57,885 nt of DNA from a virus (Duplodnaviria; Caudoviricetes), in IMG/VR virus record IMGVR_UViG_3300046170_000085, positions 1 to 57,885 of that record, one strand, 5' to 3'. Shown here piece after piece: positions 1 through 57,885 of the stretch. The notes beneath the pieces were generated by a model. It was given only the letters and a program-made list of their open reading frames with translations, was not told where the DNA came from and ran no database searches. Made by a program: the position numbers and the translations under genes. Position 1 is the stretch's first letter; every line of letters starts with the position of its first letter.

Positions 1-1004
1 CTGATTTTGGTGCGTTAAGTACACCTGTGACTAAAAAGTCTGGTTCAAGTATTCCAAACGAAGAAGAGATCCTGCTTGGTACATCTGGGTGGGGTAGCCT
101 AAACGATCACTATGTGCCTCGACCGATGTACAACAACCTGACGAATTATATCGTAGGCGAAGAAGATGGTGGGACTCAATTACTAAGAAGCACATGGAAC
201 TGGTTACTACGTGCAAAGGGTGTGTCTCAATATAGTAAGACAATCCTTTCACCTATCACACAGGTTCGTAACTTTACTACCGCTGCTGCCTTTGCTTTGG
301 CTAACGGAAACGTCCCATTTGTAGGTCGTCATGGTAGCATCAAAGATGCGGCAAAACTTATTTACGGAAACCTTCTTACAAAAGGTGATGATGAAGTTAT
401 TGCTGAGTTGATGGACGCACAACGACGAGGGATGCTAGGAACAAATGCAGAGTTAAGAGAGATTCAAGACTCCTTGCGTAAAGGTGTAGGGCTTACTGCT
501 CGTGGACCTGAGAGCGGAATAGAGGCTTTGATTGCGGGTAGTCCTACTCGTGAGAAGTTTGCGAAAAGTGCGGGGGGATTTTTTAAACCTCTGGAAAATA
601 TCTACCAAAGTTCAGACGATTTCTGGAAGCACTTTAACTACACCGCAGAGCAAGGCCACATTCGTAAGTCCTTAGACGGAATAGACTTTAGTAATCCACA
701 GCAAGCTGAAGAAGCTATTGCCTATCTTACAAAGAATGGCACCGACATCTCAGAAGAAACTAGGTCTGCTATCAGTAAAGGTTCTTTTACAAAGGCTGAC
801 ATTGATGAGATGGTCAAGCATCGTGCCGCACAAATTGTGAGAGATACTGTACCAAACTATAACAAGGGTGCTACGGATCTTGTTCGACTTGGTCGCCGTT
901 TACCTTTGGGTAATTTTATTACCTTCCCCGCTGAGATTTATAGAACAGGAATTAATATCGTAAGGCAGAGCTTAGATGACATGTCTTCAAGTATTCCTGC
1001 TGTT
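1..1004. repeat. Terminal direct repeat, left copy (circular overlap)
   Basis: 1-1004 equals 56876-57885 except for six single-base homopolymer insertions in the right copy. Confidence 0.97.
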
Positions 1005-2336
1005 CGGACTCGTGGTCGTAATCGTATGATAGGTTTCTTGGGAACCACAGTTGCTGCTCCTGTCGGTGCCCTTGAAATGGGCTACGCAATTTCTGGAGTT
1101 ACGCAAGAGGAGATGGAAGCATATCAACGATCATTTTCTGCACCATGGGAAAAAGGTTCTGTCCTCATTCCATTAGGCAAAGAAGACGGCAAGATACAAT
1201 ACATGAACTTCAGTACCTCCAACCCATATGATGGCCTGTATCGTTTTGCTGTTCGTGCAATGAACGAGTTTGAAGATGCAGTTAAAGAAGGTAAAGGCCC
1301 AGGAGGCACGTTTACTAACTCAGTTGCCGGAGCAGTCAGAGAAATCTTTGAGCCTTTTCTATCAGAAGCGATGTTGACGGAAGCTGTTACAGATGTTTTC
1401 TTTCGAGGTGGACGCACTTCTACAGGAGCAGAAATATTTAACCCAGAAGACAGCGATGGTCTAAAGGGGTGGAAGATGATTACACACGTTCTGAATACCA
1501 TGGTGCCGAGTGTATCTCCTATAGATTTGAACGGAGAGCCTGGAAGGTTTATTCGTGGAACAGTAGGAAACATAGCTCCCGGTTTTGTGAACCCTAAAGA
1601 CAAACTGCTAAGAGAACGTGATTTAGTAACTGAAACTATCCGTGCTTTTACTGGTGTTACTCCGCAAGAGTTTGATCCTGCACGGGGTCTTGAGTTCGGC
1701 GCATACCGAATGAATCAGGCGCAGACCAACGCTAGACGAATATTTAATCAAGTAACTGATGATGGCAATGCTACGGCAGGCTCATTGAAAAGTGCATTCC
1801 AACGCGCAAACAACGCCAAGCTCCGTGTAGACAGAGAATACTATCAGATGATAGAAGATTTAAAGACCACTGGTATGACTAACCGTGACATTATGCGTGT
1901 TCTTAAAAAGAATAACATCGGTGGGTACAAGAACATTGTACGTGGTGAGTTCCAACCATTCAGAATCTCAAAGAAAAACATTCAAGAAATGCGGGATGCA
2001 GGTGTCTATCAACTATATCCGCGTGATGAGATTCGTCAGATACAAAAAGAAATGAAAGGGATGTCGCTCAAGCCTGATACAGACTTGTCTGTTTCTCCTC
2101 GACCCTCGGTTCCTTCTGGTGAAAACCCTTTCATGAACTTACCCGATGCTCCTAGCGCACCGACACCTAGCGCACCAAACCCTTTCATGAACTTACCAGA
2201 CAGTCAAAGCAGCCTCCAACAACCCGTGATCATGCCAACCCAAGCTCGTGCACCTGGGCCAGTAGATCCTGCATTACTAGGTGATAACCCGGTAACCGCT
2301 GCGCTTAATGCACAGATTGCGAACCGTCGTGGTTAA
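1..2336 (+). CDS. C-terminal part of a very large internal virion/DNA ejection protein (begins at 54819, wraps the circle)
   Basis: ORF 56638..57147 runs straight into the sequence translated at 27; last gene of the structural operon; NPFM[SN]LPD motif at both ends. Confidence 0.75.
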   Translation, partial: DFGALSTPVTKKSGSSIPNEEEILLGTSGWGSLNDHYVPRPMYNNLTNYIVGEEDGGTQLLRSTWNWLLRAKGVSQYSKTILSPITQVRNFTTAAAFALANGNVPFVGRHGSIKDAAKLIYGNLLTKGDDEVIAELMDAQRRGMLGTNAELREIQDSLRKGVGLTARGPESGIEALIAGSPTREKFAKSAGGFFKPLENIYQSSDDFWKHFNYTAEQGHIRKSLDGIDFSNPQQAEEAIAYLTKNGTDISEETRSAISKGSFTKADIDEMVKHRAAQIVRDTVPNYNKGATDLVRLGRRLPLGNFITFPAEIYRTGINIVRQSLDDMSSSIPAVRTRGRNRMIGFLGTTVAAPVGALEMGYAISGVTQEEMEAYQRSFSAPWEKGSVLIPLGKEDGKIQYMNFSTSNPYDGLYRFAVRAMNEFEDAVKEGKGPGGTFTNSVAGAVREIFEPFLSEAMLTEAVTDVFFRGGRTSTGAEIFNPEDSDGLKGWKMITHVLNTMVPSVSPIDLNGEPGRFIRGTVGNIAPGFVNPKDKLLRERDLVTETIRAFTGVTPQEFDPARGLEFGAYRMNQAQTNARRIFNQVTDDGNATAGSLKSAFQRANNAKLRVDREYYQMIEDLKTTGMTNRDIMRVLKKNNIGGYKNIVRGEFQPFRISKKNIQEMRDAGVYQLYPRDEIRQIQKEMKGMSLKPDTDLSVSPRPSVPSGENPFMNLPDAPSAPTPSAPNPFMNLPDSQSSLQQPVIMPTQARAPGPVDPALLGDNPVTAALNAQIANRRG

Positions 2337-2547
2337 CATCTGGATCTTCTTCGACAGATAGTTGTACTCCGACCCCACCGAATAACTTAATCATCTCGTC
2401 ACAAAGATGCTCGGCATCTTCTAGGATCTCATCATCCCCTGTGTCAGCGGCAAGATGCAATGTCATGCCCACAAGTTCCATGAGATGTTTGACCTGAACA
2501 GGATGCATTTCTCTAAGACCGACTGTTTTAATCTTTTCTGGTTTCAT
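2305..2547 (-). CDS. Hypothetical protein
   Basis: ATG at 2547 overlaps the polymerase stop (ATGA coupling). Confidence 0.6.
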   Translation of the reverse strand: MKPEKIKTVGLREMHPVQVKHLMELVGMTLHLAADTGDDEILEDAEHLCDEMIKLFGGVGVQLSVEEDPDVNHDGSQSVH

Positions 2548-4451
2548 TCGATTTCTCCCCAATTATCTTTGAGTTCATCGTCTACTTTAGAGGGGACTCT
2601 CAAGACATCCGACAACCCGTTTTCCATTATGTGCTTGATGTTGTGCGCTTGATCGTCGCCCTCTACTGAGAAGCATAACTCATCATGCACCGTTAGCATA
2701 GGCAAAAGTCCTTCTTTGTAGCAATCTGCCATAGCTTTTTTAGTTTGATCCGCAGCTGAACCTTGGATCAATTTGTTTAACGCCTTGTAAGTAAAGGCTC
2801 TTCTTAGAGGTTGACCATATGTTTTCATGGCCTCCTCGTATGGTAATGGTTTCTTATACCCGAAGGTTCGAGGCTCCCAAAGATGGAAGCGGCACCGCCT
2901 ACCCAACAGGGTTCTAATGTGTCCGAACTTATCTGCCTGTCTACTCGCAATGTCCGCAAGGTTCTTAACAAACGGAACCTTCTCTCTGTGTGTATCCAGT
3001 AAATCCCCTGCTTCTTCTGGTGATATATCTAACTGCGCTGCCAGTTTACCTTTGCCCATGCCATACATGATTCCCAGGTTTACAACCTTGGCTTCCTTAC
3101 GCTTGATTCCTGCAATGTCTGCCACCATCTGGTGTAGATCCACATCACCTGTGTTGTATTCGTCAACAATCTTATCGACAATCGGGTGCTTGTACTCACC
3201 CTTCAGGCTTGCTGCAAAGTGCACCAGTAACCTCGGCTCTTGGCTTGAGTAATCAAACGACCCCCACTTGCACCCTTGCTCTGGTATAAACAGACCACGG
3301 ATTAGTTTCTTGATCTCGGGATCTCGTGCCGGAATCTGCTGAAGGTTTGGGTTTGAACTAGAGAACCTACCCGTCACCGTGCCTCCGTCATCGGATCGTA
3401 GCTGATGGAACTCACAGTTGATCCTACCGTTGTGCGAGTGCTTGATGATTGTATCTATGAACGTGCTATCCGCCTTGTCAAATTCACGTAGCTTGACGAT
3501 CATTTGTGCAATTGGGTGGGCATGTGTATTGAGATACTGTTTGGTGAATGACGGTGCCCCTGCTTCAGTCTCAGGGTACTTCAGTCCTAGCTCCTCGAAC
3601 ACCGCAGCTACAGATGCAGCCGCCCATGGTTCTATCTTGATCTTTGTCTGTCGGTGGATCTCTTCCCTCAGTTCTTTGCCCTTGGCTTTGAGTAGAGTCT
3701 TGGCTTGATCTGCCTTGTCCAAGTCCACACGCACACCTAGCTGACGCATGTCACACATCATAGGTATCAGGCTAGTCTCCAAATCCCAGATGTTCCATAG
3801 GTCTTGCTTCTCCAGTTCTATCTTCAGTCGCTCCCACAAACGCAGGGTCATGCCTGCATCCTGTTCAGCATACCGTCCAACAAACTCAGGTGGTAGCTTG
3901 TACATCTCAGCCTTGGGATCAAAGCCCCACTCTGCTGCTGCAACACGTAGAAGTTTCTCATCCTTGCGCTCATCGAGGTAGTCTCTGCCAAGGTTATTCA
4001 AGCTGTATGACCAACGGTTCTCGTCCACCACCGCACCAGTAATCATGGTATCGATGATCCGACCCTCTACCTTTATGCCCTCGGCACGTAACCAACCCAG
4101 ATCATACGTGGCGTTGTGCATGATCTTGTCTATATCTGGTGTTGCCATCTGTTTCTGTAGCCATCGGAGTGCAATCTTTGCATCCATGTTGTGACCGTTC
4201 TCATGTCGGATAGGAAAGTATCCTTCCCAGTCTCCTGCTGCTACGGCTATGCCTACGATGTACCCGTCCTTACGCACCCATCCAGGGCCAAGCTTAATTA
4301 GATTCGGGTCACATGTCTCAAGGTCAACGGCTATCTGTTTGTAGCCCGTCAGGTCTGGAAACTCCGATGGTATATTCCATGTCAGTTCCTTACCTTGGTT
4401 CATCTGCTTGGCAATGATGTAGTCTTTCTCAAACATCTCAGTCTGTTTCAT
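2544..4451 (-). CDS. polA: Family A DNA polymerase with 3'-5' exonuclease
   Basis: ExoI AVDLET, HNATYD, TGRFSSSNPNLQQIP, motif A DYSSQEPR, motif B KVVNLGIMYG, IQGSAAD, motif C TVHDEL; start trimmed to MKQTEMF. Confidence 0.97.
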   Translation of the reverse strand: MKQTEMFEKDYIIAKQMNQGKELTWNIPSEFPDLTGYKQIAVDLETCDPNLIKLGPGWVRKDGYIVGIAVAAGDWEGYFPIRHENGHNMDAKIALRWLQKQMATPDIDKIMHNATYDLGWLRAEGIKVEGRIIDTMITGAVVDENRWSYSLNNLGRDYLDERKDEKLLRVAAAEWGFDPKAEMYKLPPEFVGRYAEQDAGMTLRLWERLKIELEKQDLWNIWDLETSLIPMMCDMRQLGVRVDLDKADQAKTLLKAKGKELREEIHRQTKIKIEPWAAASVAAVFEELGLKYPETEAGAPSFTKQYLNTHAHPIAQMIVKLREFDKADSTFIDTIIKHSHNGRINCEFHQLRSDDGGTVTGRFSSSNPNLQQIPARDPEIKKLIRGLFIPEQGCKWGSFDYSSQEPRLLVHFAASLKGEYKHPIVDKIVDEYNTGDVDLHQMVADIAGIKRKEAKVVNLGIMYGMGKGKLAAQLDISPEEAGDLLDTHREKVPFVKNLADIASRQADKFGHIRTLLGRRCRFHLWEPRTFGYKKPLPYEEAMKTYGQPLRRAFTYKALNKLIQGSAADQTKKAMADCYKEGLLPMLTVHDELCFSVEGDDQAHNIKHIMENGLSDVLRVPSKVDDELKDNWGEIE

Positions 4452-4725
4452 TGTCAAACTCCGCACCCAGTGCACTGTATCCGCACTTGTCGATCCACGA
4501 ATCCTTGTGGTCTATCGTTTCTAACAAGCGACAGGTCTTCACCCAGTCCATCATCAGAGCTACGTGCTTGGCTGTAATCTTACCGTGGGTGTTCAGTGCA
4601 TCAGTGACTATGACATTCCATCCCGTTGCTATCCTGTCGAAGTTATCCTTGGCATCACCGTAGTCCTTGGCTCTGTTACCATTGATCAACTGCTTCGCCG
4701 TATCCAAGTAATCGTTACGTTTCAT
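4438..4725 (-). CDS. Conserved phage protein (DUF6378-like)
   Basis: R..DYG....NF.RIA..W ... DSWID.CGYSALG pattern. Confidence 0.7.
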   Translation of the reverse strand: MKRNDYLDTAKQLINGNRAKDYGDAKDNFDRIATGWNVIVTDALNTHGKITAKHVALMMDWVKTCRLLETIDHKDSWIDKCGYSALGAEFDNETD

Positions 4726-6251
4726 ATTTCATACCTATATTTTTTATCTGACTCAATTAGGTAGAGGTTTTGTTTTGTTCTTGTAACGGCAACATAAAAT
4801 ATTCTGTGCTCGTCCTCGGGATGTTTACCCTCTACGCAGTTCTTGGTGGATCCCAAATACACCGCTACGTTATCGTCTTCCCCTCCTTTCATGGCGTGGA
4901 TCGTTGATAACTTGATCCTCGGTTGCTTGTATATACTCTCTCCTCTACGCTCGATGGCGCGGATGTATATCTGTTCCTCCTCTGACAGACGCACCACGTC
5001 CATCGGGTGTGTGTTCTTCGGGGATAAGAGTCCATAATCAGATGCTAGATCCTCCCATGTCAAGGGCTGCTCTGGATCAGCAGCGTCTAGTAACTTAGCT
5101 GACCCTCTCTTGACTACAGGATTGTCTCCTATCTTCGGCACAGTTTTATAAAACTCCTTGATCCGTCCAAGGTACAATGCCTTTCCACCTACCAAGTCTG
5201 CCCATGTAGCCATAGCATCCAACTTCTTTTGTGAGACAGACGCATGACCCTTACGGCTGTAGAAATATCCTGCATCACTCAACGATTCAGCTATCTCTTT
5301 CACAAAGCTGTTGGTTCGAGCCATGATTGTCCATGACCCTTTGTCCAATGGTAGATTCCAAAGGCTACCCACAACCTTGACCATACCCTCGTCATCCTTG
5401 GGGAAGAACTCTTTCTCCAGTCTCCCTGGTATGTGGTCAGAGATACGCATAGCAAGCCTCCAGACGCTCTGTGGTAAGCGATAGGACTGGTTGAGTACTT
5501 CTACATGGTCGGAAGCTTTGATGAATCTCTGAACGTCTACGGAAGTCCAACGGTGGATTGCTTGATCGTCATCCCCTGCAATCAGAACTTCATCCGCAGT
5601 CAGTGCCATCTTCTCTACCATCGTCCACTGCAATGGTGTCAGGTCTTGGGCTTCATCCACAATCAATAGATCAAGGTTGGGTGTTTCACAAATCTCTATG
5701 TACTTGGAGATCATGTCAGTGAAATCTATTTTGTTTGTCTTGAGTTTATATTCAATTAATTGATTATGAATCTGAACCAACTTAGAGTAATCCAAAGTGT
5801 AGTCTTCTTCGTAGTTATACTCAAAGTCCAAGGACTCTTCCCGATAGATTGACCGCATGATAATCTGTAGATACTTGGCTCCCGATCCTCCTATCGGTGG
5901 TATCGTAACACCATCGTCAATGGAGGTGGCATCTGCTCCATCAAACGCCACCCCCAACATGCGACCAAGAGTTTTAAAATCCTCTCGGTCCATGACATCA
6001 GTACTCTTCAAGCCCAGTCCGTGATAACCAGTGGCATGGAGAGTTCTGAAATGCGGAAAGTCATTCTTAGTCAGGTTGAACTTAGCACATGCTCGATCAA
6101 CAAACTCCCCGATAGCTTTGGTAGTAAACGATACCACACCTATACGTGATGGGTGTACCCCTTCTTGCAGTTTCTCCTGCACTCTTTCGATTAACGTGTA
6201 AGTCTTACCACAACCGGGTGGCCCAAGTATCAGGGTTGCATTAGGTATCAC
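4722..6251 (-). CDS. UvrD/Rep-like SF1 helicase
   Basis: GPPGCGKT, VDEAQD, GDDDQAI, QSYR, STIHAMKGGE, FYVAVTRTK; probable GTG start at 6251. Confidence 0.93.
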   Translation of the reverse strand: MIPNATLILGPPGCGKTYTLIERVQEKLQEGVHPSRIGVVSFTTKAIGEFVDRACAKFNLTKNDFPHFRTLHATGYHGLGLKSTDVMDREDFKTLGRMLGVAFDGADATSIDDGVTIPPIGGSGAKYLQIIMRSIYREESLDFEYNYEEDYTLDYSKLVQIHNQLIEYKLKTNKIDFTDMISKYIEICETPNLDLLIVDEAQDLTPLQWTMVEKMALTADEVLIAGDDDQAIHRWTSVDVQRFIKASDHVEVLNQSYRLPQSVWRLAMRISDHIPGRLEKEFFPKDDEGMVKVVGSLWNLPLDKGSWTIMARTNSFVKEIAESLSDAGYFYSRKGHASVSQKKLDAMATWADLVGGKALYLGRIKEFYKTVPKIGDNPVVKRGSAKLLDAADPEQPLTWEDLASDYGLLSPKNTHPMDVVRLSEEEQIYIRAIERRGESIYKQPRIKLSTIHAMKGGEDDNVAVYLGSTKNCVEGKHPEDEHRIFYVAVTRTKQNLYLIESDKKYRYEI

Positions 6252-6420
6252 GACGCTTCTCCAACCACTGCTTGATTTCCTCCCGATCCCACCGACTCGC
6301 TGCACGTTGAGCGTCAGCGTTGCCAAGCTTGTAGGGTTTAGGAAAGTCCCCGTCATTTACCCATTTGTATATGGCAGACTCGGATACACCGAGCCAGTCT
6401 GCTACATCTTTAGCTTTCAT
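6241..6420 (-). CDS. AlpA/excisionase-like HTH protein
   Basis: MKAKDVADWLGVSESAIYKWVNDGDFPKPYKLG...RW...EI..W. Confidence 0.85.
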   Translation of the reverse strand: MKAKDVADWLGVSESAIYKWVNDGDFPKPYKLGNADAQRAASRWDREEIKQWLEKRRDT

Positions 6421-6424
6421 AAAA

Positions 6425-7960
6425 CTAGAACGGTATGTCATTATCTATCTCCTGTACTGGCAGATCCATTTCATTGTTCTCAAATGATGGCACCCACCAA
6501 ACTCTCACCGTGGTTCTTGATCCATCTTCCTTGTTAATATTTTTGTGACCATGACATTCATGGTTGTCATTAAATCTCTTCAATTGTTCCTGCACCTGTG
6601 CCCTGGTGTAAGCCGTAAACCTTCTGTTAAATAGAAACTCCATCAGCCCTGCTATTGTAAAGGATGTATACCCTTGGTTATCTGTCCATGGTTTACCTTG
6701 CAGCATCTCCTCTGGGTGCATAGCACGGATCCTACTGGTACAGAACTGACGCAACAAAGCTTTGAACTCTCCGAACACGGTTAGTTCCTCCGGCACCTCG
6801 GACTTAACTCCCTCTGAGTACAGCTTCTGTAGTAGCTGTTGCCACTTAGCAGGGCGGATAGTCGGAGGCACAAGTTGCTCTTGCTCCATACACGCACGTT
6901 GAAACAGGCTTTGGTTCTGTAGCTGCTCCGTGTTTAACTGGATACGTTTCCCTGCCACCGTTAGAAAATACAGGCGCGGTTCCGATAGGATGATCTGCAA
7001 GCTTCCGATCTCAAGAGACTCGGCCCCTGCATCTCCGACACCATACTTTGTAGACAGGCACAGTTCCTTGTCACAGAAACTTTTGAACGGCTCCTGTTCG
7101 CAGGTATAGAAGTATTCTTTTTTCTCCAGGCTTTTCTGTAATGCCAGAACTTCTTTGGCATCGAGCGGTGGAGAACACAGAGTCTGGTTAAAAGTTTCCA
7201 TCTCTGCTTTCCAGTTGTCACTGTGCTTCATCCGACAGTACACACCGATCATAAACAGTTTCTTGTTGCGTTCTTCTCCAGTCGCGCCGTCAGAGAACAG
7301 ATGTTGCAAGCAAGGAGGTCCGTCTTTGAAGTACTTTCGGGGTTTCTTGGTTCGACCTTTCTCAAGTACAGCTACTGAGGTTCGCCTGATTTCTATGGCA
7401 TCCAAGAACTCCTTCAGTTCCATGGCCTCAACCTTATCATTGAAGCAATACCTCTGTGGTATCTCAGCATTGAAATAAGGGAGGTTAATAAAGTTCCCGA
7501 CATCTCCACGTTCAGACAGGATCCTATCTTGCTTCGGGAATATCTCACAGCCACTGTGCCCCAAGGCTACAGCCATCTCTAGTAAATACTCTCGGACAAC
7601 CTTGGCTTGCTCGTATTCTTCCAAGAATAAATACAGATGTGCTCCACCTGACTTGGATCTGCAATGCAGCAGCGGTAGCTTCTGTCTTTGTATTCTCGCT
7701 TGGAGTTCGTTGTGGTCTAGATCATATATGTCTATGTCCAACGCACCCCACTTGCACTTGTTATCTTCGTTGATCGGGATTGCCCCGACACCCTGCTCAC
7801 CCTGGATGTGTCCTTGCATAAGTTCTAATGTGAGCGGCTCCCGTACAATACGACTCTCAGCATCAGCCTTGCCATTGCGACCAATGCGTCCAACTGTAGT
7901 GGTGCCATGCGCAACCTTCGATCCTTCAAAGGCTGACAGCATTCTTTTATGAAGTGACAT
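6425..7960 (-). CDS. Primase-polymerase (AEP-like) replication protein
   Basis: GAIPI..CKWGALDID, SKSGGAHLY, GNFINLPY motifs, Cys-rich region; lies between the helicase and SSB-like genes. Confidence 0.75.
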   Translation of the reverse strand: MSLHKRMLSAFEGSKVAHGTTTVGRIGRNGKADAESRIVREPLTLELMQGHIQGEQGVGAIPINEDNKCKWGALDIDIYDLDHNELQARIQRQKLPLLHCRSKSGGAHLYLFLEEYEQAKVVREYLLEMAVALGHSGCEIFPKQDRILSERGDVGNFINLPYFNAEIPQRYCFNDKVEAMELKEFLDAIEIRRTSVAVLEKGRTKKPRKYFKDGPPCLQHLFSDGATGEERNKKLFMIGVYCRMKHSDNWKAEMETFNQTLCSPPLDAKEVLALQKSLEKKEYFYTCEQEPFKSFCDKELCLSTKYGVGDAGAESLEIGSLQIILSEPRLYFLTVAGKRIQLNTEQLQNQSLFQRACMEQEQLVPPTIRPAKWQQLLQKLYSEGVKSEVPEELTVFGEFKALLRQFCTSRIRAMHPEEMLQGKPWTDNQGYTSFTIAGLMEFLFNRRFTAYTRAQVQEQLKRFNDNHECHGHKNINKEDGSRTTVRVWWVPSFENNEMDLPVQEIDNDIPF

Positions 7961-8050
7961 GCTCGACTCCTGTTGAGATTAAAAGTGGGGGAAGACATCG
8001 GACGCGGCCCGGACTCGGTCACACAAAACGTCAACCCCCAAGACTGTTAA

Positions 8051-8842
8051 CTAGAAGGGGATTTCGTTGTCCTCATCTACAGAACCGTCATGAGCATCTG
8101 GTTCTTTAACAGCCTTAACCTCACCCGCCATGATCGACTCACGGAAAGCTTTAGCTTCCTGTAACAGATCACGAGAGTTAACCAGGTTAACCTTGGATAC
8201 TTGGTAGTTGCCCCACGTACCTTGGTCATTGGTTTCTTCAGTCGTGGATAGTTTCCACATGGTGGCATACACCGCAGGAGTAACCATTGCTCCTGTCTTT
8301 GGGTGCTTAACCTTTTGCATTGCAATCTGTGTCTTCCAACGACGGCTCACCTTCAACTGGCTTGACTTCATGTCGATCACCGTTGGTTGAAATGAACCAT
8401 CACCGTCAACAACAAGACAGTAATGCTGATCCGACTTAACAAGTTCGTGACCATTGGGTAGGATCTCTTTTGATCCTTCTCGTGTGGTCTTGGTTAAGAC
8501 TGGATCGTTTGCAGGTATCTCACCTTGGAACCCACCCCCTTGTTCACGCGGAACAAACTCAAGGTACTTGGTAGTCTGGTAACAAGGAATCACTGTGACC
8601 CCTTCTTCACCTTCCCAATACTGATTGGTCACTGTATTAAACAGATCCCCTTGAGAAGCACCGTCGATAAACTCAGGCTTCTTCTTGCTGAGTTGTGGTG
8701 ACATTGCCTGTAAGATCCGAACAAACGGTATCTGCATCTCGGAACTGTCAAAGGATGCACCTTCTCCTGCTGTTTCAAAGATGTCTTCCATTACATCGGT
8801 GCTTACTTCCACACCTTTAACTGCTGCTACTGCATTAGCCAT
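8051..8842 (-). CDS. Putative ssDNA-binding protein
   Basis: Acidic C-terminal tail ending EDNEIPF; replication cluster context. Confidence 0.55.
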   Translation of the reverse strand: MANAVAAVKGVEVSTDVMEDIFETAGEGASFDSSEMQIPFVRILQAMSPQLSKKKPEFIDGASQGDLFNTVTNQYWEGEEGVTVIPCYQTTKYLEFVPREQGGGFQGEIPANDPVLTKTTREGSKEILPNGHELVKSDQHYCLVVDGDGSFQPTVIDMKSSQLKVSRRWKTQIAMQKVKHPKTGAMVTPAVYATMWKLSTTEETNDQGTWGNYQVSKVNLVNSRDLLQEAKAFRESIMAGEVKAVKEPDAHDGSVDEDNEIPF

Positions 8843-9402
8843 TACGCTTTCCTCCGTATTTCTGCTGCGTTGTTGATGTATGCCCCGAACATATCGAGGT
8901 CTATTGGTCTACCATCCGTGACACGTTCTTTCACAAACGCTTTCAATGTGGATGGATGTACATGGGTCTTAGTCCTTGGATCAAAGCCCTTCTCATGCAG
9001 GATACCTACAACGTCCCCTGCTAGATTGTCTTCGCCCTTGCCAAACGAACAGGTCACATCGTTCTTTATGATGTCATCCAATCCATTCTCACGCAGCCAT
9101 GCGAATGCTTCTTCCTTGCGATCCGATGGTATCGATGCATGTACAATCATCTTACGTGTGACAGTCAACCCGTCCACGTCTACCCGATCCATACCCATCT
9201 CATCCATAAGTGCAGGAATGTTTTCAGTTGAAAGCTTGTGCTTTTCTAGCTTGACGGCTTTCAAATGCTGTTCCGCGTCCTCGATTTGGTTCTCGATGTC
9301 ACGCAGCTTGCGAACAAGATCACTCAATTGTCTTCCTGTTCCAGTATCGACTTGGGAGAGTGCATCTCCTTCGTCAAAGTAGTCTTCAAATATTTCATCC
9401 AT
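8842..9402 (-). CDS. Conserved phage replication-region protein
   Basis: AGGAG RBS before ATG 9402; coiled coil plus AFAWLRENG..DIIKN / VHPSTLKAFVKE. Confidence 0.7.
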   Translation of the reverse strand: MDEIFEDYFDEGDALSQVDTGTGRQLSDLVRKLRDIENQIEDAEQHLKAVKLEKHKLSTENIPALMDEMGMDRVDVDGLTVTRKMIVHASIPSDRKEEAFAWLRENGLDDIIKNDVTCSFGKGEDNLAGDVVGILHEKGFDPRTKTHVHPSTLKAFVKERVTDGRPIDLDMFGAYINNAAEIRRKA

Positions 9403-9477
9403 AAGTTTTCTCCTCTTCAGGACTGGGTTGACAAACCATTTTGCCATCCGTAAGGTGGACTCTACTGGAGATATGTG

Positions 9478-10944
9478 ATGACTGTCAAGTACAATTTTAA
9501 ATTAAAACCATTTGACCATCAGCTTGATGCGTTACGCAATGGTGTGCACCGTAAAGAGTACGGTTACTTCATGGAGATGGGAACTGGCAAGTCCAAAGTT
9601 CTGATCGACAACCTGGGTATGTTGTTCCTCGACGGGCAAATAAACTTTGCTTTAGTCCTCGCACCAAAGGGTGTGTATCGTAACTGGGTAGCCAAAGAAA
9701 TCCCAGAGCATATGTCTGATGACATACCACATAGAGTAATCCGATGGGTCGCATCTGCCAACAAGAAACAGACAGAAGAAATGCGATCAGTCAAAGATAA
9801 CTTCGCAGGGCTGACGATCTTTGTCATGAACGTGGAGTCCTTCTCCACAAAGAAAGGTCAGACAGCAGGCGAATGGATGGCTCGTACATTCGGTAACTAT
9901 GGACTGATTGCCATAGACGAATCAACGACGATCAAAAACCATAAGGCTAAACGAACCAAGGCACTCCTCAAGATTGCCTCACAGTTTAAGTATCGACGGT
10001 TGCTGACAGGTTCACCGATAACCAAGTCACCCCTAGATATATATTCACAGACAGAGTTCCTCCGACCAGGACTCATGGGTCATGAATCTTTCTATACATT
10101 CCAAGGTAGGTACGCTGTACTGCAACGCAGATCCATGGGTGCCAAGTCTTTCCAACAGATCGTCGGCTACAAGAACCTCGATGAACTGACAGAAAAGATC
10201 GATACCTTTTCATACAGGGTGCTCAAGAAAGACTGCTTGGATCTACCAGATAAAGTCTACACCGCCAGGTACGTGACGCTTACCGATGAGCAGTTTAGAA
10301 TGTACTCATTGCTACAACAACAGGCCATGCTTCTGTTCGAGGATGGCGAGATTGTATCTGCACCCGCTGTAATTACCCAGATGCTACGCATACAACAGGT
10401 TCTATCTGGACATCTGAAGACTGATGATGGCGAGATGAAATACTTTCCGTCACGCCGGATGGATGCACTCAAAGAAATCTTGGAAGAGCACGACGGTAAA
10501 GTAATTATCTGGTCACGATTCCGATACGACATAATACAGATAACTCAAATGTTGAACAAAGAGTTTGGTGAAGGGTCAGCTGCTGCATACTACGGGGACA
10601 CAACAGACGATGAACGCCAGTCTATCGTGCAACAATTCCAGACCCCCGGTTCTCGGCTCAGATTCTTCGTGGGCAATCCTGCCACCGCCGGATACGGACT
10701 GACTTTGACCGAAGCAGATCTCGTGATATACTATGCCAACGACTTTAACCTGGAGACACGCATTCAATCTGAAGATCGAGCACACCGCATTGGTCAAAAG
10801 AATAATGTGACATACATAGATCTAGTATCGGAGGGCACAATCGATGAGAAGATTGTCGAAGCTCTCCGCAATAAGATCGACATCGGAGCACGAGTGCTAG
10901 GAGAAGAGGCAAGAGAGTGGCTGACTTTGACCCCAAGAAGATAA
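9478..10944 (+). CDS. SNF2-family SF2 helicase
   Basis: MGTGKS, DESTTIKN, LTGSP, GYGLTL, QSEDRAHRIGQ. Confidence 0.93.
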   Translation: MTVKYNFKLKPFDHQLDALRNGVHRKEYGYFMEMGTGKSKVLIDNLGMLFLDGQINFALVLAPKGVYRNWVAKEIPEHMSDDIPHRVIRWVASANKKQTEEMRSVKDNFAGLTIFVMNVESFSTKKGQTAGEWMARTFGNYGLIAIDESTTIKNHKAKRTKALLKIASQFKYRRLLTGSPITKSPLDIYSQTEFLRPGLMGHESFYTFQGRYAVLQRRSMGAKSFQQIVGYKNLDELTEKIDTFSYRVLKKDCLDLPDKVYTARYVTLTDEQFRMYSLLQQQAMLLFEDGEIVSAPAVITQMLRIQQVLSGHLKTDDGEMKYFPSRRMDALKEILEEHDGKVIIWSRFRYDIIQITQMLNKEFGEGSAAAYYGDTTDDERQSIVQQFQTPGSRLRFFVGNPATAGYGLTLTEADLVIYYANDFNLETRIQSEDRAHRIGQKNNVTYIDLVSEGTIDEKIVEALRNKIDIGARVLGEEAREWLTLTPRR

Positions 10945-11132
10945 CTAAGATAATGGAAGAACGTGCAACTGGATACGCTTCCCGCGAAACAGCAGCTAAA
11001 GAATTATCTGAGATGACAGGACTGAGCTACGATGTAGCCAAAGCATTCTGCTCCAACCTCAAACCCAGAGGGTCAGCAGGCATAGCCGAAGTGCGTGGAT
11101 ATAAAAAAGGTGAATGGCCTAAGAAAAAATAA
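10917..11132 (+). CDS. Small hypothetical protein
   Basis: Overlaps the SNF2 end; followed by an imperfect hairpin at ~11132-11158. Confidence 0.55.
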   Translation: MADFDPKKITKIMEERATGYASRETAAKELSEMTGLSYDVAKAFCSNLKPRGSAGIAEVRGYKKGEWPKKK

Positions 11133-11173
11133 GGGAACGTATGGAGCAACGTCCCCTTTAGTTTCGAGCATAT

Positions 11174-11341
11174 CTAAACTTTAGCAGATTCAAAAACTTT
11201 TGCATACTCTTTTCTAATTATGACCGACAACTGTCGCGTCATGCTCCTTTGATCCTCGTTTGCTAACGCATTAAGCATGTCATGATCCTCTGGTAACAGA
11301 GCCACGTTGCAGTACTTGCGTTCTTCCTTCTTCTTAACCAT
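11174..11341 (-). CDS. Ribbon-helix-helix DNA-binding protein (55 aa, not in ORF track)
   Basis: MVKKKEERKYCNVALLPEDHDMLNALANEDQRSMTRQLSVIIRKEY..., AAGGAG RBS. Confidence 0.7.
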   Translation of the reverse strand: MVKKKEERKYCNVALLPEDHDMLNALANEDQRSMTRQLSVIIRKEYAKVFESAKV

Positions 11342-11374
11342 CTTCTTGCTCCTTTATTGTAGCACAGTTATATA

Positions 11375-11827
11375 CTACTTGTCGGTAGGAAGCAATATGT
11401 ATGCATCTGTTTTGAAAAATAACTGTTGATTCATTTCGAGCAGCGGTTGCACAACTTCAAGCTCCTCGTCCACCCCTTCTGCAACTTCCGATACAGTAAA
11501 AGGTATACCTGGATCAGAGTCTGCCATCCATTTTACTATCCTGTTGACCAACGAATCCAACCTCACATGGGTCGTGTCCAGGTCAAGCTCTATCGGCTCA
11601 ACTCGCATAGCTCTCCACGGTATCTGTTCGCGTTTATCTGGGTAGTTTGGCAACAAGAATGCATCATAAGAATCCCCAGGTTCTACCTTCATTGCATTCA
11701 CAAGACGAGCATTCATAAACACTTGCTCACCTTGTGGATTAACTGCAAACCCACTACCAGTATCCGTTATGTATTCAACAATTATCTGCTGCTTCCTTGT
11801 GTTGCTTATATCAAAAACGTGGGTCAT
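11375..11827 (-). CDS. Hypothetical protein (possible OB-fold plus HTH)
   Basis: GSGFAVNPQGEQVF resembles a cold-shock/OB strand pattern; AAGGAG RBS. Confidence 0.55.
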   Translation of the reverse strand: MTHVFDISNTRKQQIIVEYITDTGSGFAVNPQGEQVFMNARLVNAMKVEPGDSYDAFLLPNYPDKREQIPWRAMRVEPIELDLDTTHVRLDSLVNRIVKWMADSDPGIPFTVSEVAEGVDEELEVVQPLLEMNQQLFFKTDAYILLPTDK

Positions 11828-11981
11828 ATATTTCTCCTTTACTAAACTTCTCTTTGTATTCTAGAATCTCACGAACTAGAGCCTCGATCCTCGGATCTTG
11901 CGGGTTGTCCCACTCTATATCGTCAAGTTCTTTTTGTTTGTTTCGTAGTAATTCTGCTATTGAATCTAGTCTCTCGTCCAT
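11811..11981 (-). CDS. Small hypothetical protein (56 aa, not in ORF track)
   Basis: MDERLDSIAELLRKQKELDDIEWDNP...; fills the gap, AAGGA RBS. Confidence 0.55.
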   Translation of the reverse strand: MDERLDSIAELLRNKQKELDDIEWDNPQDPRIEALVREILEYKEKFSKGEIYDPRF

Positions 11982-12302
11982 TTATTTTCCTTTTCGGGGG
12001 CGGGTTCTCGGTTGAGTCTCGTCCTCACGAGGAAGATCAAACCTATTGATTAAAATAATTACGTCCACCTCATCCATGTGTAATGCTTTCGCAACGTCTC
12101 CCCTTTCCATGCCATGCTTTAATAAGTTGTTTACCGTCATGGCAGGCTTGGACAACTGCTTTTGTTTAGGGGACGACGTACCTTTGTTCTCTTGTACATT
12201 CGCAAAGATCCTCGGGTTAGTCTGCATATCAATTTCATTCTGCGCTTTCCACGCCGCAGCATAGTACTCTTCAAACGCTGTAGTGTGAGGTATCTTAATC
12301 AT
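11982..12302 (-). CDS. Hypothetical protein with C-terminal HTH
   Basis: GMERGDVAKALHMDEVDV; coupled to neighbours. Confidence 0.55.
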   Translation of the reverse strand: MIKIPHTTAFEEYYAAAWKAQNEIDMQTNPRIFANVQENKGTSSPKQKQLSKPAMTVNNLLKHGMERGDVAKALHMDEVDVIILINRFDLPREDETQPRTRPRKGK

Positions 12303-12487
12303 ATCTTCACTCCGTTCGTTCTAAGTTTAGACACAAAAGATTTTAAATCCTCTCGTGCATGAAACAAATCTTGTTGTATGTTAGGTCGGGCATCGTATCT
12401 ATAACGCTCTTCCTCCAACGTATTGACCTGTTGTTTTAAGAAACGATACTCAAACTTCTGTGCAGGGCTTAGTGATTCATCACCCAT
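12299..12487 (-). CDS. Hypothetical protein
   Basis: Overlap-coupled ORF in the leftward operon. Confidence 0.55.
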   Translation of the reverse strand: MGDESLSPAQKFEYRFLKQQVNTLEEERYRYDARPNIQQDLFHAREDLKSFVSKLRTNGVKI

Positions 12488-12728
12488 CTGGTCTCACCTT
12501 CGGTTTGATATCAGGTTTCTTTACACCTGACATAAACGGTGTCTTCTTGCAGTGCATCATGATCTCCTTGCCGTAAGTATCGGCAAGGATATCGTACAGG
12601 TTATCAAGAACACCATCACCCATGGCATCGTAACAAGCCTTTTCACTCGGGAAAATAACAGACGTTGCTACGTCTTGGTTTTCAACAACGTACTCAATGA
12701 TGAGCAACGTGTAAAAAAGTTTAAACAT
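12480..12728 (-). CDS. Hypothetical protein
   Basis: Overlap-coupled ORF with a hydrophobic N-terminus. Confidence 0.55.
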   Translation of the reverse strand: MFKLFYTLLIIEYVVENQDVATSVIFPSEKACYDAMGDGVLDNLYDILADTYGKEIMMHCKKTPFMSGVKKPDIKPKVRPDG

Positions 12729-12969
12729 CCTTGACCACCTCCCACACGCCCTCGGCTCCTGCGTCTATATTAGTATCCCGAATCAAACCTTTGTTGTGCA
12801 AAGCAGATAGCTGCGGACGCACAATCGATAGCTTTAAACCCATCCGGTCTGCGAGTTGCCGAGCGGTTCCTGGGCCTCGATCGAGTTCAGCCAGGACTTG
12901 CTCCTTCCGAGTAAGTGCCTTGTTGTTTTGTCTCTTGCTAGTTAGCTTCTTCCAAAATTCTTTGATCAT
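12721..12969 (-). CDS. Winged-helix DNA-binding protein
   Basis: TRKEQVLAEL..GPGTARQLADRMGL....VRPQLSAL...GLI. Confidence 0.75.
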   Translation of the reverse strand: MIKEFWKKLTSKRQNNKALTRKEQVLAELDRGPGTARQLADRMGLKLSIVRPQLSALHNKGLIRDTNIDAGAEGVWEVVKDV

Positions 12970-13456
12970 CTTCTACTCCTCTCAATGCTTGAGTGATTTC
13001 TTCTAATGGTGTTAAGTCTAACCCAAAACTTTCCGCACATCCACGATAACGTGAAAGCCACGCAGCCATTGATGTTGCGGCCTGTCTTCTGAGTTCTTGT
13101 TGATCGTTCTCATTGTCAGGATCAAAAGCCACATAACCACCACCGTTCTTTCTGTTCTCTCTCGGAGAGATCAACGCAGGATATTCCCTGGTCTTTATTA
13201 TAATCGGAAGTTGTTCTTGTTCTTGTGATTCTTTGATCACGATCCTTAGTCCACTTGCCATCTGACGAGCCAAACCAATTCGATATTGTCTCGCAGCTTC
13301 TATATCATCCATACCATAAAACCATTCGTAAGCCTCATGATCAGGCTGTACACCTAACCAATCCACAAACTCATGTGGTACAAACATATTGCGACCTGAC
13401 GCCGCCAAGTATTCGTCAATAATTCTTTGACGTTCTTTCTTTGGAAAACCAGCCAT
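12938..13456 (-). CDS. Partner protein downstream of the pentamer array (172 aa)
   Basis: True start MAGFPKK at 13456 with AAGGAG RBS; HEAYEWFYGMDDIEAARQYRIGLARQM motif. Confidence 0.8.
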   Translation of the reverse strand: MAGFPKKERQRIIDEYLAASGRNMFVPHEFVDWLGVQPDHEAYEWFYGMDDIEAARQYRIGLARQMASGLRIVIKESQEQEQLPIIIKTREYPALISPRENRKNGGGYVAFDPDNENDQQELRRQAATSMAAWLSRYRGCAESFGLDLTPLEEITQALRGVEDDQRILEEAN

Positions 13457-13485
13457 ATTTTTTCTCCTTCTATTAGCTGTTAATT

Positions 13486-14031
13486 GACCGCCGTACCTTG
13501 CCGGACCTAGGCATACCAAGACCCGTAGCACCGCAACGCGACCGCCATACCATGACGCACCGAACCGACCATACCGATCCGTACTCCATCAAACCAAGAC
13601 CGCCTTGACTTAACATGACCTAACTTAACGTGACCTAACGGAACTGACCTTACCGCACCCCGACCGCCTCGCCTGACTGGACCCCGACCGAACACACCTG
13701 ACCCCGACACACCTCGACCGCCTTGACCAACCTGACCTCTCCACGCCCCGCCGAAAGCTGCCCTGTCTTGACCGCCTCAACCCGACTTACCCAAACACCC
13801 ATAACATACCCAACCCCGCGCCGACCGACTTACCGCAACAAAACGGACCACAACATAACTGATCTCAACGGACCTCACCCAGACCGCCTTGACCCGCCTG
13901 TCCTTGCCTTAACGTACCAAAACACAACGCATCCCGTCGTAACACACCCAGACCGCCTGACCCAACCAGACCGTACCCCGCCCTAACCGAACGTGCTCGA
14001 CCGCACCTCGCCCAGACCGTCTAACCTTGAC
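13486..14031 (-). ncRNA. Candidate guide-RNA array: nine units of 5-nt G(G/T)Y-NN modules separated by GGCGGTC (VIPR-like)
   Basis: Plus-strand GACCGCC or a 1-nt variant at 13486, 13540, 13598, 13662, 13716, 13770, 13823, 13882, 13951, 14015; spacers are NN-R(A/C)C pentamers. Confidence 0.85.
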
Positions 14032-14040
14032 CAAATAGAT

Positions 14041-14057
14041 GGGGGCACTCGGCCCCC
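14041..14057. promoter_or_regulatory. GC-rich hairpin between the RAMP gene stop and the array (leader, processing or terminator element)
   Basis: GGGGGC-ACTCG-GCCCCC; followed on the + strand by a T run. Confidence 0.65.
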
Positions 14058-14066
14058 GATCCTTTT

Positions 14067-14849
14067 TTATTCCGCAGCTATGAGAGTAACGTCTCTTCGT
14101 GATCGTTCTTCATCCAAGAACTGCATCAACTCATTGGTCTGCTCGTCAGCATACACTGGGTTGTCCAATGCCTCTTGCTGAACATCGCGTCCCTCTTTCA
14201 TGAGTTCATCCCAGTCTTTCTGGTAGTCGCCCATGCTGTCTTCTGTCAGCACATCAAACGTACCAAACGAACCACGCCCCTTCTCCTGTCGGAAGTCTCC
14301 AATTCCAACAATCGAGCCTGCGTTTGTCAGCAACGATACAATCGAATACTGACTGAGCGTTGGCTGAACATACGCAATGTCAACCTCTGCACACCACCGA
14401 GGTAGATACGCACGGGTTCTCATGTCTGGGGTCTTGTTCATGTCCGCAGATCGAACCATGTCAATCTTGAGTTGCGGTGTACCCCAGATCTGAACGTGGG
14501 TTTGTGGTAGAAAAATCAACCGCTGAACACTGGTCTTGGTTATACCGTCCGTTTCCAATGCCGCCGTCGCCATCGCGCCCTTGACCCCTGGAGCAGGAAA
14601 ACATAACAGAGTTTCTCCAAACGGTTTCTTGTACACCGAATCTCGGAACTCCTGTTCTGGGTTGTGTTTGATCTCCTTACGTTGCGCGGCTGTCTTCTTG
14701 CCGCCACCGATTAAAAGATCACGCATGGCCTTGCTGCTCATGCTGTTGAAATATAATGGGGTCGTGCCCATCATGCGAAGCTTAATTCTTCCTCTTTTCA
14801 ATGGTTGAATTTCTAGTGTTGCTTCTTGTGGTACTTTCTTAGTTGCCAT
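14067..14849 (-). CDS. Stand-alone Cas7/RAMP-like protein (putative effector of the array)
   Basis: IKLRMMGTTPLYF first strand, FPAPGVKGAM (like the RAMP PGSSLKG helix), RAYLPRW, C-terminal glycine-rich loop GIGDFRQEKGRGSFGTF. Confidence 0.75.
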   Translation of the reverse strand: MATKKVPQEATLEIQPLKRGRIKLRMMGTTPLYFNSMSSKAMRDLLIGGGKKTAAQRKEIKHNPEQEFRDSVYKKPFGETLLCFPAPGVKGAMATAALETDGITKTSVQRLIFLPQTHVQIWGTPQLKIDMVRSADMNKTPDMRTRAYLPRWCAEVDIAYVQPTLSQYSIVSLLTNAGSIVGIGDFRQEKGRGSFGTFDVLTEDSMGDYQKDWDELMKEGRDVQQEALDNPVYADEQTNELMQFLDEERSRRDVTLIAAE

Positions 14850-15060
14850 AATTTTTTCTCCTTATATGGTTGTTTACTAATTAAAAGTGTATTGTTTGTG
14901 ACATGTTGATAAGTTGTATGTCAACAACTATTTTTATCCTCCTTTCTAAATTCATGAAATATCATGTTAATTGTTTCTCGGTACTCGTCTTGAGTATCGA
15001 ACTGAGCGATCACAAGTGATCCTATTATCTCGCATAAGCGATCTAATTCTTTGTCGTCCA

Positions 15061-16176
15061 TCATCGAACCTCCATGTAACTTTCGATTAACCCTTGCGCG
15101 ACTGGCGCTGTGATGGCGTTGCCGTAGGCGCGGAGGCGTCCCACTCGGGCGGTAGCCCCATGAGCCAACGGGAATGACTCGGGTCTAACTGGCCTCCACT
15201 TTCCATCTCGGCACAAGAGCCAGTCAACATCTGACCACGCGCCGTTAGTCTCATTGGCCCTGCCATCTTCGACATCTGGGTCAGACTGCTCCCCGTCATT
15301 CGATCCGTGATCCCCGAACCTCCCCTCGTTCCGTCCGTTGCCGATGGCGTTGTCCACCCCGACATCTGAGATTGCTCCGCCAGATTGTGACCCCGACTGT
15401 TCCACTCCTTGACCGACTCTGGTTTCGCCGCTCCCTTGTGATCCGCTGTGGTCGGTGTCGCCCATCCCCACAGTACCGCTACCACTTCCTCCAGATTGGA
15501 TTTGTTGCGGTTCGCTAACTTGTCTCGGTTCTGTTCCGTGATCTCGGGATGAACTAAGTTCGCTCTCGGTGTCGGCCACCCCGTCAGTTGTGCCGCTACG
15601 TCCAACGTGTCCGTGCTGATCTTGCCGTTGCGTATCCGACCCCCTTGGTATCCACCCTTGTGATCTCGGGTTGTCGGTGTCGGCCACGAACCAAAGCCTT
15701 TGCCTGATGTGCGGTGCACCGAAGCTCGCAGAGCAGAGATCGAAAGCCCCGAGGGCGTAATCCGCTCCTTCCATGTCAGCTTGTACAAGGTCGATCCAAC
15801 CAAGTCCGTCTTTACTCGCAACCTGTTCTCCAAAGACTGTTGAAGGTCGGCACTCTTCGATGAGGTGAAACCAGTGAGGCCAGAGGTGCCGCTCGTCAGC
15901 CATCCCTTTTCTCGTGCCTGCACCGCTGAAAGGTTGGCAAGGACACGATCCCGTCCAGACGGGTCTGTCGTCTTCCCATCCCGATTGTCTGAGGGCACGA
16001 CTCCAGACTCCAATTCCTGCGAAGAAGTGACATTGAGTAAATTCATAAAGCTCTTCTGGTTTGACATCCGATATACTCCTTTCATCGACCACACCATCGG
16101 CAATGTGACCATCTCTAATTAAGTTTCGTAACCATGCCGCAGCATAAGGATCTATCTCGTTATAGTAGGCACTCAT
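15061..16176 (-). CDS. C5-cytosine DNA methyltransferase, large (alpha) polypeptide
   Basis: FFAGIG (motif I), GSCPCQPFS (IV), FGEQV (VI), HIRQRLW (VIII), RLRAYGNAI (X); motif IX missing from this frame. Confidence 0.9.
15087..16112 (-). CDS. Nested alternative-frame polypeptide (beta subunit) of the C5-MTase; true start uncertain
   Basis: Four W[PAT]TP repeats and C-terminal [18 protein letters not shown] (motif IX-like). Confidence 0.75.
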
Positions 16177-16409
16177 TCTTTTACGTCTCCCACCAACTCC
16201 TTGAGAAAGTCCACGCTATCCAATTCTGCCTTGCGCATCTCTTTTTCTCTCGGATCTCGTGACACATCCAAATCATTCAGATGCTCTTGCAGATGATCCA
16301 ACGCAACTTGCAACGTGTTCACGTCCATGTAGTTGAGTTGAGCAGCCGCTCCATTCGGGAGCACAAGATACATGTGCCCCACTGGTAGTTCGTGTATCCG
16401 CTTAGTCAT
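16173..16409 (-). CDS. Hypothetical protein
   Basis: ATG 16409 with GGAGG RBS. Confidence 0.55.
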   Translation of the reverse strand: MTKRIHELPVGHMYLVLPNGAAAQLNYMDVNTLQVALDHLQEHLNDLDVSRDPREKEMRKAELDSVDFLKELVGDVKE

Positions 16410-16638
16410 CTTCGACCTCCAGTTCTCCAGTGCCACCGCACCATTCACACTCCACACGTCTGGTATCCAAATACCCTACGTCTCGGTTGAAGCCTTGTGG
16501 TCTAGGATACTCAGCCTCATACCATCCATCACCGTCGCAGTCTTCGCAAACCTTGCGGCTCGGTTCTTGATCCTTGCTATAAAATACCTTGTCAAAGATA
16601 TCGCTCAACATAATCTCTATCGGATCAACCTTATGCAT
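16402..16638 (-). CDS. Small zinc-finger protein (DnaJ-like CxxCxGxG x2)
   Basis: CEDCDGDG and CEWCGGTG. Confidence 0.7.
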   Translation of the reverse strand: MHKVDPIEIMLSDIFDKVFYSKDQEPSRKVCEDCDGDGWYEAEYPRPQGFNRDVGYLDTRRVECEWCGGTGELEVEDD

Positions 16639-17110
16639 TCTCTTCCTCCCATCTCGCTTCTCGTTCCTTGATCTCTTCATCCGACAATGTCCGACAATGG
16701 TGCTCACCCAACGTGAACTCACCAACGACATCCGTTCCTTCGACCTCGTACTCAGCTTGGACTTCGATGCCCAACCGATGCAGTTTCTCCCACACAAAAA
16801 TAGGTGCATCCCATGCCGTCTTGCACACAAATCTGAAATATGATGTCGGGATAGGATAGTGATCGTCACCATGCACAAGCTCTTCTTTAATCAGAATATC
16901 TTTAACATCCCATTTCGTATTCCATTTGTTGCACCTCCAATCCCATTGTGGAGATGTGCTCTTGCCATCGTGCGGTTGCCCGATAACCTCTAAAGGTATC
17001 GGACAGACCACATCACAGAAACGCTTGCGCTCTTTTAGTTCCCAGTAAAGATGAGTAACCATGCTCGTCTCACCGTGAATATAAACCTCTTGCTCACACC
17101 AGTTAGGCAT
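16631..17110 (-). CDS. YubB/DUF1281 ferredoxin-like family protein
   Basis: MPNWC..., WDWRCNKWNTKWD, F.CKTAWDAP. Confidence 0.7.
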   Translation of the reverse strand: MPNWCEQEVYIHGETSMVTHLYWELKERKRFCDVVCPIPLEVIGQPHDGKSTSPQWDWRCNKWNTKWDVKDILIKEELVHGDDHYPIPTSYFRFVCKTAWDAPIFVWEKLHRLGIEVQAEYEVEGTDVVGEFTLGEHHCRTLSDEEIKEREARWEEENA

Positions 17111-17634
17111 TACACTGTCCTCCAAATATCTAATGCATCCGCTTCGGATAGATCATTCAAGATGGTAATGTCTGTGTACTCTTTCTTAATATGTTCTTTC
17201 AAAAGCCAATCAGGTTTACCCTTCGGTTTGTTCCACTCAACAACCTTCAGTTCCCCATCTTCTTTGATCTGAGCAACGACACATCTGTTCAAACGTCTCT
17301 TCATGTCTTTCTTAGTCAAGAAATTAGACACTTGATCCGCACACCAATACTCAAACTTCTGATCAAAACCTTCAGGTGACCATTGGTACTTGCCAACATC
17401 AACTTTAGGTAGTGATGCAAAGTACTCTTCTATCTCATCATACTTCTTGCGCCATGCACCTTGAACCTTGGTAAATGGTGTCTTGTCATGAGGGTGCACA
17501 CGGTCACATCCACCATGACCATCGTTGCTGACATCAGCAAATGGTTTGCCATCCAGATATACGACTGCGGTGTAGCAATATGTTTCTTCACTGCCAGATG
17601 CGAAGTGCTTGATTGATTTCATTTCTAAGTTCAT
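17110..17634 (-). CDS. Conserved hypothetical phage protein
   Basis: SEETYCYTAVVYLDGK...VSNDGHGG motif; AAAGGA RBS. Confidence 0.7.
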   Translation of the reverse strand: MNLEMKSIKHFASGSEETYCYTAVVYLDGKPFADVSNDGHGGCDRVHPHDKTPFTKVQGAWRKKYDEIEEYFASLPKVDVGKYQWSPEGFDQKFEYWCADQVSNFLTKKDMKRRLNRCVVAQIKEDGELKVVEWNKPKGKPDWLLKEHIKKEYTDITILNDLSEADALDIWRTV

Positions 17635-17667
17635 TGTTAATTCCTTTCGTAGTTGTTGAATACTTGT

Positions 17668-17696
17668 AAGTTATCTGAGGGAAAATATACTGTCAA
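17668..17696 (-). promoter_or_regulatory. Sigma70-type promoter for the leftward operon
   Basis: TTGACA-17 nt-TAACTT on the minus strand. Confidence 0.65.
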
Positions 17697-17708
17697 GAAA
17701 ATAATTAT

Positions 17709-17866
17709 GATTACGTTGATTACAGTATATACGCTTTGCCAGAGATTTTATTTTTTTTTTTTTTTCAAATCTGAAATGGCGTAATCTTTGTAAACGGCGT
17801 AATCAAGACCTTATTTATATAGCTCGGTATGATTACGGTAGATTACAAAAGAGGCTAAATGATTAC
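17709..17866. repeat. GATTAC repeat cluster with poly-T (candidate replication origin)
   Basis: GATTAC at 17709, 17718, 17831, 17841, 17861; inverted GTAATC at 17781, 17799; T15 at 17751-17765. Confidence 0.6.
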
Positions 17867-17939
17867 ACTTTATTTTAAGAAATGTATTTGATGCCCTTGA
17901 TTAGTTGCAGTATGGTTGTTGAAAACACAGGATGTAGAA

Positions 17940-18512
17940 ATGGGGTCTATAAAGAAAAAAGTGGAGGCTGAACATGACCGTCAGCTTACCAACAGGCAGA
18001 TGACATTCGCTCGAAAAATAGTTGAAGGCATCTACTCTAATGCAGAATGTGCTAGACTTGCAGGGTATGCTCCAGAACTTGCATCGAAACAAGCATCTGT
18101 TCTTTTAAATGGCAGAGATTATCCCCACGTTGTGGAGTATGTCCAAGAGTTGAGGCAAGAACGAGAGCGTCGGTATGGTGTGACAACCATCGGTCAACTT
18201 GAAAGATTACATTCTCTATCTCTTGGTGCTGAAGATGCAGGGCAGTTCTCTGCTGCTATAAATGCGGAGAAGATCCGCTCTGCTTTGGGTGGTCTGACTA
18301 TCGACAGACGAGAGACAATCAATACCATTGATCAACTATCAAGGGATGAGATTACAGCAAGACTTGCGGCACTACAAAAACAATATCCGCAAGCATTCCA
18401 GATTGATGCAGACTACAAGGATATTACACCAGATGAGCAAGGGTCAGGAAGCGAACTTCTGGAGCACACTAAGACAGAACCTACCGAAGAAGTGCTTCGC
18501 AACGCGGATTGA
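17940..18512 (+). CDS. Terminase small subunit
   Basis: LTNRQMTF....SNAECARLAGY...ASVLL HTH typical of TerS. Confidence 0.75.
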   Translation: MGSIKKKVEAEHDRQLTNRQMTFARKIVEGIYSNAECARLAGYAPELASKQASVLLNGRDYPHVVEYVQELRQERERRYGVTTIGQLERLHSLSLGAEDAGQFSAAINAEKIRSALGGLTIDRRETINTIDQLSRDEITARLAALQKQYPQAFQIDADYKDITPDEQGSGSELLEHTKTEPTEEVLRNAD

Positions 18513-18864
18513 AAACGTGCATGGGGGCGGTGTTCCTGATGTGCATTTCATCTGGGATGGGTTGCCGTTCTGGTGTGAATTGAAAGTATCCAAAAGTAAT
18601 GCAGTAGCAATCTCTGCTCATCAAGTTGCTTGGAATACAGCATATTGGGTACGAGGTGGGGCAAATTTCTTCTTAGTAAAGAGCCTCAAGGAACGCGATC
18701 TAATTTTATTTGACGGTGATCAGGGGGCTGATTTGATACAGGGTGGGATCTCTGCGGCTCAAGGTTCGCGGTTCACGAACCCTGCGTCTTTGTTCTGCGC
18801 CCTGCGGCCCAGGTTAGAGCGCCGGATCTCTGCGACCCTGCGGCCCTGCGACTCTGCGGCCTAG
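18433..18864 (+). CDS. PD-(D/E)xK nuclease (VRR-NUC/Holliday junction resolvase-like)
   Basis: EANFW...RIEN..GGVPDV...WCELKV...QVAW. Confidence 0.8.
   Translation: MSKGQEANFWSTLRQNLPKKCFATRIENVHGGGVPDVHFIWDGLPFWCELKVSKSNAVAISAHQVAWNTAYWVRGGANFFLVKSLKERDLILFDGDQGADLIQGGISAAQGSRFTNPASLFCALRPRLERRISATLRPCDSAA
18769..18862. repeat. Cluster of ~9-nt CYCTGCGRC repeats
   Basis: Tandem ctctgcgac/ccctgcggc units; 17-mer cctgcgactctgcggcc repeated at 19679-19695. Confidence 0.7.
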
Positions 18865-18898
18865 TGTATATGTGCTTGTGCCTTGGGGCAAGTGTAAA

Positions 18899-18916
18899 GG
18901 GGAGCCGCAGCTCCCC
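18899..18916. terminator. Hairpin between convergent genes
   Basis: GGGGAGC-CGCA-GCTCCCC between the stops at 18864 and 18923. Confidence 0.6.
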
Positions 18917-18922
18917 CAGGAT

Positions 18923-19603
18923 TTAGTGCTCCACTATGGCAATTGATTTTGCAAGGCTCGATCCCTTGCATAGCTTGCAGGCGGTGCATTGCACCCGTCG
19001 CCCTGCTTCCTTGGATGCCGGACATAGGGCTTCGTTTGCCTTGTCGATCTGGCCTAGATCCGCGACAACTCGGAACGTCCGACGACCTTGCTTCCAATGC
19101 ATAACTGCTTCCGCGTGGCTATCCGCGCTTTGCATTGCAATGTCGGGTCGCCATGGTTTTTGATGAGTGTATGCCGTCCACGTTTCGCACTCGGATAAAA
19201 GGTTATCCCAAACATGCGACGGAACGGCGGCAGGATCGCCATAGGTTCCAATGCGAACGAAACGACCACGACCCATTGTTGCCGCGTCTCCCGTTTGATA
19301 AACTCCGCGCTTGTATGCTTTCCATACGATTAAAACGCCTTGCCCTAGATTGACGTAACACTTGCGACCCTTTGCTTGCTTGCGTTCTGGATCCGTTGTA
19401 ACTTCGCCACGCATTGGACAATCGCCACAAATAGAATAATCTTCGCCAGTCTTCGACGCTTCAAGTGGGTTTATATCTTCGCGCAATATATAAGTTTGCA
19501 CGACCTTTCCCGTTTTAGTATTCCGATTGGAATAGGTGGCAATAACTACAATTGGTTTATCATCCAATAAGCTAGGCCCGTTGTAAATGATAGCTGATTT
19601 CAT
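18923..19603 (-). CDS. Cys-rich GP88-like (possibly radical-SAM-fold) phage protein
   Basis: NTKTG, CGDCP..KCYV, RIGTYGDP, AYTH, CPAS..CTACKLC. Confidence 0.6.
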   Translation of the reverse strand: MKSAIIYNGPSLLDDKPIVVIATYSNRNTKTGKVVQTYILREDINPLEASKTGEDYSICGDCPMRGEVTTDPERKQAKGRKCYVNLGQGVLIVWKAYKRGVYQTGDAATMGRGRFVRIGTYGDPAAVPSHVWDNLLSECETWTAYTHQKPWRPDIAMQSADSHAEAVMHWKQGRRTFRVVADLGQIDKANEALCPASKEAGRRVQCTACKLCKGSSLAKSIAIVEH

Positions 19604-19631
19604 GTTTAATTCCTTACTAGTTAACAGTCCG

Positions 19632-19660
19632 ATTATACACCGGCCACAAGTAAACAACAA
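19632..19660 (-). promoter_or_regulatory. Sigma70-type promoter
   Basis: TTGTTG-17 nt-TATAAT upstream of ATG 19603. Confidence 0.65.
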
Positions 19661-19924
19661 GTAAAATATATTTTTATTCCTGCGACTCTGCGGCCCTGTG
19701 TTTATATATTCAAAAGCCCTGCGGCCTTGCGGCCCCAGGGCTATCGAAAGGAAATGCCCGGTAACCCTGGGCCAGGGATTAGTGTTACATTACAGCTGCG
19801 CCATACAATAAAAAGATTACAGCGAATAGGATTACGAATAGCGCAATCCCGCCTAGTAGATCCTCGAGGGCAGACGATGGTCTGCCCTGGATCCAGTTAA
19901 TTAGTGTCTGGATAGCGTGGATCA

Positions 19925-20251
19925 TTAGAACTGTCCGAAATCTATATCTTTGGCGATCAGTTCTTTTCCGTTTGTGATCTTCCCGTTTGACATATCGACC
20001 ACGTAGTGCCCGTTATCAAAGTCTTCCTTGTGTTGAACTATACCTAGCGATAGACCACCGTCTATCTCTTGGTGGTACGTGCCAATCAATCGAGCCAGTG
20101 CATACTGGCAATCATTATGGCGCATTCTTGGCGCAGCTTTCACTACTACCTCAATCACTCGCTCGGGAGACCCGTCCCAATGCACGTAAGCATAGCACGG
20201 GAACGAATCCCCCATGCTGTCTTTTACTTCTATTGTTGCTCTATTTCCCAT
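19925..20251 (-). CDS. Hypothetical early protein
   Basis: MGNRATI...YVHWDGSPE motif; strong RBS. Confidence 0.7.
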   Translation of the reverse strand: MGNRATIEVKDSMGDSFPCYAYVHWDGSPERVIEVVVKAAPRMRHNDCQYALARLIGTYHQEIDGGLSLGIVQHKEDFDNGHYVVDMSNGKITNGKELIAKDIDFGQF

Positions 20252-20323
20252 TGTCTTTCCTTTCTAGTTAAGATGCCAAGCGCATCACGGATGAGCCAGT
20301 TTCCTGGCTCATCTCTGATATGC

Positions 20324-20596
20324 TTAGACGTTGTACTCGTCTCGCCATTCTGGATCGGCATCTACAAGTTGCCCGAACTGTGTGATCTCACGGGCATAGG
20401 TGTCTCCCTCTTCGTAACCTCCGTCAAACATCATAGGCGATGTAGCTGCGACGTACCATCGAGCGTATGGATCTTTTGCTTCAGAACTAGAATGTTTGTA
20501 GGTTTTGAGAACTTTCCATACCCAACCTTGGCTGTTTGCATATACTGCGTATGGTTTATCTTGATCACGTTTCTTTCCGAATTTATTCTTAGGCAT
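20324..20596 (-). CDS. Hypothetical early protein
   Basis: GAAAGGA RBS; coding-like composition. Confidence 0.7.
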   Translation of the reverse strand: MPKNKFGKKRDQDKPYAVYANSQGWVWKVLKTYKHSSSEAKDPYARWYVAATSPMMFDGGYEEGDTYAREITQFGQLVDADPEWRDEYNV

Positions 20597-20661
20597 GTTC
20601 TTTCCTTTCTAATTGAACAGTTTGATTGTAGCCCGATTGTTGTCGGGCTACAAGTGTTTAT

Positions 20662-20892
20662 TTAAACTATCTCGAACCTTTTTACTTCGGTACTCTTAAC
20701 GTGTTTCTGCCAAGTACTTGGGCGGTGCTCTTTCCACCATGCTAGTGATGGCGCTCTCTGTGAGATTGTGATCTTCCACATTGCCCAACCTTTCATGATT
20801 GCTTCCTCACGTAATGCCTCACGTTTCTTTTGTAGAAGCTTGATACCAGTTTCTACTTCGGCAAGTTCTGTGATTAGATTTCTTTTAGTCAT
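20662..20892 (-). CDS. Hypothetical early protein
   Basis: Shares a 23-nt leader with the 20251 gene. Confidence 0.65.
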   Translation of the reverse strand: MTKRNLITELAEVETGIKLLQKKREALREEAIMKGWAMWKITISQRAPSLAWWKEHRPSTWQKHVKSTEVKRFEIV

Positions 20893-20936
20893 TGTCTTTC
20901 CTTTCTAGTTAAAGTGTAACTCTTGTTACAAGTAAC

Positions 20937-20964
20937 AAGATAAACATCTACAAGTAAAAGTCAA
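20937..20964 (-). promoter_or_regulatory. Possible sigma70 early promoter
   Basis: TTGACT-16 nt-TATCTT on the minus strand. Confidence 0.4.
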
Positions 20965-21266
20965 GTGCTCTACAAGATTTATTTTAATTAATTTCAAATT
21001 AATTCGACCAAGGTTCGGGGTTACTGTGCCGCGCTGCGGCACGATTGCTGCAACGCAGCAAGGGGCACCCCCCCATATATAGAGGGTGCATAGCACACAA
21101 TACTGTCTATAATATTGGTATTGTAAATTCATTCGGGGATAATTCCATTGGGGCAACAACTACTCAACAACTAGGTTCCCTAGCCCCCAGAAAAAATTAC
21201 GGGTGTATTTTCATTTGGGTTTATTGTAAAGTGTCACCAGAACCAAGGAGCGAGGTTAAATCCTAG

Positions 21267-21911
21267 ATGTCCGAGAACAACAGGCACAGGCGTGTAGCTT
21301 CGCAGATGGCGGAGCGGTATGGTGTTGATCCAGAGGTATTTACTCGATTGATTGCGAGGGAGAGCAGTTGGGATCCTAATGCGAAGGGTGCTAACGGTGA
21401 GCTTGGTTATACTCAGATTATGTTGGAGACGGGCATTGATCCGGGGTACGGGGTTAAGCCTATCAGTGATCGGAATGATCCGATTGATAACTTGCGGTTT
21501 GGCGCGGAGTATTTGGGTGCGTTGGTAAAAGAGTACAACGGGGATTATAACAAGGCATTGATGGCGTATAACGGTGGTCCGGGGAACGTGAACAAGGGCA
21601 CGGTATCGAATGCGGCACAGAAGTACGCGGCGGAAGTTATGAGCGGGAAGGAAGTTCAGACTAAACCCAAACCACGGCCCACGGGTCTTGTACCGCAGGT
21701 AGCGGACAAGCGGGGGATGGATGCGATTAGCAAGGGGATCATGGATTTTTTGAATCCGAAGCCTTTGCCTTTGAAGGCTCCGCCTCCTCTTACTCGGACA
21801 CGTAGGAGTGGTCGGATGAGTCCGTTGAGTGGAACGGGGATTCCGGGTTTAGGGAACATCAAGAGGTATTCGACACCTGGTGGAATAGAGAGTTTGTATC
21901 GGGGTAAGTAA
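21267..21911 (+). CDS. Soluble lytic transglycosylase (SLT) domain protein
   Basis: LIARESSWDPNA..GELGYTQIM, NLRFGAEYL, ALMAYNGGPG. Confidence 0.92.
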   Translation: MSENNRHRRVASQMAERYGVDPEVFTRLIARESSWDPNAKGANGELGYTQIMLETGIDPGYGVKPISDRNDPIDNLRFGAEYLGALVKEYNGDYNKALMAYNGGPGNVNKGTVSNAAQKYAAEVMSGKEVQTKPKPRPTGLVPQVADKRGMDAISKGIMDFLNPKPLPLKAPPPLTRTRRSGRMSPLSGTGIPGLGNIKRYSTPGGIESLYRGK

Positions 21912-22357
21912 TGGAGTATTCGACGGCTACGGTTGATGATTCTTTGGACGTGACGCACATTTGGAGAAGGTTTCAGCAAGAAAGCAGTCAGTCTTATGTT
22001 GATTTTGACTGGGACAAGGCCCACGAACAGGTTTTGTCTTGGATTGAGGATAAGGATTGGGAAATATTTTTAGCTTGGAAGGGTCGTATATTGTGTGGTG
22101 TATTGATTGGTGCGGTGACCACGTATCCTTATTCTAGGGCACTTATTGCGGGGGATTATATATGGTATATTATACCAGAGTCTCGTGGTGGGATGACAGG
22201 GGTGAGATTAATGCGTATGATGGAAACGTGGGCTAGAGATCGAGGAGCGGTATCGATGGAGACTGGATCTACTTCTGGGGTTGAGAATCGGGCTATGGGT
22301 TTAATGGAGAGATTAGGGTTTTCTCCTGTTGGCATGTTAATGCGGAAAGGTTTGTGA
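21911..22357 (+). CDS. GNAT-family acetyltransferase
   Basis: [17 protein letters not shown]...WARDRGA...MERLGF. Confidence 0.85.
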
Positions 22358-22358
22358 G

Positions 22359-25921
<3,563 letters not shown>

Positions 25922-25925
<4 letters not shown>

Positions 25926-27386
25926 ACTTACACGCCTTACCAGAAGAAGCTCTGAAAGAGATACTAGCCCTTACGGAGGCTAAGAAAACATTAGATCTGC
26001 GTGAAAAAGCGCAAGATTATTTCATGCCCTTTGCTCATCATGTGTATGAGAACTTCATTGAGGGCAGGCACCATCGAGTTATTGCGGAAAAGCTTGAGCA
26101 AGTGGCGCAGGGTAAGTTAAAACGTTTGATCATTAACATGCCACCTCGTCATTCTAAGTCTGAGTTTGCTAGTTTCTTGATGCCTGCTTGGTTTCTGGGG
26201 CGCAATCCAAAGCTCAAGATCATCCAAGCTACACACAATACGGAACTTGCGGTGCGTTTTGGACGCAAGGTTCGTGATCTTATAGACGATCCACAATATA
26301 AAGACATCTTTCCTGATACTAACTTGAAAGAAGACAACAAAGGAGCGGGTAAATGGCAAACCGACAAGGGTGGTGAGTATTTTGCGGCGGGTGTTGGGGC
26401 TGCGGTTACTGGTCGTGGTGCGGACTTGTTTGTCATTGACGACCCTCACTCGGAACAGGACGCTCTAAGCGAGAGCGCATTCGACAATGCGTATGAATGG
26501 TACACTTCTGGACCTCGTCAGAGGCTTCAACCGGGTGGTTCGATCATAATTGTTATGACTCGATGGGGTAAAAAGGACTTGACAGGTCGTTTGATAGCGG
26601 CACAGGGCAGTGATGTCATGGCAGATCAGTGGGAAGTGGTGGAATTTCCTGCAATTCTACCATCAGATGACCCATTATGGCCTGAGTTCTGGGAAAAAGA
26701 CGCTTTACTGGGAATAAAAGCATCACTTCCTGTGGGGAAAATGGAATGCGCAGTGGCAGCAAACGCCAACTACGTCCGAATCTGCCATAGTTAAGCGGGA
26801 ATGGTGGCAACCGTGGGAAAAAGAAGAGATTCCCCCTGTAAAATACATACTTCAGTCCTATGATACCGCGTTTTCCAAGAAAGAAACGGCTGATTACAGC
26901 GCGATTACTACTTGGGGAGTGTTTGAACCAGAAGAAGGTGGCCCTGACAACATAGTATTGATGGATGCGCAGCGGGGTAGGTGGAATTTCCCTGAATTAA
27001 AGGAGAAAGCCTACCAAGAGTACGAGTATTGGGAGCCAGATATGGTACTTGTGGAGGCAAAAGCTACTGGTACACCGTTGATTGACGAGTTGCGTTTACG
27101 TGGTATTCCTGCATTAGGCTTTGCTCCAGGCAAAGGACGTGATAAGGTAACGCGAATGCACATGGTTGCGCCATTGTTTGAAGCGGGTGTAGTATGGGCA
27201 CCAACGGACAAGAAATTTGCAGATGAAGTCATAGAAGAAGTTGTTTCATTTCCTAATGGCGATCATGATGACTTTTGTGATAGTATGACTTTAGCATTAA
27301 TGCGTTTTCGCCAAGGAGGGTTTATCTCTCTACATGGTGAGAATGAAGAACAAGAAGAATATCGCAAGAAGCGGGAGTATTATTGA
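25922..27386 (+). CDS. terL: Terminase large subunit (one apparent 1-nt insertion at ~26738-26741)
   Basis: [25 protein letters not shown]; removing one A restores [12 protein letters not shown]; nuclease half has SYDTA and [12 protein letters not shown]. Confidence 0.93.
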
Positions 27387-29857
27387 TGGCATTACCACCT
27401 CTAGTAGATTCAGGAATCAGGCCCGAAGACATGATACCCACTGAAGCGTCAGTTGATGTATCAGTTGCACAACCAGAAACTTTTGAAAGTGGTGCGGAAG
27501 TTATTCCTGACGGGCAAGGTGGTGCAGTTATTCAAGCTCTGACACAGGCTCTCATGGGAGCCGAGCAAGAGCAACAGGTTCCACATGACGCAAACATAGC
27601 GGAGTTATTAGATGATGGGTATCTTGGAGAACTTTCTACGGATCTTAGGGGGTCTTATGAAGAGGATATGGAGTCTCGTTCAGAGTGGGAAGAGACTTAT
27701 ACTAAGGGTCTTGATCAGCTTGGTGTCAAGCATGAGGAACGCTCTCAGCCATTTGAAGGAGCTTCTGGAGTCACTCATCCCCTGATTGCGGAGAGTGTTA
27801 CTCAGTTTCAAGCGCAAGCATATAAAGAACTGTTACCATCTGGTGGTCCAGTAAAGACTCAAGTCTTGGGTTTACAGGATGCAGCTAGAGAAGAACAAGC
27901 TTCTCGTGTTAAGAACTTTATGAACTATCAGATTATGGAGGTCATGGAAGAGTTCGATCCAGACATGGATCAGTTGTTATTCTATTTACCGTTGTCTGGT
28001 TCTACATTTAAGAAAGTATATTTTGATCAAGCAAAACAAAGGGCGGTATCTAAGTTCATTCCGGCGCAGGATCTGGTTGTACCTTATGCTGCATCGGATC
28101 TGGCGACTGCTTCTCGTGTTACGCATGTTCTACGCATGGACGCGAATGAAGTTCGCAAGATGCAAATCGCGGGGGTCTACAAAGATGTAGAACTAAGCAA
28201 GTATGATGAGGGTGAAGACGAGGTTCGTCAGAAGATAGACGAGATACAAGGTACATCTAAGACATACACAGACGAAGTGTTCACTATTCTAGAGATGCAT
28301 GTCGATCTAGACCTTGAGGGTTTTGAGGATATGTCTCCAAACGGAGAGCCAACGGGGATAGCACTTCCTTACATTGTTACGATTGATGAGGGATCTGGGA
28401 AGATTCTAGGCATACGTCGTAACTTTGAAGAGGGTGCGGGGCTTGCAAAGAAAACACAGTACTTTGTGCACTATAAGTTTATGCCAGGTCTAGGCTTTTA
28501 TGGCTTTGGCCTGATCCACATGATTGGTGGCCTTGGTCGTGCGGCAACGAGTATCCTTCGACAGTTGATCGATGCAGGTACACTTGCCAATCTCCCAGCA
28601 GGATTCAAGGCCAGAGGGGTGCGGGTTCGCAATGATGACGAGCCTTTGCAGCCTGGGGAGTGGCGGGACATCGATGCACCTGGCGGGAATATACGGGATT
28701 CGATTATCCCGCTGCCATACAAAGAACCATCTGGTACGCTGGCACAGCTACTGGGTGCGCTCATAGAAGGCGGTAGACGCTTTGTTTCCCTTGCCGACCA
28801 GCAGACTGCCGACGCGAACGGTCAGGCTCCTGTAGGGACGACTGTGGCTCTCCTAGAGCGTGGTATGAAAGTCATGTCCGCTATTCACAAGCGGCTCCAC
28901 TACTCACAGAAACAGGAGTTCCGTGTACTAGCGCGGATCTTCCGTGACAATCTACCACCAGAATACCCTTACGATGTTGAGGGTGGTAACCGAATGATCA
29001 AAGCAGAGGACTTTGATAATCGTGTTGACGTTATTCCTGTAAGTGATCCAAACATATTCTCAATGGCACAACGGGTTACACTAGCACAAACACAGTTGCA
29101 GCTTGCTCAGTCTAATCCACAGGTACACAATCTACACGCGGCTTATCGCCGGATGTACCAAGCCCTCGAGGTACAGAATATAGATGAGATACTGCCTCCA
29201 CCACCACAACCACAGCCATTAGATCCTGCTATTGAGAATGCTCGTGCATTGATGGGAGAAATATTAAATACATTTCCAGAACAAGATCACGATATACACA
29301 TCCGTATACACATGGCGTTTATGAAAACACCACTTGTTATGACATCACCACAAGTCATGGGTACGTTCTACTCACACATTATGGAGCATGTTTCACAAAA
29401 AGCACGACAGATGGTGATGGAAGAAATAAAAGGTATTATAGGACAAGCAGAACTTGCAGCGCAAAGTGGAGCAATAGATCCGCAAGCAGCGCAAGTACAG
29501 ATTATGAAAGTACAACAGGATATGCAAGATCCTGCACAGATGGAGTCATTGATATCTTTGCAGATGGAAAAACTTATGGCAGAGGTTCTACCTGGATTGT
29601 TACCAACGGGTAATGATCCAATGGCAGATCCACTTGTTCAGATCCGTATGCAGGAGTTGGCTCTGAAAGAAAAAGATCTACAGCGTAAAGTAGAAGATGA
29701 TCAAGGTGACATGCTGATGGAACTACAGAAGATGCAGCAACGTGCAGCAACTGATGCTGCTCGTATTGAAAGCCAAGAAGACATTGCCCAGAACCGTAAC
29801 GAAGTAAACCGTGAACGCATTGACGTGCAGCGTCAGGCGGCGCAGCGGAGGGGATAA
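27386..29857 (+). CDS. Portal protein
   Basis: Follows TerL; HPLIAE, LPLSGSTFKKVYFD, GFYGFG, long Q-rich barrel tail. Confidence 0.88.
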   Translation: MALPPLVDSGIRPEDMIPTEASVDVSVAQPETFESGAEVIPDGQGGAVIQALTQALMGAEQEQQVPHDANIAELLDDGYLGELSTDLRGSYEEDMESRSEWEETYTKGLDQLGVKHEERSQPFEGASGVTHPLIAESVTQFQAQAYKELLPSGGPVKTQVLGLQDAAREEQASRVKNFMNYQIMEVMEEFDPDMDQLLFYLPLSGSTFKKVYFDQAKQRAVSKFIPAQDLVVPYAASDLATASRVTHVLRMDANEVRKMQIAGVYKDVELSKYDEGEDEVRQKIDEIQGTSKTYTDEVFTILEMHVDLDLEGFEDMSPNGEPTGIALPYIVTIDEGSGKILGIRRNFEEGAGLAKKTQYFVHYKFMPGLGFYGFGLIHMIGGLGRAATSILRQLIDAGTLANLPAGFKARGVRVRNDDEPLQPGEWRDIDAPGGNIRDSIIPLPYKEPSGTLAQLLGALIEGGRRFVSLADQQTADANGQAPVGTTVALLERGMKVMSAIHKRLHYSQKQEFRVLARIFRDNLPPEYPYDVEGGNRMIKAEDFDNRVDVIPVSDPNIFSMAQRVTLAQTQLQLAQSNPQVHNLHAAYRRMYQALEVQNIDEILPPPPQPQPLDPAIENARALMGEILNTFPEQDHDIHIRIHMAFMKTPLVMTSPQVMGTFYSHIMEHVSQKARQMVMEEIKGIIGQAELAAQSGAIDPQAAQVQIMKVQQDMQDPAQMESLISLQMEKLMAEVLPGLLPTGNDPMADPLVQIRMQELALKEKDLQRKVEDDQGDMLMELQKMQQRAATDAARIESQEDIAQNRNEVNRERIDVQRQAAQRRG

Positions 29858-30333
29858 TGGACCCCGTCAGTTGTGTCATGATGGCAACTGGGGCTTTTAA
29901 AGGATTAAAGTCTGCCATTGCCGCAGGGAAAGATCTTCAGGATATGACAGGTCAATTGTCTAACTGGGGTAAGGCTTTTTCTGATTTCACAAACATTGAA
30001 GAACGTGAGAAGAATCCTCCGTTTTGGAAGAAGACGTTTAAGGGCTCCGATGAAGAGACGGCTCTAGAAATCTTTGCTAATAAGAAAAAAATGGAACAGA
30101 TGAGGGCAGAGATTAAAGATCATATCTCTTGGAACTATGGGCCGAGTGCATGGAAAGAAGTCCTACAGATAGAGGCCCAGATGCGTAAGCAAAGAAAAGA
30201 TGAACTGTATCGTAAGCAGGAGCAAGTTGATGCGGCTATCAACTTTGCTATTGGTGCTTTTATCTTTGTACTAAGTGGTGGAATATTGTTTATTGCTTTT
30301 TATTTTTTAGGCAGATGGCAGGGGCGTTGGTAG
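29857..30333 (+). CDS. Hypothetical protein with C-terminal TM helix
   Basis: Coupled to portal; hydrophobic C-terminus. Confidence 0.7.
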   Translation: MDPVSCVMMATGAFKGLKSAIAAGKDLQDMTGQLSNWGKAFSDFTNIEEREKNPPFWKKTFKGSDEETALEIFANKKKMEQMRAEIKDHISWNYGPSAWKEVLQIEAQMRKQRKDELYRKQEQVDAAINFAIGAFIFVLSGGILFIAFYFLGRWQGRW

Positions 30334-30510
30334 ATGTGGGTTTTACTTTGGGTTCAATTAACAACAAGCGCAGCTACTGGTGGTGACTTTGAACATTATC
30401 ACGTAGGAAGTTATACTAAACAAGAGGTGTGCGAATTAGCAAAAGAAGAGGCTAAAGTTCTTGTAACGAACGAAAAATCAAAAGTTGTGTGTATTAAAAT
30501 AGAACTGTGA
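30334..30510 (+). CDS. Small hypothetical protein (not in ORF track)
   Basis: MWVLLWVQL...C...CIKIEL, directly after the upstream stop. Confidence 0.5.
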   Translation: MWVLLWVQLTTSAATGGDFEHYHVGSYTKQEVCELAKEEAKVLVTNEKSKVVCIKIEL

Positions 30511-30616
30511 TTGTAGTTGAGCGGCGTGGAAAATACATAATATATGACAAATCTGGTAAAGTTGTTATAATCACACGGGAAAAAAGAATAGCGGTTGCAT
30601 ATGCGAGGTCAAAGAA

Positions 30617-30967
30617 ATGACAGAGTTTGAAAAAGCAGATACCAATAACAATGGCGTTATAGAGAAATCAGAGTGGAATAAAATTGCTCTGGAGGATAGA
30701 CGACTTGAGATGATTGACCGGGATCTCAAGCGTAACGCAGAGCGACGTTTTACAGGTTTTGCTTTAATGGGAATGTTGATCTACCCGTTCATCATCTTGC
30801 TTGCTTCAGTACTTGGATTTGACAAAGCGGCAAGTCTTATAACAGATATAGCAAGTGTATATGTCATAGCAGCTTCTGGAGTGGTCGCAGCTTTTATGGG
30901 ATTCAATGCATACAGCGCAAAGTCTGAAGCTAAGAAAACAAATATTAAGATGGAGGAAACTTGTTGA
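30617..30967 (+). CDS. Membrane protein with EF-hand loop (holin/antiholin-like)
   Basis: DTNNNGVIEKSE plus two TM helices, in the lysis cluster. Confidence 0.65.
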   Translation: MTEFEKADTNNNGVIEKSEWNKIALEDRRLEMIDRDLKRNAERRFTGFALMGMLIYPFIILLASVLGFDKAASLITDIASVYVIAASGVVAAFMGFNAYSAKSEAKKTNIKMEETC

Positions 30968-31347
30968 TGTTACAGTCATTGATAGGACCAATAGCTAATT
31001 TAGCAGGGAGTTGGTTCGATGCAAAGTCACAGGCACAAGCTGCAAGTGCAAAGCTAAAGCTAACAGAGGCAGAAGCCAAAGCTAAGATAATGCTTAGTAA
31101 GGAAACAAGTGTCGCTGATTGGGAACGCATCATGGCGCAAGGATCTCAGTCTAGTTGGAAAGACGAATGGTTCGTTATTGTCCTGTCTATCCCGCTTGTT
31201 TTAGCGTTTGTTCCAGGCACTGAGGGTTGGGTAGATAGTGGTTTTGAACAACTCTCCAAAGCACCAGACTGGTATTTTTACAGTTTAGGTATCGCCATAT
31301 CAGCGTCATTTGGTGTGCGTGGTGTACAGAAGTTCTTTAAGAGGTAA
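30967..31347 (+). CDS. Putative holin
   Basis: SWKDEWF, PDWY, SASFGVRG; TM segments upstream of the endolysin. Confidence 0.65.
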   Translation: MLQSLIGPIANLAGSWFDAKSQAQAASAKLKLTEAEAKAKIMLSKETSVADWERIMAQGSQSSWKDEWFVIVLSIPLVLAFVPGTEGWVDSGFEQLSKAPDWYFYSLGIAISASFGVRGVQKFFKR

Positions 31348-31349
31348 TT

Positions 31350-31619
31350 ATGGCTGATATGAAAATACCTGTTGCGTTAGTTTTTGCTATGGCTGTGCAA
31401 TTAGTTGGTTTAGTGTGGTACATAAGCAACATCGTCCATGACATTGAACATCTTCAAGGCCAAGTATCCGCGCAAAAAGATATTATTAATTTGTTGAATG
31501 ATGATGTAAACGATCTGTGGGTATTCTGTACCTTCACAGAGAATAAATGGGCAGAAGCCTACATAGACGATATGGTATATGAACGTGTTTGTGGAACAAA
31601 AGAGGTTGTAAATGAGTGA
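31350..31619 (+). CDS. Hypothetical membrane-anchored protein
   Basis: N-terminal TM plus coiled coil. Confidence 0.6.
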   Translation: MADMKIPVALVFAMAVQLVGLVWYISNIVHDIEHLQGQVSAQKDIINLLNDDVNDLWVFCTFTENKWAEAYIDDMVYERVCGTKEVVNE

Positions 31620-32220
31620 AGCATTAAAAACATTACAGGAAAAGATAGGATCTTCACCTGACGGTGCGTTTGGTCCCAACACTGCAAAGAAGATCTGTGA
31701 CCACTACGCTTTGAATCCAGAGCGTGGAGCGCATTTCTTAGGGCAGCTTGTGCACGAGAGTGGTACGTTTCGTTATACACAAGAGAATCTAAACTATAGC
31801 AAAGAATCTATACTAGGAGTATTTGGAAAATACTTTAAGTCTGAAAGTGATGCCGAAAGCTGTGCCCGAAATCCACAAGCTTTAGCAGACCGTGTGTATG
31901 GTGACAGGATGGGCAATGATGGACAGGGTTATCTGTGGCGAGGACGTGGATTTTTACAGTGCACTGGCAAAAATAACTACTCTCAATTCGCGGCGGACAT
32001 GGATTTGCCTGAGATAATGGATGATCCTGACTTGGTTGCTACTAAGTATCCTATGGAATCTGCTATCTGGTTCTTTCACAGAAACAAACTTTGGGACATA
32101 TGTGATGAGGGTGTTAACAACGAGGTTATAAAAACTATCACAAAAAGAGTGAATGGTGGGTATAACGGTTTAAAGCATCGTAAAGAAGAAACGGTAAAAA
32201 TTTATGGTTGGTTTATGTAA
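31612..32220 (+). CDS. Glycoside hydrolase family 19 endolysin
   Basis: FLGQLVHESG, ENLNYS, RGRGFLQCTGKNNY, TKRVNGGYNGL. Confidence 0.9.
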   Translation: MSEALKTLQEKIGSSPDGAFGPNTAKKICDHYALNPERGAHFLGQLVHESGTFRYTQENLNYSKESILGVFGKYFKSESDAESCARNPQALADRVYGDRMGNDGQGYLWRGRGFLQCTGKNNYSQFAADMDLPEIMDDPDLVATKYPMESAIWFFHRNKLWDICDEGVNNEVIKTITKRVNGGYNGLKHRKEETVKIYGWFM

Positions 32221-32432
32221 TGGATGTTGTTGACTTATCGAAATATTTGTATAAAAAATTAGAAGAGCGACAAAACGATATATCTGTTGCTCTTGCAAAT
32301 GGTGCTGTTAAAGATTGGGAACAGTACAAAATGGCGGTGGGAGAGATACGGGGACTCTCTTTTGCTCGAGAAGAAATCAAGTCCCTGCTGGAGAAAAACG
32401 TAGACGATGTCGAAGACCTTATATCTTCCTGA
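32220..32432 (+). CDS. Hypothetical protein
   Basis: YKMAVGEIRGL; coupled upstream of GroES. Confidence 0.65.
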   Translation: MDVVDLSKYLYKKLEERQNDISVALANGAVKDWEQYKMAVGEIRGLSFAREEIKSLLEKNVDDVEDLISS

Positions 32433-32892
32433 ACATCTTGCGCAGAAAGTTAACAAAGAAAAGAAAGAGGTTAAGTCCTCTGACTCTTTGAATAGCGCAT
32501 ATGTTGACGCTAATGAACGGGTGCTAGACCCGTCCCTCTTAGATAAACCGTTACTCGAAAGACTCCCGCAACCGACTGGTTGGCGGGTTTTAGTTATGCC
32601 GTATCAAGGTAAAGCTAAAACTGCGAGTGGCTTATATATTCCTGATGAAGTGAGAGAACGTGAGTCTGTAGCTACGACTGTAGCATACGTGATGAAGGTT
32701 GGACCCTTGGCGTACAAAGATCCAAGTAAGTTTGGATCTGAAAGTGAACCATGGTGCAAGGAGGGTCAATGGGTTTGCATTGGTCGCTACTCTGGATCTC
32801 GATTCAAGATTGACGGCGGAGAAGTTCGTATAATCAATGATGATGAAGTCATTGCTACGATCCTTGAGCCTGATGATGTAAAACAAGTATAA
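32407..32892 (+). CDS. groES: GroES-like co-chaperonin
   Basis: PTGWRVLV, KTASGLYIP, VGPLAY, GRYSG, RIINDDEVIA. Confidence 0.88.
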   Translation: MSKTLYLPEHLAQKVNKEKKEVKSSDSLNSAYVDANERVLDPSLLDKPLLERLPQPTGWRVLVMPYQGKAKTASGLYIPDEVRERESVATTVAYVMKVGPLAYKDPSKFGSESEPWCKEGQWVCIGRYSGSRFKIDGGEVRIINDDEVIATILEPDDVKQV

Positions 32893-32903
32893 GGGGATAA
32901 GTC

Positions 32904-33782
32904 ATGGCAGAAGAAGAGAAACAAGTTACCGAAGAAGAAATAACTATAGAAACACCCGAAGCAGCTACTGAAGAAAAGGTTGAGGTTTCTACAGAAGCAG
33001 AAGAAAAACCTCAAGGAGATGAGTTAGACTCTTACAGTAAAGGTGTTCAGTCTCGTATAAAAAAACTCACAGAAAAGTACCGCCAAGAAGAACGGGATAA
33101 AGGAGAAGCTCTTAGAGTTTCTCAAGAACTGCTTGAGGAAAATAAAAAATTAAAATCCCGTGTGCAAGCCTTGGACACAGGATATCTTTCTGAGTATGGC
33201 ACCAGATTGCAATCGCAAACTGAGTCAGCAAAACGTGCGTATAAAGAAGCATATGATGCAGGCGACAGTGACAAAATGGTGGAAGCGCAACAAGCTTTAT
33301 CCAATATTGCAGTAGAAACGCAACGTTACAACACTGCTAAGATCAGGGCAGAACAACAAGCTAAAGTACAGGTTGCTCAACAACAACAGCCAGTACAACA
33401 GCAACGGCCAGTACAACAACAAGCTCAACCAGATCCCCGTGCAATTCAGTGGAAGGATAAAAATACTTGGTTTGGTGACGATAAGATTATGACAGCTGCG
33501 GCTTTCGCGCTTCATAGTCAACTTACTGAAGAAGAGGGGTTTGACCCGAACACAGAAGAGTACTATAGTGAGGTTGATAGCCGTATGCGGAAGGAGTTTC
33601 CACACAAATTCCAGACGGCTAAGAAATCGGGTGGAGCACAGGTCGCCGCTGCTGCTGCTTCAGCATCCCGCAGTACAGCAAAATCAGGGCGCAGGTCGGT
33701 CAAGTTATCGCACTCACAAGTAGCGATTGCGAAAAAACTGGGCGTACCTCTTGAAGAATACGCCAAGTATGTGAAGGAGTAA
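32904..33782 (+). CDS. Capsid scaffolding protein
   Basis: Acidic coiled coil; C-terminal QVAIAKKLGVPLEEYAK; upstream of capsid genes. Confidence 0.7.
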   Translation: MAEEEKQVTEEEITIETPEAATEEKVEVSTEAEEKPQGDELDSYSKGVQSRIKKLTEKYRQEERDKGEALRVSQELLEENKKLKSRVQALDTGYLSEYGTRLQSQTESAKRAYKEAYDAGDSDKMVEAQQALSNIAVETQRYNTAKIRAEQQAKVQVAQQQQPVQQQRPVQQQAQPDPRAIQWKDKNTWFGDDKIMTAAAFALHSQLTEEEGFDPNTEEYYSEVDSRMRKEFPHKFQTAKKSGGAQVAAAAASASRSTAKSGRRSVKLSHSQVAIAKKLGVPLEEYAKYVKE

Positions 33783-33785
33783 CAA

Positions 33786-34247
33786 ATGGCTGACACTAGA
33801 ACACCGCGTGAAAACGCAACACGAGATAAAGAAACTCGCAGAAAACCTTGGGCACCGCCCAGTCACCTTGAAGCACCTGAAGCCCCGAAGGGTTTTGTGC
33901 ATCGATGGATACGAATTGCAATGCGTGGGGAGGAGGACAAGATGAACGTCCATGCCAAGCTACGTGAAGGATGGGAACCCGTCCGCGCAGATCAGTATCC
34001 ACACTATGAAGCTCCTGTCATCGATGATGGCAAATATCAGGGAGTGATTGGACAAGGAGGACTGATGCTGTGCCGTATACCTGAAGAGACAGCGCATGAG
34101 AGAAACGAGTATTACGGGGGCCGAACCCGCGAACAAATGACTGCTGTGGATCAGGACTTGATGAAGGAACAACATCCTTCAATGCCGATTACTAATAATC
34201 GGCAAAGTCGTGTAACCTTCGGGGGATCCAACGGAGACTCCGATTAA
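33786..34247 (+). CDS. Conserved head-module protein
   Basis: HRWIR, LREGWEPV, GGLMLCRIP; AAGGAG RBS. Confidence 0.7.
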   Translation: MADTRTPRENATRDKETRRKPWAPPSHLEAPEAPKGFVHRWIRIAMRGEEDKMNVHAKLREGWEPVRADQYPHYEAPVIDDGKYQGVIGQGGLMLCRIPEETAHERNEYYGGRTREQMTAVDQDLMKEQHPSMPITNNRQSRVTFGGSNGDSD

Positions 34248-34264
34248 CATAAAGGATTGCTACT

Positions 34265-34900
34265 ATGGCAAACACTAACGGTGCATTCGGACTTCGTCCG
34301 ATTGGAGTAGTCGGTCAGGCTACTAACACCACTGGTGCGACCGAGTATCGTATAGCAGCCGGAAATACAAACACGATCTTTCAAGGCTCACCTGTTATCC
34401 CGCTATCAACTGGTTTTATTGACAAAGTTGGCGCGGCAACTGGTGGCACTGTAGGTCTCGTAGGTGTTTTCTGGGGTTGTGAATACGTTTCGTCCACCAC
34501 TGGTGAAACAATATTTTCTAACAACTGGCCTGGTTCTGGCGCGGATACTAACCATCCCGTCAAAGCTTTCGTGTATGACAACCCAATGCAAACATTCGTC
34601 ATCTGTTCAGACGCTTCACTAACTAGCGCAGCAACTGCTAGAGGACATGTGTTCGCAAACGCAAATTTTGCAGACGGTGCTGCCGGATCTTCTACGACTG
34701 GTATCTCTTCCGCAAAGTTGGGTGTTAGCACAATTAACACCACTGCAAACTTAAATTTGAGAATCATGGGTATCCAAGATGACCCTGAAAACTCAGATTT
34801 TACCGCAGCGGGTATCCCTGTAATTGTTCGTTTAAACAACTCCTTCAATTCCGCCAATGGCGCGATTGCAGGCGGTACTGTTTCAACGACTGGCGTATAA
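34265..34900 (+). CDS. Minor capsid/decoration protein
   Basis: MAN..GAFGLRP, beta-rich, immediately before the MCP. Confidence 0.65.
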   Translation: MANTNGAFGLRPIGVVGQATNTTGATEYRIAAGNTNTIFQGSPVIPLSTGFIDKVGAATGGTVGLVGVFWGCEYVSSTTGETIFSNNWPGSGADTNHPVKAFVYDNPMQTFVICSDASLTSAATARGHVFANANFADGAAGSSTTGISSAKLGVSTINTTANLNLRIMGIQDDPENSDFTAAGIPVIVRLNNSFNSANGAIAGGTVSTTGV

Positions 34901-34912
34901 GGAGACTGACTT

Positions 34913-35824
34913 ATGGCTATATCTCGCGCACAACTAGCGAAAGAGTTGGAACCAGGTCTCAACGCCTTGTTTGGTATGGAGTACGAAAGGTACGAAAACC
35001 AACATGCAGAGATCTACACTACTGAATCTTCAGATCGAGCATTTGAAGAAGAGGTTATGTTATCCGGCTTCGGAGCGGCACCGACTAAATCAGAAGGTGG
35101 CGCAGTAAACTTTGACGACGCTAACGAAGCATACACTGCTCGTTACAACCACGAAACAGTAGCGTTGGCATTCTCAATCACTGAGGAAGCTATCGAAGAC
35201 AATCTCTATGATCGTCTTGGTTCACGTTATACTCGTGCGTTGGCTCGTTCAATGGCACACTCAAAGCAGGTTAAAGCTGCATCTGTATTGAACACAGCGT
35301 TCACAGGTGGTGCTACTGCGGGTGGTGATGGTGTTGCACTTTGTGCGACTAACCATCCTCTAACTTCTGGAGGTACATTTGCCAACGAACCTGCAACTGC
35401 TGCTGATTTAAACGAAACATCTCTTGAAGATGCTTTGATTAATATCGCAGGATTTGTTGACGAGCGTGGTTTAAAAGTTGCTTTACGTGGCATGAAGTTA
35501 CTTATCCCAAGACAACTGCAATTCGTTGCAGAGCGTCTGATGGTATCTAACCTTCGTGTTGGTACAGCGGACAATGATACAAACGCACTAAGATCAATGG
35601 GCATGTTGCCTAACGGTTATGCCGTTAACGACTTCCTAACAGATCCTGATGCGTTCTTTATCATGACTGATGCTCCTCGTGGAATGATCCACTTTGAGCG
35701 TACTCCGCTATCCACAAACATGGAAGCAGACTTCGACACAGGAAACATGAGGTTTAAAGCTCGTGAACGTTACAGCTTTGGGTTCTCAGACCCACGTTGT
35801 ATCTTTGGTTCACCTGGAGCCTAA
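34913..35824 (+). CDS. Major capsid protein
   Basis: MAISRAQLAKELEPGLNALFG, ITEEAIEDNLYD, RERYSFG.SDPR; strong RBS and downstream terminator. Confidence 0.88.
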   Translation: MAISRAQLAKELEPGLNALFGMEYERYENQHAEIYTTESSDRAFEEEVMLSGFGAAPTKSEGGAVNFDDANEAYTARYNHETVALAFSITEEAIEDNLYDRLGSRYTRALARSMAHSKQVKAASVLNTAFTGGATAGGDGVALCATNHPLTSGGTFANEPATAADLNETSLEDALINIAGFVDERGLKVALRGMKLLIPRQLQFVAERLMVSNLRVGTADNDTNALRSMGMLPNGYAVNDFLTDPDAFFIMTDAPRGMIHFERTPLSTNMEADFDTGNMRFKARERYSFGFSDPRCIFGSPGA

Positions 35825-35860
35825 ACTGTGATATAAGGAGGTATTACCTCCATTTTGATT

Positions 35861-35889
35861 GGGGCAGCTTCGGTTGCCCCTTTCTTTTT
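35861..35889 (+). terminator. Rho-independent terminator after the MCP
   Basis: GGGGCAGC-TTCG-GTTGCCCC followed by TTTCTTTTT. Confidence 0.88.
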
Positions 35890-35966
35890 GTTTAAAGATA
35901 AGTTACTCTGTTTGTATCCCTGACAGTCACATGGTGTGGCTGACTAACCCTAGACAGGAGATCAAC

Positions 35967-36437
35967 ATGGGTACGACAACTTTTTCAGGTCCGATTCGGG
36001 CAGGTAATATTAGAAATACAACGGGTACTGTCGTTGGAACAGACATAGCAAACGTCGGCTACGTTGTAATGACTCAACAACATGTAATGGATATTTCTGG
36101 CGGTGCTGTTGCAGCAGAAGCCACAAATGTAGTGATTCCCGCTAACTCAAAAATCGTAGACATAATTATCGATTTAGAAGTAGCTGCTAACACCACAACA
36201 AATATTAGTGTTGGTGATACTGTAGGCGGTGCAGCAACTCTTGTTAATGCTGTTGCTTCTGGAACTACTGTAGGTATTAAAGCTTTAGGTGCTTCTGGTG
36301 GTGGTACACTTACATGGAAGAACACTGGTACATCCGATTTAAAATTAACAGCTACCTCAAGCGCAGGTACGAATGCGGGATCAGTTGTTATAACAGTAAT
36401 GTATGCTCAGGCTTTTAACACTGCTGTTCAACCTTAA
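35967..36437 (+). CDS. Virion structural protein
   Basis: MGTTTFSGP start with CAGGAG RBS; beta-rich. Confidence 0.7.
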   Translation: MGTTTFSGPIRAGNIRNTTGTVVGTDIANVGYVVMTQQHVMDISGGAVAAEATNVVIPANSKIVDIIIDLEVAANTTTNISVGDTVGGAATLVNAVASGTTVGIKALGASGGGTLTWKNTGTSDLKLTATSSAGTNAGSVVITVMYAQAFNTAVQP

Positions 36438-36450
36438 TAGGAGATGTTAA

Positions 36451-36723
36451 ATGGCTGCTTCTATTTCTGCAAAGACAGTTACGTCTACTGGCACGTTACA
36501 AGGCGGTAGAACTAGACTAAAATCATTCTATGTAAAAACTGCGGGTAGCGGTTCTCCTGCGGTTGTGTTCAAAAACGGTAGTAGTGGAGCAACACAGTTA
36601 TCTATGGTCTTTCATCAAAGTGATGACAATCAGATCACTATCCCAGATCATGGTATGATCTTTAGTGCTGAGTGTCATGTGACACTTACCAACATTGACT
36701 CGATCACTGGATTCTTTGGTTAA
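36451..36723 (+). CDS. Small virion structural protein
   Basis: TAGGAG RBS; beta-rich. Confidence 0.65.
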   Translation: MAASISAKTVTSTGTLQGGRTRLKSFYVKTAGSGSPAVVFKNGSSGATQLSMVFHQSDDNQITIPDHGMIFSAECHVTLTNIDSITGFFG

Positions 36724-36726
36724 AGC

Positions 36727-36756
36727 AACGGCGGTGTAAGAGCCGCCGTTTTTTCT
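36727..36756 (+). terminator. Rho-independent terminator
   Basis: AACGGCGG-8 nt-CCGCCGTT followed by TTTTCT. Confidence 0.8.
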
Positions 36757-36765
36757 GAGGGTAAG

Positions 36766-37011
36766 ATGGCTAAGATCGATAAGGATAGAATGAAGTGCAA
36801 CAAACCGAAACGTCAGGTTTCTGGCGGCAAGAAGTTTGTTGTCAAGGCGTGTGACAAGGGTAAAGAAAAGATAGTCAGATTTGGGGACGCCAATATGACT
36901 ATCAAGAAATCAAACCCAAAACGTCGTAAGTCTTTCCGTGCTCGTCACGGTTGTGATAAAGGCACTCTTGATAAACTAAAGGCCAAATACTGGTCTTGTA
37001 AAATGTGGTGA
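36766..37011 (+). CDS. Small basic conserved phage protein
   Basis: KIVRFGD..MTIKK..RRKSFRARH.C...YWSCKMW. Confidence 0.75.
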   Translation: MAKIDKDRMKCNKPKRQVSGGKKFVVKACDKGKEKIVRFGDANMTIKKSNPKRRKSFRARHGCDKGTLDKLKAKYWSCKMW

Positions 37012-37016
37012 ATGAA

Positions 37017-37253
37017 GTGAACAAACAAGTCACAATAGCTCTTATAACAGCTTTCATAATCGGTGTTGGTGGTGTTGGCTACAGTTGGATTGATTGGGTT
37101 ACTAAAGACCTTTGATCAGCAGTAGATAAAAGAACAGAGGTCATGGCCTCACAGATTGATTATATAAAGACAGAGATGGAGAGGACATATGGCAATCTCG
37201 AGGGCGCAGATGCGACAGCAAGTATCCAAGCCTCCATCGAAGGGGGTGACTAA
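37017..37253 (+). CDS. Small membrane protein, apparently frameshifted
   Basis: VNKQVTIALITAFIIG.. breaks near 37105-37120 and resumes to TAA 37253. Confidence 0.35.
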
Positions 37254-37532
37254 TGGCAAAGAAAAAGACAAAAAAAGACGCTTGTTATCACAAAGTAAAA
37301 AGCCGTTACAAAGTATGGCCCTCGGCTTACGCTTCGGGGGCGTTATCAAAAGTGCCGCAAAGTAGGGGCAAAAAACTGGGGAAACTCTACTAAGAAAGCA
37401 GAAGGTGGAATAGTTTCTTCAATTGATAATCCCAAACGTCCTCCTAAGAAAGGGTTTAATGGAGGGGGTTTTATTGCCTCTGGCTGTGGTCAAGTAGAAG
37501 AGTCAAGGCGTAAGACTACAAGGACATTTTGA
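37253..37532 (+). CDS. Small basic protein (one apparent extra A at ~37348-37351)
   Basis: KDACYHKVKSRYKVWPSAYASGALSK/CRKVGAKNWG restored by deleting one A. Confidence 0.7.
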
Positions 37533-37765
37533 TGGCGAAAAAGAACTCTTTGCGGGAATGGTTTGGTCAGAATGATGGCAAGGGTTGGGTTGACTGCAAG
37601 ACAGGAAAGCCCTGTGGTCGTCAAAAGGGAGAGAAGCGTAAAGGTTATCCCGCTTGTCGCCCTACTATGGCACAGTGTACATCTGCTGCAAAGAAAAAGA
37701 AATCGTCGAAACGAATTAGTTGGAAGAATAAAAAGGCTAATGGTGGCTTAATAAGAGTGTTTTGA
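37532..37765 (+). CDS. Small basic conserved phage protein
   Basis: SLREWF..WVDCKTGKPCGR...YPACRP. Confidence 0.75.
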   Translation: MAKKNSLREWFGQNDGKGWVDCKTGKPCGRQKGEKRKGYPACRPTMAQCTSAAKKKKSSKRISWKNKKANGGLIRVF

Positions 37766-37778
37766 AAGGAGAACTCAC

Positions 37779-38030
37779 ATGGCTATGAAGAAGAAAGGCT
37801 ATCGTAACGGTGGCAAAATAAAACCCAAAGGGATGAAAAATGGCGGCAAGGTCAAGCCTAAAGGGATGAAGAACGGTGGTAAGGTTAAGCCCAAGGGAAT
37901 GAAGAACGGTGGCAAGGTCAAGCCCAAGGGAATGAAGAACGGTGGCAAGGTTAAGCCCAAGGGAATGGCTAAAGGTGGCAGAGTTGGTGGAGCGCAGGTT
38001 TCAGGCTTAGGTTTCAAAGGACACTTCTAA
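37779..38030 (+). CDS. Lys/Gly-rich protein made of 11-aa tandem repeats (KPKGMKNGGKV)
   Basis: About five 33-nt repeats; AAGGAG RBS. Confidence 0.8.
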   Translation: MAMKKKGYRNGGKIKPKGMKNGGKVKPKGMKNGGKVKPKGMKNGGKVKPKGMKNGGKVKPKGMAKGGRVGGAQVSGLGFKGHF

Positions 38031-38035
38031 ACAAA

Positions 38036-38722
38036 ATGTCATACCTACAAAGTAACATCCCTTACTTCAAAGCATGGGTTCGTCGTGAATACACTCACAA
38101 TCATGAGAAGTATCACGGCGAATTTCTACATGCTATGGTTGTTGCTGTAACCACAATTCCAAATCGGTCTCTTAGTTTTCAAGTTATTTTTACTGGTTGT
38201 GAAGCTGAAGATGAAGAAGAGGACACCGTTCATGGTGGTGCAATGTGGGCAAGAATGCCTCTTACGGCATTGGTGGCAGATATTCCATTAGCTGAATGGC
38301 CTGTGCCGATGTCAACACATGATGCTCAACCGTGGGATTGTGCATCACATGATCATGCGGTGTATGTTTTAGATAGGGCTACACCATGTCCATGGATGGC
38401 GAAGATTGATGGACAGTTCTTTCCTGCAAAGTATCTTTTTACTGTAGACTACACAAACTCTGAGATTGCAGATGATCCGGCACAACATAAACAAAGCCAT
38501 GTGATGCAGTTGTTGGATGCAGGAGAGTGGACGGGAAATATAGTAGCGTTACCAAATAATCGGGTAAGGGTTACACATCCTGCTTGGTTTGCGGTGGGTG
38601 AGGGTGCACCAGACTTTAGACCTTCACAACATACACACTATTCAAAAAGTGATTTAGACTATACACTAGATGTCAATCGAGTGTTCGATAATCTGTATAA
38701 CCAAGAGGATAATAATGGATAA
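38036..38722 (+). CDS. Conserved hypothetical protein
   Basis: GGAMWARMP, QPWDC, YLFTVD, QHKQSH, LPNNRVR. Confidence 0.8.
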   Translation: MSYLQSNIPYFKAWVRREYTHNHEKYHGEFLHAMVVAVTTIPNRSLSFQVIFTGCEAEDEEEDTVHGGAMWARMPLTALVADIPLAEWPVPMSTHDAQPWDCASHDHAVYVLDRATPCPWMAKIDGQFFPAKYLFTVDYTNSEIADDPAQHKQSHVMQLLDAGEWTGNIVALPNNRVRVTHPAWFAVGEGAPDFRPSQHTHYSKSDLDYTLDVNRVFDNLYNQEDNNG

Positions 38723-38873
38723 CTCTGACAAGAAAGATCCCAATGAAGGGATAAAAGCATTGAGAAAACAAGCAAAAACAAACCCTAATGCTCAAAAGGC
38801 GTTAGATAATATAGGTTACAAAAACGGCGGTTGCGTTATGGTTAAAACAAATCAGAAACCAAAAATGAGTTGA
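38715..38873 (+). CDS. Small basic protein
   Basis: GAGGA RBS, MDNSDKK..GYKNGGCV. Confidence 0.55.
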   Translation: MDNSDKKDPNEGIKALRKQAKTNPNAQKALDNIGYKNGGCVMVKTNQKPKMS

Positions 38874-38877
38874 TACA

Positions 38878-39543
38878 ATGACAACATCAGGATCAAGAGA
38901 TTTTAACCTCGATGTCGGAGAGGTAATCGAAGAAGCATACGAGAGGTGTGGGCTAGAAGTTCGCACGGGGTATGATGCTAAGACGGCTCGTAGGTCTATG
39001 AATCTGATGTTTGCAGACTGGGCTAATCGTGGTCTTAACTTGTGGACGGTAAAAGAAGCAAGCTTTACTGTAACACAAGGGACATCTTCTTATTCGTTAG
39101 CTGCTGATGTCGTTGATGTGTTGGACGTTGTGATACGAAGATCTAATACTGATTACGAACTTCAACGTATTAGCCGTGGTGATTATGCGACAGTTCCCAG
39201 TAAAACTACTCAAGGCAGACCAAGTCAGTTTTGGTTAGATCGGCAAATTACACCTGTAATGTATTTGTGGTCTACTCCTGAAAACTCTACAGACCAAGTT
39301 CGTTATTATTATGTACGCAGGATAGAAGATGCAGACGCTCTTGTTAATACTACTGATATGCCTTTTCGTTTTTATCCTTGTATGGTGGCGGGGTTAGCCT
39401 ACTACATGGCTATGAAACGAGCACCAGATCGTATTCAGATGTTAAAATCAGTTTATGAAGAAGAGTTCCAACGTGCAGCGGACGAGGATCAAGGTCGAAC
39501 ACCTTTGAAGTTGCAGCCTAGTTTGAGTTATCTGAGGGTGTAA
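38878..39543 (+). CDS. Head-tail adaptor / tail tubular-like protein
   Basis: IEEAYERCG, ARRSMNL...WANRGLNLW, GLAYY; position in the structural module. Confidence 0.7.
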   Translation: MTTSGSRDFNLDVGEVIEEAYERCGLEVRTGYDAKTARRSMNLMFADWANRGLNLWTVKEASFTVTQGTSSYSLAADVVDVLDVVIRRSNTDYELQRISRGDYATVPSKTTQGRPSQFWLDRQITPVMYLWSTPENSTDQVRYYYVRRIEDADALVNTTDMPFRFYPCMVAGLAYYMAMKRAPDRIQMLKSVYEEEFQRAADEDQGRTPLKLQPSLSYLRV

Positions 39544-40331
39544 TGGCCTACGCTAGTGGTAAACATGCTTATGGTATATCGGATCGGTCAGGTCGCCGTT
39601 ACCGTCTTCGTGAGATGAAGACAGAGTGGACGGGTGCCAAGGTCGGTCCTGATGAGTTTGAGACTAAGCATCCACAGTTGTTTCCACCAAGAGCGTTTCC
39701 AGACCCACAAGCTTTACGCGGTCCTAGACCAGAGACAGAGTTGCCAGAACAAAGAGCTATCCAACATGGGTACAATCCTGTTGGTTTTAGAGACGTACCA
39801 GGAATAACGCCACCAAACAACTTAGTTGCTCAAGGAGAAGTTGGATCTGTAACTGTAACTATATCAGATACAGGTAACGAGGCCGTAAACGTAACAGGTT
39901 CAGCAGGAACAAGTGCAATTGGTTCTGTTACAGTCAATACTACTAGCGCAAATGTAAGTGTTAGTGTAACAGGTCTTGCAGGTACAGGTACGGTTGGTGC
40001 AATTTCAAACGTGATCTCAGATACTTTTGCTGTTACGGTATCTAACCCAGGATCAGGTAATAGATATTATATTGACACTGTTTTACAGGCCACTCTCAAC
40101 TTAAACGAGGGAAGAACTTATATTTTTAATTGGTCTTCAGCAACAGGTCATCCTTTAAGGTTTTCAACTACCTCAGATGGCACACACGGTGGCGGTTCAG
40201 AGTATACAACAGGTGTTGTAAAAGATGACAGTGCATACACAACGCAAATAACTGTAGCGGCTAGTGCTCCAACACTGTATTACTATTGCCAGTTCCACAG
40301 CGGAATGGGAGGTCAGATTAACACGCCATGA
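39543..40331 (+). CDS. Virion protein with C-terminal cupredoxin-like domain
   Basis: N-terminal SDRSG..HPQL domain; GHPLRF...YYYCQFHSGMGG. Confidence 0.7.
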   Translation: MAYASGKHAYGISDRSGRRYRLREMKTEWTGAKVGPDEFETKHPQLFPPRAFPDPQALRGPRPETELPEQRAIQHGYNPVGFRDVPGITPPNNLVAQGEVGSVTVTISDTGNEAVNVTGSAGTSAIGSVTVNTTSANVSVSVTGLAGTGTVGAISNVISDTFAVTVSNPGSGNRYYIDTVLQATLNLNEGRTYIFNWSSATGHPLRFSTTSDGTHGGGSEYTTGVVKDDSAYTTQITVAASAPTLYYYCQFHSGMGGQINTP

Positions 40332-40985
40332 GCTTTACATACGATCAACTTAAGACAGCTATCCAAGATTATACGGAAAATGATGAGACTTCTTTCGTAA
40401 ACAATATTCCATTGTTTATACGAATAGCGGAAGAACGAATACTAAAGAACGTGCAGCTTAGTTTGTTTCGTAAGAATGCTACGGCCTACATGTACGGCTA
40501 GTAACAAAGTTTCTCGCATGTCCTAGCGACTTTCTAGCTCCTTTTTCTTTAAGTCTTGCAGGAACAGATGGAGACAAGTTCTTCATAGACTTTCAAAGAT
40601 CCTAGTTTTGTACAGACTTATACTCCAGATGCTACAACTACGGGATCCCCTCGATACTACGCGGTCTTCGATGTGGACAACTTTATATTGGCTCCAACCC
40701 CGAACGCTAGCATTCACCGCTGAACTTCATTATTTCTATCGCCCTGCAAGTTTGACTGCGCGGATCTGGTAGTGGAACGACTTGGTTGAGTGAAAACGCT
40801 GAGATGGCTATGTTGTATGGAGCGCTTATTCGAAGCGTACATATACATGAAGGGTGAACAAGATGTCATGGCTATGTATGCCGGAAGGTTTCAAGAAGCA
40901 ATTACTGGTGTAAAAGATGCTTGGAGAAGCAAAAGAAACTACAGACGAATATCGCACTGGAAAAGTTATAAGGGCTAAACAATAA
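40328..40985 (+). CDS. Tail tubular/adaptor-like protein, broken by several apparent indels
   Basis: MSFTYDQLKTAIQDYTEN..FIRIAEERI; later TTWLSEN..EAYIYMKGE fragments in shifting frames. Confidence 0.65.
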
Positions 40986-41281
40986 TGTTTAAAATAGATG
41001 TAAGTGTTCCTAGAGATGAATCTTTAGTTCAAATAAACACAACCCATAATAGGGGTCTTACCCCTGATGAATTATCCGAACAGTGTGTCGAAAAGATCAT
41101 AGCTGTTTCGGATTCAGCGCATCCAGAAATAAGGGATCAGGCTCGTGCCTACTCTAAGCATCTGGAGAAATTGGTGGCTTACTATATGAGACAAGCTATT
41201 CACAGTGACCGTACAACTGTGTATAATGCTCTCAAGGAAGCAGGTCATCCTGAACTAGCCGACCTTATAAGGAGATTGTAA
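40985..41281 (+). CDS. Conserved hypothetical protein
   Basis: Coupled ORF in the tail region. Confidence 0.7.
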   Translation: MFKIDVSVPRDESLVQINTTHNRGLTPDELSEQCVEKIIAVSDSAHPEIRDQARAYSKHLEKLVAYYMRQAIHSDRTTVYNALKEAGHPELADLIRRL

Positions 41282-41282
41282 A

Positions 41283-41732
41283 ATGGCATTTAGCGGCAAC
41301 TTTATGTGCACATCATTCAAGAAAGAATTGATGACTGCAACACACAACTTTACCAACTCAAGTGGTAATACTTTCAAACTAGCTTTGTATGATAACAGTG
41401 CTTCATTCAACGCAGCTACTACAGCGTATACTACTTCTAACGAGGTATCAAACTCTGGAACGTATGCTGCGGGTGGAGGAACGTTGACAAACGTAACACC
41501 TACTACTTCTGGAACCACAGCGTTTACCGATTTTGCAGATTTAACTTTTACATCTGCAACAATCACGGCTCGTGGTGCGTTGATATATAACACTCAAACA
41601 GCAGGTGGATCTGGCACAACAGATACGGTTGTTGTATTAGACTTTGGATCAAACAAGTCTTCTACATCTGGAGATTTTCAGGTTGTGTTTCCAACGGCTG
41701 ACGCATCTAACGCGATTATTCGTATAGCGTAA
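41283..41732 (+). CDS. Tail/virion structural protein
   Basis: CTSFKKEL, FKLALY, ITARGALIYN, VLDFG. Confidence 0.75.
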   Translation: MAFSGNFMCTSFKKELMTATHNFTNSSGNTFKLALYDNSASFNAATTAYTTSNEVSNSGTYAAGGGTLTNVTPTTSGTTAFTDFADLTFTSATITARGALIYNTQTAGGSGTTDTVVVLDFGSNKSSTSGDFQVVFPTADASNAIIRIA

Positions 41733-41744
41733 GGAAGCTTTCCC

Positions 41745-42721
41745 GTGACTAACATCACAGGTTGGGGGCGTGGAACATGGGGCGAGGGCGCTTGGAATGA
41801 AGCGGTCCCTGTCCGTGTGGGGCACACCATCAACGGTTGGGGTGAGTTAGGTTTTGGGAACACAGCTTGGGGCGGTGAAAAATCTACTTTTGCCGCAATG
41901 CAAGGTCAAGTTGGCACTGCTACCAAAAGAGATGATATCAATGTTCCAACTACAGGATTACAGGCCGCAGGATCTGTTGGAAGCGTCACTGCAAAAGGCA
42001 ATAATACAGTTCTTCCTGTAGGTCTTGCGGCTACAGGATCTGTTGGAACAGTAAGCCTTAAAACGGATCAAAACAACGTACTGGTTACTGGCATATCTGC
42101 CACGGGTGTCGTTGATACGGCAACCGTTGTTCAAGGTGGGGGTGTTGATGTTCGTGTTCTTCGATCCCCTTGGGGTTTAGGCGGCTTTGGGGATGGTGCT
42201 TGGAGCGGCATTGTTGATCTGACAATGACAGGATCTGTTGGCTCCATAAGCTTTAATGGTGCCGTAGATGTAAATGTCACTGGAATCGCAGCCACTGGAG
42301 AAGTAGGCAGCTTAACGATCATTGATGGTGATGGGGTGATTGTATCTCTCACTGGAATCGCGGCAACGGGCGCAGTTGGAACGGCCTCCGTTATTGGTGA
42401 TGCTGACAATATACCCACCACGGGCATTGCAGCTACAGGGTCGGTTGGGTCAGTTTCACTCAAAACCTTCCAAAGAGTTCCTGTGTTCGCAGGAGACATA
42501 ACTGCAACAGGTCAAGTTGGTAGCGCAACAATCGTTGCTCCTGCCTCTGTATCTGTTACAGGTATTAGCACTAGCGCAACTGTAGGATCTGTGTTAGTTT
42601 ACGGTAATATAATTCCTGCTCCAGGGACAAGTTGGACTGGTGTGGCTCCAAATCCTAGGTAGTACATGGACAGGAGGAGCAGCCTAATCCAAACACAACT
42701 TGGACAGAAATAGCAGCGTAA
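41745..42721 (+). CDS. Gly/Val/Thr-rich tail protein with TG.AATG.VG repeats (C-terminal indel near 42655)
   Basis: GWGRGTWGEGAW and repeated TGIAATGSVG. Confidence 0.7.
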
Positions 42722-42733
42722 AGGTAGGGAAAA

Positions 42734-43423
42734 ATGGCAACCTATACAACAAATGGCGGTATCAAAAAGATTGCGACAGGTGATGAATCTGGACATGGGG
42801 TACGTCAACAAATACAAACTTTGATATCATTGACAGGCTTTCTGTAGGTGTTGGAGATATAACACTCTCAGGAACAACGCATACACTGACTACATCAGAT
42901 GGGTCTGCATCAGACGGTCAGTACCATGTTCTTGTGTTAGGCGGCTCACCTTCTGGTACAAATACTATTACAATAGCACCTAATGACTCAAAAAGATTGT
43001 ATCTTGTAAAAAATAACTCAGGTCAGACAGCTACATTCTCTCAGGGATCTGGTGCTAATGTAAGCGTAACAAACGGCAAGTCTGCGATTATATACGCTGA
43101 TGGCGCAGGATCAGGCGCAGCGGTGGTAGATCTTACCTCAACATTTGCTTCCGTACCTGTCACAGGCGGCTTACTAGCTGCAAACAATTTATCAGATGTT
43201 GCGAATGCAGGAACATCTAGATCGAACTTAGGGCTTGCAATAGGCACAAACGTGTTGGCTTATGACGCAAACCTACAGAGCTTTTGTAACGGCTCTTACC
43301 CTACCTACATCTGATGGGACAAACGGGCAAGCGTTGGTTACAAATGGTAGTGGTACTGTTAGTTTTGGCAGTGCTGGAATTGGAACTGGTAAGGCCATAG
43401 CTATGGCTATTGTTTTTGGTTAA
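42734..43423 (+). CDS. Tail fibre-related protein, frameshifted
   Basis: MATYTTNGGIKKIATGDESG(T)WG..; LLAANNLSDV..SRSNLGL; ends GKAIAMAIVFG. Confidence 0.65.
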
Positions 43424-43436
43424 AGGAGGCTAAGAT

Positions 43437-43814
43437 ATGGCTGCACCGAACATTGTAAATGTAAGCTCAATACTAGGAAAAACCGCAGTGGTTGCGTTGG
43501 GTTCAACATCACAGACTACACTTCTAAGTAACGCAGCATCGAGTGATGATGTTTTAAAAGTGAACATGATTCAAGTTGCTAACATAGACGGCACAAATGC
43601 TTGTGATATAACTATAGACGTACACAGCGCGGCATCAGGTGGGGGCACAGCATACTCGCTTGTTGCAACCGTATCTGTTCCTGCTGATGCATCATTAGTT
43701 GTGTTGGACAAAAGCACCGCGATTTATCTTGAAGAGAATACTTCGATAACTGCAACTGCGGGTACTGCAAGCGATTTAGAAGTAATTGTAAGCTACGAGC
43801 AAATCACCGACTAA
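43437..43814 (+). CDS. Tail fibre-associated structural protein
   Basis: MAAPNIVNV..VPADASL..IYLEE..SYE; AAGGAGG RBS. Confidence 0.7.
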   Translation: MAAPNIVNVSSILGKTAVVALGSTSQTTLLSNAASSDDVLKVNMIQVANIDGTNACDITIDVHSAASGGGTAYSLVATVSVPADASLVVLDKSTAIYLEENTSITATAGTASDLEVIVSYEQITD

Positions 43815-43826
43815 TAGGAGTCGCAC

Positions 43827-45251
43827 ATGGCTAGAGGTAGAGGCGGCTTTATAGGTCAAGACGGGCTGAACGCACCAGACAGCCCTACAGCGGTTAGTGG
43901 CACAGCAGGTAATCAGCAAGTAACAGTTAGTTGGACTAATCCTACTGACGTTGGTGGGTCGGCTATTAATGGGTATGTAATTAGTTCAACTCCTTCTGTA
44001 CCAATAAGCCCCCCGTCATTAACAAATGCATCATATACTAGCAAATCTTTTAGTCTTGCTAGTCAAGGAAGCGGCGATATTCATTATGGAATGACTTTTA
44101 ACAGTGACGGAACAAAGGCTTATTTCACTGGCTATGGGGCGGCATCTATCTTTCAATATTCGTTGTCAACCGCTTGGGATATTTCAACAACTTCTTACGA
44201 TAACGTGACGTTAAGCACTTCTGGTCAAACGAGTTCTGGTCAGTCAGGGCTAGTGTTTAGTCCTGATGGAACTAAGCTCTATATGGTCAGTTATAACACT
44301 GACACCGTTTATCAGTACGCTCTAACAACTCCGTATGACCTATCATCAGGTAGTTATGCAAGCAAAAGCCTAAGCGTATCTTCTCAGGACAGTAATCCGC
44401 AAGATATGTATATTAAATCTGATGGCACAAAACTTTATGTTTTAGGGGACACTAACAATTCGGTATTCCAATATAGCATGTCAACACCCTTTGATTTGGC
44501 AACAGCATCATACGACAGTGTAAGTTTTGCTACTACTTCACAACAAACAAACCCAACTGGATTGTTTTTTTCTCCAGATGGCACAACAATGTTGATTTGT
44601 GGGTATGCCCCTAAATCGGCTGATAAGTACACTTTAAGTACCCCTTGGGTCGTGTCATCTGCTTCGCATGTTAAGTCGTATACTTTGACAGAACTAAGTT
44701 CGGGGTATCCTAATTCTATTTTTGCAGGGAACGATCTAAGTAATATGTTTGTTGCGGGGGGCAACGCAAGCAATACAGACGGTAGTGTATTTCAGTACAG
44801 CGTGGGTATGCCAACTGGATCGCCGTTTGTTTACAAAGGATTATCCAACGGCACTGCCTATACGTTCAACGTCTGGGCAATTAATGCGTTTGGTTATTCT
44901 GCGCCTAGTGATGCGAGTACGGGTGTAACTCCTGCAAATCTTGGTCGGGCAATATTCGGTGGCGGTTCAGAGTATGGAGCAACTGTGGAGTATGTTGAAA
45001 TAGCTTCTTTAAGCAATTCTATTGATTTTGGTGATTTAGCAGCTTCAACAACAGGAACAGCGGCTTGTTCTTCCTCAACTAGAGGAGTGTTTGGGGGTGG
45101 ATATGCAGGAGGATATTTAAATGTTATGCAGTATTTTACTATAGCCTCAACGGGAAACTCTACAGATTTTGGTGATACAGTGTCATCTCTCACGGAACTA
45201 ACAGGGTTAGCAAACTCTACCAGAGGTTTGTATTTAGGAGGTTCTAATTAA
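43827..45251 (+). CDS. Receptor-binding/fibre protein: FN3 domain with inserted beta-propeller, then TGN.TDFGD repeats
   Basis: FN3 halves flanking FSPDGTK.Y/QY.LST.WD repeats. Confidence 0.75.
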   Translation: MARGRGGFIGQDGLNAPDSPTAVSGTAGNQQVTVSWTNPTDVGGSAINGYVISSTPSVPISPPSLTNASYTSKSFSLASQGSGDIHYGMTFNSDGTKAYFTGYGAASIFQYSLSTAWDISTTSYDNVTLSTSGQTSSGQSGLVFSPDGTKLYMVSYNTDTVYQYALTTPYDLSSGSYASKSLSVSSQDSNPQDMYIKSDGTKLYVLGDTNNSVFQYSMSTPFDLATASYDSVSFATTSQQTNPTGLFFSPDGTTMLICGYAPKSADKYTLSTPWVVSSASHVKSYTLTELSSGYPNSIFAGNDLSNMFVAGGNASNTDGSVFQYSVGMPTGSPFVYKGLSNGTAYTFNVWAINAFGYSAPSDASTGVTPANLGRAIFGGGSEYGATVEYVEIASLSNSIDFGDLAASTTGTAACSSSTRGVFGGGYAGGYLNVMQYFTIASTGNSTDFGDTVSSLTELTGLANSTRGLYLGGSN

Positions 45252-45802
45252 TGGGTCGATATAATACTATACAGTATATTACTATAGCTTCTACAGGGAA
45301 CGCTACAGATTTTGGAGATTTATCAACTGCTGCATATCGGATGGGGGAATGTTCGAGTCCAACTAGGGGCTTAGTTGGTATGGTTGCTGATGGCTCTGCC
45401 TCAAATGTTATTGAGTATGTCACCATAGCTTCCACTGGAAACTCTACAGATTTTGGAGACTTGACAGAGAGTAGGCGTTCAGGAACAGGGTTTAGTTCAA
45501 ATACACGAGGTTGTTTTGCTTGTGGTGAAACAGGCGGCGGTTCAACTAGAGTAACGGTAGATTATGTCACTATAGCGTCTACAGGAAACGCCATAGATTT
45601 TGGGGACGCTACAAGAGGTCATACTTATGGAACTGCAACATCGGGCAATACACGGGGTTTAGTGTTAGCAGGAGAAGGTAATAATGTCATTGAATATTTT
45701 ACGATAGCATCTACAGGTAACGGCACAGATTTTGGCGATACAAGTCAAAGTGGCAATCAGAGATTTGGCTCTTGCTCATCTGCTCACGGAGGGATTTCAT
45801 AA
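45251..45802 (+). CDS. Continuation of the TGN.TDFGD repeat protein (split or frameshifted)
   Basis: Repeat register continues across the TAATG junction. Confidence 0.65.
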   Translation: MGRYNTIQYITIASTGNATDFGDLSTAAYRMGECSSPTRGLVGMVADGSASNVIEYVTIASTGNSTDFGDLTESRRSGTGFSSNTRGCFACGETGGGSTRVTVDYVTIASTGNAIDFGDATRGHTYGTATSGNTRGLVLAGEGNNVIEYFTIASTGNGTDFGDTSQSGNQRFGSCSSAHGGIS

Positions 45803-46779
45803 TGCCAAATTATCAAGGTGTATGGTCGCTCTCGACGCAGATGCAGGCAAAAGGTGACAATAACTGGCCTGCAAACTATGTTACACCAATTGCAGTTAAC
45901 ATGAGGGCAGGCACTACTGGTAATACTACAAATGCTTATACTACATTTAATTTAAGTTCTCAGGGCAACGCTTCGAATTTTGGTAACGCTGATGTTAATA
46001 GAACCCAATTCGGGAGATTGTCTTCAACGACCAGAGGTGTGTTCGCGGGAGATCAAAACGCTTCTTCTGGAACTAGTATAGAATACATTACGATAGCTTC
46101 AGCAGGTAATGGAACTGATTTTGGTAATCTAACGGCTTCGTATTATCAGTTTGATGGAGCATCTAATTCAACTCGTGGTCTCTTTTTTGTTACAAATCAA
46201 AATGCTATTAGTAATGCAATTGAATACATTACAATAGCTTCTACAGGAAATTCTTCTGATTTCGGTGACAGTCTTGCGGCGCGTCGAGGAAATGCCGCAA
46301 CATCTAGCTCAACAAGGGCGCTTGAGGCGTTAGCCTACGTCAGTGGAACAGGTCAAGTAAATACCGTTGACTATGTTACGATAGCAAATACAGGAAATGC
46401 TATTGATTTCGGAGATCTTTCGTCATTACACGCATACAAGTGCGGCGCTTTTTCTTCTTCCACTAAAGCCTTTTTTGCAGCGGGTGGTGGAAGTACAGGT
46501 ACTGGTTTTCAAATTATTGATCAGTTTACAATAGCCTCCACTGGAAACGCTACTGATTGGGGTGATTTATTAGCGGGTTATAACGCTCCCGGCGCTACAT
46601 CTAGCACTGTTTATGGATTTATTGTTGGGGGTTATACCAACGCGGGTGCGACAGGAGTGGTTGACACCATTCAAAATGTTTCTCTTTCTAGCGCAGGCAA
46701 CTCATCGGACTGGGGAGATTTAACTGTAGCAGGTTATAATAATAGAACGGTGTCGAGCGTCCACGGGGGAGTAGCATAA
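45802..46779 (+). CDS. Repeat (propeller-like) fibre paralog 2
   Basis: YQGVWSL head; IEYITIASTGN.SDFGD repeats; ends HGG. Confidence 0.75.
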   Translation: MPNYQGVWSLSTQMQAKGDNNWPANYVTPIAVNMRAGTTGNTTNAYTTFNLSSQGNASNFGNADVNRTQFGRLSSTTRGVFAGDQNASSGTSIEYITIASAGNGTDFGNLTASYYQFDGASNSTRGLFFVTNQNAISNAIEYITIASTGNSSDFGDSLAARRGNAATSSSTRALEALAYVSGTGQVNTVDYVTIANTGNAIDFGDLSSLHAYKCGAFSSSTKAFFAAGGGSTGTGFQIIDQFTIASTGNATDWGDLLAGYNAPGATSSTVYGFIVGGYTNAGATGVVDTIQNVSLSSAGNSSDWGDLTVAGYNNRTVSSVHGGVA

Positions 46780-48059
46780 TGTCAGAGAAGCGTTATCAAG
46801 GAAACATTATAAGCAAGACTCCAGTTACTCCGACAGCAAATTCAAGTTCAAGCTACGGCACGGCAAGCGGTGTTTGGTCATTAGCTGAAGCTAAAGCTTT
46901 TTCAGCGGCAAGTAAATGGCCTGTGCCTGCTACAGTTCCTGCTGCCCCAACTATAGGGACAGCAAGCGGTGGTGAAGGTAATGCGTCTGTAGCTTTTACC
47001 GCTAATGCAACTGGTGGTTTTGATATCACATCTTTTACGGCTACTTCTAATCCAGGCAGTATCACGGGAAGTGGAAGCTCCTCCCCAATCACTGTTTCAG
47101 GTTTAACTAACGGAACAGCCTATACATTTACAGTAACGGCTACCAATCCTGTAGGAACGAGCGCCGCTAGTTCCGCAAGTAATAGTGTAACTCCCGCAGT
47201 CAATTTAACTGATGTAGGGTTTTTCTATGCGGGACGGGTTGGTACTAATGCAATCAATAAAATTAGCATACCTTCAACAGGTAACGCTACAGGTTATGGT
47301 AATTTAGGTTACACCAATGCGTATACGGGTATAGATATTGGAGGAAATGCCACAAGAGGTTTGATAATGTGGGGCGAATTAGGGTTTAGCGTCACCAACG
47401 AAGTTACTCTTTTTGAATATGCCACAACTGGAACCAACGGAGACTTTGGGGATTTAACAGTGGCTAGACGTTCGGCTGCGGTAATGTCAAACAGTACACG
47501 TATAGTCTTTGCTCAAGGGTATGCAGGGGGTCAAACCAATGTTATAGACTACTTTACTATTGGCTCTACAGGGAATGCCACTGATTTTGGCGACAGTAAT
47601 GAGAATGGTAACATGGGTAAGGGTTTAGGAAGTTCCACCAGAGGTGTTTATAATAATGGTACGGCAGATTCTGGTAAAACTAGTATAGCTTACATTACGA
47701 TTGCTTCTACAGGGAACGCTTCTGATTTTGGAGATACAACGGTTAATATGAACCAGAACGCAGCAGGGTCAAACTCAACAAGAGGAATATTTTTTGGAGG
47801 TAATAACGGGGGGGATCAAATAAATTACATTACGATTGCTTCTACAGGGAACGCTTCTGATTTTGGTGATTTGTCTCAGGATAACAACAGTAGTGGTGCA
47901 GCGGCAAGTTCAACTAGATGTGTTACTGCGATTATGGATGGTTATAATATTTTGGAATATGTAACGATATCTTCCACAGGTAACTCTACAGATTTCGGTG
48001 ATCTTACTTGGAGTAGTAACTATGGTGGTGGATCATCTACAGCACACGGCGGTTTGTAA
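46779..48059 (+). CDS. Repeat (propeller-like) fibre paralog 3 with intact FN3
   Basis: ASGVWSL, FN3 (GLTNGTAYTFTVTATN), TGN.TDFGD repeats; ends HGGL. Confidence 0.75.
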   Translation: MSEKRYQGNIISKTPVTPTANSSSSYGTASGVWSLAEAKAFSAASKWPVPATVPAAPTIGTASGGEGNASVAFTANATGGFDITSFTATSNPGSITGSGSSSPITVSGLTNGTAYTFTVTATNPVGTSAASSASNSVTPAVNLTDVGFFYAGRVGTNAINKISIPSTGNATGYGNLGYTNAYTGIDIGGNATRGLIMWGELGFSVTNEVTLFEYATTGTNGDFGDLTVARRSAAVMSNSTRIVFAQGYAGGQTNVIDYFTIGSTGNATDFGDSNENGNMGKGLGSSTRGVYNNGTADSGKTSIAYITIASTGNASDFGDTTVNMNQNAAGSNSTRGIFFGGNNGGDQINYITIASTGNASDFGDLSQDNNSSGAAASSTRCVTAIMDGYNILEYVTISSTGNSTDFGDLTWSSNYGGGSSTAHGGL

Positions 48060-48069
48060 GGGAGAAAAC

Positions 48070-48948
48070 ATGCCAAAAGACACAACACAAGAAATAGCCT
48101 TAACAACACCCGACATTAAAATTCAGCTTCCACAAGCGAAGCCTGAGTATAAATCTATGTTGGCGAATATACAGGAAAAAGCTCCTGCAATCGCACAGGC
48201 GTCTAGTAACTTTTATAAGTCACACTCACAGATGATGAGCGTCACACTCGATGTTACGGCTATCACACCTATACGTTCCGTAAAGCACAGTCTTGCTGAG
48301 ATAGAAAAGACCAAGTCGGCTTTGCAAGAAGGCTACTTCAAGATGAAGAAGGAAGAAGTAAAGCTCAAGAAGCTAGAGCGTAAGCTCCTAGAAGAAGAAG
48401 ATGATCTTGAACGTGAGATGCTTGAGATCAAGATTAATGAAAAGCAGGCACAGGCGGCAAGCTCTCGTGGATATGTAGAAGCTGCGGTTCGTAAGCTAAA
48501 TTTCTTTACCAATCAGTATGACAACCTAATGAAAAAGATAGGTAAGGATGAGCTTACTGAAGAGGATTATGAGTTAGAAGAAATTAAGTACCACATTATG
48601 ACAAACATGAAACAGGCGTTGAACGCGGCTCGTTCTCGTGGTGGTCAGATTGACGAGGGTAATTTAATTTATTTATTTGATCTAGGAATTAACGCAGCAC
48701 AAGCCCAAGCTGAAGTGTTTGCCTACCTTCAATGGGAAAATGAATTAATAAAAGAGGGCAAAGCACCAGAACATTATCACACAGTACAGTGGCTAGAAGC
48801 GTGTGCTGAAAGATGGGCGCATTGCCCAGGAGATTTTGCTAACAGCCGTGGTTTTGATATACTAGACAAAACATCATTAACCAACACCCCCCAGATAGAG
48901 GATAAAAAAAATGGCACACAAAGTAGTAAAGTACAGACTAGAAAGTGA
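48070..48948 (+). CDS. Coiled-coil hypothetical protein (possible fibre chaperone)
   Basis: AAGGGAG RBS; heptad-rich. Confidence 0.7.
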   Translation: MPKDTTQEIALTTPDIKIQLPQAKPEYKSMLANIQEKAPAIAQASSNFYKSHSQMMSVTLDVTAITPIRSVKHSLAEIEKTKSALQEGYFKMKKEEVKLKKLERKLLEEEDDLEREMLEIKINEKQAQAASSRGYVEAAVRKLNFFTNQYDNLMKKIGKDELTEEDYELEEIKYHIMTNMKQALNAARSRGGQIDEGNLIYLFDLGINAAQAQAEVFAYLQWENELIKEGKAPEHYHTVQWLEACAERWAHCPGDFANSRGFDILDKTSLTNTPQIEDKKNGTQSSKVQTRK

Positions 48949-49264
48949 CGGCACTATACCAACTTGGTTGAAGTTTGGTGTTACGCAGAGAACAGGCGGC
49001 ATGTATCCTGTTGCAGATAGTGGTACAGCTAGTCCACAAGATTGGATTATGATTGGCATATCTGCTGATGGTTCAGATATTTCTGGTGCAATTGAGGAAA
49101 TAACATCTAAAGATAATCTACAGACCTACCTTACTGCGCAAGCATCAGCAGGCAGTTGGACAGACCCTGCACCAACAGATGAAGATCCAGATGCAACAAC
49201 AACTTTTGACGCGGCTGCACATGCTCAACGTGTTTGGGATGATTTAGACGCACTTAACGCATAG
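48911..49264 (+). CDS. Hypothetical protein
   Basis: ORF with coding-like composition. Confidence 0.65.
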   Translation: MAHKVVKYRLESDGTIPTWLKFGVTQRTGGMYPVADSGTASPQDWIMIGISADGSDISGAIEEITSKDNLQTYLTAQASAGSWTDPAPTDEDPDATTTFDAAAHAQRVWDDLDALNA

Positions 49265-49272
49265 GATGCTAG

Positions 49273-51183
49273 ATGCCCCTGACCAAACTTCAGTTCAAAC
49301 CCGGTGTCAATCGAGAGACTACCTCTTACACTAACGAGGGCGGGTGGTTCGACGTAGACAAAGTACGTTTTCGCTTTGGTATGCCTGAAAAGATTGGCGG
49401 TTGGCAGAAGTTTACGCCTGCATCATACTTAGGCACATCAAGAGCTATGCACCCTTGGGTTGCTTTAGATAATGGCCGATTGATAGGTATTGGCACATCT
49501 CTTAAATACTACATCAACCAAGATGGTGGTGCCTTTAATGATATAACCCCGATTAGAAGTACGACAGCAGCAGGAGATGTAACCTTCGCTGCAACCAATG
49601 GATCATCTGTAATCACTGTAACAGATGCATCTCACGGGGCGGTGGTAAATGACTTTGTAACCTTTAGTGGTGCAGCCACTCTTGGCGGCAACATAACCGC
49701 AACCGTATTAAACCAAGAGTACAACATTACAGAAATAATAAACGCCAATAGCTACAAGATTTCTGCTCGTGCCGCAGGTACGGCATTACAAGATATAACT
49801 GTAAACGGAGCATTAGTTCCTAGCTTAGTAACCGCAAGTGGATCAGACTCAGGCAACGGTGGTGGATCTATAGTTGGAACCTATCAAGTAAGTGTTGGAC
49901 TAGATACAACTGCAACAGGTGCGGGTTGGGGTGTAGGAACTTGGGGTCGTAACGGTTGGGGTCAGGCAGCTACCACACCTATTGTTACAAACACCTTGCG
50001 TATCTGGTCACATGATAACTTTGGTGAGGATCTGCTTATCAACGTGCGTAACGGTGGTATATACTATTGGGATAAAACAAACGGTTTTGCTACGAGAGCC
50101 GTAAGCCTAGATTCGATTGCCGGATCTACGAGTGCACCTACCATAGCAAAACAAATCTTAGTATCAGACCGGGACCGACACATCATAGCATTTGGTTGTG
50201 ACACAGAGGCTAATCCGGGTGTTCAAGATCCATTGGCTATACGGTTCTCGTCCCAAGAATCTTTAACCGACTGGGCATCCACAGCGACCAATACAGCAGG
50301 AGAGTTGCGTCTCGGTTCTGGTTCAGAGATTGTTGCAGCAGTAGAAACAAGACAACAGATCTTGGTGTACACGGACGAATCCTTGTATGCCATGCAGTTC
50401 TTGGGTCCACCGTTTACTTTTGGTGTAAACCTTGTGTCAGAAAACATTACGACTATGGGTCCGTTATCCGCTGTGGCTGTAGAAGACAACGTATTCTGGA
50501 TGGGACTGAAAGAGTTCTATGCTTACGGTGGTACGGTACAAAGACTGCCTTGTTCTGTCAGAGATTTTGTATTTGATGACTTTAACTTATTACAACGAGA
50601 GAAGGTTGTAGCTGCAACTAATACAGCTTTCTCTGAGGTCTGGTGGTTTTATCCATCTGCAAGCAGCGACAATAACGATAGATATGTAGTTTACAATTAC
50701 GAGCAACAGGTTTGGTATTATGGGGCACTTGCTAGAAGCTTTTGGATGGATCGTGGTATCTTCGACAACCCAATTGCAGCAGGGCCAAACAATTATCTCT
50801 ACACTCAAGAGTCTGGATTTGATGACGATGGGGCTGCAATTACTGCATATATTGAATCAAGCCAAGTGGACATTGGAGATGGAGAGCAGTTTTCTTTCAT
50901 ACGTCGTATGATACCAGATCTGACATTCAGAGGATCAACGGCGGGTAGCCCATCTGCAAACATAACGGTCAAGACACGTAACTTCCCTGGAGGTAATTAC
51001 CTTCAGTCAACATCGAGTGCTGTAACAAAGACGGCATCAGTGCCTGTTGAACAGTTTACGGATCAAGTACATTTAAGATTACGGGGTCGTAGCTTTGCTA
51101 TGCGTATAGAATCTACGGCCTCTGGAGTGGGGTGGCGATTGGGATCACCAAGACTAGATGTGCGTCCTGATGGGAGGAGATAG
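49273..51183 (+). CDS. Tail nozzle / packaged-DNA stabilisation protein
   Basis: FKPGVNRE, VRFRFG.PEKIGGW, IRFSSQE, EVWWFYPS; precedes ejection genes. Confidence 0.75.
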   Translation: MPLTKLQFKPGVNRETTSYTNEGGWFDVDKVRFRFGMPEKIGGWQKFTPASYLGTSRAMHPWVALDNGRLIGIGTSLKYYINQDGGAFNDITPIRSTTAAGDVTFAATNGSSVITVTDASHGAVVNDFVTFSGAATLGGNITATVLNQEYNITEIINANSYKISARAAGTALQDITVNGALVPSLVTASGSDSGNGGGSIVGTYQVSVGLDTTATGAGWGVGTWGRNGWGQAATTPIVTNTLRIWSHDNFGEDLLINVRNGGIYYWDKTNGFATRAVSLDSIAGSTSAPTIAKQILVSDRDRHIIAFGCDTEANPGVQDPLAIRFSSQESLTDWASTATNTAGELRLGSGSEIVAAVETRQQILVYTDESLYAMQFLGPPFTFGVNLVSENITTMGPLSAVAVEDNVFWMGLKEFYAYGGTVQRLPCSVRDFVFDDFNLLQREKVVAATNTAFSEVWWFYPSASSDNNDRYVVYNYEQQVWYYGALARSFWMDRGIFDNPIAAGPNNYLYTQESGFDDDGAAITAYIESSQVDIGDGEQFSFIRRMIPDLTFRGSTAGSPSANITVKTRNFPGGNYLQSTSSAVTKTASVPVEQFTDQVHLRLRGRSFAMRIESTASGVGWRLGSPRLDVRPDGRR

Positions 51184-51479
51184 TGTCACGAAACCTGATC
51201 CTTCCGTTCTTCGCTGTACCACCAACGCAATACGACCAACAATACTTCGCAAACCTAACGCGGAGTTTTGCCATATATATGGAGCAACAACAAAACCCTG
51301 GAGAAGAAAGGGCAACGAAGCTTACAATAACAGACTTACAGACTGATGATTCAGGTCTAGAAAATGGAGCATTGTTTCAACAGGATGGTTTTGTTAAGAT
51401 AGCATTAATCAATAAACCGCATGTCCGTGGTTCTGGGGCAACAGGTGCGGTAGGAACGGTAACGGTGACAACGACATGA
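51183..51479 (+). CDS. Hypothetical tail protein
   Basis: PPTQYDQQYF; coupled ORF. Confidence 0.65.
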   Translation: MSRNLILPFFAVPPTQYDQQYFANLTRSFAIYMEQQQNPGEERATKLTITDLQTDDSGLENGALFQQDGFVKIALINKPHVRGSGATGAVGTVTVTTT

Positions 51480-51703
51480 GTGATACAATTTTAGTAATGT
51501 CAAACGGTTCTAAGTGGAAACCTTCGACAAGTTCTGATACAGTGCATTGTGTAAACTGTGAGAACGCAGTTGACACGCCTGAAGAGATTGCAAGCTACCC
51601 TAGCGGAAACTGTCCAGATTGTGGACAAGCTTGGACAGGATCTGAAAGACGTAGCACAAGTATTATGGTGACGGCACCAGAAGCAATTTCAGGAGAGGCA
51701 TGA
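51476..51703 (+). CDS. Small zinc-ribbon protein
   Basis: CVNC...CPDCG. Confidence 0.65.
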   Translation: MSDTILVMSNGSKWKPSTSSDTVHCVNCENAVDTPEEIASYPSGNCPDCGQAWTGSERRSTSIMVTAPEAISGEA

Positions 51704-52503
51704 TGGCACTAGACGAATCAGGATCAGAACTAGAAAGCAAAAAATCAAATCTGTTTGAGTCTCTTGGTGCTCTTGCCGGTTTGCTTACAGGTGGTATCGG
51801 AGGCGCATTTGTTGGGGGTGTTGGCGGTGCCCTCATGTCAGGTAAATCGGTAGAAGATGCTTTCCGATCTGGTATTGGTTCGTTCTTTCAAGGTGCAACT
51901 ATGGGTGCACCAGGTCTCGCACTCAATGCTTTAGGTGGTGCGGGTGGTAGTGCCGGAAACATAGGCCGTGGTATCATGGGCGCGGTTACCAGTCCTCAAG
52001 CCATGCAACTCGCAGCTTTATCCAGTGGGGCTAATCCTGCTCTTCAAGCTGTAATGATGGGATTGGCGGAACAACAAGCGCAAGGCGAAGGAAAAAAAGA
52101 CGGAATCATGGGTAACCTACTTCAAGGTATAATTCGTGAAAAACTTGATCAACAACGCTTTCCACAATTTCAAAACGTAATGTCAGATTTAGAAATGGCG
52201 CAGTATGCAAAAGGTGAACGCAATCCAAATTTCCGTGGGGTCGCGGCCCCTGGTACTCCTGTTGTAAGTTACACTCCAAGAAAATTGGCAATGGGTGGAT
52301 ACATTGAGGGTCCAGGGACAGGAACCAGTGATTCAATACCCGCAGCGATCTATCAGAATGGTGGTAGAGTTCAGGAAGCAGCCTTATCAGACGGAGAGTT
52401 TGTTATGACAGAGGCTGCTGTGAAGGGCGCAGGAAACGGCAACCGAGATCGGGGGGCAGCAAAGATGTACCAGATGATGAATCAGTTTGAGAGGAGAGCC
52501 TGA
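51703..52503 (+). CDS. Internal virion (ejection) protein
   Basis: Gly-rich hydrophobic N-terminus; GPGTGTSDSIPA..LSDGEFV..AV. Confidence 0.7.
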   Translation: MALDESGSELESKKSNLFESLGALAGLLTGGIGGAFVGGVGGALMSGKSVEDAFRSGIGSFFQGATMGAPGLALNALGGAGGSAGNIGRGIMGAVTSPQAMQLAALSSGANPALQAVMMGLAEQQAQGEGKKDGIMGNLLQGIIREKLDQQRFPQFQNVMSDLEMAQYAKGERNPNFRGVAAPGTPVVSYTPRKLAMGGYIEGPGTGTSDSIPAAIYQNGGRVQEAALSDGEFVMTEAAVKGAGNGNRDRGAAKMYQMMNQFERRA

Positions 52504-53768
52504 TGGCGGAGGAAATCATCCAGAAACAGATGACGCTACTTCCTGAGTATCAGGAAGAGTTCTTAAAAAATCTACTAGCAAACATCTATCAAGTTGACGA
52601 AGAGACGGGCACGATCACAGGTATCGCTGCCCAATCGCCTTTGTATGGACAACCTGTTTATCAGATGGAAGGGGGCGGAACGACCCTCGATCCAACACAG
52701 GCTGCTGTTGATGCAGAGGGAAATAAAGTACAATTCTATGAAGGTGCGGATGGCAGCTTTACTACAGATCCTAGTCTTGCTCTTACCGATCAATACGGAG
52801 AGGCTATCTTTGCCACAGAAGGTGGCGTAGCTGTTCCTGATGTCATTGGTTTTACAGACTCACAGGTTGATGCCCTCCGTCGTATGACTGGATACACCGA
52901 TCCTGTGACAGGAGAAGTTGTCTACGAAGGTATGATGGATGCCTATCAGCCTTATTTAGATGAGGCACTTCAGACTTTTCAGTCAGGCACGGACCTTGCA
53001 GGCACGGCAGGAACTGCACGTTACGACCCTAGTGGTCAGATTGTATATGACACCGTAACAGATCCTAATACGGGACAAGTGTCTCAAGTTGCTCGTAAAG
53101 ATGCAGAAGGAAACGTAGTACGTGAGGGCGGATACAAAGACTTCTTTGATCCCTTTGTTGATGACGTAGTTGACGCGGCACAGTTAGACATTCAAGAAGC
53201 GTTGGAGCGTGAACGTTCTAGGATAGGTTCAGAGGCCGCATCGATGGGAGCGTTTGGTCGTCGTCGTGACTTGATTGAAGGTCAGGCGATAGGTCGATCC
53301 GCTGCGGAAGAAGGTAAACTTACCGCGCAGTTAAAGTCGGCGGCGTATACTGCGGCACAAGAACAAGCGCAGTCTGCTTTTGAAAATCAACAAAAACGCG
53401 GGATTCAAGCGGGTCAGTTGTTCCAAGGATTAGGAACAGGGATCGGGGCACTTGGCGAGGCTGCACAGAACCTTGGATTCCAAGATGTAAACGCGCTGTT
53501 TAACACTGGTCAGTTGGAACAACGTCAGTTGCAGAGTGAGTATGATGTTCAACGGGCAAGTCAGTTAGAAGAAGCGTATGAACCGTTTGCTCGATTCTCT
53601 TACATGCGTGATATTTTGTCAGGTTTACCTGCCTCTTCTACCGCTCTTGCGGCGGCGGCGACACCTAAAGCCAGTCCTCTAACTAATATTCTACAGAACG
53701 CAAATATAGCGGGTGGCTCAAATATCTTTGGTGGTCTTGGTAGTTTGAAAAATGTAAGCGGGGCATAA
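52503..53768 (+). CDS. Internal virion (ejection/pilot) protein
   Basis: Q/A-rich; GAFG; FFDPF; typical position. Confidence 0.7.
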   Translation: MAEEIIQKQMTLLPEYQEEFLKNLLANIYQVDEETGTITGIAAQSPLYGQPVYQMEGGGTTLDPTQAAVDAEGNKVQFYEGADGSFTTDPSLALTDQYGEAIFATEGGVAVPDVIGFTDSQVDALRRMTGYTDPVTGEVVYEGMMDAYQPYLDEALQTFQSGTDLAGTAGTARYDPSGQIVYDTVTDPNTGQVSQVARKDAEGNVVREGGYKDFFDPFVDDVVDAAQLDIQEALERERSRIGSEAASMGAFGRRRDLIEGQAIGRSAAEEGKLTAQLKSAAYTAAQEQAQSAFENQQKRGIQAGQLFQGLGTGIGALGEAAQNLGFQDVNALFNTGQLEQRQLQSEYDVQRASQLEEAYEPFARFSYMRDILSGLPASSTALAAAATPKASPLTNILQNANIAGGSNIFGGLGSLKNVSGA

Positions 53769-53769
53769 A

Positions 53770-54819
53770 ATGCAAGGGATACATAACGCAGCGTTGTTTG
53801 GAGCTTCTCAAAGGAGTGCTAGAGATAAATTAGAAATGATGGGCGGCATCAAGCGCAGCCCTCGTGGGATTCTAGCGTCATCTCCCGAACTAATGCAGGC
53901 CGCTGCACCACGGGCCATGACACCACCACCTACAATGCCAAGGCCAATGGCCCCACCACAGGCTACAATGCCCATGGTTCAAGCAGCATTACCACAAGTT
54001 CCAGTGCAAACTACTGTTGCTCCGATGATGCAACAACAACAACAGGCTCCGGCTGTTCCAACAGTTCCACGCCCTGCTTCTCCAAGCACTCCTATGGGGT
54101 TTGAGGAGGCAGGACCAGTAGACATTCGGAACCCTGCCAGTGCTTTTGTCTCTGCGGTTGAAGGTTTAGGAACAGGACTCTTTGACATGTTGGTTAATAA
54201 GTTTGGGTCCGCAGAAAAAGCGCAGAAAGAAACGGCGACTAAAAAAGACACAATTGATTCGGCACTTGAAGCTACTGAAGATCCGAAGAAGATTGGTGAT
54301 GCTGTAATGGTCGCGGCGGAACTTCCTCCTACTAATGAAAGCAAAATAGATTTTGCACAATCTGTCCTTGGCATTGATACCGATAATGTTGGAGAGATCG
54401 ACGATGAAATCTTTAGAGTCCTGACATCGGACCCAAGCCTGTCTGGGCAGAAGCTACAACAAGCCGTGCTCCTTGGTCTAAACAACTTCAAGCAGACAGC
54501 GGCTGCTAGGGCTGCGGCGGCATCGGGTAGTGGTAGCGGGTTTGAACCCATGCCAACGTATATAGAAGCCCTGCCAAAAATGATTCAAAGTATTATGTCT
54601 AATGACCCTGGTATCAGTATGGAGGAAGCATCGGCTGAAGCTCAGAAGGTTCTTGATCCTTTGTACGGTAAAACAGGTGGTGGTGCACCCAAGGTAGAGT
54701 TAACAGCCGAACAACAGACTATTCTAACTCAAGCGCAAGAGGCACTTGCTGCCGGAAAAGATCGTAAAGCAGTGGAAGCTGAAGCAATAAAACGAGGTCT
54801 TCCCGTAGGAGCATTATAA
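53770..54819 (+). CDS. Internal virion protein
   Basis: Pro/Met/Gln-rich N-terminus; coupled ORF. Confidence 0.7.
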   Translation: MQGIHNAALFGASQRSARDKLEMMGGIKRSPRGILASSPELMQAAAPRAMTPPPTMPRPMAPPQATMPMVQAALPQVPVQTTVAPMMQQQQQAPAVPTVPRPASPSTPMGFEEAGPVDIRNPASAFVSAVEGLGTGLFDMLVNKFGSAEKAQKETATKKDTIDSALEATEDPKKIGDAVMVAAELPPTNESKIDFAQSVLGIDTDNVGEIDDEIFRVLTSDPSLSGQKLQQAVLLGLNNFKQTAAARAAAASGSGSGFEPMPTYIEALPKMIQSIMSNDPGISMEEASAEAQKVLDPLYGKTGGGAPKVELTAEQQTILTQAQEALAAGKDRKAVEAEAIKRGLPVGAL

Positions 54820-56875
54820 TGGCTGAAAATCCCTTTATGTCTTTGCCAGACGCTCCCGCATCTACGGAATCAGACAACCCTTTTATGTCTCTTCCAGATG
54901 CTTCTTCTGATTCAGACTCTGAAAGAACTTTTAACATCAAAGGACTCTCAGATCGTGGCGATACGCTTATCGGAGACACAGGTATAGGTTTTGTGGACGC
55001 GGTCACAGGAGCAATAGGCAGGACTGGCTATGCAATTGCTGACAACATCATCGGGTTTGACGATGGGGTTGATACCTTTGGTGAGCGTCTTGGCTCTGGT
55101 CTTAGAGAAACAGGGGAAGGTGTAGGCTCTGGTTTTATTAAAGGGCTTGAAGGAGCAGGGACTACAATAGCCCTCGCACCAGATTACTTTCTAGGCACAG
55201 AATACGGTGACGCTATTACGGAAGGTTCTGAGGCAATTAGAGATTCCCTTGGTTTAGACCCAGAGGGTATCATGGGTAAAGGTGCAGAGATTGTTACACA
55301 GTTTGTTCTACCTGGTGGGCTTGCCGCAAAAGGTGCAGGAGCTTTTTTAAAAGCTAATCGTGTTAAAAAAGGTTTGGCTAATGTACCTTTATCTAAAAAA
55401 GAAAAGTTTGGTCACGCCGCAGCAGAGATAATAGCAGCCGGAGTTGCTGACGGTTTTGTTTCTAATGACGGTATGACTACTGTTGGTGACTGGGCAGAAA
55501 TGGGATTTACTCAAACCGAAGATTTAATCGGACTCCGTGGACAAGAACGAACACTTGCCTAGATTAAAGAACAAAGCTACAAGTTTTTTGGTGAAGCTGC
55601 TCTTCTTGGTAGCGTAGCACAAGGCGCGTTGATGGCGGCGGGAAAGACCATTGGTCAAGCAGTTAAAAGCCCTAGAGGACAAGCGACAGCCTCTGCATTG
55701 AAAGCTCGGATAGATCGAGCAGCGGAAAACGCAGACAACCTATTGTATCAACGCATGATGACTCCTGATGAATTAACTCCTTTGCAACGATTCAAAGCAG
55801 ACGCCATTGCTATGGCTACACCCAAGGGTTATCTGCCAGAGTCTGCTTCAGAAGCCAGATTTGCTATAGAGTCTAAAACAAATGCTGCAAATAAAGCAGA
55901 AGAGTTTATGCGTAAAGACTATGATACAGCACTTAACAAGTTGTTCAAAGAGGTTCCTCCAAGCGAGTTAGAGGGCAACATTGAAAGGCTTGAAATTTTA
56001 AATCGTGGTAAGGGCTTTTCTGGAAGAGGCTGACGAAAAGATTGCTGATGGTATTTTAAAACGAATGCCTGGTACGCTACGTCCTAGTCTTAGAAAATAT
56101 AAAGAAAACTTACGCGGATTGAGCGAACGAGTTGGTGACTCTAAGTTTTTGAAGAACAATAATATAGAGACAAAAGATGGTCGAAAATTAATAGACATCG
56201 TTAAAGATAATGATGCTGCCCATTTGCGTCGAACCTACCGTATATTTGAAGACGAAAAGTATGTGCCAACACAAGAATCTATTGAAGCTGCGGATTCGTT
56301 TTTCACAGCAAATAAAAAGTTTACAGAAAAAACGCTAACTGAAATAGCACGTAAAGACGTTAACGAAAGGTTGTTGCCTAAAGAGTTCCTGACAAAGAAC
56401 GGGTTGAAGAAGACAGAATGGCCCTGAAGGTCCAGTGGTAACTGTGCCAGACAAAATTACTCCTGACGTTGCAAAGAAAGCTCGTGAAGGTTTTCTCGCA
56501 GACAAACAACTCAAGATGCGTCAGTCGTACAAAGGTGGTCGCATTGCTAGGGACAGACTGGATACAGGTATGCTTGTAATCTAGGGAAAAGATTCCTGAA
56601 ACTCTAAGAGCTTTGATGGGGGAGACAGGAACCAAGGTTGTTAAGACCGATAAGGGCTTCAAAGTTTACCACGATTTTAGAGACCTCGGCCCTTCGGACC
56701 ATTTCTGATATGTCCCAGTTTGTTGCAGTAGATGATTTCTTTGGTCAGATGGCTAGACTAGCAGATCAAAAAAACAGGTTACTCAAAGACCTTATAATCA
56801 AAGGCGAAGGTCTAAGTCCGGCACAACGACAGGGTTTAGTTGACAGCGGGTATGTGCGTCTTGGTGGAGACTCGT
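54819..56875 (+). CDS. N-terminal part of the very large ejection protein (several apparent indels; continues at 1-2336)
   Basis: Consecutive fragments 54819-55562, 55629-56033, 56005-56427, 56638-57147 switch frame over short gaps. Confidence 0.7.
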
Positions 56876-57885
56876 CTGATTTTGGTGCGTTAAGTACACC
56901 TGTGACTAAAAAGTCTGGTTCAAGTATTCCAAACGAAGAAGAGATCCTGCTTGGTACATCTGGGTGGGGTAGCCTAAACGATCACTATGTGCCTCGACCG
57001 ATGTACAACAACCTGACGAATTATATCGTAGGCGAAGAAGATGGTGGGACTCAATTACTAAGAAGCACATGGAACTGGTTACTACGTGCAAAGGGTGTGT
57101 CTCAATATAGTAAGACAATCCTTTCACCTATCACACAGGTTTCGTAACTTTACTACCGCTGCTGCCTTTGCTTTGGCTAACGGAAACGTCCCATTTGTAG
57201 GTCGTCATGGTAGCATCAAAGATGCGGCAAAACTTATTTACGGAAACCTTCTTACAAAAGGTGATGATGAAGTTATTGCTGAGTTGATGGACGCACAACG
57301 ACGAGGGATGCTAGGAACAAATGCAGAGTTAAGAGAGATTCAAGGACTCCTTGCGTAAAGGTGTAGGGCTTACTGCTCGTGGACCTGAGAGCGGAATAGA
57401 GGCTTTGATTGCGGGTAGTCCTACTCGTGAGAAGTTTGCGAAAAAGTGCGGGGGGATTTTTTAAACCTCTGGAAAATATCTACCAAAGTTCAGACGATTT
57501 CTGGAAGCACTTTAACTACACCGCAGAGCAAGGCCACATTCGTAAGTCCTTAGACGGAATAGACTTTAGTAATCCACAGCAAGCTGAAGAAGCTATTGCC
57601 TATCTTACAAAGAATGGCACCGACATCTCAGAAGAAACTAGGTCTGCTATCAGTAAAGGTTCTTTTACAAAGGGCTGACATTGATGAGATGGTCAAGCAT
57701 CGTGCCGCACAAATTGTGAGAGATACTGTACCCAAACTATAACAAGGGTGCTACGGATCTTGTTCGACTTGGTCGCCGTTTACCTTTGGGTAATTTTATT
57801 ACCTTCCCCCGCTGAGATTTATAGAACAGGAATTAATATCGTAAGGCAGAGCTTAGATGACATGTCTTCAAGTATTCCTGCTGTT
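56876..57885. repeat. Terminal direct repeat, right copy (circular overlap)
   Basis: Starts ctgattttggtgcg at 56876 and ends ...ttcctgctgtt like position 1004; 1010 nt = 1004 + 6 insertions. Confidence 0.97.

What the first reader, a model, noticed from the sequence alone, without database searches (positions are those of the whole stretch)
13486..14031. Array grammar: nine units of length 5n+4 with constant triplets and variable dinucleotides
Delimiter GACCGCC starts at 13486, 13540, 13598, 13662, 13716, 13770, 13823 (GACCGAC), 13882, 13951, 14015 (GACCGTC). Spacings are 54, 58, 64, 54, 54, 53, 59, 69, 64. Seven of nine are exactly 5n+4 and the other two are one base short. Example at 13598: TT-GAC TT-AAC AT-GAC CT-AAC TT-AAC GT-GAC CT-AAC GG-AAC TG-ACC TT-ACC GC-ACC CC-GAC then CGCC. 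On the RNA strand each unit is GGCG plus 10-13 x [G(G/T)Y-NN]. The triplet tolerates GTY as well as GGY, and no two units share an NN string, so this is not simple satellite slippage. The 4-nt GGCG phase break may mark processing or filament boundaries.
Basis: seen in the sequence. Interest (0 to 1): 0.9.

Follow-up and report, generated by a model that had tools for sequence, protein, structure and literature searches.

The report
Phage VIPR guide-RNA array, staggered type
The five-base repeat tract is the guide-RNA array of a VIPR system, a CRISPR-like way for a marine phage to switch off genes of rival phages that was first described in 2026, so it is real but an already known kind.

Summary
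Window 13486-14031 has a strong 5-nt period (lag-5 identity 0.449 against 0.302 in shuffles, z 7.9), ten GACCG[CAT]C delimiters at the stated places, and nine units of which seven are 5n+4 long.

On the minus strand each unit reads GGCG + (G-K-Y-N-N)n.

It is the vrRNA array of a VIPR system (bioRxiv 10.64898/2026.04.26.720920).
- The gene just upstream (14067-14849, minus) folds as a Cas7-type RAMP. Its family profile hits the solved SUSP1 Vipr protein at E 2.5e-8.
- The trio of gene, array and a 173-aa partner gene recurs in IMG/VR relatives.
- Under the published one-base-skip rule, guide vr6 spells 20 of 20 bases of a motif in the large terminase of other phages, in at least 26 contigs, with the skipped base at the codon wobble position.
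- Guides vr3, vr7 and vr9 give near-perfect hits to an HNH endonuclease, a small lipoprotein and a large ORF.
- No guide matches the phage's own DNA.

The array has no tails and matches the paper's "staggered" type. Position 2 of the triplet accepts G or T. This scan has met VIPR before on other DNA. Verdict: a new member of a known kind.

The parts
14067..14849 (-). vipr gene: 260-aa stand-alone Cas7-type RAMP protein
   Evidence: AF2 model has pLDDT 96.1. Top Foldseek PDB hits are all Csm3, Cas7 or Cmr4, with 68 hits at E<=1e-3. A 106-sequence family profile hits PDB 36pp_D 'SUSP1 Vipr protein' at E 2.5e-8. R146, D185 and R187 align with SUSP1 R138, D177 and R179. No Pfam or NCBIfam family; phrog_4652, unknown function.
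14041..14057 (-). G+C-rich hairpin between the vipr stop codon and the array
   Evidence: Found by the scan. Present in 27 of 27 distinct relatives printed, with different stem sequences that keep the pairing. There is no consistent T-run on either strand. Role unknown.
14022..14040 (-). Conserved leader (..ATTTGGTCAAGGTTA) in front of the first delimiter
13958..14021 (-). vr1: 12 pentamers, with a degenerate delimiter GACG
   Evidence: The unit is conserved at 59-62 of 64 bases in nine relatives. A pattern of its 3' nine NN gave 0 hits in IMG/VR.
13889..13957 (-). vr2: 13 pentamers
   Evidence: Not scanned for targets.
13830..13888 (-). vr3: 11 pentamers; candidate target is an HNH endonuclease gene
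   Evidence: Of 8 hits, 6 lie in HNH ORFs with the skip base at codon position 3. Best match is 21 of 22 NN bases.
13777..13829 (-). vr4: irregular unit of 53 nt, with one base missing inside pentamer 6
   Evidence: Not scanned.
13723..13776 (-). vr5: 10 pentamers
   Evidence: The scan of its first 8 NN gave 11 hits that look like background.
13669..13722 (-). vr6: 10 pentamers; target is the large terminase gene of other phages
   Evidence: 20 of 20 NN bases match in at least 26 IMG/VR contigs. The NN string is kept in relatives L035 and L058 while the triplets drift.
13605..13668 (-). vr7: 12 pentamers; candidate target is a small lipoprotein gene (phrog_30566)
   Evidence: Best match is 23 of 24 NN bases.
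13547..13604 (-). vr8: irregular unit of 58 nt, with one base missing
   Evidence: Identical in L004 and in a contig of run X3.
13493..13546 (-). vr9: 10 pentamers; candidate target is a large ORF of unknown function
   Evidence: 19 of 20 NN bases match in 3 contigs.
13486..13492 (-). Terminal delimiter GGCGGTC, followed by AATTAA and the ribosome-binding site of the next gene
12938..13459 (-). 173-aa conserved partner gene, a candidate vap
   Evidence: It sits directly after the array in 37 distinct relatives. No Pfam, PHROG, NCBIfam or PDB sequence match. The AF2 model is mostly helical, pLDDT 77. Foldseek PDB gave 0 hits at E<=1e-3.

Best explanation
The tract is the guide-RNA (vrRNA) array of a VIPR system carried by an uncultured marine tailed phage.

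Inferred mechanism. The minus strand is transcribed, probably together with the vipr gene upstream. The RNA is divided at the GGCG|GTC joints into nine guides of 10-13 pentamers.

Mechanism by analogy with the solved SUSP1 complex. Vipr protomers bind one per pentamer. They hold G1, K2 and Y3 and present the two variable bases. The filament then pairs with double-stranded DNA that reads NN-x-NN-x, skipping every third base.

Shown here. That gapped code, read from the window's guides, spells conserved codons of rival phages' genes, with the skipped base at the wobble position, and spells nothing in the phage's own DNA. The targets are a large terminase, an HNH endonuclease, a small lipoprotein and one large ORF.

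Inferred outcome. The rival phage's packaging and lysis genes are silenced during co-infection or in lysogens.

Arrays differ between near-identical phages, unit by unit, with break points at the delimiters. The repertoire therefore turns over by cassette exchange.
For: (1) Protein.
- The fold is that of a Cas7-type RAMP.
- The family profile hits SUSP1 Vipr at E 2.5e-8 over the thumb-to-G-loop stretch.
- The residues that the structure paper names for G1, G2 and Y3 contacts (R138, D177, R179) align with R146, D185 and R187. R187 is invariant and R146 and D185 are at least 90% conserved in 106 sequences.

(2) RNA grammar.
- G1 is 95%, position 2 is G 57% / T 36%, and position 3 is Y 95%.
- Positions 4 and 5 carry 1.94 and 1.98 bits over the 287 unique 5n+4 units.

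(3) Linkage.
- 76 of 80 relatives of the protein have the period-5 zone directly downstream. The 4 without have almost no downstream flank.

(4) Targets.
- In 98 of 120 the frame that puts the skip base at codon position 3 is open for 400 codons or more.
- 26 of 120 match all 20 NN bases.
- 3 of 3 ORFs tested are TerL_ATPase + TerL_nuclease.

(5) Rule specificity.
- In five whole target records, hits at >=90% NN were 19 real against 0 shuffled for skip 1.
- The other rules gave 0/1, 0/0 and 0/0 for skips 0, 2 and 3.
- 10 of the 19 are vr6 or its L035 relative and so are circular. The other 9 come from unrelated guides of seven other loci.

(6) Selection on the NN.
- vr6 differs from its L058 relative at 1 of 20 NN bases but 8 of 30 triplet bases.
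- It differs from its L035 relative at 2 of 20 NN bases and 5 of 30 triplet bases.

(7) No self-target.
- The best self match of the window's seven regular guides is 13-17 of 20-26 bases.
- There is no excess over shuffles.
Against: - No direct RNA evidence. Only assembled contigs from RNA libraries cover part of the array (X3, 13426-13719). They show neither strand nor ends, and may be DNA carry-over.
- Processing at GGCG|GTC is inferred.
- The sequence match to SUSP1 Vipr covers only about 50 residues. The Foldseek library (entries to 2026-04-08) did not return a Vipr chain.
- Position 2 is T in a third of pentamers, whereas the solved complex reads G there. The stacking residue W178 is F186 here.
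- Two of nine units have a frame slip.
- Of six guides scanned, vr1 gave nothing and vr5 only background-like hits.
- Hits for vr3, vr7 and vr9 were selected for 16 of 16 bases. Only their extensions (5/6, 7/8, 3/4) and their clustering in one gene family count as evidence.
- The 173-aa partner has no recognisable DNA-binding or nuclease domain.
- The VIPR type could not be assigned, because the paper's classification tables are in supplements I could not open.
Confidence: 0.93

Rival explanations
1. It is a VIPR locus, but it destroys its targets rather than silencing them. The conserved 173-aa partner would act as, or recruit, a nuclease, as the paper proposes for types III-V.
For: The partner gene is present in 37 distinct relatives. 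It matches no known DNA-binding fold either. The paper (section 9, read) says some vap genes encode nucleases or helicases.
Against: No nuclease or helicase motif or family was found. The paper links nuclease types to defence islands of cells, whereas this locus sits in a phage early region.
Confidence: 0.1
2. The array is a decaying or decoy array. Its RNAs would no longer guide this phage's own Vipr. They would be relics, or would serve to mislead a rival's Vipr, as satellite-borne solo vrRNAs do.
For: Two of nine units are frame-slipped. The Oct 2026 preprint (abstract and passages read) describes solo vrRNAs that redirect another element's Vipr.
Against: The vipr gene is intact and its fold model is confident. 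It is tightly linked to the array in 76 of 80 relatives. Guides match essential genes of other phages perfectly. The NN strings are conserved against drifting triplets.
Confidence: 0.04
3. It is a binding tract or sponge for some other ring or filament RNA-binding protein (TRAP-like triplet plus 2-nt spacer sites), or a C-rich Rho-loading tract on the plus strand.
For: This was my first guess, from the triplet/spacer grammar and from the plus strand being 43% C and 16% G. A hairpin with a T-run reads on the plus strand at 14040-14068.
Against: No such protein gene is linked. The linked gene is a Vipr homologue. The T-run is not conserved in relatives. The variable dinucleotides carry target information, which a sponge would not need.
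Confidence: 0.01
4. It is a DNA-level element (origin, packaging or recombination site, or satellite repeat), or a translated repeat protein.
For: It is a tandem repeat in an intergenic gap of a replication and early region.
Against: No ORF spans it, and unit lengths are not multiples of 3. TRF sees only weak fragments. The variable positions are near maximal entropy yet conserved within guide lineages. Rfam has no match.
Confidence: 0.01

Closest known systems
VIPR systems with 'staggered' vrRNA arrays (bioRxiv 10.64898/2026.04.26.720920, Results section 9 and legend of fig. S18, read; the figure itself was not visible)
   Same: A Vipr gene is followed by a long array of GGY/NN-type pentamers without tails. 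Successive guides abut with a 1-nt overlap. Here the joint is GGC-G-GTC, a pentamer one base short, which is what gives units of 5n+4.
   Different: I cannot see their example or say which type it belongs to. Here position 2 of the triplet is G or T. The paper states that this architecture was not among those confirmed by sRNA-seq.
Type II VIPR of Escherichia phage SUSP1 (same paper; structures in 10.64898/2026.04.26.720927; PDB 36pp)
   Same: The protein is homologous (profile E 2.5e-8) and keeps the thumb arginine and the G-loop D-x-R. Guides have 10-13 pentamers. The one-base-skip rule applies, with skip bases on codon wobble positions. Targets are genes of competing mobile elements. A small partner gene is present.
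   Different: - SUSP1 Vipr is 202 aa; this one is 260 aa, with extra C-terminal helices.
- SUSP1 guides each end in a conserved 3' tail with a pseudoknot that caps the filament; here there is no tail.
- W178 is F186 here.
- The gene order here is vipr, then array, then partner.
- The targets here are terminase, HNH and lysis-like genes of phages rather than a satellite's recombinase.
Non-canonical VIPR repeat motifs (bioRxiv 10.64898/2026.10.21.760802, passages read)
   Same: That paper describes 5-nt-period arrays next to Vipr-like folds whose fixed trinucleotide departs from GGY, for example WGT/NN, TGH/NN and GAC/NN.
   Different: G-K-Y is not named in the passages I read. Their non-canonical clusters have 10 repeats each, whereas units here vary from about 7 to 14.
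Class 1 CRISPR-Cas backbone (Cas7/Csm3 on crRNA)
   Same: The protein fold is the same (top Foldseek hits). Both use a thumb that breaks the guide-target duplex periodically.
   Different: There are no CRISPR repeats and spacers. None of the 20 window ORFs I scanned is a Cas protein. The period is 5 rather than 6 nt, the guide is gapped, and the system is phage-borne.
TRAP (trp RNA-binding attenuation protein) sites; recalled from memory, not tested
   Same: Triplets separated by 2-nt spacers and read by a protein oligomer.
   Different: The triplet is different (G/U-A-G). TRAP has one site of about 11 repeats, the spacers carry no information, and no TRAP-like gene is present here.

Membership tests
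VIPR system | Vipr protein: a minimal stand-alone RAMP with an RRM core, a glycine-rich loop and a thumb | tested here: met
   The AF2 model has pLDDT 96.1. Foldseek PDB gave 68 hits at E<=1e-3, with the top ranks all Csm3, Cas7 or Cmr4. The family profile hits 36pp_D SUSP1 Vipr at E 2.5e-8. The G-loop reads GIGDFRQEKGRGSFG, with G182, G184, R187, G191 and G196 invariant in 106 sequences.
VIPR system | Residues that read the GGY motif in the solved complex (R138, D177, W178, R179) | tested here: inconclusive
   R146, D185 and R187 align with R138, D177 and R179. W178 is F186 here and is not conserved in the wider family. H17, K33, E71 and M72 lie outside the aligned stretch and could not be placed.
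VIPR system | vrRNA made of 9-16 tandem pentamers with a conserved GGY and a hypervariable NN | tested here: met
   Units in the window have 10-13 pentamers. Entropy is 0.37, 1.36 and 1.11 bits at phases 1-3 against 1.90 and 1.96 at phases 4-5. The family-wide figures agree. The deviation is that position 2 is G or T.
VIPR system | Array in the intergenic DNA flanking vipr, without a CRISPR array or cas operon | tested here: met
   The array starts 36 nt after the vipr stop codon. The same order is seen in relatives. None of the 20 window ORFs scanned against Pfam is a Cas protein. No CRISPR finder was run.
VIPR system | Targets obey the one-base-skip rule, with skip bases mostly at codon wobble positions, on either strand, and with no self-target | tested here: met
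   vr6 matches 20 of 20 bases in TerL genes. Skip 1 gave 19 hits against 0 in shuffles, and the other rules 0-1. vr7 and vr9 sites lie on the strand opposite the gene. No self-target was found.
VIPR system | vrRNAs are expressed, cut to about 100 nt or less, and co-purify with Vipr | not testable with these tools
   Only Logan contigs of RNA libraries were on offer. X3 covers 13426-13719 with 0 differences, but shows no strand or ends.
VIPR system | An accessory vap gene beside vipr | tested here: inconclusive
   A 173-aa gene always follows the array. It has no detectable family, and its fold matches nothing at E<=1e-3. I could not compare it with vap1-6 because those sequences are in supplements.
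VIPR type II (SUSP1-like) | Each vrRNA ends in a conserved structured 3' tail (a pseudoknot) | tested here: not met
   Units abut directly. Only the 7-nt delimiter is shared between them.
VIPR staggered array | Successive vrRNAs share a 1-nt overlap, the end of one marking the start of the next | tested here: met
   The geometry is met. 287 of 371 unique units are 5n+4, which is one pentamer short by one base at GGC-G-GTC. That RNA ends lie there was not tested.
CRISPR-Cas class 1 | A repeat-spacer array of about 60-80 nt period, with adaptation genes | tested here: not met
   The period is 5 nt, and units of 53-69 nt share only 7 nt. No Cas1- or Cas2-like family was found among the ORFs scanned.

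The most novel reading that the evidence does not exclude
In this marine clade the 7-nt joint GGCGGTC would do three jobs at once.
- It breaks the Vipr filament register, so that tail-less guides are measured and cut without a capping pseudoknot.
- It lets the protein accept U at triplet position 2 (F186 in place of the stacking tryptophan).
- It serves as the recombination joint through which whole guides are swapped between co-infecting phages.

That third job would be a pre-CRISPR way of updating a guide repertoire. It would explain why phages with 95-98% identical flanks share only one of nine guides.
Probability: 0.25. Interest if true: 0.6.

Novelty: new member of a known kind. Interest (0 to 1): 0.35.

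Why it matters
VIPR is only months old in print. Its experimental cases are two type II systems from enteric and Pseudomonas phages, plus heterologous sRNA-seq of types III and V.

This locus and its roughly 160 IMG/VR relatives add three things:
- A large natural data set for the tail-less staggered architecture, which the discovery paper did not confirm by RNA sequencing.
- More than 300 distinct natural guides.
- Readable targets. The guides aim at the DNA-packaging genes (large terminase, HNH endonuclease) and a lysis-like gene of temperate phages. The terminase site also occurs in genomes labelled Rhodobacteraceae, Paracoccaceae, Rhodospirillales and Halomonas.

The targets hint at the host range of an uncultured phage and at who competes with whom in seawater.

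The data also give a clean natural illustration of the wobble-proof code: many synonymous variants of one terminase motif are all matched 20 of 20.

None of this changes what VIPR is thought to be.

Tried and rejected
- Rfam, at E<=1 over 12800-14800: no family.
- blastn of the array against GenBank phages: no match.
- tblastn of the protein against GenBank phages: only hypothetical proteins of Gordonia and Mycobacterium phages, at about 30% identity.
- First ideas dropped once the Vipr hit appeared: a TRAP-like ring-protein site, a Rho-loading C-rich RNA, a plus-strand transcript ended by the 14040 hairpin, two-tetrad G-quadruplexes, and a translated pentapeptide repeat.
- Guides of the family against the window itself, under skips 0-3: no excess over shuffled guides.
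- Guides against the flanks of relatives: none either. The skip-3 hits there were unmasked arrays in L009 and L027.
- vr1, 3' nine-NN pattern: 0 hits.
- vr5, eight-NN pattern: 11 hits, at most 17 of 20 bases, with the skip base at codon position 3 in 3 of 11. I treat this as background.
- Substitutions within guide lineages do not single out the NN. Variable columns are 13, 37, 46, 38 and 34 of 473 for phases 1-5. The NN are diverse between guides, not fast-mutating within one.
- Fold search of the 173-aa partner: nothing at E<=1e-3.
- A relative of the targeted terminase in the window: none. The record is 71% complete, and the tool warns that an empty answer shows nothing. Pfam found no terminase among ten large ORFs.
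- Read laying: parts of the array without cover in X1, X2 and X5, and the low shares of the other runs, say nothing either way.
- I tried to relate triplet bases to the target's skipped base for vr6 by eye and saw no relation.

Full report
**What is in the sequence**

The window is a whole IMG/VR virus record of 57,885 bases, estimated 71% complete. Between two minus-strand genes lies a 546-base tract (13486-14031). On the plus strand it is 43% C, 27% A, 16% G and 14% T.

Lag-5 identity is 0.449, against 0.302 +/- 0.019 in 2000 shuffles, with a maximum of 0.362.

Read on the minus strand, each unit is GGCG followed by pentamers G-K-Y-N-N. In the seven regular units:
- Phase 1 is G in 74 of 78 pentamers.
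- Phase 2 is G 38 / T 34.
- Phase 3 is T 47 / C 29.
- Phases 4 and 5 carry 1.90 and 1.96 bits.

Two units (vr4 and vr8) lack one base inside a pentamer. No reading frame crosses the tract. Rfam has nothing, and GenBank phages hold no similar DNA.

**How the identity was found**

My first guesses were a TRAP-like protein-binding RNA or a DNA element.

A look for relatives of the upstream 260-aa protein in IMG/VR gave 159 confirmed loci, of which 80 were kept. In 76 of those 80 a period-5 zone begins right after the gene. The four without have next to no downstream DNA.

The printed loci share one plan:
- the gene;
- a G+C hairpin;
- a short leader;
- 5 to 17 units delimited by GGCGGTC;
- a ribosome-binding site;
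- a gene of about 170 aa beginning MAGFPKKERQRIIDEYL or similar.

A plain phmmer search of the protein against PDB sequences then gave a weak hit to 36pp_D, 'SUSP1 Vipr protein' (E 0.017). That name led to three 2026 preprints on VIPR, Viral Interference Programmable Repeat.

**What the papers say**

I read these parts:
- The Results, the Discussion, five Methods sections (18, 20, 26, 27 and passages of 22) and the supplementary figure legends of 10.64898/2026.04.26.720920.
- Sections 5 and 6 and passages of 10.64898/2026.04.26.720927.
- The abstract and passages of 10.64898/2026.10.15.759431 and 10.64898/2026.10.21.760802.
- No supplements.

Their main points:
- Vipr is a minimal stand-alone RAMP.
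- vrRNAs have 9-16 YNNGG repeats in which GGY is fixed and NN is hypervariable.
- One protomer binds one repeat and forms a helical filament.
- The NN pair with DNA that has one skipped base between dinucleotides. The skipped base usually falls on the codon wobble position.
- Natural targets are competing satellites and prophages.
- There are seven types. Architectures include tailed arrays (type II), ribozyme-spaced arrays, single guides and 'staggered arrays with overlapping vrRNAs'. In the staggered arrays vrRNAs come from positions overlapping by 1 nt (fig. S18 legend).
- Only the ribozyme and single-guide forms were confirmed by sRNA-seq.
- A later preprint reports non-canonical trinucleotides such as WGT and TGH.

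**Testing the protein**

HMMER against 1.84 billion representatives found 2167 relatives at E<=1e-3 and 310 at E<=1e-30.

A profile of 106 of them hits SUSP1 Vipr at E 2.5e-8 over residues 148-196. A profile of 19 close relatives gave E 0.005.

In that alignment SUSP1 R138, D177, W178 and R179 fall on R146, D185, F186 and R187. The structure paper names those four residues for reading G1, G2 and Y3. R187 is invariant, and R146 and D185 are at least 90% conserved, in the 106 sequences. Position 186 is not conserved.

The AlphaFold model is confident (pLDDT 96.1, pTM 0.89). Its best PDB matches are all Cas7-family subunits: Csm3 of type III-A, Cas7 of type VII and Cmr4. There are 68 matches at E<=1e-3, with TM-scores 0.33-0.44 on the query. 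That Foldseek library ends on 2026-04-08 and returned no Vipr chain.

**Testing the RNA grammar across relatives**

In the window plus 80 loci, 77 of 81 have clustered delimiters. Of 371 distinct units, 287 are 5n+4.

In those 287:
- G1 is 95%.
- Position 2 is G 57% / T 36%.
- Position 3 is Y 95%.
- Positions 4 and 5 carry 1.94 and 1.98 bits.

The first and last NN of a unit lean towards A but stay variable, at 1.6-1.8 bits. The 4-nt GGCG is a pentamer with one spacer base instead of two, which is the geometry the paper calls staggered. There is no tail or pseudoknot, so the locus is not type II-like.

**Testing the targeting rule**

Guides of the whole family have no match above shuffled controls in the window under any skip rule, nor in the flanks of relatives.

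*vr6.* The NN string of vr6 is kept in two distant relatives while their triplets drift. Against L058 it differs at 1 of 20 NN and 8 of 30 triplet bases. Against L035 it differs at 2 of 20 and 5 of 30.

- Any match translates to [DE]VG[HQ]VRGP in that frame by construction, so the peptide itself is no evidence.
- What counts is that this frame is open for 400 codons or more in 98 of 120.
- 26 of 120 also match the last two NN.
- The wobble bases differ among the hits.
- 3 of 3 ORFs tested are large terminases, PF03354 + PF20441.
- The site follows the ..LAILDE.. stretch of the ATPase domain. I take that stretch to be Walker B from memory, not from a call.

*Other guides on the same records.* Five whole target records were fetched, two of them 90-91% complete at 35-38 kb. 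On these, the family's 301 guides gave 19 hits at >=90% NN under skip 1, against 0 for shuffled guides. Skips 0, 2 and 3 gave 0/1, 0/0 and 0/0. Ten of the 19 are vr6 or its L035 relative, by which the records were chosen. The other nine come from guides of L002, L004, L005, L018, L031, L037 and L062, and cluster in and around the terminase gene.

On the 120 loci, guides reaching >=95% NN numbered 8 under skip 1 and 0 under every other rule and in all controls.

*Genome scan.* The full ten-NN pattern in 185,579 species genomes gave 12 hits.
- 5 carry the terminase motif. They are records titled Rhodospirillales, Paracoccaceae, Rhodobacteraceae nBUS_22 and two Halomonas litopenaei.
- 7 are other frames in high-G+C genomes, which I take as chance.

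*vr3.* Eight hits. Six lie in HNH endonuclease genes with the skip at codon position 3, best 21 of 22. Pfam HNH was found in 4 of 4 tested.

*vr7.* Thirteen hits, best 23 of 24 and six at 22 of 24.
- Seven lie in a small ORF on the opposite strand.
- 4 of 4 tested are phrog_30566, with weak Rz-like spanin matches in 2.
- The one printed has a lipobox-like N-terminus and a hydrophobic C-terminus. I read that as spanin-like, by inference.

*vr9.* Nine hits, three at 19 of 20 in one 1232-aa ORF with no PHROG.

*vr5 and vr1.* vr5 gave only background-like hits and vr1 gave none.

**Turnover of the array**

L002 has flanks 95-98% identical to the window but shares only vr3 (97%). L004 shares vr8 and vr9. 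L005 and L006, whose flanks are 80-82% identical, share vr1 at 93%.

In contigs of other samples, single units of the window sit beside different neighbours. The loose ends fall at 13713, 13770, 13776, 13777, 13951 and 14015, which is at or within 3 nt of delimiters. One contig replaces 409 bases of array with 406 other bases between conserved flanks. Guides therefore move as cassettes.

Within a guide lineage the NN do not mutate faster than positions 2 and 3.

**What remains inferred**

- Transcription, strand and cutting are inferred from the motif's polarity and from co-orientation with vipr.
- The only RNA-library evidence is two 151-nt contigs, identical to 13426-13719, in an oligo-dT marine library. 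These cannot show strand or ends.
- Silencing as opposed to cleavage is taken from the type II experiments.
- The 173-aa partner is conserved in 37 distinct forms but has no family and no fold match.
- I could not assign the VIPR type, or say whether this clade is among the paper's 667 loci, because those tables are in closed supplements.

**Verdict**

The explanation is a published one: a VIPR locus with a staggered guide array.

The points particular to this locus are G or T at triplet position 2, the absence of tails, and the readable targets in rival phages' packaging and lysis genes.

Earlier notes of this scan describe VIPR loci on other DNA, including a staggered one and a marine one. 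I reached the same reading independently through the PDB hit.

Noticed in passing
window 14041-14057 and relatives: The hairpin between the vipr stop codon and the array keeps its pairing while its stem sequence changes between clades (GGGGGC/GCCCCC, GGGGCA/TGCCCC, GGGCGG/CCGCCC). It has no consistent T-run on either strand. It may stabilise the vipr mRNA end or mark the 5' end of the array transcript.
   Followed up: partly
L057, L067, L074 just after the array: A more distant clade has a second conserved hairpin (GTGGGCTGT.GTGGCCCAC) between the last delimiter and the partner gene. The window lacks it.
   Followed up: no
L005/L006 about 4830-4960; L045 4270-4360: Some relatives carry about 130-170 nt of unrelated DNA between the hairpin and the array. 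L045 has the hairpin plus leader twice.
   Followed up: no
window 15061-16176 (-) and 15087-16112 (-): A C-5 cytosine DNA methyltransferase gene (PF00145, phrog_363) is overlapped almost end to end by a second open frame of 341 codons on the same strand. The stretch is 57% G+C and the methylase has a Gly/Ser/Asp-rich insert.
   Followed up: no
window 6425-7960 (-) and 4722-6356 (-): A 511-aa protein with the AEP primase domain named after the TOTE conflict system (PF22548, E 9e-15) sits next to a UvrD-type helicase. It is probably the phage's replicative primase, but the family name is a defence one.
   Followed up: no
window 22359-25925 (+): A 1188-aa ORF has an acidic repeat stretch (residues 984-1039) that gives a below-threshold match to a trypanosome repeat family. 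This is likely low complexity in a structural protein.
   Followed up: no
window 2544-4475 (-): The DNA polymerase A is about 50% identical to those of Pelagibacter phages HTVC023P and HTVC027P and of two uncultured marine phages. The VIPR targets, however, point to phages of Rhodobacterales-like or Halomonas hosts.
   Followed up: partly
G002 (L215/L216) 632 and 33861-34674: Guides from six different relatives' arrays converge on one 35-kb phage record. Four lie within about 800 bases at the terminase gene and one lies near the other contig end. This suggests a shared rival across the clade.
   Followed up: partly
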